A stretch of DNA of 64,000 bases. It comes from an uncultured Gemmatimonadales bacterium (lineage in GTDB: Bacteria > Gemmatimonadota > Gemmatimonadetes > Gemmatimonadales > GWC2-71-9). Positions 1 through 64,000 of this stretch are shown here, one piece after another (the stretch's first letter is position 1; every line of letters starts with the position of its first letter). Made by a program: the position numbers and the translations under genes. The stretch spans positions 32,001 to 96,000 of the forward strand of contig CAWJMT010000036.1 in NCBI GenBank assembly GCA_963844035.1, given 5' to 3'. The notes beneath the pieces are model-generated. The model saw only the letters and a program-made list of their open reading frames with translations, had not been told where the DNA came from and did not search any database.

Positions 1-937
1 CGTCGATCACGAAATGGGGCACGGCGAGTCCTGAGGTCCAGCCCCGCAACGCCTGAATGATTTCCAGGCCCTTCTCGATCGTCGTCCGGAAGTGCTCCGC
101 ACCCGCCACCTGGTCGCACATGTAGATGTAGTACGGCCGCACCCGCGCGGCGAGCAGCTTCTGCATCAGCAGCTTCATCACGTCCGGATCGTCGTTCACG
201 CCCTTGAGCAGCACCGTCTGGCAGCCGAGCGGGATGCCGGCGTCGGCGAGCATGCCGAGGGCCTTCACGGCGGCCGGGGTCAGCTCGTCGGGGTGGTTGA
301 AGTGCGTGTTGATGTACAGCGGGTGGTAGCGCTTCAGGATCGCGCACAACTCCGGGGTGATCCGCTCCGGGAGGTGGCAGGGGATGCGGCTCCCGATTCG
401 CAGCACTTCGAGGTGCTTGATCGATCGGAGCCGCTTGCAAATCTCATCGATCCGGCGGTCGGACAAGAGCAACGGGTCGCCACCCGACATGATCACGTCG
501 CGGATCTCGGTGTGCTCCTCGAGATACTGGAAGGCGGACTCGAGCTGCGCCAAGGGAATCTTCGAGGGGTCGCCGACTTTGCGCCGCCGCGTGCAGAAGC
601 GGCAGTACGTGGCACACACCGGCGAGACCAGGAAGAGCGCGCGATCGGGATAGCGGTGCGTGATGTTCGGGACCGGCGAATGCTCGTCTTCGGCGAGCGA
701 GTCGACGATGCCGTCGTGCACCTCGAGCTCCTGGAGATCGGGCACATACTGCCGCCAGATCGGATCGCCGGGCGCCTTGATGAGGTCCACCATCGCGGGT
801 GAGATCCGGAACTCGAAGTTCTCGGCGGCCTGCCGCAACCGTTCCAGGTCCGGGAAATTCCCGGCGCCGAAACGGTCCGCGAGCGCATCGAGAGATGCGA
901 GGCTCTTCTTACGTAGCAGGTCCTGCCACTGCTCCAT
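1..937 (-). CDS. kamA: KamA-family radical SAM protein (lysine 2,3-aminomutase-like), 3' end runs off window
   Basis: Read manually on the minus strand from ATG 937: MEQWQDLLRKK...THRYPDRALFLVSPVCATYCRFCTRRR (CxxxCxxC)...SGGDPL...HFNHPDE...QTVLLKGVND...VRPYY...PHFVID. Confidence 0.92.
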   Translation of the reverse strand, partial: MEQWQDLLRKKSLASLDALADRFGAGNFPDLERLRQAAENFEFRISPAMVDLIKAPGDPIWRQYVPDLQELEVHDGIVDSLAEDEHSPVPNITHRYPDRALFLVSPVCATYCRFCTRRRKVGDPSKIPLAQLESAFQYLEEHTEIRDVIMSGGDPLLLSDRRIDEICKRLRSIKHLEVLRIGSRIPCHLPERITPELCAILKRYHPLYINTHFNHPDELTPAAVKALGMLADAGIPLGCQTVLLKGVNDDPDVMKLLMQKLLAARVRPYYIYMCDQVAGAEHFRTTIEKGLEIIQALRGWTSGLAVPHFVID

Positions 938-1409
938 GCGTCAGATCCTTGAGATAGATGACCAGGTCATCGCCCAGGGCGTAGTACGCCTCGATCCTGG
1001 CGGTCCTGGCATACCCGCGCCGCTCGTAAAACGCGCGCGTCGGGGCGTAGTCCTCTCGCGACGACGTTTCCACCACGATCAACCGGCACCCTGCGCCGCG
1101 CAGCCGCTGCTCCACTGCGTTCAGCAGCTCGGTACCGATGCCTCGCCGCTGCCGTGCCGGGTCCACGACGATCCAGTAGAGATCGCAGGTCCCCGTGGTC
1201 CCGGGCGTCTCCCCCCAGCACGCGTAACCCAGGAGGTCGTCGCCGTCATATGCGCCGAGGAACTGGTAGTCCTCGTCCCCGGCGAGACTCTCGTCCAGCA
1301 ACTCCAGCGCGGTGGCCACCTCCTCCGGCCGGAACCGGCCGGTGGCCGCCGTCAGCTGCTCAAGTCGTGCGCGCTGCGCGCGACCGACGGGCCGGAGCGA
1401 GCAGCTCAC
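909..1409 (-). CDS. GNAT family N-acetyltransferase
   Basis: LYWIVVDPARQRRGIGTELL acetyl-CoA-binding motif A; AFYERRGY. Confidence 0.88.
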   Translation of the reverse strand: MSCSLRPVGRAQRARLEQLTAATGRFRPEEVATALELLDESLAGDEDYQFLGAYDGDDLLGYACWGETPGTTGTCDLYWIVVDPARQRRGIGTELLNAVEQRLRGAGCRLIVVETSSREDYAPTRAFYERRGYARTARIEAYYALGDDLVIYLKDLTHGAVAGPAT

Positions 1410-2379
1410 GTGCAGCCTTGGCGCCCTGCGCTTCGCGGAGGGCGACCTCGGCGATGCGACGGATGAGTTCGGGGTACGCCCACCCGGCCGCCCGCGCCAT
1501 CCGCGACAGGCCGGCGTCGTCGTTCAAATCCGGATTCGGGTTGACGTCCAGCACCCAGGGGCGTCCTTGCTCGTCTACCCGCAGGTCGACGCGGCCGTAG
1601 CCCTTCCCCTGCATCGCCCGCCAGGCGGCGTCGGCAACCTTGACGATGCGGTCGGCGAGCTTCTGGGGCACGTTCGCCGGGCACACCGGGACGCTGCCCA
1701 TGTCTTCGGGAGAGCCCGTGTCCCACTTTGCCGCATAGGTGAGGATCGGCCAGTTGCCCGCCGGCATCCCGGAGAAATCGATCTCGGCGATCGGCAACAC
1801 GCGGTCCCCGACGAATCCGACGTTGAATTCGCGGCCCGCGATGTATTCCTGCACGACCACTTCCTCGAACTGCTCGGTCATCGCCGCCACGCGAGCGCGC
1901 AGCGCCTTCCGGTCGGTCACCACCGAGCCGCGGTCCAGCCCGGCGCTCGCGTCCTCGGCGGCGGGCTTGACGATGGCGGGAAGGGGGAAATCGTCCTCGA
2001 TCTTCCCCTGCGCCATGGTCCAGCGGGGGATCGGGATACCCGCCTGGGCCAGGATGGCGTTGGCGATCGTCTTGCGCCGGCACGCGCCGAGGGTAAAGAC
2101 GCCGGCACCGGTCACCGGCACACCGGCGAACTCGAGCGTCGCGACAACGTGCTCCTCCCACTCGCTGCGCCCGTGCACGCCCTCACAGAGATTGAACGCG
2201 AGATCGGCGGCGCGCGCGGTCCGCAGCCAGCGCATGTCGTGGCGCACAGGGACCTTGCGGACCGCATGGCCGAGCGCGCTGAAGATGCGCCCGACCTCGC
2301 CGACCGCCTTCAGGACGCCCCGAATGTCCTGCGGCGTCCAGTCGTCCGCACCGGGATCATAGAGGAGGACAACCCTCAC
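1360..2379 (-). CDS. ATP-grasp D-Ala-D-Ala ligase-like protein (copy 2)
   Basis: GTG start overlaps the upstream TGA; FNLCEG, PAIVKP, EYIAGREF, GYGRVDLR, LDVNPNP. Confidence 0.88.
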   Translation of the reverse strand: MRVVLLYDPGADDWTPQDIRGVLKAVGEVGRIFSALGHAVRKVPVRHDMRWLRTARAADLAFNLCEGVHGRSEWEEHVVATLEFAGVPVTGAGVFTLGACRRKTIANAILAQAGIPIPRWTMAQGKIEDDFPLPAIVKPAAEDASAGLDRGSVVTDRKALRARVAAMTEQFEEVVVQEYIAGREFNVGFVGDRVLPIAEIDFSGMPAGNWPILTYAAKWDTGSPEDMGSVPVCPANVPQKLADRIVKVADAAWRAMQGKGYGRVDLRVDEQGRPWVLDVNPNPDLNDDAGLSRMARAAGWAYPELIRRIAEVALREAQGAKAARELLAPARRSRAARTT

Positions 2380-3455
2380 GCGTGTGCTCCCGCCGGCTGG
2401 GGCGCCGCCGGCAGAGCGCCGGTCGTGACGGCCAGGTCCTGCCCCGTCAGGCGCCGCCACGCGATCTGCACGACTTCCTGTATCAGCTCGTCGTACGACA
2501 TCCCGGCCGCCCGGGCGGCCTTGGGGAAGCACGAGTTCATCGCGGGGTCGGGAATGATGCCGGGCAAGGGATTCAGCTCGAGCACGTTCGGTACGCCGAA
2601 CCGGTCCACGCGGATGTCCACGCGGCACCAGTCGCGGCACCCGAGGGCGTGGTAGGCGTCGAGCGCGGTCCGCTCGATTTCCCGGTAGAGCGAGGGCGCC
2701 ACGGGGGCGGGGCATTTGAAGATCGCGAGCGGCCGCTCCGGCGTGTCCCAGATCCACTTGGCCTCGTAGCCGTACACCGGCGGCGCCCCCGGCGGGAGCG
2801 CGGAGAAGTCGAAGCCGATGACGGGGAGGCAATAGGCCGCGGGACCATTGCCGAGGATCGCGACGGTGAACTCGGGGCCCGGGAGGTAGGTCTCGACGAT
2901 CACCGGCTCCGCGTACTGCTCGAGCAGCATGAACGTGCGCTCTTCGAGCTGCGAGGGCGATTCGCAGACGTTGTCGCTGAAGACGCCCTTACCCGACCCT
3001 TCCGCAATCGGCTTCACGAACACCGGGTAGGGCAGCACCACGCGCTCCAGGTCCGCGACGCGCTCGACGCACGCGAACGGCGCGGTAGGAACGCCGCGGT
3101 ATGCGAGCAATTCCTTCGCGCGGCCTTTATGGAGCGAAAGGCCCAGGGCGAGTGGGTCGCTGCCGGTGTAGCGGATGTTCAGGAATTCGCAGATCGCGGG
3201 GACCAGGGACTCACGGGCTTGCCCATGCAATCCCTCAGCCATGTTGAAGACGATGTCGGGACGGGCCAATGCGAGCTTGTGTGGGAATGCGGCGTCTGCT
3301 TCCAGCCGGATGACGCGTCCGAACCGACTGAGCGCCTGCGCCACCGCGTCGATCGTGAGCGGCTCATCCCACTCGGCGAATGCGTCGGTGGTACTCGGAG
3401 GCTCGTCGGGAGAGCTGGGATCCGGCTTCTGGTTGTACGCGAGACCGATGCGCAT
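2376..3455 (-). CDS. ATP-grasp D-Ala-D-Ala ligase-like protein (copy 1)
   Basis: FNMAEG, YTGSD, PVFVKP, ETYLPGPEF, RVDIR, LELNPLPG; AGGAGG RBS at 3470-3475. Confidence 0.9.
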   Translation of the reverse strand: MRIGLAYNQKPDPSSPDEPPSTTDAFAEWDEPLTIDAVAQALSRFGRVIRLEADAAFPHKLALARPDIVFNMAEGLHGQARESLVPAICEFLNIRYTGSDPLALGLSLHKGRAKELLAYRGVPTAPFACVERVADLERVVLPYPVFVKPIAEGSGKGVFSDNVCESPSQLEERTFMLLEQYAEPVIVETYLPGPEFTVAILGNGPAAYCLPVIGFDFSALPPGAPPVYGYEAKWIWDTPERPLAIFKCPAPVAPSLYREIERTALDAYHALGCRDWCRVDIRVDRFGVPNVLELNPLPGIIPDPAMNSCFPKAARAAGMSYDELIQEVVQIAWRRLTGQDLAVTTGALPAAPQPAGAHA

Positions 3456-3477
3456 GTGGTCTCGGGTGACCTCCTAC

Positions 3478-3503
3478 AAAAAAGGCCGCGCAGATCGCGG
3501 TCT
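3478..3503 (-). terminator. Intrinsic terminator-like hairpin in the 5' leader of the ATP-grasp/KamA operon
   Basis: mRNA AGACCGCG-AUCUG-CGCGGCC-UUUUUU (one mismatch) immediately before the AGGAGG RBS. Confidence 0.6.
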
Positions 3504-3530
3504 GGAGATGAGTGAAGCGTTGTCGGATAC

Positions 3531-3559
3531 ACAATATGAAAAAGCGAAGAGATGCGCAA
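3531..3559 (-). promoter_or_regulatory. Putative sigma70 promoter TTGCGC-17-TATTGT
   Basis: Consensus-like hexamers with a 17-bp spacer in an AT-rich intergenic patch. Confidence 0.5.
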
Positions 3560-3582
3560 TAGGTGCGCGCGACGAATTTTCC

Positions 3583-3609
3583 GACGTCGGACGACTGTCG
3601 TCCGACGTC
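3583..3609. repeat. Perfect palindrome GACGTCGGACGAC-T-GTCGTCCGACGTC downstream of thyX
   Basis: 13-bp inverted repeat read directly. Confidence 0.7.
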
Positions 3610-3635
3610 ACACGTCGGTCATTCGATGTCGGTCG

Positions 3636-4388
3636 TCACACCTTGTGGTACGCGACGCGCGCGGCTTCGTGTCGATCGTCGCCGACGTACGTCTCGAAAT
3701 CGGAGAAGAGCGCGACCGCTTCGCGCTGCAGTGCCCGCAGGCACGCGATCGCCATGCGGCGGATCTCGAGCTCCGCGCCCTCACCGCAGCGCAGCTCGAG
3801 CATCGTGCGCCAGGCGCGCGCGTTGGCCGACACGACGATTTTCACCTCGGTCGCGTTGGGCAGCACGCTGCGCGCCGCCTCGCGCGCCATTTTGCGGCGG
3901 TGCACCTTGTCGGTCACCCACGCGTAGCGCTCCATCAGCGCGTCGACCGCCTGGACGTACGCGGCCTGCGAATTCGCGATCTGGTTCTCCCACGCCGCCT
4001 CGAGCGGCGCGTCACCGATCACAGCCGGCGGAATGACGAACGCCGCGTGCGACTCGTCCACGTAGCGTTGCGAGAGCTGGGAGTAGCCGAACCCCGCGCG
4101 GTGCCGCACCAGCTCGTGCGAGCAGGAGCGGGAAATGCCCTCGATCAACAGGACGTACACCGCGTGCTCGAGCACGGAGCCGTGGCCCTGCTTCTTGATG
4201 TTCTCGAGGTACTCCGCGGTCGAGCGGTGCGCGGGATTGTGCTGGCTCATGTAGCAGATGCGTCCCGCGAATTCCGCGAGCCGCTCGCCGGCGGAGGCGT
4301 CGCCCTGCCACTCGACGCGCAGATGCTCCGGCTCGAGGAACTCGGGACGGGCGATCAGTGTGACGCGCGGGGCGCGGAAGATTTCCAT
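3636..4388 (-). CDS. thyX: FAD-dependent thymidylate synthase
   Basis: GHGSVLEH, HELVRHR...SQLSQRY ThyX motif, EAARSVLP, NARAWR, AELEIR. Confidence 0.95.
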   Translation of the reverse strand: MEIFRAPRVTLIARPEFLEPEHLRVEWQGDASAGERLAEFAGRICYMSQHNPAHRSTAEYLENIKKQGHGSVLEHAVYVLLIEGISRSCSHELVRHRAGFGYSQLSQRYVDESHAAFVIPPAVIGDAPLEAAWENQIANSQAAYVQAVDALMERYAWVTDKVHRRKMAREAARSVLPNATEVKIVVSANARAWRTMLELRCGEGAELEIRRMAIACLRALQREAVALFSDFETYVGDDRHEAARVAYHKV

Positions 4389-6005
4389 TTAGGTGCCAGG
4401 TGTCAGGTGTCGGGTGTCAGGGGTGCGCCAGTCGACCTTCGGAACACTCCAGGCCGCGTTGCGCTCGGTGTCGCGCAGCCGGCCGGCGATGTCGTCGGGA
4501 ATCGGTGCCGCCTGCGGGCCCACCTTCAAATCGGCGAGCGGCGCCCAATCGGCGGCAGGAAGTATAACGCCCGGGTTCAGTATGCCGAGCGGGTCGTAAG
4601 CGTGCTTCACGTCGCGGAACAGCGCCATCACCTCAGGTCCGTAGAACCGCTCGAGCACCCCGGCCCGCAGCCGCCCCGCGCCGTGCTCGCCGCTCGGCAC
4701 GCCGTGCAGGCGTACGAGGAGATCGGTCGCTTCTTCGAACAGCGCGCCGAGCCGCTCCTTCCAGCCCGGGCGCGTCGTGTCGGGAAGCGCGTTCACGTGC
4801 ACGTGGCCGTCTCCCGCGTGCCCGAAGATCGCCACCGTGACCCCGTGGCGCTCGGCCGCCGCGCGGATCCCGCGGACGTACGCGCCGAGCTGCTCGAGCG
4901 GCACGCACCCATCCTCGATCACCTGCAGCGAGCGCTGCGCGTCGCCCCGGCGTGCGAGCGCGGGGCTGGCCAGGCGGCGGACCGCCCACAGGCGTTCGAG
5001 GCCGGCGCGATCCACCGCGGTCTCCACGTGGCTCGTCAGCGATTTCAGGCCGCGCACCGCGTCTCCGACCACGCCGCGGGCGGCGGCGCCGGTCTCGCGC
5101 TCGAACTCGACCAGCAACACGCCGGCCAGGCCGGCGGGAAGCTGCGCCCCCGCCTCGCGGGCGAATTCGAGGAACGTGGCGTCGAGCAGCTCGACCGCGG
5201 ATGGGTTGAGCGCGACCAGGTACGCCACGGACTCTCCCAGCGCGTCGAGGCTTCCGAATCCCAGCACGGCGCCCGCGACATCGGGCGGAACGGGGTCGAG
5301 GCGCCACTCCACCGCAGTCACGAACGCGAGCGTCCCTTCGGACCCCACCAGCAGATCCACCTCATCCCCAGTCTCCGCGTAGCGGTCGAGGGCGTACCCA
5401 CTCGAGCTCTTGCGGGTGCGGGGGAAGCGGGCACGGACGAGGTCCCGCGCCGCCGGCGTGAGCGCCCACCGGGCGGCATCCCGATCGCCCCGTGCCACGC
5501 GCCGCGCGGCGCCGTCGGCCTCCACCACCTCCACCGCGTTGATCCAGCTGCGCACGCTGCCGCAGCGGACGGAGCGCGGCCCGGCGGCATTGGTTGCCGC
5601 CATGCCTCCCGACGTCGCGAAACTTGCCGAGGATGGATCCGGGGGCAGGCGCAGACCGAACGGGCGTGCTGCCTCGTTTACCTGGGCGCAGGTGACCGAG
5701 GCTCCCACACGCACGGTCCGCGCGCGCCAATCGGGAGCCACCGCGCCGAACCCCTGGCTCAGGTCGACAATCACGCCGCGGCCGACGCTGCCACCCGCCA
5801 TGCCGCTCCCCGCGCCGCGGGGAACGAGCGGCGTGCGCGACGCGGCAGCCCAGCGCACGATCTCTTGCAGCTCCTCCACGTTCCGAGGCACGGCGACGGC
5901 CGAGGGAACGATGCGGTAGATCCCGGCGCCTTCGGCATAGGCGGCGCGGATCCGAGCGTCGGTCAGCAGGGCAGGGTGCGTGGAAGGTGGTGCGTGGTCG
6001 GGCAC
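4389..6005 (-). CDS. FAD-binding oxidoreductase (D-lactate dehydrogenase/GlcD family)
   Basis: PRGAGSG, PPDPSS, GSEGTL, GHAGDGHVH, SGEHGAG, DPLGILNPG. Confidence 0.9.
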   Translation of the reverse strand: MPDHAPPSTHPALLTDARIRAAYAEGAGIYRIVPSAVAVPRNVEELQEIVRWAAASRTPLVPRGAGSGMAGGSVGRGVIVDLSQGFGAVAPDWRARTVRVGASVTCAQVNEAARPFGLRLPPDPSSASFATSGGMAATNAAGPRSVRCGSVRSWINAVEVVEADGAARRVARGDRDAARWALTPAARDLVRARFPRTRKSSSGYALDRYAETGDEVDLLVGSEGTLAFVTAVEWRLDPVPPDVAGAVLGFGSLDALGESVAYLVALNPSAVELLDATFLEFAREAGAQLPAGLAGVLLVEFERETGAAARGVVGDAVRGLKSLTSHVETAVDRAGLERLWAVRRLASPALARRGDAQRSLQVIEDGCVPLEQLGAYVRGIRAAAERHGVTVAIFGHAGDGHVHVNALPDTTRPGWKERLGALFEEATDLLVRLHGVPSGEHGAGRLRAGVLERFYGPEVMALFRDVKHAYDPLGILNPGVILPAADWAPLADLKVGPQAAPIPDDIAGRLRDTERNAAWSVPKVDWRTPDTRHLTPGT

Positions 6006-6104
6006 GCACCGAAGTTACCACGCGCCACGCACTACGTACCACGCACCACGCGCGCTTCATTCGCGCTTGACACGGCCTGAGGCCCGGGTGATCCTTGACG
6101 AGCC

Positions 6105-6905
6105 ATGGCCGCTGACGCCACCCGCGCACAACTGATCCGCATTGAGACCGACCGACGGCTGGGCCACGAGTGGGACGAGTGGGACGGCCAGCCACTTCCC
6201 AACATCGGTGATTTCTCAGCTCCCCCCGGCCTGTTCTTTCGTTATGCGGCGGTGACCCTGTGCGCCGGCGTCGCCCTCCTTGCCGGCCTCCTGTACCTCC
6301 TCAGTCCCCGTCTGGCTCTGCTTCACCCCGTCATCCCTGGGGTACTCGCGGCGGCGATCACCGCCGCGGCGGCGCTGGCCTGCGCCTGGTTCGTGTTGTT
6401 GCTCCTTTCCTTCTATGGGACCGGGGTGCTGTTGCCGGAGCGCCTGCTCGAGCGGGGTCCGTACCTGCAGCTGATGAACGCGACGTCGTACCTGGCCCGC
6501 TTGGTCCACCGGCGCGACTGGGTGGAGCACGCCGCCATCGATGTGTACAACGCCCTGGCGGAGCGGCGGCAGCGCCGCGTGCAGAAGGGTGAGCTGCTGG
6601 TGCTCATCCCGCGGTGCCTCTCGAAAGACACGCTCGATGGTGTGCTGGAGATCGCGGGACGCTATGAGGTGCCGGTGTTCGTGGCGACCCGCGGCCAACT
6701 CGCCCGCCGGGTGATTCGCGAGCGCCGGCCACGCGCCGTGGTGGCGGTGGCGTGCGAGCGCGACATGATGACGGGTCTGCGCGACGTGGCCGGCAAGCTG
6801 CCGGTTCTGGGACTCACCATGCAGCTGCCGAATGGGCCGTGCCGCGACGCGGTGCTCGATCTCGACGTGATGGACCGCTGGGTGCGGTCGCTCGTCGGGA
6901 AGTAG
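6105..6905 (+). CDS. DUF116 domain membrane protein
   Basis: Two TM helices, then LIPRCL...VAVACERDM...NGPCRD Cys pattern. Confidence 0.75.
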   Translation: MAADATRAQLIRIETDRRLGHEWDEWDGQPLPNIGDFSAPPGLFFRYAAVTLCAGVALLAGLLYLLSPRLALLHPVIPGVLAAAITAAAALACAWFVLLLLSFYGTGVLLPERLLERGPYLQLMNATSYLARLVHRRDWVEHAAIDVYNALAERRQRRVQKGELLVLIPRCLSKDTLDGVLEIAGRYEVPVFVATRGQLARRVIRERRPRAVVAVACERDMMTGLRDVAGKLPVLGLTMQLPNGPCRDAVLDLDVMDRWVRSLVGK

Positions 6906-6908
6906 TTC

Positions 6909-6934
6909 CTAACCGCCTAACCGCCTAACCGCCT
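6909..6934. repeat. Tandem 8-mer (TAACCGCC)x3 between convergent genes
   Basis: Read directly. Confidence 0.8.
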
Positions 6935-6938
6935 GTCG

Positions 6939-7424
6939 TCAGGGCGACCCAAACCGCTTCTTCATCTCCTCGAGCAGGTCGATCGCCAGGCTATCCGCGA
7001 CCTGTCCCGGCGGCACGAGGAGGTCAAGCTCTCGGCCCTCGAGTGACGGGTCGTAGTGGCGACGATACGCGACTTCGATTGTAAGGATGGTCTGACCGGG
7101 TATGTAGGGGTCGGCCCAGCACCGCAACTTCACCGCATGGACCAGATCCGGCACACTGCCGTCGTTTCGAAACGAGCGGCGGGTGCGCGTGTCGTACCAA
7201 TCGGTCTCGAGATAGCCGTCCCGGACGTTGGACGCCCGAACGCGCAGGCTTTCGGCAGCCACGACGGCGGAGAGGGCGGGAATCACGAGCTGTGGCCGGG
7301 CGAAGATCTGTGCCGAGCGCGCCTTGGGCAGGGGCCGGATGTCAGGACGGGTAGTGGTCGGATTGCAGGCGGCGGCTGCGATCCCCATAGCGAACGCGCG
7401 TTCCCAATTCCGCATTCGGCTCAA
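6939..7424 (-). CDS. Hypothetical lipoprotein
   Basis: Lipobox-like AAAC; GYLETDWY; overlaps the upstream gene's stop; start uncertain. Confidence 0.6.
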   Translation of the reverse strand: MSRMRNWERAFAMGIAAAACNPTTTRPDIRPLPKARSAQIFARPQLVIPALSAVVAAESLRVRASNVRDGYLETDWYDTRTRRSFRNDGSVPDLVHAVKLRCWADPYIPGQTILTIEVAYRRHYDPSLEGRELDLLVPPGQVADSLAIDLLEEMKKRFGSP

Positions 7425-7930
7425 TGCTCGTGCTCCCCGTCGTGCTCGTGTTGCTTCTCCAAACCTCGATCACGGATTTCCGGGGCCAGGGCGGAGGTGG
7501 GAACGCCCGCCGCGTGCTCGAAGTACATCTTGCCCCCGAGCCACGCGGTCCACAGCAGCATGAGCAGCCCTGCGAACGAGACGGTTCGCGAGACCCATTC
7601 CTCGATGCGGGGCAGCTGTCCCCGTCGAAACAGCTTGTGCGCCAGCACGACGGTAAAGACACCCATCGTGAAGAGCGCGAGGGTTTCGTGCGGCTCCATC
7701 AGCTCGTGAATCGCGCCACCGTGGTCGATCACCTCTTCCGCCTGAAGCCCCGCAACCACGGCCATCCACCCGCCGATCACTCCGGCCCAGAGCGTCCACA
7801 GAGCCACGGCGCGCAGCGACTCCCGCTTTGTGATCCAGGAGGCGACTTCGAACAGCACTGTGACGAACAGCAGGGCTGCGGGTAGGTCGTTGAGGGCCGC
7901 GTGCAGGCGGGGCCAATCGTAACCGAACAT
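7421..7930 (-). CDS. DUF2231-like membrane protein
   Basis: LHAALNDLP, four TM segments, GGKMYFEHAAG, His-rich tail. Confidence 0.75.
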   Translation of the reverse strand: MFGYDWPRLHAALNDLPAALLFVTVLFEVASWITKRESLRAVALWTLWAGVIGGWMAVVAGLQAEEVIDHGGAIHELMEPHETLALFTMGVFTVVLAHKLFRRGQLPRIEEWVSRTVSFAGLLMLLWTAWLGGKMYFEHAAGVPTSALAPEIRDRGLEKQHEHDGEHEH

Positions 7931-7948
7931 GTGCAGGGAGGCTCCTGG

Positions 7949-8836
7949 TTAGAGGCCGAGATCGGACACGGCGGGCGGGTTCAGCGTGTAGTCGTAGAAT
8001 CCCTTGCCGCTCTTGCGGCCGGTCATGCCGGCCAGCACCATGCGGCGAAGCAGCGGGGGCGGTGCGTACCTCGCCTCGCGATATTCGCCGAACATGATCT
8101 CCGCAATCTTATACGTGGTGTCGAGCCCGACAAAATCGAGCAGTGTGAGGGGGCCCATCGGGTGGCCACACCCTTGCTCCATGGCCTTGTCGATATCGGG
8201 GACCGTACCCACCCGGCGCTCCACCGCGCGGATTGCGTCGAGCAGATAGGGGATCAGGAGCAGGTTCACGAGGAAGCCGGAGGTATCCTTGGCTGCGACC
8301 GGCTCCTTGCCGAGTGAGCGGGCGAAGGCGAAGGCGCGGGCGAAGGTCGCCTCCGAGGTCGTCACGGTCCGGACCACCTCGACGAGCTGCATGAGCGGGA
8401 CCGGATTGAAAAAGTGCAGTCCGACGAACCGGTCGGGGCGCTTGGTCGCGGCGGCCATTGCGGCGATCGTGAGGCTCGACGTGTTCGATGCGAAGATCGT
8501 CGCAGGGCCGCACACCTGGTCCAGCTCCTTCCAGAGGGCGTTCTTCAGCTCCAGGTCCTCGGTGACCGCTTCGAGGACGATGTCGCACGCCCGCAAATCG
8601 GCCGTGGCGGTGGTGAAGGTGAGCCGCCCGAGCGCGGCGTCGCGCTCGGCGGGCGTGAGCTTCCCCTTCTCGACGAACTTGGCGAGGGATTTCTCGATGT
8701 TGGCGCGCGCGCGGGACCAGATCTCCGGCGCCACGTCGCGGACGATCGTCGCGTAGCCGCCGGTCGCCGCGACCTGGGCGATGCCGCTGCCCATCAGCCC
8801 GCACCCCAGCACGCCCACCCGCTTGATGTCGGTCAT
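7949..8836 (-). CDS. hbd: 3-hydroxybutyryl-CoA dehydrogenase
   Basis: GCGLMGSGIA, ASNTSSL, GLHFFNP, GHPMGPL, GRKSGKGFY. Confidence 0.93.
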   Translation of the reverse strand: MTDIKRVGVLGCGLMGSGIAQVAATGGYATIVRDVAPEIWSRARANIEKSLAKFVEKGKLTPAERDAALGRLTFTTATADLRACDIVLEAVTEDLELKNALWKELDQVCGPATIFASNTSSLTIAAMAAATKRPDRFVGLHFFNPVPLMQLVEVVRTVTTSEATFARAFAFARSLGKEPVAAKDTSGFLVNLLLIPYLLDAIRAVERRVGTVPDIDKAMEQGCGHPMGPLTLLDFVGLDTTYKIAEIMFGEYREARYAPPPLLRRMVLAGMTGRKSGKGFYDYTLNPPAVSDLGL

Positions 8837-8843
8837 GGACCTC

Positions 8844-9659
8844 TCAGAAGTCGAGCGACTTGCGCAGCTCGTCGGCGATGCGGCCCAGCGTGCCGGCGCC
8901 CGGGTTGGAAGGCTTAAGGGCAGGTCTCGAGTCGGCCCGCTCGAGACGATCGAGCAGCTGCTCCAGGGCGACGTGAATCCGATCGGTGTCGCGCTGGTGG
9001 CCCCGGCCGTACAGGACCGCGGCGAACCCCATCCCTACGAGCGGAACGAACATCCAGGGGAAGAGCGCCCCCAGGATGGGCGCGATCGCGGCGGCGAGCG
9101 CGCCGAAGCCCAGCATCGAAGCGATGCCAGCGAGCCGCTGGCGGCGCAGGTTGCCGACGTCGGCGCGAACCTGCACGTGACAGAACCCGCTCTCCAAGGG
9201 CACGACGTTGCCCCCAACCTCTGCGGCGCGCGCCAGGGCGTAGGTCTTGCCGCCCGTCTTCAAGGCGCGCTGCAGCGACGCGAACGCTCCGCCTTTGGGT
9301 TCCCAGGTGGTGTGGTCGGGGTAGCGGCGCTTGACCTGCATCAGCTCGTCCTGTTCCAGCCAGGCGGCGAGCGCCGCCTCGACGGCAGCGCGGTCTCCGG
9401 GCACGACGCGGGTCGCCGCAAGGCCTATGGGACCGGCGAGCCAGGCGACGATGCCTCGCTCCGGCGCGCGGCCCGTGCGTGCTTCCTCCTCGACCAAGGC
9501 CTGCTGGAGGTAGCGCGCCGGGATGCCGACGTCCTTGCCCAGCGCGAGCACTTCGTCGCGCGTCAGTCCGTCCCCCACGTCCTGCGCCTGCGTTTGCAGC
9601 TCCGCGGCGCGCTGGACGATGCGCTCCAACGCCTCGCGGGTGATCAGCTCACGGCCCAT
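8844..9659 (-). CDS. Hypothetical membrane protein
   Basis: In-operon ORF with a C-terminal TM hairpin. Confidence 0.7.
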   Translation of the reverse strand: MGRELITREALERIVQRAAELQTQAQDVGDGLTRDEVLALGKDVGIPARYLQQALVEEEARTGRAPERGIVAWLAGPIGLAATRVVPGDRAAVEAALAAWLEQDELMQVKRRYPDHTTWEPKGGAFASLQRALKTGGKTYALARAAEVGGNVVPLESGFCHVQVRADVGNLRRQRLAGIASMLGFGALAAAIAPILGALFPWMFVPLVGMGFAAVLYGRGHQRDTDRIHVALEQLLDRLERADSRPALKPSNPGAGTLGRIADELRKSLDF

Positions 9660-9660
9660 C

Positions 9661-10497
9661 CTAGGCCCTGACCTTGTCCTCGCCCCGGCTGGCCGGGAGC
9701 GTCTCTCCCGAGGTCTTGGCAGGCAGCGCGGGCGCGGCGGGTTCCTTCCTCGTACCGAGCAGCTCCAAGACCCCCCGGAACAAGTCGAGTGGGATCGGGA
9801 AGATCGTGGTCGAGTTGTTCTCCGAGGCGATTTCGGTCACCGTTTGCAAGTACCGCAGCTGGATCGCCGCGGGCTCGGACCCGATGATCCGCGCCGCCTG
9901 CGCCAGTTTCTCGGACGCCTGCAGCTCGCCCTCGGCATTGATGATCTTGGCGCGCCGCTCCCGCTCGGCTTCGGCCTGTCGTGCCATCGCGCGCTTCATC
10001 TCGGGCGGCAGGTCCACGTCTTTCACCTCGACCGCCGAGACCTCGACGCCCCAGTCTTCGGTGCGCTTGTCGATGATGTTCTTCAGGATGTCGTTGATCT
10101 TTTCGCGGTTCATCAGCAGCTCGTCCATCTGAGTTTCCCCCAGCACCGAGCGGAGCGTGGTCTGGGCGAGCTGGCTCGTCGCGTACAGATAGTTCTCGAC
10201 CCCGATGACGGCCTTCACCGCGTCCTTGACCCGCATGTAGAGAACGGCGTTCACCTTGAGGGAGATGTTGTCCTTGGTGATCACGTCCTGCGGCGGGATG
10301 TCGAGCGCGACGACGCGCAGCGAGACCTTTTGCATCTTGGCGAACACCGGCGGCAGGAAGATCAGCCCCGGGCCCTTGGCGCCCCACGACCGGCCGAGAA
10401 AGAAGTACACGGCGCGCTCGTATTCCCGCAGTACCCGCAGGCCGGCGAACAGGTACACGACGATGAAGCCGATGGCGGGAAGCAGCAATGTGCTCAT
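9661..10497 (-). CDS. SPFH/slipin (stomatin-like) protein
   Basis: [41 protein letters not shown]. Confidence 0.93.
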
Positions 10498-10510
10498 GAT
10501 CGGTATCTCC

Positions 10511-11719
10511 TCAGGCCGGGTACGCTTCGACGATCACTGCCGCGCCCTGGCCACCGCCGATACAGGCGGCACCGAGCCCGAACCGCTGTTTGCGCTCGCG
10601 CAGCGCGTGCAGCAGATGGATGGTGATACGCGTGCCGGTCGCCGCGAGCGGGTGCCCCAGCGCGATGCCGCCACCGTGCACGTTGGTCCGCGCGCGGTCC
10701 AACCCCAGCTCGCGTTCCACCGCGAGATACTGCGGCGCGAACGCTTCGTTCACTTCGACCAGATCCATCTGCTCGAGCTGCATCGCTGCCTTCGCGAGCG
10801 CCTTCCGCGCGGCCGGAGCGGGACCGATGCCCATGACGCTGGGCTCCACCCCGACCACCGCCCAGGCGACGAGCCGGCCCAGCGGCTTGAGGCCGCGCGC
10901 CTGTGCGAAGGCAGCGCCGGCGATTACGGTGGCGGCCGCGCCGTCGACGATCCCCGAGGCGTTCCCGGCGGTCACGAGTCCGTCCTTCTTGAAATATGGT
11001 TTGAGGCCGCGTAGCACCTCGAGGGTCGTCGCGGGCCGCATGTGCTCGTCCGCTCGGAACTCCGTTGCCTCACCCTTCTTACCCTTTACCGGGACGGCGA
11101 TCACCTCGTTCTGGAACATGCACGCGTCCCACGCCTGCTTGGCGCGCTGTTGCGAGGTGAGCGCCACCTGGTCCACCTCGTCGCGCGTGAGGTGGTAGCG
11201 CTCCGCGAGGCGCTCGGCGGTTTCGGCCATCGACAGCCCGCACTCCGGGTCGCGCAGCGCTTCCCACAGCAGGTCCTCGAGCGGCGCGGCGGGACCGAGC
11301 CTGATGCCCCAACGGGCGCCGCGCACCACGTGGGGCGCCTGGCTCATGGACTCCGTCCCTCCGGCGAGCACCGCGTCCGCTTCGCCGAGCAGGATCAGCT
11401 GGGCGCCCTGCGTGATCGCTTCGAACCCCGAGCCGCACAGCCGGTTGACGGTCACGGCGGGCACCTCGATCGGCAGGCCGGCCTTGAGCCCGACGTGGCG
11501 CGCGCAGTAGATCGCGTCGGCCGACGTCTGGAGCGCGTTGCCGAACACCGTGTGGCCGATTTCTCCGGCGGGCACTCCCGAGCGCTCGATGGCGTGACGC
11601 GCGGCCACGGCTCCCAACTCGGTGGCGGACAGATCCTTGAGCGTGCCCCCGAAGGCCCCGAAGCCCGTGCGGACTCCGGAGAGAAAGACGACGTCTGTGG
11701 TGGATCCTTGGGTTTTCAT
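10511..11719 (-). CDS. Acetyl-CoA C-acyltransferase (thiolase)
   Basis: [45 protein letters not shown]; start at ATG 11719. Confidence 0.93.
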
Positions 11720-11742
11720 GGTGGGAAGCTCCGTGCGTCCTC

Positions 11743-12777
11743 TCAGAGGGCGGAATATACCGCCGCGGCGACCTCCTTGGTTGTCGCGGTTCCTCCCACA
11801 TCCGGGGTCCTGATACCCGCCGCCAGCGTGTCCCGCGCCGCCCGTTCCAAATCGCGTGCGGCGGCCGCCTGGCCGAGATGTTCGAACATCAGCGCGCCCG
11901 TGAGGATGGCGGCGATCGGGTTCGCCACGCCCTTCCCTGCGAGATCGGGTGCCGAGCCGTGCACGGGCTCGAACAGCCCCGGACGCCCGGGGTGCAGGTT
12001 CGCGCTCGCCGCGACGCCGAGCCCGCCCACGAGCCCCGCGCCCAGGTCCGAGAGAATGTCGCCGAACAGGTTGTTCGTGACGATCACCTGGAACCGCTCG
12101 GGTTCGCGCACCAGCTCGAGCGCGAGTGTGTCGATGAAGCGGCGTTCGGAGGTGATGGCGGGATGCTCCGCCGCCACCTGCGTGAACTTCTCCTCCCAGA
12201 TCCGGTGCGCGGGGATCGCGTTCGATTTGTCGCCCATGGTCACGAGGGTGCGGCCGTGCACCTTGGCCCATTCGAACGCGGCGCGGATGATGCGCTCCAC
12301 GCCCTTCGCGGTGTTCACTTCTTCCGCGATATACTCGTCGCCGTCGATTCGCCCCCGGGCGCCGTAGAGCCCCTCGGTGTTTTCACGGAAGATGACGAAA
12401 TCAATTGGGTGGCCGGACCGAAGTGCCGCCAAATCCCTGTGGAGCAACTGTACCGGTCGGAAGTTGACGTACAAATCGAGCCGGACCCTGAGCCCCAGGA
12501 GAATGTCGCGCGCATGCTCATTGCCGGGCACCCGCGGATCGCCGAACGCGCCGACGAGGATCGCGTCCACGTCGTCCCGCAGGTGGCGGAACGCCGCTTC
12601 GGGGAGTGTTTCTTTCGTCCGGAGGAAATGATCGGCGGAGTACGGCAGCCGCTCGAGGGCGAGCGCAAAACGGTGCTTCGCCGCCGCGCGCTCGAGCACC
12701 GGGATCGCCGCCTCGATCACCTCGGGCCCGATTCCGTCCCCGGCGATCACGGCGACCCGGTACTTCACACCGGCCAC
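11743..12777 (-). CDS. Isocitrate/isopropylmalate/tartrate dehydrogenase family protein
   Basis: GDGIGPEV, RENTEG, NLFGDILSD, FEPVHGSAPD, ANPIA. Confidence 0.9.
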   Translation of the reverse strand: MAGVKYRVAVIAGDGIGPEVIEAAIPVLERAAAKHRFALALERLPYSADHFLRTKETLPEAAFRHLRDDVDAILVGAFGDPRVPGNEHARDILLGLRVRLDLYVNFRPVQLLHRDLAALRSGHPIDFVIFRENTEGLYGARGRIDGDEYIAEEVNTAKGVERIIRAAFEWAKVHGRTLVTMGDKSNAIPAHRIWEEKFTQVAAEHPAITSERRFIDTLALELVREPERFQVIVTNNLFGDILSDLGAGLVGGLGVAASANLHPGRPGLFEPVHGSAPDLAGKGVANPIAAILTGALMFEHLGQAAAARDLERAARDTLAAGIRTPDVGGTATTKEVAAAVYSAL

Positions 12778-12778
12778 G

Positions 12779-13462
12779 TCACTCGAATCCCGTGGAGCGC
12801 CCGCAGCTCACGCAGTACCCCCAGCCCACGTCCACTTCACTGCCGCAGGCCGGGCAGCGCAGCTCGCCCGACGGCGGCTGGCCGCAGTGCGGGCAGAAGT
12901 TCACCTTGCGGGCACCCGGGAGGGTGCCGCCACAGTAGGCGCACTGCAGGCTCTGCGTTTCCGACTCATCCAGGGAGAAATGCGACGAGGAAGCCGGCCT
13001 GGGTCTGACCTCCGGCACGGACTCTTCTTCCTCTTCTTCATCCTCTTCGTCTACCTCTACGCCAATGCGACCCGACTCGCCGGGCTCGAGGACCGGCGGG
13101 GCAAAGGCGCGTTCCCCCTTGAGGAACCGTTCCGCCGCGATCCGGTTGATCATCACCAGGACCTCGGGGAAGTTGCGGAACAGGCCCGCATCGGGATTGC
13201 TGGCGGCGGCTTCACGCTGCAGCGCTTCGCGCACGTCCACCGGCTCGAGGCGGGCGTAGCCGCGCTCCCCGGAGAGCAGCCGTAACACCGTCATCTCGTA
13301 GTCCTGGTGGGTCGCGACGTTCAGCCGCGCCCGGTTGGACCGGTAGGGCACCAGCCGCTCATACAGCTCGGCGGCGACGAACGGCGTGGCGAGCCGACCC
13401 GGCCCGGACTCGGCCAGTGCCTCGACGAGACGCCCGAAGAGGCGGTCGAGTTCATCCGCCAT
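12779..13462 (-). CDS. Double zinc-ribbon domain protein
   Basis: C-terminal CAYC/CPHC/CPAC/CVSC after an acidic linker. Confidence 0.75.
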   Translation of the reverse strand: MADELDRLFGRLVEALAESGPGRLATPFVAAELYERLVPYRSNRARLNVATHQDYEMTVLRLLSGERGYARLEPVDVREALQREAAASNPDAGLFRNFPEVLVMINRIAAERFLKGERAFAPPVLEPGESGRIGVEVDEEDEEEEEESVPEVRPRPASSSHFSLDESETQSLQCAYCGGTLPGARKVNFCPHCGQPPSGELRCPACGSEVDVGWGYCVSCGRSTGFE

Positions 13463-13498
13463 GCAGTACCCCTCCCACTTCCCCCGTCCCCCGTCCCC

Positions 13499-14002
13499 TC
13501 ATCGCCACTCTTTCACCCACCGGTCGTACAGCACCGGGGTGACGCCTCCTTGCCCGAGCACCTCGATCCCCGATGGATCCCGGTACGCCTTGCGATAGAA
13601 CACGTGAGACACGCCGGAATTGATGATCAGCTTGGCACACATCACGCAGGGGGACGCGCTGATGAACATCACCTTGTCGCGCACGTTGCCGGGCGCTTTG
13701 ACGAGCGCGTTCATCTCGGAGTGAATGCAGCCGCAGCTTCCGGGCACCGAGGAATCGCACTTGTTCGGCAGCCCACGCGCGTTCCCGTTGTAGCCGATCG
13801 CGAGCACGTTCTCGAGCAACTGGTCGGTGATCACCGATCCCACCTGCAGGCGCACGCAGGTCGAACGCTTGGCGAGCTCTTCCGCCATCCGCATATAGAC
13901 CTCGTACAGCGGAATCCGCTCGACCCGCGGCGCCACTGCGCCGTCGGCGAGGACGTTCAAGCCGTGGGTGTTCGCGAGCACGTCATCCTTATGAACGCTC
14001 AT
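13499..14002 (-). CDS. dCMP deaminase family protein
   Basis: RSTC...VG, GYNG, HSEMNA, SPCVMC. Confidence 0.9.
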   Translation of the reverse strand: MSVHKDDVLANTHGLNVLADGAVAPRVERIPLYEVYMRMAEELAKRSTCVRLQVGSVITDQLLENVLAIGYNGNARGLPNKCDSSVPGSCGCIHSEMNALVKAPGNVRDKVMFISASPCVMCAKLIINSGVSHVFYRKAYRDPSGIEVLGQGGVTPVLYDRWVKEWR

Positions 14003-14573
14003 GCAGCTCCAGGTCCGGATCGTAGTTTGCGTAATTGCCTCGCTCCCGTTGCTGCCTGAGCCAGGCGTCGAAGTTCGACGGGATCAGCCCGTTCGAGCGC
14101 TGCTGCTGCTCTGCGGCCTGCACCGCGCGCACGTTGGCGTACTCATTCTTCGGGTGCCCGGCATGGCCGCGCACCCAGCGCCATTGGACCGTGTGCCCGG
14201 CTTCCGCCTGCACCAGCTTCTGCCACAGCTCCAGATTGTCGACCGGGCCGGTCTTCCGTTTCCAGCCGCGCGCCTGCCAGTCCTTGACCCATTCCGACAT
14301 GCCCTTGATGAGGTACTCGGAGTCGGAAACGTACACCGCGTCCACGCGCTGCCACCGCCGCCGCAGCCATTCCAGCACCGCGATCGCGCCCGCGAGCGCC
14401 ATTTTCTGGTTGGTCGTGTTGGGCGAGCATTCGAAGAAATCCCATCGGGCCAGGCTGTCCCCCGCCGGGACCTCGATCAGGGCGGCGTTGCCGCCCGGAT
14501 TGGGGGGCTCGGTGCCGTTTCCCAGGCAGCTCTCGTCCGCATGGACCAGCACGCGGTTGAGTGGCTCGGCCAT
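13989..14573 (-). CDS. rnhA: Ribonuclease HI
   Basis: DESCLGN, TTNQKM, SDSEY, NLELW, WVRGHAGHPKNE. Confidence 0.88.
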   Translation of the reverse strand: MAEPLNRVLVHADESCLGNGTEPPNPGGNAALIEVPAGDSLARWDFFECSPNTTNQKMALAGAIAVLEWLRRRWQRVDAVYVSDSEYLIKGMSEWVKDWQARGWKRKTGPVDNLELWQKLVQAEAGHTVQWRWVRGHAGHPKNEYANVRAVQAAEQQQRSNGLIPSNFDAWLRQQRERGNYANYDPDLELHERS

Positions 14574-14574
14574 C

Positions 14575-15318
14575 CTAGGGCTGCACCACCACGGGAATGT
14601 CGGTGTGCAGGAGGATCTCCTCGACGTGCGAGACGCCGGCGATGCTCGCCCTGCCTTCTCGCTGCTCCATGTGCGCGCCGGCGAACAAGGCGTCGCAGCC
14701 GACCCGCTCGACCACGCGCGCGATCACCTCGCCTGGCGCGCCCGCCTCCACGTGCGAGCCGAACGCGACGCGCTGCAGCGACAGCGCCGCTTCCGCCGCG
14801 CCCAGGACCTTGAGACCCGCCTCGTGGTCGGTAGCGGCATGGATCACGTGCACCGTGCTGTTCGCGACGCTCGCGAACCGGACCGCCAGCTCGAGCGCGC
14901 GCTGGCTCGTTTCCCTGCCGTCGAATGCGACGGCGCAGGTGCGCATCGGCGAGGGCAACCCGGCACATGCGATCACACACCGCCCGGCGTGGCGGATCAG
15001 GGACCGGGCGGTCGTCCCGAGCGCCTGCTCAGTGTTCGTGCCACGCCGCCCTATCAGCACGGCGTCCGCGTCCTGAGCGAGCGTCGCGAGCACCGAGTCG
15101 GGGCTGCCGGTCTCCTCCACCAGCTCGCTTTGCAGGTCGGCCGCCAGCAGGCGTTCGTGGGCGCGGTCGAGCATGGCGCTGCCGTCCTCGCCGCCCGGCT
15201 CGCGCACGTGCGCGACGACGACTGTGCTCTGAAACCGCGCGCCCAGCAGCACCGCCTGCTCGAGTGCCGCGTCCGCGCGGGGGCTTCCGTCGAGGCCTAC
15301 CAACAGGCGGGTGAACAC
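14575..15318 (-). CDS. Universal stress protein (tandem Usp)
   Basis: LLVGLDGS, VLIGRRG, VAFDG, IPVVV. Confidence 0.85.
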   Translation of the reverse strand: MFTRLLVGLDGSPRADAALEQAVLLGARFQSTVVVAHVREPGGEDGSAMLDRAHERLLAADLQSELVEETGSPDSVLATLAQDADAVLIGRRGTNTEQALGTTARSLIRHAGRCVIACAGLPSPMRTCAVAFDGRETSQRALELAVRFASVANSTVHVIHAATDHEAGLKVLGAAEAALSLQRVAFGSHVEAGAPGEVIARVVERVGCDALFAGAHMEQREGRASIAGVSHVEEILLHTDIPVVVQP

Positions 15319-15320
15319 GG

Positions 15321-15557
15321 CTACGGCAGCACCGCGAAGGTCTCGAGCTCGCGCAGCGGGAACGCCAGGATTTCGCCGGTCATGGGGAGACGTCCCTCGA
15401 GGCGCTCGTCGCGGGCGCCGGTGTCGAGCCGGATCGCGACGACCACGTAGTCGGTGCCGCGGCGCCGGAGCGCGACGCGCCGGTGCTCCCGCACGGCGCG
15501 CTCCAGCGCATCCAGGGCATCCGGCGTGAGGTCGCGATACTCAGGGATGACGGGCAT
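15321..15557 (-). CDS. Small hypothetical protein
   Basis: Fills the operon gap between selD and the USP gene. Confidence 0.6.
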   Translation of the reverse strand: MPVIPEYRDLTPDALDALERAVREHRRVALRRRGTDYVVVAIRLDTGARDERLEGRLPMTGEILAFPLRELETFAVLP

Positions 15558-15566
15558 GCCGCAACG

Positions 15567-16643
15567 CTACGCCGCCTGGCGCCGCACAGTGATGGCTCCC
15601 GCGCTGCCCGCCGTCACCGTGCCGACGCGCGCGTAGCTATTTCCGGGCACGTGCGATAGGCGACCGAACGCCGCAGCGAGCGCGTCGGCGCGCTCCGGCG
15701 GCACGGCAATGAGCAGGCCGCCCGATGTCTGGGCGTCGCACAGCAGGAGGCGTTCCACCTCACTCACCTCGGGAGCGAACGTGACCGCGTCCTTGAGGCT
15801 CTCGAGGTTGCGCCTGGTTCCGCCGGCGATCGCCCCGCGCTCTGCCAGCTCCCGTGCGCCGGGCAGCAGTGGCACGCGCTCAGCCTCGATGGCCGCCGAG
15901 ACACCGCTGGCGCGCAGCATGTTGTGCAGGTGGCCGAGCAGGCCGAACCCCGTGACATCCGTCGCCGCGTGCACGCCGACTTCGACCATGGCGCGGGCCG
16001 CTTCGGCGTTCAGCGTCGTCATCACGGTGACGGCGCGCTGCAGCTCGGCCTCGTCGATGAGATCGCGCTTCAAGGCGGTGGTGAGCACGCCCGTCCCGAT
16101 CTCCTTGGTCAGCACGAGCACGTCGCCGGGCTTGGCGCCGGCGTTCGTCACTACACGGTCGGGATGGACCTCGCCGATCGCCACCATACCGAACTTCGGC
16201 TCCGGGTCATCTATGGAGTGGCCGCCGACGATGAACGCCCCCGCCGCGCGAACGACGTCGGCCCCGCCGCGGAGCACGTCACCCAGCAGCGCGAACGGCA
16301 GGTTCTCGCGCGGCCAGCCGACCAGGTTGAGTGTGAACAGCGGCGTTCCCCCCATCGCGTAGATGTCCGACAGGGCGTTGGTCGCGGCGATGCGGCCGAA
16401 GTCGTATGCCGAGTCCACGATGGGGGTGAAGAAATCCACCGTCGCGACCAGCGCGCGGTCGGGCGTCATCCGAAACACGGCGGCGTCATCGCGAGTGGAG
16501 GCGTCTACCAGAATGCGCGGGTCGGTAGCCAGGGGGATGTGGCGCAGCACCTGCGCCAGGTCGGAGGGGCCGAGTTTGCACGCGCAGCCGGCGCCGTGCG
16601 ACAGGGCCGTGAGTCGAATCGTCGTCGGGGGTGCGGTCACCAT
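15567..16643 (-). CDS. selD: Selenide, water dikinase (Cys form)
   Basis: SHGAGCACK, DDAAV, TVDFFTP, GGHSIDD, TDVTGFGL, DAQTSGGLL. Confidence 0.95.
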   Translation of the reverse strand: MVTAPPTTIRLTALSHGAGCACKLGPSDLAQVLRHIPLATDPRILVDASTRDDAAVFRMTPDRALVATVDFFTPIVDSAYDFGRIAATNALSDIYAMGGTPLFTLNLVGWPRENLPFALLGDVLRGGADVVRAAGAFIVGGHSIDDPEPKFGMVAIGEVHPDRVVTNAGAKPGDVLVLTKEIGTGVLTTALKRDLIDEAELQRAVTVMTTLNAEAARAMVEVGVHAATDVTGFGLLGHLHNMLRASGVSAAIEAERVPLLPGARELAERGAIAGGTRRNLESLKDAVTFAPEVSEVERLLLCDAQTSGGLLIAVPPERADALAAAFGRLSHVPGNSYARVGTVTAGSAGAITVRRQAA

Positions 16644-16660
16644 CGTCAACCGAAGATAGC

Positions 16661-17020
16661 CTATCCCAATCTCCAGGCGAGGATGGCGCCGGCCACCAGG
16701 TAGCGCACGAGATCAGTGGAGAGGCCGAGGAGCGACGAGCGCGACACGGTCCAGGCCGGGACGGTCGCGAGCGCGCCGACCAGCAGGAAGACGAGCCACC
16801 ACGCACCGCTTCCCAGGGTGTCGAACCAGAGCGAGCCCAACAGGGTGAGCAATCCGGCTTCCACGAGCCGGGACTTGAGCAGCGGCAACGGCACTCCCAC
16901 CATCCACGACGGTTCCTGGCCCTCCTGCCGTGACGCCAGACTGACGAGACCCGCGCTGGCCGCGGTGGCGAGCAGGAACCATAGGGTCACCAGCATCCAC
17001 GCGAGCACGAGACGGGTCAA
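16661..17020 (-). CDS. Small hypothetical membrane protein
   Basis: TTG start overlapping the upstream stop; about four hydrophobic segments. Confidence 0.6.
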   Translation of the reverse strand: MTRLVLAWMLVTLWFLLATAASAGLVSLASRQEGQEPSWMVGVPLPLLKSRLVEAGLLTLLGSLWFDTLGSGAWWLVFLLVGALATVPAWTVSRSSLLGLSTDLVRYLVAGAILAWRLG

Positions 17021-18382
17021 CGCGTCCAGGTTCTCCGCAGCGAATCGGGGTACAGGATCCGCCCGCGGCTCATCACCCAGGCGATATCCCGCGTGGCCGC
17101 GATGTCGTCCATCGGGCTGGCATTCAACACGACCAGGTCGGCCACGGCGCCGGGAGCGATGCGGCCGAGCGAGTCGGCATGGAGCAGCTCCGCGCCCTTC
17201 CTGGTGGCGGCGTTGAGCGCCTCGCTCGCCGTGAAGCCGGCGTCCACGAGCATCTCGAGTTCGTCGTGCAGCGCCGCGCCCGGGACGAGCAGCGTGCTTG
17301 CCGCGTCGGTCCCCGCGGCGACGAGGCCTCCAGCCCGTTTGAACTCGCGGACAAACTGATCCTGGCGGGCACGCGCGCGGCGGAACGCGGCGAAGTGCTC
17401 CGGGGCCCATCCGGTTTCCGCGAGCAATCGCGCGACGTCGCGCACGCTGGCGGCGGATGCGGGAACGTCACCCATCGTGGGACGGGTGCGGAGCGCGATG
17501 TCGTTCCAGTGGGAGCGCATCTCGTGTTGTATGAGCGTGGGGACCAACGCGACATGAGTGGCGGCCAGCGCCTGGGCCGTGCTTGCCACGGTGGCCGAGT
17601 CGAGCAGGCCCCACTGGCCTTCCTCCAGGGCCCAGCCCGCGAACGGGCGCGCATGCGCCTGAAAGTAGGGTGCCGGGTTGGGCACGCTCGCTTGCACGAT
17701 CCCCGCCAGCTGCTCGATCGAACGCACACCCGCGCGCGCGACGCTGAGCGCGTCCATCATCCCCGGATGGGCGGCGACCGCCATCCGGAGCGTCTGGGCT
17801 TCGCGCATGATCGTGGGCATGAGGAGCGGCGTGATGCGGCCGTGAATCGCCACATAGTCCGCACCGGCGGCGCCCCGCAGGTCGACCGCGCGCCGCGCTT
17901 CCACGTCGGTGGTCACGCTCGTCGCCCTGGGACTCTCGGGCGGGCACGCCGTCGATGATCGGGCCCGACGTGAACATCCGGGGGCCGGTCAGCGTGCCGA
18001 GGTTGAGGTCGTTCTTGACCGCGAACACCGAGTCGCCGCCGGCGCCGAGATCGCGTACGGTGGTGACTCCCCAGGCGAGATACCGCGGAGCGGCCCAGCG
18101 CTCGACGCGCGCATGGGCATCGATGAGCCCCGGGATGATGGTCTTGCCCGCCAGGCTCACACGCACGGCCCCGCGCGGCACGGCAATCTCATCGCCGCGG
18201 CCGACCGCCTGGATGTGGCCGTCTTTGATCAGGATGATCGATTCGCGAATGGGGGGCCCGCCGCTGCCGCTCAGCAGGGTCGCTCCCTCGAGGACGACGA
18301 CGCCTTCGCCCGCGGGAGTGCACGCCGCGAGGCAGCAGACGATGAGTAAGGCTGCCCGCCTGCCCGCCTTCCCGCCTGTCAC
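17017..18382 (-). CDS. Amidohydrolase-family lipoprotein (apparent frameshift near 17930)
   Basis: LAAC lipobox, GKTIIPGLIDAH, GVTTVRDLG; C-half GTDA, GRIAPGAVADLVVL in another frame. Confidence 0.82.
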
Positions 18383-18834
18383 TTCGGATCCGACGAAGAG
18401 TGATCGTGGATGATGAGCCACCGGTCGCCTCGTTTCGCGAGGATCAGGGTGAACGGCCCGCTGGCGATCACGTGCCCTGCCCGATGGAGCGCGAAGCGCG
18501 CAGTGCACAACACCAGGTCGGTTGTGAGCGGCCGTACGCGCACCTCGCCGAACGCGAGTGAGTCGCGTGACTTGCCGGGAGCGAAGTAGTGCTTTTGGTA
18601 AATGTCGTAGATCGGCTGCCAACCGTACTGCACGTGGCCACCCGCCACAAAGCTGGTCAGGGAATCGCGGGCGTAGTCGTTCATGAACTCCGCGAGGTCG
18701 CCTCGATTCCACGCGGTGGCGCTCCGCGTCAGCTGCGCGCTGACCTCGACCTGCGGGTCGCCGCGCGGGGCGGGAGGCGCGGAGCACGCGCCCAACATCG
18801 CCAGCGCCCAAACGCAACGCGGGAGCGCCCTCAT
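18379..18834 (-). CDS. NTF2-like/DUF4440 lipoprotein
   Basis: LGAC lipobox, AWNRGDL, FTLI...WLIIHDHSS. Confidence 0.82.
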   Translation of the reverse strand: MRALPRCVWALAMLGACSAPPAPRGDPQVEVSAQLTRSATAWNRGDLAEFMNDYARDSLTSFVAGGHVQYGWQPIYDIYQKHYFAPGKSRDSLAFGEVRVRPLTTDLVLCTARFALHRAGHVIASGPFTLILAKRGDRWLIIHDHSSSDPK

Positions 18835-18890
18835 GGAGATGGCTGCTGCCATCCGGAAGGCGCTCCCGCTGCTTGGGCGCTGAAAAGAAA

Positions 18891-19178
18891 CTAGCGGCGT
18901 TTCCGCTTGCCTTTGGCGCGCTTCGCCTTGGCCTTCGGGCGCTTGCTCTTCGCCTTCTTCGCCTTCTTCGCTTTCTTCACCTTCTTCTTCGTCGCCTTCC
19001 TCTTGGCCTTCGGTCGCGCGGCCTTTTTCGCCTTCGGCTTCCGCGCCGGCATGCTGGACTCCTCCGCCATCGGGGAGGGCGAGGGAGTGGACGGCATCGA
19101 GGGCATCGAGGGCATCAGCGGCTCCATCATGCCTGGGCCGGTCCAGCCACTCTCCGAAAAATCGGTCTGCTGACGCAT
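18891..19178 (-). CDS. Lys/Ala/Arg-rich histone H1-like basic protein
   Basis: GGAGGAG RBS then ATG 19178; MPS repeats followed by about 50 aa of K/A/R. Confidence 0.7.
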   Translation of the reverse strand: MRQQTDFSESGWTGPGMMEPLMPSMPSMPSTPSPSPMAEESSMPARKPKAKKAARPKAKRKATKKKVKKAKKAKKAKSKRPKAKAKRAKGKRKRR

Positions 19179-19357
19179 CGGATCACTCCTCCGCATGGTG
19201 GTCGGTGGGCGTGGCCTATAGCTTACGCACCGAAGCGTGCGACGCAAGTGACGGAGCGCACCGGCCCCGTGTGGGGCGACCTCCCGCAGCCGTGCCGGTG
19301 CTCGGGAGGACAAGTTAGCTTGACAACGGGAGTTACGTGGACTTAGGTTCGCGCCGC

Positions 19358-21606
19358 ATGACCCATTCCTTCAGGGTCGCTACGCTGCTCTTGGCGCTCC
19401 CCGGCGCCGCCGTCGCGCAAAATGTGACGGAAGTGCAGGTTGCTCCCCCCTCGCTGACACTCCGCGTGGGGGAGCGCAGCGTACTCCTCGCGACGGCGTT
19501 CGATCGCGCCGGCAACGTGCTCTCCACCGTCCGCCCACTGTGGTCCTCGAACAACGTGCTGGTGGCGAAGGTGGACAACAACGGCAACGTCACCGGGATG
19601 TCGAACGGGGTCGCGATTGTCGAGGCACGGGTGGGCTCGCGCAAAGGGAGCGCCGCGGTCCAGGTGGTCGGTGGCGCGTCAGCCACGCCGGCGCCACAGC
19701 CGACTCCGGGGCCCCGGCGACGCCGCGCTGGCCGGACAGGCCGTGGGAACGGGGCCCGCCACCGTGCTGCGGATCGAGCCTCCCACGATCTACCTCCTGC
19801 CGTCGGAGAACCTGCGAGCCGTGCCCCGGGCCCTGAAGGACGACGGTTCCCCGGCGGCTCCGGTCATGGTGACCTGGAAGTCGTTCAGGCCCGAAATCGC
19901 GAACGTGGATCCCAACGGCGTCGTCGTGGCTTTGAGCATTGGCCAGGCAACGGTACAGGCGACCGGCCCCAATGGGCTCACGGCCACCGCGCCGGTCGTG
20001 GTGCAGCAATCCGACTTCGGCATCCAGGAAGGGGGGCCGCTCACCCTCGGCCCGGGAGAGCTGGACACGGTGCATGTGGTCGTGCCCACCCAAGGTGGAC
20101 GCCTCGTCAGTCCGCTCGCGCTGCAGTGGACCTCGAGCGACCAAAATATCGTGCGGGTCAGCCTGACGGGTGTGCTCACCGCGGTGAACGCGGGCAAGGC
20201 GACCCTGACGGTGTCGGGGTTGCTCCAGTCGAAGAGCGTGGATGTGGTCGTGCATCGCCCGGTGACGCTGCTCGCCGTCCGGCCCCGCTGGCAAGACGAA
20301 GTGCTCGTTCCGGTCCGGGGCACGACGAAGTTTGAGGCATCGGGGCTGGGGACCGATCGGACCCCGGTTCCCGAAGCGCCGCTGACCTGGAGTGTCGCGG
20401 ACACGACGATCGCCCGCTTCGACCCAGTCACTGGTCTCCTCACGGGAGTCAGCTCCGGAAAGACTCAGCTCGTCGTCAAGGGACCCGGACAAGGGCTGGT
20501 CGTTACCTGGAACCTGCGGGTGCTCGCTGGGCCCGTGAAATTGTCCGCCGCCCGCATCGGGCTCCCCGTCGGCAGGAAATACGCCGTGAAGGCCAGCTAC
20601 ACTGATGAGACGGGAGCGGTGATCGGCCCGGCCAGCGGCGTCACCTGGGCGTCGGCCAACCCACAGGTGGCCACCATCGGCGACGACGGAACGATCACGG
20701 CGGTGGATAACGGGCACGGACAGGTCACGGTCACCGCTCCAGGCGGCACCAGCGCGACCGTCGACGTCTTTGTGCAGGGGGACTTCGTCGTCGCGAGCTC
20801 GCGCTCGGGAGTCTACCAGCTCTACGTGGGCGACCGCTCCAAGCTCGTGCAGCTCCGCCGGCTCGTCGCCGACACCGCGACCGACCCGGCGTTCTCTCCC
20901 GATGGCTCGCGCATCGCGTTCACGTCGACGACGCTGCGCGGGGCGCGGCGCGACATCGTCGTCATGGACGCCGACGGCACCAACGCCACCCGCATCCCCA
21001 ACTCGTTTGGGAGCGAAAGCCATCCCCAGTTCACCGCCGACGGGAGCGCCGTCGTGTTCCAGTCGGAGCGCACCGGGCACTCGCAGGTGTTCCAGCAGGC
21101 GATCGGCGGCCCGACCGCCGTGCAGCTCACGCAGGAGCCTGGCGGTCAATTCGCGCCCCACGGTTTCGCCCGACGGGGAGACGATTGCGTTCGTCTCGAC
21201 GCGGGATGGCAGCGCGAACATTTGGTTGATGAAAAAGGACGGGTCGAACCAGCGCCCGTTTACGCGCACTGCGGGCGCGGCCAAGAGCATCAACCCGGAC
21301 TTCCTGCGGGACGGCTCCCTGGTGTATCTGCTCGAAACCAAGGTCAACGGTCGGACGACGACGCAGATCATGAAGGCCGACCTGCCGACGGGGCAGGTGG
21401 TCCCACTGACGGGACTGGATCTCCCGCTGATCTCCGATTTCGCCGTGAGCGCCGCCGGTGACCAGCTCGCGCTCGTCGTCAACGTCCAGCAGGGCGGGAA
21501 ACCGTACTACAAAGTGTATCTCCTGCCGGTTGGGACGGCCGGCAGCCCCGTCCCGGTTCCAACGACGGGCACCGATCAGATGGTGACGCCGACCTTCATG
21601 CCGTAG
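19358..21606 (+). CDS. Secreted Ig-like (Big_2) repeat protein with C-terminal TolB/PD40 beta-propeller (frameshifts near 19710 and 21140)
   Basis: Signal peptide, repeated WxSSN..VA.VD..G.V Big_2 motifs, PAFSPDG/PTVSPDG repeats across three frames. Confidence 0.82.
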
Positions 21607-21628
21607 GGCCGCCGCTCCCTTTCGCTCC

Positions 21629-22675
21629 ATGCACGCCTGCGCCATCCGCGCCACCGGCGGCCTCGACCAGATTCAGCTGCTCGATCTTCCCGCGGCGCCG
21701 CCGCCCGCGCCCGGTACCGTGCGGGTAAGCATCCGCGCCGCAGCCCTGAACCATCTCGATCTGTTCGTGATCCGCGGACTGGCGCACGACATCGCCTTTC
21801 CGCACATCCTCGGCGCCGACGGAGCCGGGGTGGTGGACGCGGTTGGGAGCGGCGTCACTCGTGTGAAGCCGGGTGATCGCGTGATGATCAATCCCGGCAT
21901 CTCCGACTACACCTGCGAGTACTGCCGCAGGGGCGAGCATTCCCTGTGCGTCACGTTCCGCCTGCTGGGGGAACACCTGTCCGGGACGATGGCGCAGTGG
22001 ATCGTCGTGCCGGAGCACAACGTCGCGCTGGTGCCGTCGTGCGATCCGCCGCTCAGCTGGGCTGAGGCGGCGGCATTCTCGCTGGTGACGCTCACCGCCT
22101 GGCGCATGCTCGTTACGCGCGCAGCGGTCCAGGCCGGTGAGACCGTGCTGGTGTGGGGCATCGGGGGTGGCGTGTCGCTTGCGGCGCTGCGGGTGGCGAA
22201 GCTCCGCGGCGCGCGCGTGATCGCGACGTCGTCCAGCGACGCCAAGCTGGCGGCCGCGCGCAAACTCGGCGCCGATGTCGTGCTCAACTACACCACGCAA
22301 TCCGTGGCGCGTGAGGTCCGGGCCCACACCGGGGGGCGCGGCGCCGACGTGGTTGTGGAGAACGCCGGAGAGGCCACGTGGGAAGAGTCGCTCCGGGCGC
22401 TGGCCCGCGGCGGACGCCTCGTGACGTGCGGCGCGACCACTGGCCCCAAAGTCGTGACCGACCTCCGGCGGGTGTTCTGGTACCAGTACACCATCCTGGG
22501 ATCGACCATGGGCAACGCCGCCGAGTACGTCGAAGTCACCCGGGAGCTCGGGCGTGGGCACCTGCGGCCCATCATGGATCAGGTTTTCCCTCTCGCACAG
22601 GCCCGGGACGCCTTTCACCGGCTCGCCCAGGGTGAGCAGCTCGGCAAGATTTGCGTCGAGATCGCCGCGGAGTGA
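21629..22675 (+). CDS. Zinc-binding alcohol dehydrogenase/quinone oxidoreductase family
   Basis: ALNHLD, ILGADGAG, CEYC...C, GIGGGV, GRLVTCGAT. Confidence 0.9.
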   Translation: MHACAIRATGGLDQIQLLDLPAAPPPAPGTVRVSIRAAALNHLDLFVIRGLAHDIAFPHILGADGAGVVDAVGSGVTRVKPGDRVMINPGISDYTCEYCRRGEHSLCVTFRLLGEHLSGTMAQWIVVPEHNVALVPSCDPPLSWAEAAAFSLVTLTAWRMLVTRAAVQAGETVLVWGIGGGVSLAALRVAKLRGARVIATSSSDAKLAAARKLGADVVLNYTTQSVAREVRAHTGGRGADVVVENAGEATWEESLRALARGGRLVTCGATTGPKVVTDLRRVFWYQYTILGSTMGNAAEYVEVTRELGRGHLRPIMDQVFPLAQARDAFHRLAQGEQLGKICVEIAAE

Positions 22676-22833
22676 GCGGGCCGTCCGCAGCTCCTGCGTA
22701 AGTCCATTTCCCGTCCTCATTTAGGGACGGGGTCCGCGTTGCATTTTCCCCTCTAAGTTATTATTTTTCCGCAACTTAGGCCGATGCCCGGCTCCCTGGA
22801 AAACCGACTTCTGACATCCCAAACCGGCCGCTC

Positions 22834-25335
22834 ATGACCGCTCCGAACGTCCGCGAACGCATCCTCCCGCGCCTCATCGAAGACGAGATGAAGGAGTCGT
22901 TCCTCGACTACTCGATGAGCGTCATCGTGCAGCGCGCGCTGCCCGACGTGCGCGACGGGCTCAAGCCCGTGCACCGCCGGATTCTGTACGCGATGAACGA
23001 GCTGGGGCTCGTCCCCGGACGCCCGTACAAGAAGAGCGCGACGGTGGTCGGCGACGTGCTCGGCAAGTACCACCCGCACGGCGACGTCGCCCTGTACGAC
23101 TCGCTCGTGCGCATGGTGCAGGATTTCTCGCTGCGCTATCCGCTGATCGACGGCCAGGGGAATTTCGGCTCGGTGGACGGCGACTCGGCAGCCGCGTACC
23201 GCTACACCGAGGCGCGCCTGACCCGCATCGCCATGGCGATGCTCGAGGACATCGACCGGAACACCGTCCCATTCATCCCCAACTTCGACGGGCGCCTGCA
23301 GGAGCCGGTCGTACTGCCGTCCCGGCTGCCCAATCTGATCGTCAACGGCTCGGCGGGCATCGCGGTGGGGATGGCGACCAATATCCCGCCGCACAATCTC
23401 GGCGAGACGGTCGCCGCGATCGAGCATCTGGTGGACCACCCCGACGCCACGATCAAGGATCTCCGGAAGTTCATCAAGGGTCCGGACTTTCCGACGGGCG
23501 CGATCATCTACGGCCGCGACGGCGTCAAGGAATGCTACGAAAAGGGCCGGGGGCGGATCGTCATCCGTGCCCGCGCTACCGTCGAGGAGCGGGAGTCGAG
23601 CGGTAAGCAGCAGATCGTCGTCACCGAATTCCCCTACCAGGTGTCGCCGGAACGGGTGCTCGAGCAGATCCGCGACCTGGTGCTCGCGAAAAAGCTCGAG
23701 GGGATCTCCGACTTGCGGAACGAGTCGGATCGCGAGGGAATCCGGATCATGATCGAGCTGAAACGGGACGCCGTGCCATTGGTTGTCCTGAACCAGCTCT
23801 ACACGCGCACCCAGATGCAGGTGACCTTCGGCGCCATCATGCTGGCGCTGGTGGATGGCGCACCGAAGGAAATGAACCTGAAGGAGCTGCTCGAGCACTT
23901 CATCGAGCACCGTCACACCGTTATCACCCGCCGCACCCAGTTCGAGCTCACGCGGGCGCAGGACCGCGAGCACATCCTCGAGGGGTTGAAGATCGCCGTC
24001 GACAATATCGACGAGGTGATCAAGATCATCCGTAAGGCGAAGGACACGCCGACGGCGGATGCGGCACTGCGCAAGCGGTTCAAGTTGTCGGAGAAGCAAT
24101 CGGCCGAGATCCTCAACATGCGCCTGGCGCGGCTGACCGCGCTCGAAGTCACCAAGCTCGAGGAGGAGCTGCGCGAGGTCCGCAAGTTCATCAAGGAGTG
24201 CAAGGAAATCCTCGCCTCAAAGCCGCGCCGCATGAAGATCCTCAAGGAGGAGCTCACCGAGCTGTCCGCCGGGTTCGGCGACGAGCGCCGCACCGAGATC
24301 GTTGCCGATCAGGGCGAGTTCTCGATCGAGGATCTGATCGCCGAGGAGGACATGGTCATCACCGTGTCCCACGACGGCTACATCAAGCGGCTGCCGGTCA
24401 CGGCGTACCGGCGCCAGCACCGCGGCGGGCGCGGCATCACGGCGGCGCACACCAAAGAAGACGACTGGGTCGAGCATCTGTTCATCGCCTCGACTCACGA
24501 CTACGTGATGGTGTTCACCCAGAGCGGCCACTGCTACTGGCTCAAGGTGCACGAGATCCCGCAGGCGGCCCGGGCGGCGCGTGGCAAACCAATCATGAGC
24601 TGCGTCGCCATGAAGACCGAGGAGCGCCTCGCCGCCCTGGTGCCGGTGCGCGAGTTCTCGGAGGACGCCTACCTGTTCTTCACCACCAAGAACGGCGTCG
24701 CCAAGAAGACGGTCCTTTCCGAGTTCGGCAACCCGCGCTCGAGCGGCATCCGCGCGATCAACATCGAGGCCGGCGACGAGCTCATCGACGTGCAGGTGAC
24801 CGACGGCTCGAACGACATCGTGCTCGCCACACGCCACGGGATGAGCATCCGGTTTCACGAGAAGGACGTGCGCGACATGGGCCGCACGGCCACGGGCGTG
24901 AAGGGCATCGAGCTCGACAAGAAAGACTTCGTCATCGATATGGTGGTCGTGCGCCGCAAGTGCACGCTGCTCGTCGTCACCGAGAAGGGGATGGGCAAGC
25001 GTTCCGAGCTCGACGAGTACCGCGTGCAGCACCGCGGGGGCCGTGGCATCATCACATTGAAGCGCTCGCCCAAGACCGGCGACATCGTCGCGCTGAAGGA
25101 AGTGATGCCGGACGACGAGCTGATGATGATCACGAAGAAGGGGATCATGATCCGCGTCCCCGTGGAAGGCATTCGCGTCTCCGGGCGGAACACGCAGGGC
25201 GTGAAGGTCATGAACCTCACCGCCGCCGACCTCGTGGTGGACGTCGCGCGCGTGGTCAAGGAGGACGAAGCAGAGAACGGCGCTGCGGACGACGATGAGC
25301 CGGCAAAGCCGAAAGCTCGTGCCCGCAAAAAATAG
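22834..25335 (+). CDS. gyrA: DNA gyrase subunit A
   Basis: [30 protein letters not shown], GyrA-box QHRGGRG, beta-pinwheel repeats. Confidence 0.97.
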
Positions 25336-26266
25336 CGCGGTCGATGCCTCGGCCGTGCGGGATGCCGCCGCCGCGCTGCGGGGCGTGGCCGTCCGCACGC
25401 CGCTGCTCTACGTCGAAGCGCTGGGCGTCCATCTCAAGCTCGAGAACCTGCAGCCGATGGGCGCCTTCAAGATCCGCGGCGCCTACAACGCGATCCGGAA
25501 ACTCCCCGAAGCCGCCCGTACCCACGGGGTGCTCACCTATTCGAGCGGCAACCACGGGCAGGCGGTCGCCTACGCCGCCCGCTTCATCGGGATCCGCGCG
25601 GTCGTGGTCATGCCGGAGACCGCGCCGGCGGTGAAGGTGGCCGGAGTGCGGCGCTGGGGCGGCGAGGTCGTGCTGGCGGGCCGCACGTCGGAGGACCGCC
25701 GGGCGAAGGCCGAGGAGATCGCGGCGCGGGAGGGACTCGTCGTCGTCGCTCCCTACGACGATCCTGACATCGTGGCCGGGCAGGCCACGATGGCGCTCGA
25801 GATCGTGGAGCAGCTCCCCGATGTGGCGACGGTGGTGGTGCCGGTGGGTGGCGGCGGGCTCATCGCGGGCGTGTTGACGGGGCTGGCGGCAGCCCAGAGC
25901 CAGGCGATCGTGTGGGGCGTCGAGCCGGCGGGTGCGCCCAAGCTGCAGCGCTCCCTCGCCACGGGACGCCGCACGCGCCTGGAGCGCACCACGAGCATCG
26001 CGGACGGCCTGATCACCCTTTCCGTCGGCGAGGTCCCGTTCGGCGAGCTGATGCGGCACCGGGACCGCCTGGCCGGCGTGGGTCTGGTGGACGATGACAG
26101 TCTCCGCGAGGCCATGGCTTTCTTGTGGCGCACCTGCCGCCTCGCCGTCGAACCCTCTGGCGCGGCCGCCGTCGCTGCCGTGCGATCGGGCTCCGTGCGT
26201 CCCGCCGCGCCCGCCGTGGTGATCGTGAGCGGCGGCAACATCGATCCCGCGCTCCTCCAGGACTGA
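25295..26266 (+). CDS. Threonine/serine dehydratase (PLP, catabolic type); start uncertain
   Basis: [44 protein letters not shown]. Confidence 0.9.
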
Positions 26267-26273
26267 GGCTCGA

Positions 26274-27715
26274 TTGGCCGCCCTCCCCGCACCCAAGATT
26301 CTGGTAGCGGACGACGATCAGTCGCTCCTCCGCACGTTGACGTGGATCCTCAAGGAAAGCGGATATCGACGTCGTCGCCGCGCCTGGAGGGGAAGGGCTG
26401 CTCACGCTGCTGGAACAGGAGCGCCCCAACATGCTCCTGCTCGACATCATGATGCCCAAGACGGACGGGCTGCAGCTGCTCGAGCGGCTCAAGGCCGACG
26501 AGCGCTTTCGCGATCTCCCGGTGCTGATGGTGTCGTCGATGCCGCCGGAGGAGGCGACGGTGAAGGCGCTGGGTCTCGGCGCCGCGGATTTCATCGCCAA
26601 GCCGTTCCGGGTGCGCGAGCTGCTCGCGCGGGTCGAGGCGCACCTCCGCACCGCCGGGGCGCTGGGTCGGGCGCGCGAGGAAGCCGAGAGCCGCGCCGCC
26701 ATCGTGGACATCCTGCACGAGGTGACCGATTCGCTCAAGCCGGACGACATCTACCACATCCTGGCCCGCCGTATCGCCCGCGTGCTCAACCTTTCGAAGT
26801 GCTCACTGGTGCGCGCCAAGCCTGGGGACCAGATCGGCGTCGTGGTGGCCGCGTTCGAAAACCCGATGCTCCGCAATCTGCAGATCGAGCTCAGCCGCTA
26901 CCCGGAGATCCAGCGGGCGCTCGCGTTGGGACGCCCGGTGCTGGTCGAGGACGTCGAGACCGATCCGCTCTACACGGACGAGCGGGCGCGCTGGAAGCGC
27001 GACGGCATCACCGTCCTGACGCACTCCGCGGCAGCCGTGCCGTTCACGATGAAGGATCAGCAGGTCGGCGTCTGCTTCCTGCGCACCACCGGCTCGGATC
27101 CCGCGATCACGCGCGCCGACTGCCAGTTCGCGGAGACGGTGATCCGCACCGCGGTCGCGGCCATGGAGAAGGCCTACGACTTCGAGACCGCCGTCTCCGA
27201 CAAGGCGCGGCTCGAGAAGCTGGCGGCGACCGACCCGCTCACGGGTTGCCTCAACCGGCGCGCGCTCGCTGATGCGCTGGCGCAGGAGCTCGACCGGGCG
27301 CGGCGCTACGACCTTGCGATCACGATCCTGCTCGCCGACATCGACCAGTTCAAAGACGTCAACGACACGCGCGGCCACGTTGCGGGCGATGCCGTTCTGC
27401 GGCAAGTTGGTGAGATCCTGCACCGCGAGGCGCGGTCGGTGGACATCGTAGCGCGCTACGGAGGCGAAGAGTTCGTGATCGTGATGCCGGAAACGGCCCC
27501 CGACGGCGCGATGACCTTCGCCGAACGGCTGCGCCTGCGGATCGAAGAGCACGACTTCGCCGATCCGGGGACGCGACCCGCTCAACGTCACGGTCAGCAT
27601 CGGGCTCGCGTCGTTTCCGGACGACCGCGTCACAGGGCCCGATACCTTCGTCGCGCTCGCCGACCAGGCGCTGTACCGCGCGAAGAACGACGGCCGCAAC
27701 CTGGTGCGTCAGTGA
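26274..27715 (+). CDS. REC-GAF-GGDEF diguanylate cyclase response regulator (frameshifts near 26365 and 27575)
   Basis: ILVADDD, LLDIMMP, FIAKPF; GAF-like middle; DPLTG, DIDQFK, ARYGGEEF; C-terminal ADQALYRAKNDGRN in a shifted frame. Confidence 0.88.
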
Positions 27716-28782
27716 GCGAGCGCCGCTGTCCGCGCTGCGGCGCGGTGTACACCGACGGGGCCCGGTTCTGCTCGCGGGACGGCAGCATGCTGGCCGAGGT
27801 GCAATCCAGGCCCCGCGCCCAGCCGTCGGCGGACGGCGCCACGGCCGTGCGCACACCGCTGCCGCTCGCCCAAGGCGCTCGATCGCGCCGCGAGACTCTC
27901 CGGACAGCTGCTCGACTCCCGCTACCAGGTGCTGAAGAAGCTGGGCGAGGGCGGGATGTCGTACGTCTACCTCGCCAAGGACATCCCGACCGGCCAGGAA
28001 GTCGCGATCAAGGTCCTCTCGCCCAAGCTCGCGAGCGACAAGACCGCCGTGGAGCGGCTGCGGCGCGAGGCCGGGCTCGCCATGCGGCTCGATCACCCCA
28101 ACGTCTGCCGCATCATGCGCCTGGGGGAGTCCGAGGACCGGCTGATCTACCTCGTGATGCCGTTCCTCAAGGGCGAGCTGCTCTCCGATCGAGGAGGTGC
28201 AGGGCGGGCCCGATGGACATCGCGGCCGGCATCGAGATCCTGCAGCAGGTGTGTGCCGGGCTGCACCACGCGCACGAGCTGCAGATCATCCATCGCGACC
28301 TGAAGCCGGAAAACATCATGCTGGTGGCGGAAGACGGCCAGCCGCAGCGCGCCGTGGTCATGGATTTCGGGCTCGCCAAGGAACGCCGGGCCGATCCCGC
28401 GATCGCGAAGCTCACGGCCACCGGGATCATCCTCGGGACGCCGGAGTTCATGAGCCCCGAGCAGATCCGCGGGAAGCCGCTCGACGCGCGATCGGACGTG
28501 TACGCCCTCGGCATCGTGGCGTTCGAGATGTTCAGCGGCAAGCTGCCGTTCCAGGGACGCAATGCGCAGGAGATGATGATCGCCCGGTTGCGGGGCCAGC
28601 CGCTCACGCTGCGCCAGCTGCGGCCCGACATCCCCGCCCCGGTCGAGCGGGCGCTGATGCGCGCGATGGATACCAACCCGGACGCGCGGTTTGCGACGGC
28701 GCTGGAGTTCGCCCAGGCGCTGACGGCGCCCTCATCCGCTCCGGGCGGCGTCTTCGGGAAGTTGAAGGAGAAGCTCACCTAA
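27712..28782 (+). CDS. Ser/Thr protein kinase with N-terminal zinc ribbon (frameshifts near 27880 and 28195)
   Basis: GTGA coupling; CPRC...FCSRDG; LGEGGM, VAIKVL, HRDLKPEN, DFGLA, GTPEFMSPEQ, SDVYALG. Confidence 0.88.
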   Translation: MSERRCPRCGAVYTDGARFCSRDGSMLAEVQSRPRAQPSADGATAVRTPLPLAQGARSRRETLRTAARLPLPGAEEAGRGRDVVRLPRQGHPDRPGSRDQGPLAQARERQDRRGAAAARGRARHAARSPQRLPHHAPGGVRGPADLPRDAVPQGRAALRSRRCRAGPMDIAAGIEILQQVCAGLHHAHELQIIHRDLKPENIMLVAEDGQPQRAVVMDFGLAKERRADPAIAKLTATGIILGTPEFMSPEQIRGKPLDARSDVYALGIVAFEMFSGKLPFQGRNAQEMMIARLRGQPLTLRQLRPDIPAPVERALMRAMDTNPDARFATALEFAQALTAPSSAPGGVFGKLKEKLT

Positions 28783-28800
28783 CCGGCCGGCAGGACAAGC

Positions 28801-29901
28801 GTGCGTCGTTTCGCAGCGTTCGATCCCCCCGAGTACCTCGCCTGGAAGCCGGACGCCAGCGCTCGCACGCGCGTATCGGGCGACCGTCGAGGCCGATCCC
28901 GAGCGCGCCCGCGTGGTGCAGGCCCTGTCTGCGGACGACCAGCTCTCACTCTACGCCGGCCTGCTGCGCGCGCGGCTGCACGACATTCAGCTCAAGCGCT
29001 GGGTCCGGGGCGGCGTCATCTCCAAGGCATGGCTGGGCACCGGCGAAGAGGCCACGACGGTCGGGCCGGCGCGCGCGCTCGCAGCGCGGCGCCGACGTCG
29101 TCGCGCCGATGATCCGCAACGCCGCCGCCTGCTGCGAGATGGGGATGCCGGTCGCCGACATGCTCCGCGCCTACCTGGCCACCGCCGACTCGCCCTCCGG
29201 GGGACGGGACGTGCACGTCGGCGATCTGGCGCACGGCGTGCTGCAGCCCATCTCGCACGTCGGCGACATGGTCCCCGTCGTCGCCGGCATCGCGTTGACC
29301 TTCAAGCTCCGCAGCGAGGCACGCGTGGCCCTCACCTGGGTGGGGGACGGCGCCACCAAGACCGCCGCGGCGCACGAGGGGATGAACTTCGCGGCCGTGC
29401 AGAAGGTGCCCGCGATCTTCGTCCTCCAGAACAACCAGGTGGCGCTCGGGACGCGCCTCGCGGCGCACCACCTGCCGCAGGACTTCCGGGACTGGCCGGC
29501 GAGCTACGGGATGTTCGGAGCGGCGTTCGACGGCAACAACGTCGCTGGACGCGTATGCCGCGACCGTGCTCGCCGCCGCGCGCTGCCGGCGCGGTGAAGG
29601 GCCCGTGATGCTCCTGGCCGAGACGTTTCGCATGGGCGGCCACGCCACCCACGACGATGCGGAGGCGCGCGCCACGTTCCCCGACGCCACGTTCAAGGCA
29701 TGGGGAGCGCGTGATCCCATCGGCCTGTACGAGGAATATCTCAAAGGCGCGGGGCGGACAGCGCGGGAGCTCGAGGACGTCGAGAGCGACACAACTGCGC
29801 AAATGGAGCGAGCCGTCGCGGAGGCCCTGGCAAGCAAGCAGCGCGTCCCGGCGGGAACGTCGGCGTTGAATGGCGTGTACGCGGGGAATGACCATGGCTA
29901 G
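28801..29901 (+). CDS. TPP-dependent 2-oxoacid dehydrogenase E1 alpha subunit (several frameshifts)
   Basis: GTGEEA, GDGATK...EGMNFAAV...NNQ, DGNN, FRMGGHATHDD, RDPI spread over several frames. Confidence 0.82.
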
Positions 29902-29918
29902 AGCACACCGTCGCGGGG

Positions 29919-31031
29919 TTGGTCCTCGGCCTCATTGCCTGCACGTCCCCGGGATCGCGAGCGGCCGAAGCACCGGCCGGGCCGCACGACACCGTGACGA
30001 TTGCCGGTCACCTCCTGTACGTCCCCACTGGATTCTCGGTGAATCTGTTCGCCCAGGGACAAGATGGCCCGCGCTTCCTGGCGCTCGGTCCCGGTGGCGC
30101 CGTGTACGCGACCCTGTCGGCAGCCGGAAAGATCGTGCGGTTTGCGGACGCGGACGGTGACGGGGTGGCCGAGTCGGTCACGACGGTGCTGGCCGGCCTC
30201 GCCAACCCGTCGGGCATCGCGTTTCGCCGCGACACGCTGTATTTCGCCGAGACAGCGGCGCTCAAGCGGCTCGATCCCGGCAAGACCGTTCCGGTCTTCC
30301 TGGCGGGTCTACCGGCCGGTGGTGCCCACATCACCCGAACGATCGTCTTCGGTCCCGATAATCTCATGTACGTCGCCGTCGGCTCGTCGTGCAACATCTG
30401 CGACGACGCCCTGCCGCGGGCCGCCGTCACGCGCTTCAACCTCGACGGCTCGCATCCCCACACGTTCGCCACCGGCCTCCGCAACTCGGTGGGACTAGCG
30501 TTCAACCCTACCACCGGAGAACTCTGGGCGAACAACAACGACCGCGACAACATTGGACCGAACCAGGCGGCCACCGACAGCCTCCCGCCCGAGCGTCTGA
30601 ACATCTTGAAGGATGGAAAGTGGTACGGCTGGCCCCAGTGCTACCTGCCCGGCAAACCCAACTACGACCGGTATCCGGGGGCCGACTGCTCGGGCGTCGA
30701 GCCACCGGCGCTCACCTTCCAGGCGCACTCGGCGCCACTCGGCCTCGCCTTCTACACCGGTGCGATGTTTCCATCGGATTATCAGGGCGACGCGTTCATG
30801 ACGTACCACGGGTCATGGAACCGGAACGTGCCCACGGGCGCGAAGGTCGTCCGGGTGAGGGTGCGAAATGGGCGGCCCGTCGCCATCGAAGACTTTGTCA
30901 CTGGATGGCAGCTCACGAACGGGTCGCGCTGGGGCCGGCCGGTGGCGGTCTTGGTGGCGGCGGACGGGGCGTTGCTCGTGAGTGACGACCACGGCGGCAG
31001 GATTTGGAGGGTGAGCTTTGGGAAAAGTTAG
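29919..31031 (+). CDS. PQQ-dependent sugar/L-sorbosone dehydrogenase family lipoprotein
   Basis: LIAC lipobox, GSSCNIC, GLRNSVG, YGWP, AHSAPLGL, HGSWNR, GRPV, LLVSDD; start uncertain. Confidence 0.88.
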   Translation: MVLGLIACTSPGSRAAEAPAGPHDTVTIAGHLLYVPTGFSVNLFAQGQDGPRFLALGPGGAVYATLSAAGKIVRFADADGDGVAESVTTVLAGLANPSGIAFRRDTLYFAETAALKRLDPGKTVPVFLAGLPAGGAHITRTIVFGPDNLMYVAVGSSCNICDDALPRAAVTRFNLDGSHPHTFATGLRNSVGLAFNPTTGELWANNNDRDNIGPNQAATDSLPPERLNILKDGKWYGWPQCYLPGKPNYDRYPGADCSGVEPPALTFQAHSAPLGLAFYTGAMFPSDYQGDAFMTYHGSWNRNVPTGAKVVRVRVRNGRPVAIEDFVTGWQLTNGSRWGRPVAVLVAADGALLVSDDHGGRIWRVSFGKS

Positions 31032-31086
31032 GCGGTTAGACGGTTAGTCGGTTAGATCACCTGACCGCCTAACCGCCTAACCGTCT
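31028..31086. repeat. Inverted arrays of 8-mer (GGCGGTTA)n/(TAACCGCC)n between convergent genes
   Basis: Three degenerate copies in each orientation forming a long hairpin. Confidence 0.8.
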
Positions 31087-31092
31087 GTCTTT

Positions 31093-32394
31093 TCAGTTAC
31101 GGCGCGGTCCGATATAGACGCGCGCGCTGTCGAGCGCCGTATCGCGCCCCGCGAGCCAGTCGTCCACCGTTTGCTCGACGGCGATCTCAGGCGGAATTCC
31201 GACGCCGGTGAACTCGGTCCCGTCCGGGAAGGCTTCACGCACCACCGAGAGGGACAAGCTCCAATCCTTGAGCAACGCCAGCTCGAGCGGCCGTCCGGGA
31301 CTGCCCGACGAGGTCGAGCCGACGATCACGCCCCGTCCGGTGTTGCGGAACGCGGCCACGAGATCCTCCGCGGCACCGGCGGAGGCGGCGGAGCTGAGCG
31401 CTGCGATCGGGCCGGTGTAGCCCGGCAGGTCGATGCGCGGAGCGATCGAATCGACGGGGAACGCGTACCAGGTTTGGGCGGAGTCGGTCGGCCCGAATAT
31501 GCGCAAACCGGGCCGGTACGCCGGCGTACGTCGGCGGACAGTCGGAAACGCCTGCGTCGTCAGCCGCGCGAGGATTTGATAGCAATACAGTGGCTCCCCC
31601 GGCGCGGGGCTGCGCAGGTCGAGAATCAAGCCGCGCACGCCGGCAAATGTTGGGAACGCGCGGTCGAACTGCTCCACCACCTCGCGGCTGTCGAGGCGGG
31701 TGAGACGCACCGCCACGATGCCGTCGGGCAGCGAGTCGATCTGCAGGGCGGGGGGTTGGAGCGGCCAGCGATCCGCGAGCGATACGCTGCGCGTGACGCT
31801 GATCCCGCGCAGCTGGTCTCCCGGCAGCCGGAGGACCAGCTGCAGGGATGTGCCCCTCGGGCCCTCGAGCATGTCCCGGACGGCACGTTCCCAGCGTGCG
31901 GCCGGAGTCGCTCCACTGACTTGGGGAAGGATCGAGTCGCGGATCCACTGGTCCGCCGGGACGCCTTGCACGGAGACGATCTCGGCCAGGCGCTGCGGCC
32001 GGGCGACGCGCATCTCGTCGTTCAGCGCGTAGTCGTCGATGAACGGGCGGCTGGCGACGCTGGCCACCGCGATGGGCGGGCGCGCCAGCCGTGATCGCAG
32101 CGCTTCTGGAGCGAGCACCGCCGCCTGGCCGTCGCCGAGCAGGGCCACGAGGCGGCGCAGTCCGCGCCAGAACTCGAGATCGGGCTGGGGTTGCACGGCG
32201 CGGCGCAGCGATGCGGCGAGCGCCGAGTCCCAGTCGGCACGCACGTCGGCCCATCGGGAGGAGTTACGTCGCGCCTCGCTCCACACGCGCGCGACCAGCT
32301 GGGTGCGGTCGGTCGCCGAGAGCTTTTGCGCGGCGCCGCGGGTGGTTGACGTCACCACGAACACCAGGAGGGCGAACAGCAGCCGGATGGACAT
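31093..32394 (-). CDS. S41 family peptidase (secreted)
   Basis: Signal peptide, PDZ-like middle, GLILDLR, SAGAAE, IVGSTSSG, GVGIPPE. Confidence 0.8.
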   Translation of the reverse strand: MSIRLLFALLVFVVTSTTRGAAQKLSATDRTQLVARVWSEARRNSSRWADVRADWDSALAASLRRAVQPQPDLEFWRGLRRLVALLGDGQAAVLAPEALRSRLARPPIAVASVASRPFIDDYALNDEMRVARPQRLAEIVSVQGVPADQWIRDSILPQVSGATPAARWERAVRDMLEGPRGTSLQLVLRLPGDQLRGISVTRSVSLADRWPLQPPALQIDSLPDGIVAVRLTRLDSREVVEQFDRAFPTFAGVRGLILDLRSPAPGEPLYCYQILARLTTQAFPTVRRRTPAYRPGLRIFGPTDSAQTWYAFPVDSIAPRIDLPGYTGPIAALSSAASAGAAEDLVAAFRNTGRGVIVGSTSSGSPGRPLELALLKDWSLSLSVVREAFPDGTEFTGVGIPPEIAVEQTVDDWLAGRDTALDSARVYIGPRRN

Positions 32395-33625
32395 GCGCCT
32401 AATCTATTTGGTCCTCTTCATGGCGCCGCAGGTACTGCTCTACCGCTACCTGTGGGAGCGCCTCCCAAACCCCGAGCGGCCGCGCCAGGCCGGGATCGCG
32501 CGCGCGGTCCTGACCGTCGTCTTCGTGGTCTTCAACATCCCGTGGATCTTCGTCGCCCACCGGGTGCTGTTCGGAACGGTGTGGGGCATCGGCTGGATAC
32601 CGTTCACCGGTCCCTGGGTCGCGTGGCAGCTCCTGGGATGGATCTTCCTCGCGCTGGTCGTCCTCTATGTGGCGCTGAAGGGGTTGCTCTGGGTGGTGGG
32701 ACGGCTCGAGCAATGGAAGGTCGGACGGGTGGACCCGGTCGTGGCGTTCGAGCTGTCGGATGCGCCGGAGGTCCAGCTCACCCGCCGTCAGTTTCTCGCG
32801 CGCGGCACGTACGCCTACGCCGCGGCGGGCGCCGCGCTCTCGACGTACGGGATCTGGAGCGCGTATCGAGTCCCGGTCGTCACCCGCCGCACCCTCACGT
32901 TCCCGGACCTGCCTGCCGCGTTCGACGGCCTGCGCGTGGCGCATCTCTCCGACCTTCACGCCGGGATACATCTGGGCGAGGACCGCATGCAGGAGATCGT
33001 CGCCCAGGTGAATGCACTGCGCCCCGATCTGGTCCTCCAGACCGGCGACATGATCGACATCTCGCGCCAGTACATCGCTCCCTACGTGCGTGCGTTTCGC
33101 GACCTGTCCGCCCCCCTCGGCTGTTTCACCGTGCTGGGCAACCACGATCACTACACCGGGTCGGCGCAGGTCGCGCGTGGCGTGCTCGACGCGGGACAGG
33201 TCCTGCTGATGGACCGATCCAAGGTGATCGAGCGTGACGGTGCTGCCATCGCCCTCCTGGGGATCGACGATCCCGACAACTGGAAGTCCGACGATCCCCA
33301 GGCGGAGTTTGTGGACCGCGCGCTCCGGCATGCCCCACCGGAGGCGTTCAAGATCCTGCTGAGTCATCGCCCCGGTGCCTGGGACGCGGCGGTACCTCGG
33401 GATATCCAGCTCACACTCGCCGGCCACATTCACGGTGGGCAGTTCTATCTCCCGGTCCTTGGCTGGTCGGCCGGGCGGCTGATCACTAAGTACGTCATGG
33501 GACACTTCCAGCGCGGCCACAGCCAGCTGTACGTGAGCCGCGGCATCGGCGTGGTGGGGGTGCCGATAAGAGTATTCGTGCCCCCGGAGATTGAGCTGTT
33601 TGAACTCAGGCGGGTAGGCGGGTAG
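32393..33625 (+). CDS. Membrane-anchored metallophosphoesterase (YkuE/YaeI-like)
   Basis: TM N-terminus, TRRQFL, LSDLH, TGDMID, LGNHD, LLSHRP, GHIHGGQ, VSRGIG. Confidence 0.9.
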   Translation: MRLIYLVLFMAPQVLLYRYLWERLPNPERPRQAGIARAVLTVVFVVFNIPWIFVAHRVLFGTVWGIGWIPFTGPWVAWQLLGWIFLALVVLYVALKGLLWVVGRLEQWKVGRVDPVVAFELSDAPEVQLTRRQFLARGTYAYAAAGAALSTYGIWSAYRVPVVTRRTLTFPDLPAAFDGLRVAHLSDLHAGIHLGEDRMQEIVAQVNALRPDLVLQTGDMIDISRQYIAPYVRAFRDLSAPLGCFTVLGNHDHYTGSAQVARGVLDAGQVLLMDRSKVIERDGAAIALLGIDDPDNWKSDDPQAEFVDRALRHAPPEAFKILLSHRPGAWDAAVPRDIQLTLAGHIHGGQFYLPVLGWSAGRLITKYVMGHFQRGHSQLYVSRGIGVVGVPIRVFVPPEIELFELRRVGG

Positions 33626-33668
33626 ACGGGTGGTACGCCCGCCTACCCGCCTGCCCGCCTACCCGCCC
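33609..33668. repeat. Inverted arrays of 8-mer (GGCGGGTA)n/(TACCCGCC)n between convergent genes
   Basis: Read directly; overlaps both stop codons. Confidence 0.8.
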
Positions 33669-34231
33669 TTTATCGCGTCCCACGCCGCTTCAATCGTCGC
33701 ACCCACGCTCGCATGCTCCGCGGTCCACTCGCGGGCCGACACCCGGTCCACGACCAACGCCAGCACGCTCAGCCACACGGAGGCCCACAACTCCGCGGCG
33801 CCCGGTCTCACGGACCCGTCGGCCTTGCCATGGGCGATCACGCTCTCGACCGCGAGCCGGAAATCGCGCGCCACCTTGTGGCTTTCGTCGTCCAACAGGG
33901 CGCCGTGCCGCTGGACGAAGAAGAGCCGGGCAATCGCCGGCTCGCGCGCGGCGCCAGCCGCCAAGGCCCGCCCCAGCTCGTTCAGCCGCTCCCGAGCGCC
34001 CGCGTGTGCAGCCTCCGCCTCGGTGACCAGCTGGGCGGCCCAGCGCGCGGACGCCCGGTACAGCTCGTTCAGCAGGTGCTGCTTGCTGCGAAAGTGTCGG
34101 TAGATGGTGCCTTCGGCCACGCCCGCCTTCCGGGCAATCTGGGGCGTAGTGGCGAGGTGATAGCCTTCGGTCGTGAACAGCTCGAGGGCGGCACGCACCA
34201 AGCGCTGGCGCGTCAGGTCGGCCTGCGTCAT
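33659..34231 (-). CDS. TetR/AcrR family transcriptional regulator
   Basis: AALELF...IARKAGVAEGTIYRHFRSK HTH. Confidence 0.92.
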   Translation of the reverse strand: MTQADLTRQRLVRAALELFTTEGYHLATTPQIARKAGVAEGTIYRHFRSKQHLLNELYRASARWAAQLVTEAEAAHAGARERLNELGRALAAGAAREPAIARLFFVQRHGALLDDESHKVARDFRLAVESVIAHGKADGSVRPGAAELWASVWLSVLALVVDRVSAREWTAEHASVGATIEAAWDAIKGG

Positions 34232-34342
34232 CGGGCGGCAATCTAACGCCGTGCTGGGCGCGATGCTGGGCGCGCCGCCGCGTGCGCCGCCGCTAGATTT
34301 CCAGCGCCTCGCGATTCCCCTCCAACCGGGAGGCCGCACTCG

Positions 34343-35478
34343 ATGCGGATTCTCGTGCTCGGCGCAGGGTTGCAAGGATCCGCCTGCGCGTACGATCTGC
34401 TCCAACAGCGCGCCGTGGACCGCGTCACGGTCGCGGACCTGAACCCTCAGGCCGCCGTCGACCTGCTCAAGGACCACCTCGGCTCGCGCCTCGTGCTCGC
34501 CACGGTGGATGTCCAAGACGCGACCGCCCTGCGTGGACGTCTTACGCGGGCATGACGTGGTCCTGTGCGCGCTGCCCTACTACTTCAACCTCGCCATCTC
34601 CCGGCTGGCGCTCGAGCTCGGCATCCATTCCGCCGACCTGGGCGGCAACACCGACATCGTGTTCCAGCAGAAGCAGCTCGATGCGGAGGCGCGCGCCAAG
34701 GGTGTGACGGTGGTCCCCGACTGCGGCTTGGCTCCAGGCATCGCCAACATTCTTGCCGCGGAGGGAATTCGCCGCGTTGCTGACGCGGAAACGGTCAAGC
34801 TCTTCGTCGGTGGGCTGCCGCAGCGTCCGGAGCCTCCCCTCAACTACCAGCTGGTCTATTCGCTGGAAGGAGCGCTCGACTATTACACCACGCCCGGCGT
34901 GGGTCTTGCGCGACGGGAAGCCCACCCACGTCGACCCGCTCTCCGAGCCCGAGCCGGTCGCGTTCCCGCCGCCGCTGGGCACCCTCGAGGCGTTCCATAC
35001 GGCCGGCGGTATCTCAACGCTGCCGTGGACGTACCAGGGTCGGATTCGTACCATGGAGTACAAGACGCTGCGCTACCCGGGTCACGTGGCGCTCATGCGG
35101 GCGATCCGGGATCTGGGATTGCTCTCGCTGGAGCCGATCAAGGTCAAAGGCCAGCAGGTGATCCCGCGCGATGTGTTCATCGCCGCGGTCGCCCCGAAGC
35201 TGACCAAGCCTGCGCAGCCCGACCTGGTGGCGCTGCGGGTGGAAGTGCGGGGACGGAGCGGCGCCCAGGTCGCGTGGCAGATACTCGACTACTTCGACGC
35301 AGTCCGGGGCATCAGCGCGATGCGGCGCGTGACGGGGTATTCGCTCGCGATCACCGGCGTCATGCAGGCGGACGGCCGTATCGGGGTGCCGGGCGTGCAC
35401 ACACCCGACGAGGCGGTGCCGTTCGCGGAATTCGTTGCTGAGCTGGGAAAACGAAACATCGAAATCAGAGAGGTGTGA
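34343..35478 (+). CDS. Saccharopine dehydrogenase/lysine 6-dehydrogenase family (frameshifts near 34540 and 34895)
   Basis: LGAGLQG, DLGG, DCGLAPG, VGGLP, LEAFHT.GG, YKTLRYPGH, SAMRRVTG. Confidence 0.88.
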
Positions 35479-35480
35479 GA

Positions 35481-35534
35481 AGGTGTCAGGTGCCAGGTGT
35501 CAGGTCCCTGACACCTGACACCTGACACCGGCAC
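35481..35534. repeat. Inverted arrays of 7-mer (GGTGTCA)n/(TGACACC)n between convergent genes
   Basis: Read directly; the same 7-mer occurs at 4392-4422. Confidence 0.8.
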
Positions 35535-36712
35535 CTAGTAGCTCCACTGCGTCCCGAACAGGAGCTGTGCTCCCTCGCTGGCTGCGCCGACGCCCACCAC
35601 CAAGAGCGAGTTACGTAAGAAACGCACCGCCACTTCGACGCCTCCGCTCGGGTGCAGGCCGTCCGTGGTGAGGCGAAACCCTTCCCCTGGCCCGAATACC
35701 CGGCCCGTGTCGTAGAAGCCCACGATCACGACCTCGAACACGCTCGGAGCCAGGACCGCCCGGTAGCGCAGCTCGACCCCGCCGAGCAGCTTCCCCGGCC
35801 CTACAAACCGGGCGTCGTAGTAGCCACGCAGCGACTGGTATCCCCCCACGGCGACGAATGGGCGCTCGCTCGACTCCATCTCGACCTGGGGGGCCAGGGG
35901 CGGACTGCCGCCCGTTCCCTCCCCGCCGAGGCGTGCCGCGAGCACTAGGCGCTTGAACGGGTGCAGGTACACCCGTGCGCTCCCGGTCGTGCGCGTGTAC
36001 CCCGGCCCGCTCGCGAACAGTCCTTCAACCACGATTCCGGAATGGGGATCAAGTTCATTGTCGCGGGTGTCGAGCACCAACCCGGCCCGTACGGTCTTGT
36101 CGGTGAACCGTTCAAACGTCGAATCCTGTGCGAACAGACTGGGGCCGGGGAGTGCGTGAAAATCGGTGCGGGTGATGCCCGCACCTACGAGCGCGCGTAG
36201 CGGTCCCACCACGCGACGCTGTAGCGTGATGCGGGCGGCCGGATGAGTACGGCTGACCTGGTAGTAGTGCGGTGCATCCGCCGTGACACTGTCGGCAGTG
36301 TAGGGCGCGTCGTTCCCCAGGCCATAGAACCCCAGCCGATTGTCGCGAGCGGCGGACAGGGTCAGCCGGAGGCGCCATCCGTCCCACAAGGCGGGGAGCT
36401 GGGCGTCAGCGACCACGTTGTAGCTACCCTCCGTGCTCCCGCCCGCGTCGAAATTCACGGCGCCGGCGTTGAGCCTCCGGGCGCTCGCTCAAACCCGAGC
36501 GCGCTCGACAGACCGTAGTGCGCGGCAAACCAGAAGCCGTCCACCGTGCTGTAGTACGCGTAGGGATAGAACGAGCCGCTCCACGCGCGCTGCCCGCTGA
36601 GCGAAGGCACCAGGGCAAACGCGCCGGCCAGCGCGGTGACCCAGGTTCGCCGCGCGAACGTGGTCAGCTTGCCGGGGGTGGGGCGCACTCCTAATGTTCC
36701 GCTTCGTGTCAT
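35535..36712 (-). CDS. BamA/TamA (Omp85)-like outer-membrane beta-barrel (frameshift near 36470)
   Basis: DTRDNE, GGYQSLRGYYDARF (loop-6 motif), FYDTGRVF, aromatic C-terminus. Confidence 0.78.
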
Positions 36713-36798
36713 CAGATCCTTTCGACCGTCTCGAATCTATATGCGGGAGTCTTGGTCGCCCGGCGGAGCATGGCAGACCCGCGCGTCGGAGTTGAGGT

Positions 36799-37521
36799 GT
36801 GTCCGCGGCTCCTGAGTTGTCGCTCGTGATTCCGGTGTACAACGAACGGGACAGCCTGCCGCTCCTGGTCGGGGAGATCGCTGCCGCGCTGATTGGACGA
36901 CCCTACGAGATCGTGGCCGTGGACGACTGTTCGGACGACGGTTCCCTGGATGTGCTCAAACGCCTCAAGCTCGAGCACCCTCAACTGCACATTGTGGCGC
37001 TGGCGGCGCGCGCCGGTCAGACGGCTGCGTTCGCCGCGGGCTTCCAGGCCGCGCGTGGTGCGGTGATCGTCACCCTGGACGCCGATCTGCAGAATGACCC
37101 GGCGGACATCCCCGCGCTCGTCGGGCGGCTCGCCGAGACCGGCATGACGGCGATCGTCGGGTACCGGGTGAACCGCCGCGACTCCGGTTGGAAGCGCCTG
37201 CAGGCCCGTATCGCGAACGGTGTACGCAACCGGCTGAACGCCGAGACGATCCGCGACACTGGATGCTCGCTCAAGGCGTTTCGCGCGGATGCGGTGCGGG
37301 CGCTGCCCCTGTACAACGGCATGCATCGCTTCTTCCCAACCCTGATCAAGCTGTATGGAGGAACGGTGGGGGAGATCCCGGTGCAGCACCGGCCGCGTCG
37401 CTTTGGCCGAACCAAGTACGGCATGTGGAACCGCGTGTTCCGATCCCTGGCCGATGCCCTGGCCGTGCGCTGGATGCAGCGCCGGACGCTGCGGTACGAC
37501 GTGCGGGAGGAGTTGATCTAA
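36799..37521 (+). CDS. GT2 glycosyltransferase (polyprenol-phosphate glycosyltransferase-like)
   Basis: VIPVYNE, VDDCSDD, TLDADLQNDP, DTGCSLK, HRPR..G.TKY. Confidence 0.92.
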   Translation: MSAAPELSLVIPVYNERDSLPLLVGEIAAALIGRPYEIVAVDDCSDDGSLDVLKRLKLEHPQLHIVALAARAGQTAAFAAGFQAARGAVIVTLDADLQNDPADIPALVGRLAETGMTAIVGYRVNRRDSGWKRLQARIANGVRNRLNAETIRDTGCSLKAFRADAVRALPLYNGMHRFFPTLIKLYGGTVGEIPVQHRPRRFGRTKYGMWNRVFRSLADALAVRWMQRRTLRYDVREELI

Positions 37522-37862
37522 TGAGCGCCCATGAAGAGTGGGTCAAGCAGATCGCGGCCGAGCTCGACGGTGAGCTGACGCTCCCGGAGCGGGCCACACT
37601 CGCCCACCACCTCGCGGGCTGCACCGCGTGCGCCGGTGCGCGTGCCAGCCATCTGGAGCTTCGGGTGGCGCTCGCGCGCTCGGCGGGTCAATTGGACGCA
37701 CCGGCAGGTCCTCGTCCCCAGATCCGGGGAGGCAGGGTTGTGCTCTGGGTGGCGGTCACCTTGTTCGTAGGAATCATGGCCGGGTGGCTCGCGCACGTTC
37801 GGTGGGGTGGGCCAGGCCCCGGCTCGCTGGAGGCGTCGCGTGCCGCGTTTACCCTGGAGTAG
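37521..37862 (+). CDS. zf-HC2 anti-sigma-like membrane protein
   Basis: LDGEL...HLAGCTAC and a single TM helix. Confidence 0.75.
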   Translation: MSAHEEWVKQIAAELDGELTLPERATLAHHLAGCTACAGARASHLELRVALARSAGQLDAPAGPRPQIRGGRVVLWVAVTLFVGIMAGWLAHVRWGGPGPGSLEASRAAFTLE

Positions 37863-38721
37863 CTTCGCCGCCGCCGCCGCCGCGCTGCTGGCTGCGGCAC
37901 CGGCCGCGGCCCAGGTGCCGGGCTACCGCCTCACGTACGCGGTCCGCGTCCTGGAACGGGATGCCGGTGGAACGCGCGTGCTCGCGGTAGGGTCCGTAAG
38001 CGGTCCCCAGGAAACCAACCTTCGCCTCGCCCTGCGTACGGATACAGCGGAAGTGGAGGCGTTGCTCGACGTCTTCGCCGAGCCCGACACGGCGACCCTT
38101 TCGGGCGCATTCCTGGCGCGGCGTCGCGCCGGCCGTTCGCGTCGTGGCCTGCCGCTCTGGGAGGTGGACTCCTACCGGCGGAGCACACGCATCGCATGGG
38201 GTGCGACGTCCTACTTGTACCCCTTCGGCCGAGTGCAGGGTGGGGAGCGTCACGCGGTTTGGCTCGAGATCGTCGTCAGTCGCGAGTTCGCGGGGGGCCA
38301 AACGCGGCCTGCGGAGTTTGTCGGGATCAACGACTCCTCCCCAGTTCGGCTGACCCTCGAAGCGGTTGTACGCCCGCGGCGGGCCGCTGTGCGGCTCACC
38401 CTCCTGCGGGCCGATACCGCCAGCGCGCCCAAAGTGTTGGACATGGTCCCCGACGCGAGCAGCCGGCCGGTGACGTTCGTGGTGGGGCCAGGGCAGGCGC
38501 GCACGGTCGAAGTGGCTCTCACCCTCCCCGACCCGCCCCGCGCCGGCCGCGACAGTGCGCTCGCCACCAATGCGGACGTGCTGTGCCTGCTGGTCGTTGA
38601 CCCCGGATCCACGGAGCCGGCGCGGCGGCGTTGCGGGCGCTTGAATAACGTGGCGCGGCAGCTGCCCCTCTCCGATCGAGATACCCTGGTCGTAACGTTC
38701 GCCTGGCCAGCGGCGCGCTGA
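37840..38721 (+). CDS. Secreted hypothetical protein
   Basis: Ala-rich signal peptide (APAAA-Q). Confidence 0.6.
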   Translation: MPRLPWSSFAAAAAALLAAAPAAAQVPGYRLTYAVRVLERDAGGTRVLAVGSVSGPQETNLRLALRTDTAEVEALLDVFAEPDTATLSGAFLARRRAGRSRRGLPLWEVDSYRRSTRIAWGATSYLYPFGRVQGGERHAVWLEIVVSREFAGGQTRPAEFVGINDSSPVRLTLEAVVRPRRAAVRLTLLRADTASAPKVLDMVPDASSRPVTFVVGPGQARTVEVALTLPDPPRAGRDSALATNADVLCLLVVDPGSTEPARRRCGRLNNVARQLPLSDRDTLVVTFAWPAAR

Positions 38722-38732
38722 GCTCCGCAAAC

Positions 38733-38761
38733 TTGACAATGAGAATCCCGATTTATATCAT
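38733..38761 (+). promoter_or_regulatory. Sigma70 promoter TTGACA-17-TATCAT with overlapping Fur-like half-site
   Basis: Near-consensus hexamers; AATGAGAAT adjoins the -35 element. Confidence 0.75.
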
Positions 38762-38783
38762 CGGCTTTCCTGTCATGTCGTTG

Positions 38784-38806
38784 CAATTGATACTCATTCT
38801 CAATTG
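38784..38806. promoter_or_regulatory. Fur-family box
   Basis: CAATTGA-TACTCATTC-TCAATTG; core TGATACT-C-ATTCTCA versus the 7-1-7 consensus TGATAAT-N-ATTATCA. Confidence 0.8.
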
Positions 38807-38811
38807 GTGCC

Positions 38812-40020
38812 ATGCGACTGAGCGCTCTGTGCGTCGTGCTCTTGGGGTTGGCGGTCCCTGTCTCCGCGGCTGCCCAGGAAAAGGATGAATCGCACGATTC
38901 CGGGCGCTTCGGCTTCGGGGGTTTTGCCGTCCTCAACTATTTCCACTTCGCTTGGGACACCGACACCAACCGCCGCGACGCGGTGGATCTGGAGCGGTTC
39001 GTCCTCGAGTCGCACTACCAGGTGAATCCCCGGCTGTTGTTCGAGAGCGAGGTCGAATTCGAGCACGGCGGGACCGGCGTGACCATGGAGTTCGACCGGC
39101 TCGAGGAGTTCGGTGAGTTCGAGCAGGAGGTCGAAAAGGGTGGTGAGATCGTGGTCGAAAAGCTCCAGGCCACGTTCCAGCTGCGGCGGGCGTTGAACGT
39201 GCGGGTCGGGCACCTCTACGTCCCCGTCGGGCTGCTTACAGCGTACGACGAACCCGAGGACTACTTCACCAACACGTATCCGGAGGCCGAAGCGGCGTTG
39301 ATCCCCACGATCTGGCACGAGACGGGAGCGGGGGTTTTCGGGCAGGTAGGGCGGGTCCACTACCAGGGCTACGTGGTCACCGGGCTCGATGCCACCGGCT
39401 TCAGCTCGGCCACGTGGGTGCGGCGCGGCCACCAGGTGCGCTTCGAGACGGCGAACGCGGAAGACCTCGCCTTCACGGGGCGCGTGGATTTCGACGTCGC
39501 TCCCGAATGCCGCGTCGGCGCCTCCGCCTATTGGGGCAACTCAAGCGGGAACCGGCCCAAGCCCGACCTCGCGGTGCCTGCCTACGTCACGATTTTCGAC
39601 GGCCATGCCAACGCGGTGGTCGGTCGGTTCCGGCTGCGTGGCCTGGTGCTCTACGGCGAGCTGCAGAATGCCGACCTCGTGTCGGCCGCGAACCGCAACC
39701 TTTCCAACAACCTGAACGTGAAGCGTACACCGGTCGGGAGCGCCGCCCTCGGATGGTACGTCGAAGGCGGGGTCAACGTGCTGGGCTCCCATGCGCCCCT
39801 TTTCTTCTACGGGCGTTACGACTGGTACGACACCATGTACAAGGTGACCGGTGACGTGTTCGATAATCCGCGCTGGGCGCGTGAGGCAGTGACCACCGGC
39901 TTCAACTGGTTTCCCGATCCTCACTTCATCGTGAAGGCGTCGTACTCCCGGCGGACCATCGGAATCCCCTCGGCCAATGTCGAGGAGACCGTGGCGCTGG
40001 GAGTCGCGGCGCAGTTCTAG
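38812..40020 (+). CDS. Outer-membrane porin-like beta-barrel (iron module)
   Basis: Signal peptide, SEVEFEHGG, IPTIWHETG, C-terminal Phe. Confidence 0.8.
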   Translation: MRLSALCVVLLGLAVPVSAAAQEKDESHDSGRFGFGGFAVLNYFHFAWDTDTNRRDAVDLERFVLESHYQVNPRLLFESEVEFEHGGTGVTMEFDRLEEFGEFEQEVEKGGEIVVEKLQATFQLRRALNVRVGHLYVPVGLLTAYDEPEDYFTNTYPEAEAALIPTIWHETGAGVFGQVGRVHYQGYVVTGLDATGFSSATWVRRGHQVRFETANAEDLAFTGRVDFDVAPECRVGASAYWGNSSGNRPKPDLAVPAYVTIFDGHANAVVGRFRLRGLVLYGELQNADLVSAANRNLSNNLNVKRTPVGSAALGWYVEGGVNVLGSHAPLFFYGRYDWYDTMYKVTGDVFDNPRWAREAVTTGFNWFPDPHFIVKASYSRRTIGIPSANVEETVALGVAAQF

Positions 40021-40048
40021 CCAACCTTTCAACAATCCTTTTGGATGA

Positions 40049-41101
40049 ATGATGAAGACTCTGCTTCCCCTGCTCGGCGCCCTGTTGCTCGTCACCTCCG
40101 CCTGCAACGAAGACACCGCCGCTCCTCCGGCCGGGTTCGACGCGACCGCCATGCTGGCCGACGTCCCGACCAAGGTCATCCTCGCCACCTACCAGGACCT
40201 CGAGGCGAAAGCGGTGGCGCTGCGCACGGCCGTTAATACGTTTAACGGGGCACCGACCGATCCGAACCTCACCGCGGCCCTGAACGCGTGGCGGGCAGCC
40301 CGCCGTCCGTGGGAGCAGGCTGAGGGCTTCTTATTCGGCCCGGTCGAAACGCAGGGGATCGACCCGGCGATCGACAGCTGGCCCGTGAATCGGGTGGACC
40401 TCGACGCCGTACTGGCGAGCGCAGCGACACTCAACCAGGCGTACATCGATGGACTCGAGGGCACGCTGAAGGGATTTCATACGATCGAGTACCTGCTATT
40501 CGGCACGACGAGCACCAAGGTGGCGGCGGACTTCACCGCCCGCGAGCGCGAATATCTCGTTGGATCGACGGCGAGTCTCGCGGCGGCGGTGACGACGCTC
40601 CGCGCCGCATGGGATCCGGCCGGCGGCAATTACGCGCACACCGTGTCTTCCGCCGGTGCCGCCGGAAACGCCGTCTACATCAGCCAATCCGCCGCGATGC
40701 AGGAGCTGATCAACGGCATGATCGTGATCTGCGACGAAGTGGCCAACGGCAAGATCAGCGGTCCTTTCGATCAGCAGGATCGCTCGCTCGAGGAGTCCCA
40801 GTTCAGCAACAACTCGAACCAGGACTTCGCGGACAACATCCGCAGCGTGCAGAATGTGTACATGGGCAACTACGGCACGTCGAGCGGCACCGGCGTACGG
40901 GCGCTGGTCCTCGCGAAGCAGTCGAGCCTCGATGCCACCATCCAGAGTCAGATAACCGCCGCAATCAACGCCATCGGCGAGATGACGCCGACCTTCGGGG
41001 AGGCGATCACCAGCAATCCCACTAAGGTCGAGGCGGCACGCACGCGGATCCGTGACCTCAAGCTGACCCTCGAGTCGCAGGTGCTGGCGTTGGCACAATG
41101 A
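40049..41101 (+). CDS. Imelysin-like (peptidase M75) iron-regulated lipoprotein
   Basis: TSAC lipobox, WEQAEGFLFGP, IDSWP, GFHTIEYLLF (GxHxxE), ESQFS. Confidence 0.9.
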   Translation: MMKTLLPLLGALLLVTSACNEDTAAPPAGFDATAMLADVPTKVILATYQDLEAKAVALRTAVNTFNGAPTDPNLTAALNAWRAARRPWEQAEGFLFGPVETQGIDPAIDSWPVNRVDLDAVLASAATLNQAYIDGLEGTLKGFHTIEYLLFGTTSTKVAADFTAREREYLVGSTASLAAAVTTLRAAWDPAGGNYAHTVSSAGAAGNAVYISQSAAMQELINGMIVICDEVANGKISGPFDQQDRSLEESQFSNNSNQDFADNIRSVQNVYMGNYGTSSGTGVRALVLAKQSSLDATIQSQITAAINAIGEMTPTFGEAITSNPTKVEAARTRIRDLKLTLESQVLALAQ

Positions 41102-42473
41102 CCAGGTCGCTCCGTGCGTGGCTGTGGGTTCTCGCGGTCCTGTTGACCGCCTGCGACGACGGGACCGCCCCGCCGCCGGAAGGCGACGATGCCGCGGCCC
41201 GCTCGGGCGGCGACATGACCGTGTTCGACGCCACCAGCGGCTCGTTCAACGCCCCGGCCCCGAATCTCTCGGCGGCGCGGCTGGCGGAACACGTCGAAGG
41301 CGACGCCCAGTTCGAGGCGACGTTCGTCACGGCGCCGGCGCCCGTCAACGCAGGGTTGGGTCCGCTGTACGACAACACATCCTGCCGCGCGTGCCACATC
41401 AAGGACGGCCGCGGCCGGCCGCCCGAGGGGAGCGAGGCGTTCGTCTCGATGTTGCTGCGCCTCAGCGTGGCGGGGACGGACGCGCACGGTGGGCCGGTGT
41501 CCGCCGCCGGGCTTCGGGCACCAGCTCCAGGCCCGCGCCGTGATCGGCACGGCAGCCGAAGCCGATCCTCGGGTGACGTACATCGAGCTCGCGGGGACCT
41601 ACGGCGACGGTCAGCCGTATTCGCTCCGGGAGCCGCACTACGACCTGATGACCCCCTACACGCCGCTGCCCGCGGGCCTGCTCGTCTCACCCAGGGTCGC
41701 GCCGGTGGTGTTCGGCATGGGGTTGCTCGAAGCGATCGACGAAGCCACCGTCGTCGGCCGCGCCGACCCCGCCGATGCGAACGGCGACGGCATCAGCGGC
41801 AAGGCCAACTACGTCTTTGATCCCGACGACCGGTCTGATCGCACTCGGCCGCTTCGGGTGGAAGGCGTCCGCCGCGAGTGCGTTGCACCAGGTGGTCGGT
41901 GCCTATAACGAAGACATGGGGGTCACGTCGCCCTACCTGCCGGAGGAGCCGTGCGTGGGACAGCTGCCCGGTTGCGCGACGCACGCGCCCGACGTCACCG
42001 ACACGATAACGGAGTCGGTCGCGATGTACGTGCGTACGCTGGGTGTCCCCGCCCGCCGCTCCCTGAACGACGCCACCGCGCTGCGCGGCGAGCAGTTGTT
42101 TCAGACCGTGGGCTGCGCCGCCTGTCACACGCAGACGGTCGTCACCGGTACGGCTCCCGAGACTCCGGAAGCGGCGGCGCAAACGATTCACCCCTACACC
42201 GATCTGCTCGTGCACGACATGGGGCCCGGCCTCGCCGACGGCCGCCCCGACTACCTGGCCGGCGGCCAGGAATGGCGCACCGCGCCGCTCTGGGGCATCG
42301 GCCTGACGCAGGTGGTCAACGGACACACCTACTTCCTGCACGACGGACGCGCCCGGGGACTGGCCGAAGCGATCCTCTGGCACGGCGGCGAAGCCATGAC
42401 GGCGCGCGAGCAGTTCCGCACCCTCCCGGCTGCCGATCGTGCGGCGGTGCTGGCGTTCCTCGGCTCGCTCTAG
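41098..42473 (+). CDS. Di-heme oxidoreductase (DHOR/DUF1111) lipoprotein (frameshifts near 41505 and 41825)
   Basis: GLGPLY, CRACH, GMGLLEAI, GRFGWKA, CAACH, YTDLLVHDMG, LHDGRA, AILWHGGEA. Confidence 0.88.
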
Positions 42474-42498
42474 GCGTGCCCTTGCCCGCGCGAGAGCC

Positions 42499-42536
42499 GG
42501 TGTATAATTTCTCGGTGCGATGAATATTAATGCAGC
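42499..42536. promoter_or_regulatory. ARG box pair overlapping the -10 (TATAAT 42503-42508) and the argC start
   Basis: TGAAT-ATTA-ATGCA (42521-42534) matches the ArgR consensus; weaker TGTAT-AATT-TCTCG lies 20 bp upstream. Confidence 0.7.
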
Positions 42537-43479
42537 GGTGCCGGTGGGCGTGTTTGGGGCCTCCGGGTATGTCGGACAGGAGTTGATGCGGCTCCTGGCC
42601 GGTCACCCGGGGGCCTCGATTGCGTTTGCCACCGCCGAATCCTCCGCCGGCGAGGTGATGGAGGGCCAGCGGCTGCTCAAGGCCGACGACGCGCCGCTCC
42701 AGCGCGCGGAGCTGGTGTTTTCCTGCCTGCCGCACGGGGTCTCGGGACGCTACGTGCAGGCGGCGCGCGCCGCGGGCCGCCGGGCGGTGGATCTCTCGGC
42801 GGATTTCCGTCTGAGTCCGGAGGCGGTGTACGGGCTCACCGAAGTCACGCGGCCGCGCGTGGCCGGCGCGGACCTCGTCGCCAACCCCGGCTGCTATCCG
42901 ACGGCGGCGTTGCTTGCGCTCATTCCGCTGGCCAAGCGGGGCCTCATCGACCCGGCGCGCGACGTCGTGATCGACGCGGCGTCGGGGGTCACCGGCGCGG
43001 GGCGCAGCCCCAAGCGCGAGCTGCTGTTCGGCGAGGTCACGGAGAATTTTCGCGCCTACGCCGTCGGCAACACGCATCGGCACCTCCCCGAGCTCCGCGA
43101 CACGCTGGCACGCGAGGGAGGGTTCACGGGCGACCTGCTGTTCACGCCGCACCTGCTGCCGGTCAAGCGCGGCATTCTCGAGACGATCCACGTGCCGCTC
43201 ACCCGGGCTCTCGATCAGGCGGCCGCCGAGGACCTGTACGGCGAAGCGTACGCGGGCGAACCGTGCGTCCAGCTCATGCGGGGTGGGCTACCCTCGCTCC
43301 AGGACGTGGTGTACCGGAATCGAGTGGCGATCGGTGTGGTGCCGGTGACCAACGTGCAACGGCCGCGCCTCACGGTCATCGCGGCCATCGACAACCTCGT
43401 CAAGGGCGCGGCGGGGCAGGCGGTGCAGAACATGAACGTGATGCTCGGAATCCAAGAGACGCTGGGGCTCGCGTGCTAG
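42520..43479 (+). CDS. argC: N-acetyl-gamma-glutamyl-phosphate reductase
   Basis: GASGYVG, DLSADFR, ANPGCY, SGVTGAG, HRHLPE, DNLVKGAAGQAVQN. Confidence 0.95.
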   Translation: MNINAAVPVGVFGASGYVGQELMRLLAGHPGASIAFATAESSAGEVMEGQRLLKADDAPLQRAELVFSCLPHGVSGRYVQAARAAGRRAVDLSADFRLSPEAVYGLTEVTRPRVAGADLVANPGCYPTAALLALIPLAKRGLIDPARDVVIDAASGVTGAGRSPKRELLFGEVTENFRAYAVGNTHRHLPELRDTLAREGGFTGDLLFTPHLLPVKRGILETIHVPLTRALDQAAAEDLYGEAYAGEPCVQLMRGGLPSLQDVVYRNRVAIGVVPVTNVQRPRLTVIAAIDNLVKGAAGQAVQNMNVMLGIQETLGLAC

Positions 43480-44238
43480 GCCCGCGCGTCGCCAAGCTCG
43501 GCGGCAACGAGCTCGACCGGCCCGGGTGGCTCGAGGAGTGTGCGCGGGCGCTCAAAGCTTGTCGATCCACTTGTAGTGGTGCACGGGGGCGGGCAGGCGA
43601 TCACCGCCTTGTCGCGGCGTCTCGACTTGCCCGTCGAGAAGCGCGACGGTAAGCGCGTCACCACGGTCCAGGTGGCGGAGGTCGTCGAGATGGTGCTCGC
43701 GGGCCCCGTGAACCGCCAGGTCGTAGGCGCGCTGCGCGCCGCCGGCCTGGACGCGCTGGGCCTGTCCGGAACGGACGGGGGACTGTTCACGGCGCGCCGC
43801 GCCGCCGGCAACCTCGGCCACGTAGGGGAGATCACTGCCGTCCGGGCCGCGCTGCTCCAGAGTCTCCTGCTCGCGGGACTCACCCCGGTCATCGCTCCTG
43901 TCGCGCCAGACCCTGACGTTTCGGGCGTGCCGTTCAACATCAACGCCGACGATGCGGCCTCCGCGGTCGCCGCCGCGCTGGGCGCCTCCGAGCTGCTGTT
44001 CGTGTCCGATATCCCCGGGGTCAACGTGGGTGGCGTCGCTCAACCCGAGATCGCGGCGACCGAGATCGAAGGGCTCATTGCCTCAGGCGTTGCGAAGGAT
44101 GGGATGGCCGCGAAGCTCAGAGCCGCCGCCGCTGCTCTCCGGGGCGGCGCGCGCGTCGTGCGCATCGGCGACATGGACATGCTCCGCACGCCCACCGCCG
44201 GCACCCGGATCGTGGCCGCCGTGACGCAGCCCGCATGA
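43473..44238 (+). CDS. argB: Acetylglutamate kinase (frameshift near 43560)
   Basis: KLGGN, VVHGGG, GKRVT, NINAD, SDIPGV, GMAAKL. Confidence 0.9.
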
Positions 44239-45398
44239 CCGCGACCACTCCGGCTGCTTCCGCCCTCCTCGGGGTCTACGCGCGGGTCGGTCCTCTGTTC
44301 GTGGGCGGCGACGGCGTTGAGCTGATCGCCGAAGACGGCACCCGCTACCTCGATTTCGTCGCCGGGATCGGCGTCAACGCCCTGGGCTACAACCATCCCG
44401 TGATCCGGGGGGCGATCGAGCGGGCGCTGGCCACCGGGCTCATCCACGTTTCCAACCTGTACCGGACGGACCCGGGCGAGCGGTTGGCCGACGAGCTCGT
44501 GAGCCGCTCGTTTGCGGACCACGTCTTCTTTTGCAATTCGGGCGCGGAGGCGAATGAGGCGGCGTTCAAGTTCGCCCGCAAGCGCACCGGGAAGCCGGGC
44601 ATCGTCGCGTTCAGCGGCGCGTTCCACGGACGCCTGTTCGCCACGCTCGCCGCGACCGATCGCCCCGACTACCGCCGGCCCTTCGAGCCCCTCGTGCCGC
44701 ACATCGAGATCGTGCCGCTCGGCGATCGCGCCGTCGCCGGCCGGGCGATCTCAGCCGAGCGCACGGGGGCGGTCATTATCGAGCCGGTGCAGGGGGAGGG
44801 CGGTGTCCGCCCCATCGATCCGGCGTGGCTGGCCTGGCTGCGGGAAGTGTGCGACGAGCGCGGCGTGGCCCTGATCTTCGACGAGGTGCAGTGCGGCCTC
44901 GGCCGGACCGGGACGCTGTTCGCGTACGAGCAGACCGGGGTCGTCCCCGACATGGCGACCCTCGCCAAGCCGTTGGCCGGCGGCCTGCCGATGGGAGCGG
45001 TCCTCCTCAAGGAGGCGATTGCCCAGGCGCTCGCTCCCGGCGATCACGCGACCACGTTCGGCGGCGGGCCGCTGGTGGCGAGCGTGGCGCTCGAGGTGGT
45101 GCGCGCGCTCGCGCATCCCGACCTGCTCGCGTCGGTGCGCCGCAACGGCGAGTGGATGGAGACGCGCCTGTCCGGCGTTGCGGCGCGCTCGAGCCGCGTA
45201 CGTGCCGTGCGCGGACGGGGACTGATGTGGGGCGTCGAGCTCACCGAGCCCGCGGCGCCATTTGTGGCGGCGATGCGCGAGCGCGGCTTGTTGATTGCGA
45301 CGGCCGGCCCGAACGTCCTCCGCATGCTCCCGCCTCTCGTGATCACCCCGGCCGACCTGGCGCGCGGGGTGGCGATTCTCGAGGCGGTGCTGGCGTGA
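44235..45398 (+). CDS. argD: Acetylornithine aminotransferase
   Basis: YLDFVAGIGV, NSGAEANE, FHGR, EPVQGEGG, DEVQCG, AKPLAGG, TFGG. Confidence 0.93.
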   Translation: MTATTPAASALLGVYARVGPLFVGGDGVELIAEDGTRYLDFVAGIGVNALGYNHPVIRGAIERALATGLIHVSNLYRTDPGERLADELVSRSFADHVFFCNSGAEANEAAFKFARKRTGKPGIVAFSGAFHGRLFATLAATDRPDYRRPFEPLVPHIEIVPLGDRAVAGRAISAERTGAVIIEPVQGEGGVRPIDPAWLAWLREVCDERGVALIFDEVQCGLGRTGTLFAYEQTGVVPDMATLAKPLAGGLPMGAVLLKEAIAQALAPGDHATTFGGGPLVASVALEVVRALAHPDLLASVRRNGEWMETRLSGVAARSSRVRAVRGRGLMWGVELTEPAAPFVAAMRERGLLIATAGPNVLRMLPPLVITPADLARGVAILEAVLA

Positions 45399-45892
45399 GG
45401 ACGGCGCCGCTCGCGCTCGTGCGTCCCACGCGCGCGCCGGTGGTACGTCCCGCATCGCTCGTGGACGTGCCGCAGCTCGAAACGCTGATCGGGCCCTACG
45501 TGGCGACGGGGGACCTGCTACCGCGCAGCAACTACGACCTGTGCCGCCACATCAAGGAGTATGTGGTCGCTCCGGGCCCGGACGGACGCATCGTCGGATG
45601 CGGCTCCCTCAAGGTCTACTCGCAGGCGCTCGGCGAAATCGCAGGGCTCGCCGTGCATCCCGACGCACAGGGGAGCGGCGTGGGCCGCGCCATCATGGAG
45701 GCGCTGATCGCCGAGGCGCGGGCCAGCGGGCTTGCCGAGGTGCTGGCGCTCACGCGCAAGCCGGCATTTTTCTTCAAGCTCGGCTTCCTGCCGTCGGAAA
45801 AGGAGCACTTCCCATTGAAGGTGTGGGCCGACTGCACCCGGTGTCCGCGGCAGAACTGCTGTGACGAGGTGGCGGTCGTCCTGAAGGTCTAG
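45395..45892 (+). CDS. argA: Short GNAT-type N-acetylglutamate synthase
   Basis: [35 protein letters not shown]; last gene of the arg operon. Confidence 0.8.
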
Positions 45893-46890
45893 CTGTCTTT
45901 CCGCTGCTCCCGGCCGAATCGGTGCGGGGGGTCAACGTCCCGGGGGGACACATAGACCTGGTCCCCCTTCTGCAACGCCAACTCCACGTACCGTTCCCGC
46001 GCCACTTCCACCTCGATCGTCTGGCCGCCGTCCAACCCGTCGAGCTCGACTCGCACCACTGCCCCGAACGGGCGCAGGTGGCGCACGGTCGCCAGCACGG
46101 CATGGGCGCCCTGAGCGGTCCGCGCCAATTCGACGTCGTGTGGCCGCAGCAGCCGTCCGTGGAACAGATTCACGTCGCCGAGGAAACGATACACGAACTC
46201 CGACGCGGGATGCTCGTACACCTCCTCCGGCGTGCCGACTTGCTCGATCCGTCCCTGGTTCATTACCACGATGCGATCCGCCACCTCGAGCGCCTCTTCC
46301 TGGTCGTGGGTGACGAACACGCTGGTGACGTGAATCTCGTCGTGCAGCCGCCGCAGCCAGCGCCGCAGCTCCTTGCGGACCTTCGCATCGAGCGAGCCGA
46401 ACGGCTCATCGAGCAACAGCACGTTGGGCTCCACGGCGAGCGCTCGGGCGAGCGCGACCCGCTGGCGCTGCCCGCCGGACAGCTCGGACGGATCGCGGCC
46501 GGCCACGCCGTCCAGCTGCACCAGCCGCAACAGATCGTGGGCCCGGCGCCGGATCTCGGCTTCGGTGGGGCGCGTGCTGGGTGGCCGCACGCGCAGCCCG
46601 AACGCGACGTTTTCGAGCACGCTCATGTGGCGGAACAGGGCGTAGTGCTGAAACACGAAGCCGACGCGCCGGTCGCGCACGTGGCGCTCGGTGGCATCCT
46701 CGCCGTGGAAATGGATCGTTCCCGAATCCGGGGCCTCCAGTCCGGCGATGATCCGGAGCAGGGTGGTCTTACCGGAGCCCGACGGGCCCAGCAGAGCGAC
46801 CAGCTCCCCCGCCGGAATTTCGAGGCTCACGCCGTTGAGCGCCTGTGAGCCGACAAACACCTTGCTGACGTCGCGAACCTCGATACTCAT
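45889..46890 (-). CDS. cysA: Sulfate ABC transporter ATP-binding protein
   Basis: [40 protein letters not shown]-like tail. Confidence 0.93.
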
Positions 46891-47789
46891 ACGGCCGCCT
46901 CCTGCTCGTGCGCCGTGTCCGCTCGCCGGCGGAGCTCAAACCACTCCACCAGGCTTCGGGCCACCAGCGTCACAATCGCGAGCAACGCGAGCAGTGACGC
47001 GACCGCGAACGCCGCCGCGAGGTGGTACTCGTTATAGAGAATCTCCACCTGTAAGGGCAAGGTGTTGGTGACCCCCCGGATATGTCCCGACACGACCGAC
47101 ACGGCGCCGAATTCGCCCATGGCGCGCGCATTACAGACGATCACGCCGTACAGCAGGCCCCACTTGATGCTGGGAATCGTAATACGGCGGAAGGTCTGCC
47201 ACCCGCTCGCGCCCAGCACCATCGCCGCCTCCTCCTCCTCCGTGCCCTGCTCCTGCATCAGCGGAATCAGCTCGCGCGCCACGAACGGGACGGTCACGAA
47301 GATCGTGGCGAGCACGATGCCCGGCACGGCGAAGACGATCCCGATCTCGTGGTCGGCGAGCCAGGGGCCGAACCATCCTTGCGCGCCGAACAACAGCACG
47401 AACATCATCCCCGCGATCACGGGCGAGACCGTGAAGGGCACGTCGATCAGCGTCACCAGGAGCTGCTTCCCGGGAAACGTGAACTTCGCGATCGACCACG
47501 CGGCCGCCACGCCGAAGACCAGGTTTAGCGGCACCGCGATCGCCGCCGTCAGCAGCGTGAGCCGGACCGCTGCGAGCGCATCGGGATCGCGCAGCGCCGC
47601 GGCATAGACCCCGACCCCTTTCCTGAATGCCTCGGTCAGCACCACGATCAGCGGGAGGGCAAGGAACAGCGCGAGAAACGCGAGCGCCGTCCCCATCAGG
47701 ATCCAGCGGACCCACGCGGGCTCGGCGGCCGGTCCCGCCCTTCGCGTTCGCGGCGGAGCACTCGTGCGCATCGCGAGGGCTTGAGACAT
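46887..47789 (-). CDS. cysW: Sulfate ABC transporter permease
   Basis: [28 protein letters not shown]. Confidence 0.93.
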
Positions 47790-47791
47790 CG

Positions 47792-48628
47792 CTAGTCCGT
47801 GGCCCCCGTCAGCCGCTTGCGGCTCGAGAGCACATTGATGGCGACGAGCAGCGCGAACGAGATGACCAGCAGCACCACGGCGATCGCCGATGCGCCGGCA
47901 TAGTCATACTGCTCGAGCTTCGTCATGATCAACAGCGGAGCGATTTCCGTGCGCATCGGCATGTTGCCGGAGATGAATACCACCGAGCCGTATTCGCCGA
48001 CCGCCCGCGCAAAGGCGAGGGCAAACCCCGTAATGAGCGCCGGCCGGATGGCGGGCAGCAGCACGCGACGGAACACATCCCAGCGGGTCGCGCCGAGACT
48101 CGCCGCCGCTTCTTCCACGTCCGCCTCGAGGTCCTCGAGTACGGGCTGCAGAGTGCGGATCACGAACGGCAACCCGATGAAGGTCAACGCCACGACGATG
48201 CCGAGCGGCGTGAAGGCGACCTTGATTCCGAGCGGGGCGAGCCACGACCCGAGCCAGCCATTGGGGCCATACAGGGTGGTGAGCGCGATCCCTGCGACCG
48301 CGGTCGGAAGCGCGAACGGCAGGTCCACCAGCGCGTCTACCAGGCGCCGTCCCGGGAACGGGTACCGCACCAGCACCCAGGCCACCACCAATCCGAACAC
48401 CGCACTAATGACGGCCGCTGTCAGCGATGCGAGCAGGCTCAATCGGTACGAGGCGAGCACGCGCGGGGTTGTGACTGCGTCCCACAGACCGCCCCAGCCC
48501 AGGCCCGCGCTCTTTACGAAGATGGTGGACAGCGGGATCAGCACGACAAGTCCGAGGTACGTCACCGTGAACCCGAGTGACAGGCCGAAACCCGGGAGCA
48601 CCGACGCCTGCCTCCGGAGCACGCTCAC
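47792..48628 (-). CDS. cysT: Sulfate ABC transporter permease
   Basis: [34 protein letters not shown]. Confidence 0.93.
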
Positions 48629-49647
48629 GGCTTCGCGACCCGGGCCTGATAGATCTGGTCGAACAACCCCCCGTCCGCGAAGTGCTTTGCTTGAACTTTG
48701 CTCCAGTCGCCGAATACCTCGGCTACTGTGAAGAGCGCGATCTTGGGAAACTGCCCGGCGAATTTGGCCGCGACGGCATCGAGGCGGGGCCGGTAGTAGT
48801 TCTTGGCCGCGATCTCCTGTCCGGCGTCTGTGTAGAGGTACTCGAGATAGGCTTGGGCGACGGCCAGGGTGCCGTGCTTCTTCGCGACCTTCTCGACCAC
48901 CGCAACCGGTGGCTCGGCAAGAACGGTGATCGACGGCATCACAATCTCGACCTTTCCCGATCCTAGCTCACGCACCGCCAACAGGGCCTCGTTCTCCCAC
49001 GCGATCAGGACGTCTCCGATGCCGCGCTCCACGAAGGTGGTCGTCGCACCCCGCGCACCACCGTCCAGCACCGGGACGTTGCCGTAAAGGCTGGTCACGA
49101 ACGCGCGCGCCTTGGCTTCGTCGCCCCCGGGACGTCGCAGCGCGTAGCCCCAGGCGGCCAGGTAGTTCCACCGCGCGCCCCCCGACGTCTTCGGGTTCGG
49201 AGTCACCACGGAAATTCCCGGGCGCACCAGATCGTCCCAGTCCCGGATGTGTTTGGGGTTGCCTTTGCGGACGAGCAAAACGATGGTCGATGTGTACGGC
49301 GTACTGTTGTGCGGAAGCCGCGATTGCCAGTCGGGCGGGATCAGGCCGCTCCGCGCGCTGATCTGGTCGATGTCGCCTGCCAGCGCGAGCGTCACCACAT
49401 CTGCGCCGAGTCCGTCGATTACGGCGCGCGCTTGCGATCCCGAGCCCCCATGGGATTGGCGGATCGTGACGTCCTGACCGGTCTTCTCCTTCCAATAGCG
49501 GACGAACGCCGCGTTGTACGACTGGTACAGCTCACGCGTTGGATCGTACGACACGTTGAGCAGCGTGACGGGCTTTTGGGCTGGCGCGGGCGTGATCGCG
49601 GAAACCGCGAGCGCGACCAGCAATGGGAGCGTCATATGTCGAGTCAT
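48625..49647 (-). CDS. sbp: Sulfate-binding periplasmic protein
   Basis: [45 protein letters not shown]. Confidence 0.95.
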
Positions 49648-49657
49648 GTATGCTCCC

Positions 49658-51010
49658 TCAAAACGCCTGTTGGATGCGGACGACGAAGAAATTCTCATTG
49701 GTGCGATTGCCGGTCGCGGCCCCAGCGGCGAAGCGCGTCCGTTCGTAGTTCACCGCGAAGTGCACCGCGGGCGCGAGGTGCCACTTGATGCCTGCCCCCC
49801 ACGCCTTCGCGCTGGTCACGGAATTCCCCACGGCCGCAAAGATGGGAAACGCGTCCGCGTCCGGAAGCAACTCACTGTAGCGGGCGCCGAGCTCCAGAGC
49901 CCCCCAATTCCGTTTCTTGGGATCGAACGGTCGCTTCGGGGTGACCGTAGCGAACGAGGCTTTCTCGCCGGTGACAAACCACGAGGCGGCCACCTGCCAG
50001 CCGCGACTCGTCAGGCGGCTGCCGGCGGTCCCGCGCGTGACATCCTGCTCAGATATGGAGTATTCGCCGAGTACACCGATCGGGCCACCGTACCAATACG
50101 CCTGCGGCGCGTAACGGATACGGCGTCCGTTCGCGACCGTGCTGTCGCGGTAGCGGAACATCGGCTGCTGGCCGGGCGTCACGTATGTCGGCAACGCGCT
50201 GGCCGCGAGTGTACCGCGCTCGATCCCGGTGCTGGCGGCAATCCCCACTCCCAGGCCACCCACTTTGGCGAACACGCGCGCCTCGAAATCCTTGTCGTTC
50301 GTCAGGTCCGCATCCCCGTTCCCCAGATCCGGTACGCCGTTGAAGACCCCGACGGCGTACGACAAGTGCCCTCCCGCGAGATCGCCGACCGCCTGCAGAC
50401 CGACGTCGCGGTTCGGCACCAGGTTGGTCGGCAGTCCGCGCTCGACGAACCGGATGTCCGTCGCCGACTGCAGACGCTCGAGACCGAGCGGCGGCTTCGT
50501 CTTGCCGGCGCGCAGCCCGAACTGTGCGGCAGGCCGGAAGTCCAGGTAGGCGTCGAACAGCACCACCCGGCCCTGCCCGAAATCGGGCGTCAGCCGCAGC
50601 GTGAAGTACTTCCACACCGTGGCGTCGAGGACTGGGCGAGCGCGCCGCAGGCCCAGGGTGGTGTTGCCGAGCGTCGCTGGGGCTTCGCCGGGGAAAGAGC
50701 GCCCATCGGCCTGGATGTAGGCGCGAAACTTGAGCTGATACGCACCGTCTGCCGACTTGATGAGGAACCCCTCCTTTCCCGCCGCTACGCGGGGTTGCTG
50801 CTTCGCCGCCGCGGCAACGCTGTCCTGCTTGAGCTCCAGGAGACGCGCGAGAATGCGCACCTTCTGGTCGAGCTGCTCCAGTCGTTCCCCGACGCTCGGT
50901 TGTGAGTCGCGCAGCGCGGCCGTGTCCTGCTGCGCCGCGCCCGATTGCGCCGCACCAGCCAACCCCAGGATGCTGATCACCAATGCCACCGACCAATGAG
51001 CCCTGTACAT
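49658..51010 (-). CDS. OprO/OprP-family anion-selective porin heading the sulfate operon
   Basis: Signal peptide, coiled coil, LRRAR, FDAY, K.PLGLERL, PNRDVG, C-terminal Phe; GAGGAG RBS at 51022-51027. Confidence 0.85.
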
Positions 51011-51049
51011 GGAATCGCTCGCTCCTCGTCCATTGAGATGAACCCGCAC

Positions 51050-51080
51050 AAAAAACCCGGTCACGTTTGGGGTGGCCGGG
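51050..51080 (-). terminator. Intrinsic terminator (attenuator) in the sulfate-operon leader
   Basis: mRNA CCCGGCCAC-CCCAAAC-GUGACCGGG-UUUUUU (8 of 9 pairs). Confidence 0.82.
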
Positions 51081-51121
51081 CCTGGGATCAGCTCGATTGG
51101 CGGAGAGGCTTGAGCGATTCC

Positions 51122-51214
51122 TCACATCGACAATGCGCGTACCATGGCGCCCGTCCAACCCTGAGGCTGGCGGGGACAACAACACATGGGACAACAGCGC
51201 AGCGCGATGATCAT
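51122..51214 (-). CDS. Cys-rich leader peptide MIIALRCCPMCCCPRQPQGWTGAMVRALSM (30 aa)
   Basis: Manually translated; five Cys, all TGT; lies between the promoter and the terminator. Confidence 0.82.
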   Translation of the reverse strand: MIIALRCCPMCCCPRQPQGWTGAMVRALSM

Positions 51215-51224
51215 GAGGCGGTAC

Positions 51225-51253
51225 AAGCTAGAGTCCTCCCTTGGGCAAGTCAA
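51225..51253 (-). promoter_or_regulatory. Sigma70 promoter TTGACT-17-TAGCTT for the leader/sulfate operon
   Basis: Hexamers with an exact 17-bp spacer; -10 ends 10 nt before the leader ATG. Confidence 0.7.
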
Positions 51254-51306
51254 CACGGCGAGGTCCGCCTGTTGACACAGCCGAAGCGGGACGCTGAGAT
51301 TGCCGC

Positions 51307-52386
51307 ATGACCAGCCCAGCGTTCGGCCGCTTCTTCCTCCCCGGTCCCACCGATGTCCATCCCGATGTGCTTGCGGCCATGGAGCGGCCCATGATCGGGC
51401 ACCGCTCGAGCGCGATGGAGCAGCTCATGGGCGGCATGGCGGCGCCGCTTGGCCGGCTGTTCCGCACGTCTCGTCCGGTGCTCGTCGGTACCGCCTCGGC
51501 AACGGGGTTCATGGAGATGGCCGTCCGCAACGGCGTGGCGCGCCGCGCCCTCTCCCTCGTGAACGGCGCGTTCAGCGAGCGATTCGCCGACATGGTCGGC
51601 GCTTCTGGGAAGGAGTGCATCCGGCTCGAGGTGCCGCTCGGGAGCGCCGTGGAGCCTGACCTGCTGCGGGACGCGTTGCGCCGCACGCCGGTCGACGCCG
51701 TCACGCTCGTACACTCGGAGACCTCGACGGGCGTGCTGCAGGACGTCGCGGCGCTCGCCGCCGTGGTTCGAGAGTTCGACAACGTGCTCCTGCTTGTGGA
51801 CGCGGTCACATCGCTTGCCGGCTCCCCGGTCGAGCACGATCGCTGGGGCCTGGACTTCACGTTCACCGGCTCGCAAAAGGCGCTCGCCCTCCCGCCCGGC
51901 CTGGCGCTCGGCGTGGCCTCCGAGCGGATGCTCGAGCGGGCGAAAACCCTGCACGGGCGGGGCCTGTATTTCGACCTGGTGAGCTTCGAAGAAGCGACGC
52001 GGAAATCGCAGCCCACCAACACTCCCGCTCTCTCACTGTTTTACGCGCTCGAGGCGCAGCTTGCCCGCATCGAGCGGGAAGGCGGCGTCGAGGCCCGCTG
52101 GCAACGCCACGACGCGATGCGCCGGCGGGTGGAGGCGTGGAGCGAGCCGCACGGCGTCCGCTATGTCCCCCCCGAAGGGCGACGCAGCTGGACCGTGTCG
52201 TGCCTCCAGGTGCCCGCAGGGAAGAAATCGCAGGAGATCGTTGGCGCGCTGCAAAAGAAGGGCTGGACCATCGGCGGCGGGTACGGGGCCTTGAAAGACA
52301 AGACGATCCGCATCGGCCACATGGGGGATCACACGGTCGCGGCGCTCGACGAGCTGCTGGCCTTGGTCGCGCAGACGCTTGTATGA
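51307..52386 (+). CDS. Class V PLP aminotransferase (alanine-glyoxylate/serine-pyruvate family)
   Basis: PGPT, GHRS, HSETSTG, VDAVTS, GSQKAL, RIGHMG. Confidence 0.9.
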   Translation: MTSPAFGRFFLPGPTDVHPDVLAAMERPMIGHRSSAMEQLMGGMAAPLGRLFRTSRPVLVGTASATGFMEMAVRNGVARRALSLVNGAFSERFADMVGASGKECIRLEVPLGSAVEPDLLRDALRRTPVDAVTLVHSETSTGVLQDVAALAAVVREFDNVLLLVDAVTSLAGSPVEHDRWGLDFTFTGSQKALALPPGLALGVASERMLERAKTLHGRGLYFDLVSFEEATRKSQPTNTPALSLFYALEAQLARIEREGGVEARWQRHDAMRRRVEAWSEPHGVRYVPPEGRRSWTVSCLQVPAGKKSQEIVGALQKKGWTIGGGYGALKDKTIRIGHMGDHTVAALDELLALVAQTLV

Positions 52387-53978
52387 CCCTGCGCGTCGTG
52401 GTGGCCGACCGGGTGGCCAAGGCCGGGCTCGCGGAGCTCGAGGGATCGGCGGAAATCGAAGTCGCCAACGTCGCGGGGCAGCCGCGCGACGAGCTGCTGC
52501 GGGCCCTCGCGGGGGCGCACGCTCTTATCGTGCGGAGCGAAACGCGCGTGACGGCGGAGTTGCTGGCCCAGGCGCCGCACCTGCGAGTGATCGCTCGCGC
52601 AGGGACGGGCGTGGACAACATCGATGTCCACGCCGCCACCCGCCGGGGTGTGGCCGTCATGAATGCGCCCGGCGCCAACACCGTCAGCGCCGCCGAGCAC
52701 GCCATGGCGCTGCTGCTCGCCCTGGTGCGCCGTATCCCCGGCGCAGTGGAATCCATGCGCCGCGGCGAGTGGGATCGGAAGCGGTTCGAGGGTAGTGAGC
52801 TGCGCGGCAAGACGATGGGCATCGTCGGCCTGGGGAGAATCGGCGGGCAGGTCGCGCAGTTGGCGCGGGCGTTCGGCATGCAGCTCGTGGGCCACGATCC
52901 CTTTCTCACACCCGAGCGTGCGGCCGAGCTTCAGGCGAAGCTGGTGCCGCTGGAGCAGCTCCTCCAGGTCGCGGACGTGGTCACGCTCCACATGGCTGCC
53001 ACCGAACAGACGCATCACCTGATCAACGCCGAGCGTCTGAAGTTGATGAGGCCGACCGCCGTACTGATCAACACTGCGCGCGGGGAGCTCGTGGATGAGG
53101 CTGCGCTCGCGGAGGCGGTCCGGTCCGGCCAGATCGCAGGCGCCGCGGTGGATGTGTTCGCGGTCGAGCCCCTCGCCGCCGACTCACCGCTCCGCAACAT
53201 CGATCGCCTGATCCTCACGCCGCACCTGGCGGCTTCCACGGCCGAAGCGCAGGAGCGGGTCAGCATCGAGACGTGCGCAGCGGTGCGGGAGGCGCTTCTC
53301 CAGGGCGACCTGTCGTTCGCGATCAACGTGGCGGGGATCAGCGGGAGTGCGCTGCGGCGCCTCGGGCCCCTCCTGGATCTGTCTCGCCGGCTCGGCAGGC
53401 TGGCGCTGTCCCTCGCTCCCGCGCCTACGAAGGCGATCGAGGTAGCGTTCGGGGGTGAGGACGAGACCGCCGTTCGGCCCGTGCTTCTGGCGGCCCTCGA
53501 GGGACTCCTCTCGGCCATGGGTGTGGACCCGGTGAGTCTGGTGAATGCACAGATGATCGCCGAGGACCGCGGCATCCGCCACGCCCGCAAGACGACCGCG
53601 CCCGAGCCCGGGTTCGAGACCACGGTGAGCATCGTGTTGGAAACCGCGGAGGGACAGGTGCGCGTCGCCGGAGCGTTGGTCGGCGACAGCCACGGCCGCG
53701 TGATCCGGATCGACGACTATCACGTGGACGTCGCACCGGAAGGGTGGATGCTGGTGATCCGCAACCGGGACGTGCCCGGCGTGATCGGCAATGTGGGGAC
53801 GCTGCTTGGCGGGGCGGGGATCAATATCGGGAGCTACCACCAGGCGAGGCTCGCCGTGCCCGGCAAAGAGGCCCTCGCGGCAATCACCGTCGATCAGCCG
53901 CCCACCGATACCGTCATGCGTGCGCTGGAACGTGTGCCCGACGTGGTGCTGGTGCGGCTGGCGCAGCTAGGAGACTAG
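52383..53978 (+). CDS. serA: D-3-phosphoglycerate dehydrogenase (with ACT domain)
   Basis: RAGTGVDNID, AAEH, GLGRIG, INTARG, TPHLAAST, DVPGVIG...GINI. Confidence 0.95.
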   Translation: MTLRVVVADRVAKAGLAELEGSAEIEVANVAGQPRDELLRALAGAHALIVRSETRVTAELLAQAPHLRVIARAGTGVDNIDVHAATRRGVAVMNAPGANTVSAAEHAMALLLALVRRIPGAVESMRRGEWDRKRFEGSELRGKTMGIVGLGRIGGQVAQLARAFGMQLVGHDPFLTPERAAELQAKLVPLEQLLQVADVVTLHMAATEQTHHLINAERLKLMRPTAVLINTARGELVDEAALAEAVRSGQIAGAAVDVFAVEPLAADSPLRNIDRLILTPHLAASTAEAQERVSIETCAAVREALLQGDLSFAINVAGISGSALRRLGPLLDLSRRLGRLALSLAPAPTKAIEVAFGGEDETAVRPVLLAALEGLLSAMGVDPVSLVNAQMIAEDRGIRHARKTTAPEPGFETTVSIVLETAEGQVRVAGALVGDSHGRVIRIDDYHVDVAPEGWMLVIRNRDVPGVIGNVGTLLGGAGINIGSYHQARLAVPGKEALAAITVDQPPTDTVMRALERVPDVVLVRLAQLGD

Positions 53979-53994
53979 GGCGGGAAACGGGCAG

Positions 53995-55041
53995 CTAGAA
54001 GGCGACCGCCGCCTGTATCACCCCTTCGTTGACCGATCCCTCCAGGTCCGTCTCCCGGTGCCGGTACTCGACTTTGATCTGCGCGGTCGCGGCGAAATCG
54101 TATCGGGCGCCGACCACGACGAGCTGCTCGTCGTCGGCGACGTAGTAGGGGCCGGCCGGGTCGAAGATGAGCCCATCGTAGCGCGCATAGGGCACGAACT
54201 TCCCGAGCCTAAAGCCCGCGTAACCGTAGAATGCATCGGTGGCGGTCGTGGCCCCGCCCGCGGTGGGAGCGTGGGTGATATGCTGGTACTCCCCGAGCAG
54301 TTCCAATGCGTTCCCAAAATACACGGCGTACCCACCGAACATTTGCTGCGTGAGCCCGGCCAGGACGGTATCGCCGGGGGTGAGGGGCGCGTCGACGGGA
54401 GCCCCGTAGACTCGGGGGGTGCCTTGGGCGATGTGATCGTTGTAGTAGTTGACCCCAACCTTGAGGGCATGGGTGACCTGAGAATGCAGGGCGAGGGTCA
54501 CCGACTTGGGCGAATCGTTGTCGTCGATGGGCGTCGAGCCGATCCCGTTGCCGATCATCGCGTCGAAGCCCAGGTGGAGCGCGGTGAGGTCACGGCCCGC
54601 GACCAGCAGCCCGGTCGTGTGGATTGGGAGAATCCCGCCGTCGTCCTCGAACAGATACATATCCGGCCGCTCGATGGTCGGCTGCATGAGCGCCCCGTGG
54701 TGGTATGCGTTGTTCCAATACCCGAAGGGCGTGTGGTGTTTTCCGACCGCGATCTGGATGTGGCTGCTGGGGCGATAGGAGATGATGAGGCGCTCCACGT
54801 CGACCACGAAGTCCCCGTCGAATTCAAATACGGTCTCTCCCAAGAACGACCACTTGGGTGCCAGTGCCGACGTGATGTACAGGTCGTATTGGCCGAGCGC
54901 GAAGTGCGGATTTGCTCCGTCAGCGTCGGATGCCGCGGCGATGACGTCGGTGAAGCCCCTGATCTGGGTGTCTTGAGCGGGCGCGCCACGCGCGGCAAGC
55001 GCCAGCGCGAGGAGCAGCACGATGCCTCGGAGTGTGCTCAT
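53995..55041 (-). CDS. Outer-membrane beta-barrel/porin-like protein
   Basis: Signal peptide, DVERL, GKHHTPFGYWN, alternating strands, C-terminal Phe. Confidence 0.78.
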   Translation of the reverse strand: MSTLRGIVLLLALALAARGAPAQDTQIRGFTDVIAAASDADGANPHFALGQYDLYITSALAPKWSFLGETVFEFDGDFVVDVERLIISYRPSSHIQIAVGKHHTPFGYWNNAYHHGALMQPTIERPDMYLFEDDGGILPIHTTGLLVAGRDLTALHLGFDAMIGNGIGSTPIDDNDSPKSVTLALHSQVTHALKVGVNYYNDHIAQGTPRVYGAPVDAPLTPGDTVLAGLTQQMFGGYAVYFGNALELLGEYQHITHAPTAGGATTATDAFYGYAGFRLGKFVPYARYDGLIFDPAGPYYVADDEQLVVVGARYDFAATAQIKVEYRHRETDLEGSVNEGVIQAAVAF

Positions 55042-55066
55042 GCGTGGTCCCTTTCCTCGCTCCACC

Positions 55067-55570
55067 TCAGCGCAACCTGTACGCCGGGTCGGATGGCGCT
55101 CGGCCATCGATGGTTACGACCTTCACCGTCTGATCCACCGCTGCCAGGTCGATGAAGGCCAGCGCGCCCGGGTGCTCCGCGACAAACCGGTTGAGCTCTG
55201 ACCCGCTGGCGATAGCCTTGGGCGGCGTGACGTCCTGTCCCTGAAACACCAACTCCATCCAGTGCCGCCGGAAGCGGTCGCTGGTCATCCCAAGGGCCGT
55301 AAGAAAAAATGCGGCTTCGGCGGTAGGATAGGTCACCAGGGCAACACGCACGCGGTTGGGAAAGGTGACGGACTGCCCGAGGTACAGACGCTGCAGGTCT
55401 GACAGCGGGAGGTTCTGCATGGGATTCGCCCGGTTCACGATCACCGCGACCTGGGCGTCGGCCGCCGCCGGCGACGCAGCCACGGCGAGCGGAAGGAAGA
55501 CGAGCAAGGCTCCGAGGCGCCGGACGGCGCTCCGTGCGACACCTCCATTGAGCAGCACTGGGGTCGTCAC
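55067..55570 (-). CDS. Small single-domain periplasmic binding protein (PstS-like fragment family); start uncertain
   Basis: Signal peptide, VAVIVN..N, LQRLYLG, FVAEHPGALAFI, VKVVTIDG. Confidence 0.75.
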   Translation of the reverse strand: MTTPVLLNGGVARSAVRRLGALLVFLPLAVAASPAAADAQVAVIVNRANPMQNLPLSDLQRLYLGQSVTFPNRVRVALVTYPTAEAAFFLTALGMTSDRFRRHWMELVFQGQDVTPPKAIASGSELNRFVAEHPGALAFIDLAAVDQTVKVVTIDGRAPSDPAYRLR

Positions 55571-55607
55571 GGGGCACACGATACGCAATGGTCCCCCCGG
55601 ATGCAAC

Positions 55608-57669
55608 CTAGTCCGCGGCGGCCTCGCGTGCCGGGTCATGCTCCCCCGCCAGCAGCCGGAACGACTGAACGGCACCGGTGAGCCGGTCGGCCGCCTCGGC
55701 GAGCTGGTTCGCGGACGACGCGACCTCTTGGGTTGAGGCGGTCTGCTGCTCACTCGACGCCGCGATCTCCTGAGTCGCCGCGAGCAATCCCATCGGTGCC
55801 CTCGGCCACGCTCTGGAGTCGGGCAGCGATCTCTTCTACGAGCGCCCGGACCTCGCCGGTCGAATTGGCGATCTCACGCCCCCAGGCATCGTTGGCTTCA
55901 GCCTCGGCCGCGACGCTGGCGAGTCCCTGCGCGGCCGTCTGCGCCGCCTCCCGCGCCGCGGCGCTGCCCTGCGCGAGCTGGATGAGGCGGTTCCGCGTCC
56001 CCTGCACACGCGCGAGAACCCCTCGTACCGTGTCCGCCGTCTCGCCGGCCGCAGCGGTCGTGACTGACGCGAGCTTGCGGACCTCGTCCGCCACCACCGC
56101 AAAGCCGCGGCCCTGTGGCCCCGCGCGGGCGGCTTCGATGGCGGCATTGAGTGCCAGCATGTTGGTCTGCGTCGCCACCGCTTTCGCCTGCTTGACGAAA
56201 CGCTGAATCTCGGTGGACGCTGTCGCCAGAGCTTCCGCCTCGGCGGCTCCCTTGCTCACCTCGTCGGCGAGCTTGGAGAGCTCCGCGGTGCTCTCGTCCA
56301 GCACCTCTTTGTTGCGTCGCGCCAGGGTCGTGAGGTTGCTGTTGCGGCGGACCGAATCCGCCGCCCCCGCGGCCAGGATCGTGATGATCTGCAGGATCTT
56401 CTGCGCGTCGTCCGCTCCGGCCCGCACCATCTGGGCCTGCTCGGCGGCCCGACGGGACAGGTCCTGACACGTGGCCGACATCTGCTCCGTGGACGCGCTC
56501 ATCTCTTGGGTGGACGCGGAAATCTCCGCCGCCATAGCGGCCGCTTCGTCCGCCGCCGTACGGATGGCGCCGACGAGCCGGCGCAGCGCGACGACCATCC
56601 CCTGCACGGAGTTGAGCAATCCTCCTACCTCAACGTCCTCATCCGTGCGGCTTCCGATGGTGACGGATAGGTCGCCTCCCGCAACGCGGCTCGCGGCGGC
56701 GCCAGCCGCGCGGATCGGCCGGGTCACGCGCTCGTGGAGCCATCGCCCGCGCCGCCACAACAGCACCATCGTCAGCACCAGCAGCCCCAACGAGCTGAGC
56801 CAGATTGACCGGCGCGTGGCTCGCACCGCTGCATAGGCGCGGCTCGTCGGTTGCCGGAACAACACCCTCCACGCGCCCTTGTTGGTCAGGATCGAAACGA
56901 CCAACTCTGGTCCGCGGGACGTGGACACGATCGCCGTCGAGGACTTTTCGTCCTGGGGGATGACGCTCCACTCCGGGAGCGGTTGGAGCAGACGGGAGGC
57001 GTCTGGAGTGACGATCAGGCGACCCCCGCCGTCCACGACCTGCAGGTAGGCGCTGTCGCCGAGATCGGCCACTGCGAGCAGCCACGCCAGCTTGTCCAGC
57101 GCGAACCCGGCGCGCAGCACGCCCAGGGGCCGCCCGCCACCCGCGGGCCGGACTGCCACCGCGTATTCGATGGAGGCTGCCGCCGCGCTCGAGTCGTAGC
57201 GCGGCGCGCTCTCGAACGTTCCGTCGCGCATCGCGGCCTTCCACCATGTCTCCTGCGAGTTGTCGAGGCGCTCCGGCGGACTCGAACCGACTACGGCGAA
57301 GCCGCGGCTTTCGGTGAGGAGGATCTCGCTGATGTCGGAGTGCTGCGGGTACTCCCGGAGGAACGCCTGGAGCTCGCGACTGCCGCCGGCGCTCCGGTCG
57401 CCTGCTAGGCGGACGGCCTCGCGGGCGGCCGCGACGGTCGAGGGCGACGTGGCGAGCGCCTCGACTTCGTGCCGGCGCTCGCGCATGTAGCTCGAAGCGA
57501 GCGCGGCAACCCGGCTACTGACTTCCACTCCCCGCTCATTGGCGAGATGCTCGAGGGTCCGCCGGGCGGCGTCGCCTCCGATAACTGCCAGAGCCGCCAC
57601 GAGTAGCGCGGCGACCGCCGTCCCTTTGAGGAGGAAGCTCGACCGGAGTTGCTGGAACCAGAGCGCCAT
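55608..57669 (-). CDS. Methyl-accepting chemotaxis protein with Cache-like sensor and HAMP domain (frameshift near 55790)
   Basis: Two TMs, [37 protein letters not shown]. Confidence 0.92.
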
Positions 57670-57745
57670 GAGGGCTGAAGTCGCTAAGGTATGGCGGGTT
57701 ACACACGGGGGCAAGTCCGCTTAATTTCAAGCACTTATGGGAAAC

Positions 57746-60145
57746 ATGCCGACGTACGACCCGGCCACCGTCGAGACTGCCTGGCAGGCGCGCTGGGAGC
57801 GTGACCGCACCAACGAGCCGGAGCTCGACCACCCGCGCCGCCCGTTCTACAACCTCATGATGTTCCCCTACCCGTCGGCGGAGGGGCTCCACGTCGGTAA
57901 CATGTTTGCCTTCACGGGCGCCGACATCTACGGGCGGTTCAAGCGCCTGCAGGGCTACGACGTGTTCGAGCCGATCGGCTTCGATGCGTTCGGCATCCAC
58001 TCCGAGAACTACGCCCTCAACATCGGCGCGCACCCCGCACGTCTCATTCCTCAGAACATCGCCACGTTCCGGCGGCAGCTGCGCCGGTTCGGGGGGATGT
58101 TCGACTGGCGGCACGAGCTCTCCACGACCGACCCGGCCTACTACAAGTGGACCCAGTGGCTGTTCCTCCAGCTCTTCAAGGCCGGGCTGGCCGTTCGCAA
58201 AAAGGCCGCCGTGAACTGGTGCCCGAGCTGCAAGACCGTGATCGCCAACGAGCAGGTGATCGACGGCTACTGCGAGCGCCATCCGGACGTCAAAGTCGAG
58301 CAGCGATTTCTCGAGCAATGGTTCTTCGCCATCACACGCTACGCCGAGCGGCTGCTCAACAACCTCGACACCCTTGACTGGTCGGCCAGTACCATCGCCA
58401 TGCAGCGCAACTGGATCGGCCGGAGCGAAGGGGCCGAGCTGGTGTTCGAGACCCCGGCGGGGGAAAAGATCACCGTCTTCACGACGCGGCCCGACACGGT
58501 GTTCGGAGCCACCTACATGGTGCTGGCGCCGGAGCACCCGCTTGTGGATGCACTGACCGCGGTGGAACAGCGTTCCGCCGTGCGGGCCTACCAGCGGCAA
58601 GTCGCCGCGAAAGACATCGTCGCTCGCAAGGTCGGCGACAGGACCAAAACCGGCGTCTTCATCGGCTCGTACGCCCGGAACCCGGCGACCGGCGAGGCGA
58701 TACCGATCTGGATTGCCGACTACGTGCTGATGGAGTACGGGACCGGCGCGATCATGGCGGTGCCGGCTCACGACGCGCGCGACTTCGAGTTTGCCGCTCA
58801 GTTCGGGCTCCCCGTACGGCAGGTCGTAGGCCCCGCGGGGGACGTGCTGCCGCTCGAGTCGGAAGACGGCGCGCTGATCAACTCCGGTGAGTTCGATGGA
58901 GTCCCCTGCCAGGAGGCGAAGGCGCGAATTGTGGCCTCGCTCGCGAGCCGCGGGCTGGGAACGGCCCGCGTGCAGTTCCGACTCCATGACTGGTGCATCT
59001 CCCGCCAGCGCTACTGGGGACCACCGATCCCGATCATCTATTGTGAGCGGTGCGGGCCGGTGGGCGTCCCGGAAAAGGATCTGCCGGTCGAGCTCCCCTT
59101 CATCGACGATTTCCGCCCCGATGACACCGGCGTAAGCCCGCTGGCTCGCCACCGCGAGTGGTACTTCGTGAAGTGCCCGCAATGCGGCGGGGAGGGCCGG
59201 CGTGAGACCGACGTGTCGGACACCTTCCTCGACTCGTCCTGGTACTTCCTGCGCTACCCGTCGTCAGAGGTCGACGGGCGCCCCTGGGATCCGCAGCGCA
59301 CCAAGACCTGGCTCCCGGTCAGCACGTACATCGGCGGGAACGAACACGCGGTGCTGCACCTGCTGTACTCCCGGTTCATCACGATGGTGCTGCACGAGCT
59401 CGGGCACGTGGAGTTCGAAGAGCCATTCCCGAAGCTGCGGGCTCACGGGCTCATCATCAAAGACGGCGCGAAGATGTCCAAGTCACGGGGCAACGTCGTG
59501 GTGCCGGACGCGTTCATCCAAAAGTGGGGTGCCGACACGTTCCGGATGTATCTCATGTTTCTCGGGCCGTTCCGCGAGGGCGGCGACTTCCGTGACGAGG
59601 GGATCACGGGCGTGCGGCGTTTCCTGGACAAGGTGTGGGCCCTCGTCCACGATGCCGAGCAGGCGCCGCCGCAGGCGCTCTCGGCCGCCGTCGAGCGGAA
59701 GCTGCACCAGACCATCCTCAAGGTGACCACGGATACCGAGAGCCTCGACTACAACACGGCGATCGCGGCGATGATGGAGTACGTGAACCTGTTGCGGGAA
59801 GAAGGCGCGGCACAGCGCGCTGCCGTCGAGCCCCTGGTGGTGATGCTCGCGCCCTTTGCCCCGCATATCGCCGAAGAGCTCTGGGCCCACCTGGGGCACG
59901 CGCCGTCCGTCTTCCGGGCCGCCTGGCCCGTCTACGACGAGCGGCGTGCCGCGTCGGGTGAAGTGGAGATCGTGGTGCAGGTGAATGGGAAGGTGCGCGG
60001 GCGCCTGACGGTCGCGCGCGGCACCACCGAGCCCGACGTACTGGCGCGCGCGTTGGGGGACGATGCGGTGCGCCGGTTCATCGATGGCATGCCGATGAAA
60101 AAGACGATCTTCGTCCCGGACCGCCTGCTGAACCTGGTGGTTTAG
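57746..60145 (+). CDS. leuS: Leucine--tRNA ligase
   Basis: MFPYPS..LHVGN, FTTRPDT, GTGAIMAVPAHD, DWCISRQRYWG, KMSKS, VQVNGK. Confidence 0.97.
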   Translation: MPTYDPATVETAWQARWERDRTNEPELDHPRRPFYNLMMFPYPSAEGLHVGNMFAFTGADIYGRFKRLQGYDVFEPIGFDAFGIHSENYALNIGAHPARLIPQNIATFRRQLRRFGGMFDWRHELSTTDPAYYKWTQWLFLQLFKAGLAVRKKAAVNWCPSCKTVIANEQVIDGYCERHPDVKVEQRFLEQWFFAITRYAERLLNNLDTLDWSASTIAMQRNWIGRSEGAELVFETPAGEKITVFTTRPDTVFGATYMVLAPEHPLVDALTAVEQRSAVRAYQRQVAAKDIVARKVGDRTKTGVFIGSYARNPATGEAIPIWIADYVLMEYGTGAIMAVPAHDARDFEFAAQFGLPVRQVVGPAGDVLPLESEDGALINSGEFDGVPCQEAKARIVASLASRGLGTARVQFRLHDWCISRQRYWGPPIPIIYCERCGPVGVPEKDLPVELPFIDDFRPDDTGVSPLARHREWYFVKCPQCGGEGRRETDVSDTFLDSSWYFLRYPSSEVDGRPWDPQRTKTWLPVSTYIGGNEHAVLHLLYSRFITMVLHELGHVEFEEPFPKLRAHGLIIKDGAKMSKSRGNVVVPDAFIQKWGADTFRMYLMFLGPFREGGDFRDEGITGVRRFLDKVWALVHDAEQAPPQALSAAVERKLHQTILKVTTDTESLDYNTAIAAMMEYVNLLREEGAAQRAAVEPLVVMLAPFAPHIAEELWAHLGHAPSVFRAAWPVYDERRAASGEVEIVVQVNGKVRGRLTVARGTTEPDVLARALGDDAVRRFIDGMPMKKTIFVPDRLLNLVV

Positions 60146-61278
60146 AGGACCCGGGCAACCAGCTCGCCGACCAGGTAGCCGACACCGGCGACTCCAACCC
60201 CTACCACGAACATGTCGGTCCCGCTGCGAATCAGCCCGCGGCCCGTGAACAGGCTGCGCGCAGCACCGACCGCGAAGTGCGAGACCATGGCGATGGCGAA
60301 CGCCGTCCACGCCGCCGTCGGACCGTCGAGCACCAGAAAGGGCGCGACCGGAATGAACGCGCCGATCGCCGTTGCGCCTCCCGTGAGCCAGCCCTCCTTG
60401 AGCGGCGTTGAGTGCGCCTCGCCGATCTTCAGCTCCTCGCGTACCTGCTCCCCCAGGGCACGCTGTGGATCGCGCATCACTTCTTCGGACATCCGCCGCG
60501 CGGTGCGCGGGTCAACACCCTTGGCCTGGTACAGGAGGGCCAGCTCCTCCTCCTCGACCTCGGGCATGATCCGGATCTCTTCTTTTTCCATCTCGATCTC
60601 GTGGGCGTACACTTCCTGCTCGCTTTTCGCAGCGAGGTACCCGGACGAGCCCATCGACAGTGCATCCGCGATCATCCCCGCAATTCCGGAAACCAGGATG
60701 ACGTGCGGCGCCACGCCGGCACCGATCACGCCCGCCACGAGACCGAAGTTCGCCGTCAGCCCATCATTGAAGCCGTACACGACGTTCCGCAGGAAGCCGC
60801 CCGACCCGGTTTGATGCCAGGGCTCCGCCCCGCGCCCAGCGAGGCTCGCCAGGGTGCCGGCGTGCTCGGCCGACTCCTTCGCGAGGGTGAGCGAGACCTG
60901 GCGGGCGTCCTTCGCGTGCGACGCCGCGTGCATGTCCATGTATCCCTTCACCTCCCGCCCCTCCTCCCGCAACAAGACGGGCAGCAGGTACTGCGGGCCG
61001 AATCGTCGACCCAGCCACGCCATGACCACGGCCTTGAGTGACGGCGCGACCCGCGTAGGAACGGGATGGCCGTTGTCGGCGAGCAGCTTCTCCCACATCT
61101 CGGTGTGACGTCGCTCGACGGCCGCAAGCTGGCGGTAGATTTCCTGTTTTCCGGGGTCGGGTTCCTCCGCGGCGAGGGCGACGTAGAGGTAGGCCGCGTC
61201 GTACTCGTCCTGCCAGTGGTGGCGCCACTTGTGCAGGGTCGGTCGGTCGGGCGCGGTGGTGAGCGCGGGATGGGACAT
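60142..61278 (-). CDS. VIT1/CCC1 transporter with N-terminal ferritin/rubrerythrin-like domain
   Basis: E..AAYLY...ERRH...ESAEH; VYGFNDGL, ALSMG..YLA. Confidence 0.88.
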   Translation of the reverse strand: MSHPALTTAPDRPTLHKWRHHWQDEYDAAYLYVALAAEEPDPGKQEIYRQLAAVERRHTEMWEKLLADNGHPVPTRVAPSLKAVVMAWLGRRFGPQYLLPVLLREEGREVKGYMDMHAASHAKDARQVSLTLAKESAEHAGTLASLAGRGAEPWHQTGSGGFLRNVVYGFNDGLTANFGLVAGVIGAGVAPHVILVSGIAGMIADALSMGSSGYLAAKSEQEVYAHEIEMEKEEIRIMPEVEEEELALLYQAKGVDPRTARRMSEEVMRDPQRALGEQVREELKIGEAHSTPLKEGWLTGGATAIGAFIPVAPFLVLDGPTAAWTAFAIAMVSHFAVGAARSLFTGRGLIRSGTDMFVVGVGVAGVGYLVGELVARVL

Positions 61279-61423
61279 AGTCGAAAGATACCCTCTATGC
61301 ATGCAAGTGACTAGTTCTCAACCGGTTACGGACATGCGGGGCGGCGGGACACCCGTACGCACCGGCCGCTATCTTCCAAACGCAGCGACGTTCCGTGGCG
61401 GATTCGCATCGTATTGATAGGAG

Positions 61424-61963
61424 ATGACTATCTCGCTCGCCGTCCCGGACATCCTGATCGCTCGTGCCAAGTCGGGGGACGTCGAGGCGCTCGAAGCATT
61501 GTACCGCGCCTTCGAAACACCCGTCTACAACCTGGCTCGGCGCATCCTCCGGAATGAGGAGGATGCGGAGGATGTCTTGCAGGAGACGTTTCTCGAGGTC
61601 GTGCGCAGCATTCGCGCGTACCGTGGCGAGGGACATCTTTGGGGCTGGATTCGCCGCATCGCGGCGTCCAAAGCTCTCATGCGCATCCGCAAGGATCACG
61701 TTCGTTCCGAGGAGGCGTTCGACGAAGAGACGGTGGAAGGCACCCCGGCAGTCGGGGTGCCGGCGCACATCGATCTCGAGCGGGCGATGGCGCGATTGAG
61801 CGAGACGTCGCGCGCGGTGGTGTGGATGCACGACGTCGAGGGATACACGCACGAAGAGATCGCGGAGATGATGGGCAAGACCGTGAGTTTTTCCAAATCT
61901 CAGCTCGCGCGGGCGCACACGCGGCTCCGGCGCTACTTGGAAGGAGAAGGGATCACCCGATGA
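61424..61963 (+). CDS. ECF RNA polymerase sigma factor
   Basis: DAEDVLQETF, WIRRIA, EGYTHEEIAE, SKSQLARA. Confidence 0.92.
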   Translation: MTISLAVPDILIARAKSGDVEALEALYRAFETPVYNLARRILRNEEDAEDVLQETFLEVVRSIRAYRGEGHLWGWIRRIAASKALMRIRKDHVRSEEAFDEETVEGTPAVGVPAHIDLERAMARLSETSRAVVWMHDVEGYTHEEIAEMMGKTVSFSKSQLARAHTRLRRYLEGEGITR

Positions 61964-62541
61964 TGCATTGTACGATGGAGGAGTTGCTGGCCCAGCGGGC
62001 GAATGAGGGGTCGGTGTGGGGGCGCCAGCATCTCGCCGAGTGTCCGGTGTGCCAGGCCGAGATGGAGGCACTGTACCAGCGCGTCGCGCAGCTGAAGGCG
62101 CTGCCGCCGATCGGTCCGTCGCGGGACCGGTGGCCCGTCATCCGTCAGCGGGTTGTTGGTGCGCGCACGCGGGAGCGTCGCAACTGGGCGGTTCGGGGCC
62201 TCGCGGCGGCCGCGTTGCTCGCCGGTATAGCGGTGTTCCGTCCCTTCAGTGGGGCGTCGGCATACGCGGAGGACCTGGAGCGGGCCAAGCAGCAGTCGGC
62301 CTCGCTCGAAACCGAGCTGCAGGAGTACAATCCCGACTCGCGGGTCGTGAGCGGACGGGCCGCGTCGCTTGCGGCAGAATTGGAAGATCGCATCGCCGCA
62401 GTGGATGGCTGGCTGGCGCAGGTGAGCGGTACGCCGGCCGAGCGTGACCCAGATCTCGTGAAGATGTGGCAGGACCGCGTGAATCTGATGCAGCAGCTGG
62501 TGGATGTGCACGTGACCAGCGCGTCGTACGTGGGCTTGTGA
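61960..62541 (+). CDS. Putative zinc-binding anti-sigma factor
   Basis: ATGA coupling, HLAECPVC, one TM helix. Confidence 0.78.
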   Translation: MMHCTMEELLAQRANEGSVWGRQHLAECPVCQAEMEALYQRVAQLKALPPIGPSRDRWPVIRQRVVGARTRERRNWAVRGLAAAALLAGIAVFRPFSGASAYAEDLERAKQQSASLETELQEYNPDSRVVSGRAASLAAELEDRIAAVDGWLAQVSGTPAERDPDLVKMWQDRVNLMQQLVDVHVTSASYVGL

Positions 62542-63416
62542 CGTCTCGCGAAGCAGAGCGGATCCTATTCATTCTCGCTACCATCGTGCTGAGTCTGCCC
62601 CGGCCTTCGGCCGCGCAGGCGCAGCCGAACCAGCCACGGCCGCGCACCCTGGTGCCGACCCGTGGACCGCACGGTCGCCTCGGGGTCGTCGTCAAGACGG
62701 GAGCCGCTCCGAGCACTGACAGCATCGGCGCGTGGATCGAGGCGGTCACGCCCGGAGGGCCTGCGGCAAAAGCCGGTCTCAAGGCCGGTGACGTCATCAC
62801 CAAATTCAACGGGACGGCGCTCGCCGGCTTGGCGGCGCCCGAGGAGAATGCCTCGGGCCCGGGGCGCAAACTGGTGACGCTGGCGCGCGATCTGGCGCCC
62901 GGCGACACGGCCCCCATCGAGTACCGTCGCGGCAGTGACTCGAAGAAGACGAGAATCGTCACGGAGGACGTCGGTTCGTGGATGGTCATCGTGGACCCCG
63001 TGGAGCCTGTGGGGCCCGGTATCGTTCAAGTTCCTGGGGGTGGAGACCCGGGGTTCCCTTCGTTCTGCTTCGGCGAGTCCTGGTGCGACATCGAGCTCGT
63101 CACCGTCACACCGGAGTTGGGTGACTACTTCGGCACCAAAGAGGGGGTGTTGGTGGTGAAGGCGCCCGGGGACTCGACCCTGCCCCTGAGGAGCGGCGAT
63201 GTGATTCTCGTGATCGGCGGGCGGCGGCCCACGTCCCCCTCGCACGCGATGCGCATCCTGCGGTCCTACGAGGGGGGAGAGACCGTGACCATCGAGATCC
63301 TGCGCAAGAAGAAACACTCGACGGTGGCGTGGCTGGTACCGCGATCCGAAGACCGGTTGCGCCCGTTCCTGCGGATGCACCGGATCGTCCCCGACTCACC
63401 GTCTACCCGAAACTGA
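62538..63416 (+). CDS. Secreted tandem-PDZ domain protein
   Basis: GRLGV, VTPGGPAAKAGLKAGDVI, GVLV...LRSGDVI. Confidence 0.82.
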   Translation: MTSREAERILFILATIVLSLPRPSAAQAQPNQPRPRTLVPTRGPHGRLGVVVKTGAAPSTDSIGAWIEAVTPGGPAAKAGLKAGDVITKFNGTALAGLAAPEENASGPGRKLVTLARDLAPGDTAPIEYRRGSDSKKTRIVTEDVGSWMVIVDPVEPVGPGIVQVPGGGDPGFPSFCFGESWCDIELVTVTPELGDYFGTKEGVLVVKAPGDSTLPLRSGDVILVIGGRRPTSPSHAMRILRSYEGGETVTIEILRKKKHSTVAWLVPRSEDRLRPFLRMHRIVPDSPSTRN

Positions 63417-63419
63417 CGG

Positions 63420-64000
63420 CTATTTGCGCCGCCGCGCGGCCGGGAGCACCTGGTCGAAGGCGGTGAACTCGAAGGGCTTGGGAATGTAGGGGCGCCCGGT
63501 GCCCACCAGGAAGCTCCGCACCTGCTCATCCACCAGCTGGCCGGTCGTGAAAATCACTCGCTCCGCGTGCTCGGCGTCCTTGAGACGGAGCTCCCCATAA
63601 AGCTGTTCCCCGGACAGGTCGGGCATTCGCATGTCGACAATGACGGCATCGAACGTGCCTTCGCGCAGGCGGGCGAGGCCATCCTTGCCGCTCGCCGTGG
63701 TTTCCACCTCATGGCCCCGGCCGGCGAAGTACCGTTGGAGCGCGACGCGCACTGAGGCTTCGTCGTCGACCACGAGTATGCGCAGCTGGTCGCCCACGGG
63801 CGCTGCCAGGGGCAAGCGGCTGTACTCGTCGGAGCCGCGCGCCAGCACGATCGGCAGCTCAACCACAAAACGCGCGCCGCCGGTGGGGGCATTTTCGGCC
63901 CAGATGCGACCATCGTGCTCCCGCACGATGCCCAGTGAAATCGACAACCCGAGCCCGGTCCCCGATCCCGTGGGTTTCGTGGTGAAGAACGGGTTGAAGA
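63420..64000 (-). CDS. Hybrid sensor histidine kinase, C-terminal HATPase + REC (partial)
   Basis: FNPFFTTKPTGSGTGLGLSI, GGARF; ILVVDDE, DMRMP, KPF. Confidence 0.9.
   Translation of the reverse strand, partial: FNPFFTTKPTGSGTGLGLSISLGIVREHDGRIWAENAPTGGARFVVELPIVLARGSDEYSRLPLAAPVGDQLRILVVDDEASVRVALQRYFAGRGHEVETTASGKDGLARLREGTFDAVIVDMRMPDLSGEQLYGELRLKDAEHAERVIFTTGQLVDEQVRSFLVGTGRPYIPKPFEFTAFDQVLPAARRRK

Follow-up and report, generated by a model that had tools for sequence, protein, structure and literature searches.

Organization of the locus

The window analysed in this work is a stretch of 64,000 nt from an uncultured Gemmatimonadales bacterium. A short leader region on its minus strand precedes an operon for an outer-membrane porin and a sulfate ABC transporter, with the following features.

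51307..52386, plus strand: class V aminotransferase gene, divergent (annotation)
51248..51253, minus strand: -35 box TTGACT, read from the sequence; TTGACA in the 12 relatives
51225..51230, minus strand: -10 box TAGCTT, separated from the -35 box by a 17-nt spacer; matches at only 3/6 positions
near 51218, minus strand: predicted transcription start, about 4 nt before the leader ATG
51122..51214, minus strand: leader ORF of 30 codons (MIIALRCCPMCCCPRQPQGWTGAMVRALSM, then stop), near-leaderless, with no Shine-Dalgarno sequence in front
51176..51196, minus strand: regulatory codons Cys7, Cys8, Met10 and Cys11-13, every Cys being TGT
51165..51174, minus strand: segment 1, CCCGCCAGCC, 5' arm of the protector, starting directly past the last Cys codon
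51174-51150, minus strand: predicted protector hairpin CCCG-CCAGCC / GGTTGG-A-CGGG, which would hide segment 2
51150..51161, minus strand: segment 2, GGGTTGGACGGG, which can form the protector with segment 1 or the antiterminator with the 5' arm of the terminator
51105..51123, minus strand: stop-codon hairpin GAGG (51123-51120) / CCTC (51108-51105), inner stem of the antiterminator loop
51069..51082, minus strand: segment 3, terminator 5' arm GGCCCGGCCACCCC, its core invariant at 13 loci
51050..51064, minus strand: segment 4, GTGACCGGG and a T6 tract, 3' half of the intrinsic terminator
51011..51027, minus strand: porin Shine-Dalgarno sequence GAGGAG (51027-51022) and spacer, read from the sequence
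49658..51010, minus strand: outer-membrane porin of the OprO/OprP family, 450 aa, no Cys (PF07396, Porin_O_P)
48625..49647 (ORF opens at 49698), minus strand: sbp, sulfate-binding protein (NCBIfam)
47792..48628, minus strand: cysT permease (NCBIfam)
46887..47789, minus strand: cysW permease (NCBIfam)
45889..46890, minus strand: cysA ATPase (NCBIfam)

Several elements of this layout had been proposed in a first-pass annotation of the DNA, and they were confirmed. The promoter TTGACT-17-TAGCTT is present at 51253-51225 and the intrinsic terminator at 51080-51050, though a simple promoter/terminator scanner called neither, the promoter because its -10 box matches only 3/6 positions and the terminator because of a C.A mismatch. 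The near-leaderless 30-codon ORF with five Cys codons, all TGT, lies at 51214-51122, and the gene order porin-sbp-cysT-cysW-cysA is supported by Pfam for the porin and by NCBIfam for sbp to cysA. Segment 2 starts 14 nt past the last Cys codon, and 10 of its 12 positions (51161-51150) pair with CCCGGCCACCCC (51080-51069) in the terminator 5' arm, as had been claimed. The protector hairpin was overlooked at that time; it is predicted to mask segment 2 and would be opened by a stalled ribosome.

The leader ATG at 51214 lies 10 nt past the -10 box, and the leader peptide has no match in Pfam or NCBIfam. The conserved core of the ORF is the CCC triplet (51184-51176). The preference for TGT, noted earlier against the surrounding genes, is unusual for the whole genome, in which long high-GC3 ORFs use TGT 656 times vs 2951 for TGC (656/3607 Cys codons). 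TGT is decoded by a GCA anticodon through wobble. ARAGORN gave two matches for tRNA-Cys in the genome, both with anticodon GCA, so the leader codons would be read by wobble.

The terminator consists of CCCGGCCAC (51080-51072) and GTGACCGGG (51064-51056), forming 8 pairs and one C.A mismatch with a predicted hairpin energy of -14.4 kcal/mol, followed by T6 at 51055-51050; from this tract to the porin ATG (51010) there are only 39 nt. Since the upstream gene is divergent and no minus-strand gene ends upstream, it is not an ordinary end-of-gene terminator and can only stop transcripts begun in the intergenic region. The five proteins of the operon together contain a single Cys in 1701 codons, which fits expression under sulfur shortage. 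The OprO/P family is named for phosphate-selective porins, and the gene context suggests a sulfate porin here.

Conservation in Gemmatimonadales

The same anatomy was found at 13 Gemmatimonadales loci, the window and 12 others, all of them before sulfur transporters. Searches with the porin or Sbp protein led to five of the 12, and a pattern containing no Cys codon, ATG or promoter led to the other seven. The porin search yielded six loci, with the element in 4/4 from Gemmatimonadota, an analogue in a myxobacterium (L021) and none at the Pseudomonadota locus. The Sbp search added L015 as a carrier, while L012, L013, L014 and L016 from the same search showed no element within the stretch examined. 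The pattern, built from segments 2 and 3 only, added five genomes and two metagenome contigs. Across the phylum it matched 53 of 401 genomes, and 8 of the 30 loci fetched were real; the other 22 had no T tract and were rejected. The metagenome scan was too loose (2 real among 120 loci), and a loose Cys pattern run on three genomes gave noise.

At 13/13 loci, and despite indels, the first ATG shares its reading frame with three or more Cys codons in a row, at a distance of 21, 24 or 30 nt. A TTGAC box is located 36-39 nt 5' of this ATG at 12 of the 13 loci and 49 nt in L197, and the ATG follows the -10 box by 7-10 nt at 12/13, the start sites being predicted from sequence. TGT accounts for 50 of the 59 Cys codons in the 13 leaders, and at 10/13 loci segment 2 follows the last Cys at the same spacing as in the window. 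Because the element is conserved at 12 other loci, its ATG is in frame at all 13 and the family HMM matches the genome once, it is beyond chance. The first-pass annotation had pointed to the regions upstream of homologous operons, and these do hold the Cys run, the frame, the antiterminator segment and the terminator. In five of the 13 leaders (window 51187, L019, L197, L202 and L125) an ATG stands immediately 5' of a Cys codon, and it could be a second start or add sensitivity to Met.

The genes that follow are porin-sbp-cysTWA at two loci, sbp-cysTWA at one, porin-TauE at three and a TauE-like gene directly at seven, TauE being identified by Pfam for L018 and by visible sequence likeness at the other loci. 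The element is patchy in the order. The porin occurs in 22 of 301 genomes, and one of the 21 porin loci outside the window has a window-type element; at 19 of these 21, two of them truncated, no leader was found within 1.1 kb. In another family of the order, L039:3163-2975 on the minus strand (G154) has a different short ORF with seven Cys codons and a strong hairpin with a weak U tract before porin-sbp. In L012 and L013, a gene that we take to be Rrf2-like and AT-rich palindromes occupy the place of the leader before porin-sbp-cysTWA, and this gene is a candidate for alternative control in related genera.

The residues GWT(D) recur in 11 of the 13 leader peptides. In L015 and L125 segment 2 is read in another frame, and its wobble positions are invariant; with the frame shifted and no synonymous change, segment 2 is kept at the RNA level. 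Rfam gave no known RNA family for the window (one chance match, E 3.7). Nine loci gave one tRNA only, with no known RNA family and no T-box or SAM riboswitch match.

A separate motif, CTGACCGGA-N4-CCGGARG, was observed shortly before sulfate-porin genes in Gemmatimonadota and at one Pseudomonadota locus, and is absent from the window. Its sites are L013:6452, L019:4934, L020:4906, L022:4743, L027:2919, L030:1266, L037:1267 and L038:1534. In L013, L020 and L022 it is preceded by a small ORF, presumably YezD/DUF2292-like. Rfam gave no match on the four motif loci that were scanned.

Alternative pairings and covariation

The predicted duplex energies at the 13 loci range from -9.6 to -16.6 kcal/mol for the 1:2 protector and from -13.5 to -15.8 kcal/mol for the 2:3 antiterminator. 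In the alignment, 97% of the cells are paired for the terminator, 98% for the stop-codon hairpin, 96% for the antiterminator and 81% for the protector in a fixed register, the protector register shifting from locus to locus. Of the two inner stems named earlier as extensions of the antiterminator, GAGG/CCUC is the conserved stop-codon hairpin, whereas the alignment does not preserve the register of UCGAU/AUCGA. As to the covarying helices expected earlier, the pairings are conserved and covariation within the family is weak. No compensatory pair occurs in the antiterminator, where 9 of the 12 pairs never vary, and the compensatory events are one G-C to A-U change in the stop hairpin (L195/L196) and one change in the protector.

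Segment 2 is invariant, as is an A.G position that does not pair. In the terminator the 5' arm does not vary either, while the 3' arm drifts and reaches a C.A mismatch in the window and in L017. A fixed 5' arm opposite a variable 3' arm is expected of a doubly paired strand. Together with the constancy of segment 2 at the RNA level, the fixed arm is an indirect sign, read from the alignment, that favours the 2:3 helix.

Another pairing brings in control of translation. Window positions 51121-51112 can pair without mismatch over 10 bp with 51020-51011, which lies between the porin Shine-Dalgarno sequence and ATG. The Cys leader could thereby act mainly on translation of the first gene, as in mycobacteria, by pairing with the ribosome-binding region, with the terminator secondary or leaky; the predicted near-leaderless start also recalls the mycobacterial leaders in the available text of Canestrari et al. 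(2020, 10.1101/834739). We consider this very unlikely. The complement is 10 bp in the window only and 5-7 bp at the other loci with a (crudely) assigned start, and 13/13 loci have a terminator with a U tract, at widely differing distances from the first gene. The 10-bp complement could add translational control to attenuation in the window genome.

Ribosome-masked folding

When the full-length RNA was folded at equilibrium, the terminator won in every ribosome state (0.98-1.0 in the window). The switch must therefore be kinetic and co-transcriptional; trp attenuation likewise depends on kinetics. The discriminating test was equilibrium folding of RNA cut just before the terminator 3' arm, with the ribosome footprint masked. 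In the window, the predicted probability of the antiterminator was 0.75 when the A site held the last Cys codon, 0.07 when it held the first Cys of the triplet, and 0.00 without a ribosome or with the ribosome at the stop codon. The earlier idea that a stalled ribosome frees the antiterminator is supported by the masked folding on the last Cys codon, but only before the terminator 3' arm exists. In this model the switch stays closed when the ribosome stalls at Cys7-8.

As a control, each of 20 leaders (13 from Gemmatimonadales and 7 from Myxococcota, described below) was shuffled 25 times, giving 500 shuffles. The gain in sequestration of the 5' arm (last Cys minus stop) exceeded 0.3 in 13/20 real leaders vs 33/500 shuffles. 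All 25 of their own shuffles were beaten by 11 of the 13 Gemmatimonadales leaders and by three of the seven from Myxococcota. L017 and L195 failed the test with a 9-nt footprint. The result depends on the footprint, since arm sequestration in the window with the last Cys was 0.50, 0.86 and 0.87 at edges of 6, 9 and 12 nt.

Analogous leaders in the same genome and in Myxococcota

The same genome carries a second Cys leader at G000 C4:328198-328395 (L255:1114-1316), plus strand, with the 33-codon ORF MRLCCNAIGCCCPSQGSGRDCGAQSGGHRTQDR, in which the Cys codons are arranged as CC and CCC. It has a promoter TTGACA-17-TAGCGT, a long antiterminator of its own (GGGGAGCGGGC with GCCCGAUCCCC) and a terminator of its own, and is followed by cysH, a cysG-like gene and sulfite reductase (sir). 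Its sequence is unrelated to the window element, and in the HMM searches it scores only E 0.32. At G000 C4:300688, minus strand, a Leu-rich leader, MTPLFVVNLLLGLLLLGLIPWQEIRGARDATMSR, and a terminator precede genes that read from sequence as leuA- and ilvB-like; this is a candidate for a classical Leu attenuator. In the folding model used above, the antiterminator of both leaders re-forms with the ribosome at the stop codon. A genome-wide leader/terminator scan gave mostly chance matches: those on C9, C19 and C31 were rejected, and the scan missed the leader before cysH.

Thirty porin loci were fetched from 201 Myxococcota genomes, and the seven best carry an analogous element with TTGACA, 3-4 consecutive Cys codons, GGTGGGC and a GCCCAC terminator arm; sbp-cysT is present at six of these seven. 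At 7/7 the ATG and the Cys run share one frame, the distances over both groups being 21, 24, 27 or 30 nt. The element is absent from the other 23 porin loci, 20 without an adjacent sbp and three beside sbp. Of 251 Myxococcales genomes searched with a pattern, 41 matched; the reversed control gave 7 matches. At 23 of the 30 loci fetched from it there are a promoter, an in-frame ATG and a terminator, none of which is part of the pattern, and 20 of these 23 precede a porin or sbp; six of the 30 were chance matches. The two sets overlap, and related genomes in them are not independent. The U-tracts of the Myxococcales elements are interrupted and the -10 boxes weak. Citreicoccus inhibens M34 (L021), a strain in culture, carries a counterpart.

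Neither the Gemmatimonadales nor the Myxococcales HMM picks up the other family, and the two families were therefore not counted as covariation; by sequence they are analogues or very old relatives. The three families, including the leader before cysH, cannot be aligned and have only the layout and the Cys run in common.

In L233-L235, the Myxococcales Cys leader and terminator stand before the gene of a solute-binding protein of non-sulfur type, and L234 has a further TTGACA downstream; the leader is possibly an orphan left after loss of the sulfate operon. These loci would also suit a different reading, that the leader region makes a small transcript (an sRNA or a Cys-rich metal or redox peptide) ending at a constitutive terminator, while the operon has its own promoter or depends on readthrough at a fixed rate. 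The dominance of the terminator in all full-length folds and the recurrence of GWT(D) in 11/13 peptides could be taken in the same sense. We regard such a small transcript as highly improbable. GWT is conserved at the RNA level, as the frame shift in L015 and L125 and the lack of synonymous change indicate; only 39 nt lie between the T tract and the porin ATG; the invariant 5' arm and segment 2 are given no reason; and the leader stays with sulfur transporters through gene rearrangements.

Less probable still is an RNA switch that binds a protein or ligand (SAM, a sulfur metabolite or an antiterminator protein), the ORF being incidental. Segment 2 and the non-paired A.G position, both invariant, could mark a binding site, but Rfam gave no match, the Cys run and its frame are conserved at 20/20 loci, and three unalignable families share only a layout and a Cys run. 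Neither of these readings explains the conservation of frame together with the doubly constrained arm, and attenuation by Cys codons is preferred.

Comparison with known systems

In trpL and hisL, a short leader with cognate codons is combined with a 1:2 protector, a 2:3 antiterminator and a 3:4 intrinsic terminator. The window element is similar in its cognate-codon leader, protector, antiterminator, terminator and stalled-ribosome spacing. The short leader is enriched in Cys (5 Cys in 30 codons, in frame at 13/13 loci), an intrinsic terminator lies between leader and first gene (97% of cells paired), and an exclusive antiterminator uses the terminator 5' arm (96%). The protector is placed accordingly in masked folding, where 11/13 leaders beat their shuffles in a footprint-dependent equilibrium model of truncated RNA, and the downstream genes, sbp-cysTWA or a TauE-family transporter, supply the sensed amino acid. 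The classical mechanism is summarised, for E. coli trpL and Salmonella hisL, in the available text of 10.1101/834739. Unlike trpL and hisL, the window element is proposed to sense Cys and to govern the import of a precursor, sulfate, instead of an operon for biosynthesis; its ORF is near-leaderless, segment 2 is located within the ORF, far ahead of its stop codon, and the hosts are Gemmatimonadota and Myxococcota.

Cys T-box and S-box riboswitches of Firmicutes also control sulfur genes through a terminator and antiterminator, and do so without leader translation. The window element is alike in having a terminator and antiterminator before sulfur genes and differs in its leader ORF and in the lack of an Rfam match.

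The nearest precedent for a terminator-type Cys attenuator, as far as the available text goes, is uORFC-8-2 before cysS in Rhodobacterales, which combines a uORF with a U-run and an intrinsic terminator and was predicted to be ribosome-mediated (Brewer et al., 2021, PMC8632094). According to the same text, it has two tandem Cys at codons 14-15, mostly UGC, and occurs only before cysS in alpha-proteobacteria. The window element shares the uORF, U-run and intrinsic terminator and is, like it, a predicted Cys attenuator. It differs in having 4-5 Cys, mostly UGU (50/59), in preceding sulfur transporters and in its resolved protector and antiterminator. It is not a member of uORFC-8-2 as there described, being set apart by position, host and Cys layout.

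In mycobacteria, polycysteine leaderless sORFs sense Cys-tRNA before sulfur genes of several operons per genome, according to the available text of Canestrari et al. (2020, 10.1101/834739) and Seliverstov et al. (2005, PMC1262725). The tested case reported in these texts, Ms5788A, is translational and acts by occlusion of the Shine-Dalgarno sequence, and no conserved terminators were found. The window element resembles these sORFs in its poly-Cys uORF, predicted to be near-leaderless, before sulfur genes, whereas its family has a conserved intrinsic terminator and antiterminator. In the mycobacterial class the Cys tract pairs with the Shine-Dalgarno sequence and there is no terminator; in the window the pairing near the Shine-Dalgarno sequence bypasses the Cys tract. 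On what these sources describe, the element is outside the mycobacterial translational class.

Proposed mechanism and implications

We conclude, with a probability of roughly 0.85, that the window element is a trp-type transcription attenuator sensing Cys-tRNA, by which the sulfate-uptake genes would be transcribed only when charged tRNA-Cys is scarce. We propose that RNA polymerase starts about 4 nt 5' of the ATG and that a ribosome loads on the nearly leaderless message and translates the leader. With ample Cys-tRNA, the ribosome would pass the TGT run, segment 2, at first under the ribosome, would next be locked into the 1:2 protector, and the 3:4 terminator would form and stop transcription near 51050. 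When Cys-tRNA is low, the ribosome would stall on Cys11-13 and cover segment 1, and segment 2 could pair with the 5' arm of the terminator while the 3' arm is yet to be made, with readthrough into the operon. Two soil metatranscriptomes with a small word share (0.08 and 0.06) contain contigs the size of reads, from near relatives, that cover 51037-51193 and 50940-51146 at a depth of 2-4; these contigs also span the divergent gene, may be DNA and are uninformative on termination.

The first-pass annotation had considered the element undescribed in this lineage. This agrees with the open literature searched (subscription papers and some supplements lay outside its scope), which gave no report of a Cys attenuator for Gemmatimonadota, myxobacteria or sulfate uptake operons, but a terminator-type Cys attenuator had already been predicted before Rhodobacterales cysS, as the available text of PMC8632094 indicates. 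The portions available of PMC11109978, PMC13613805, PMC13096801, PMC13236596, PMC5737381 and PMC545781 contain no such element. According to the available text of 10.1101/834739, Cys attenuation mediated by a uORF had not been reported before. In these sources, Cys attenuation is experimental only as mycobacterial translational control (10.1101/834739), and the terminator type is only predicted (PMC8632094). In the literature searched, no switch of this textbook type was described for sulfate-uptake genes or for Gemmatimonadales.

With about even odds, sulfate uptake and assimilation in some lineages of Gemmatimonadota and Myxococcota are controlled mainly by Cys-codon transcription attenuation with near-leaderless uORFs. 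Attenuation of this kind would have arisen at least three times in unalignable form (the porin/TauE family, the cysH leader and the Myxococcales family), would alternate by lineage with an Rrf2-type repressor, and would fill the missing 'cysteine' slot among the classical attenuators. Such a reading is testable in cultured myxobacteria. As the four-segment design is fully resolved, the window element permits a direct test of terminator-type Cys attenuation, and also of the coupling of a nearly leaderless uORF to RNA polymerase. In addition, the presence of the element points to sulfur import as the likely role of the TauE-family transporters and the OprO/P-family porin in a phylum that is abundant and little studied.
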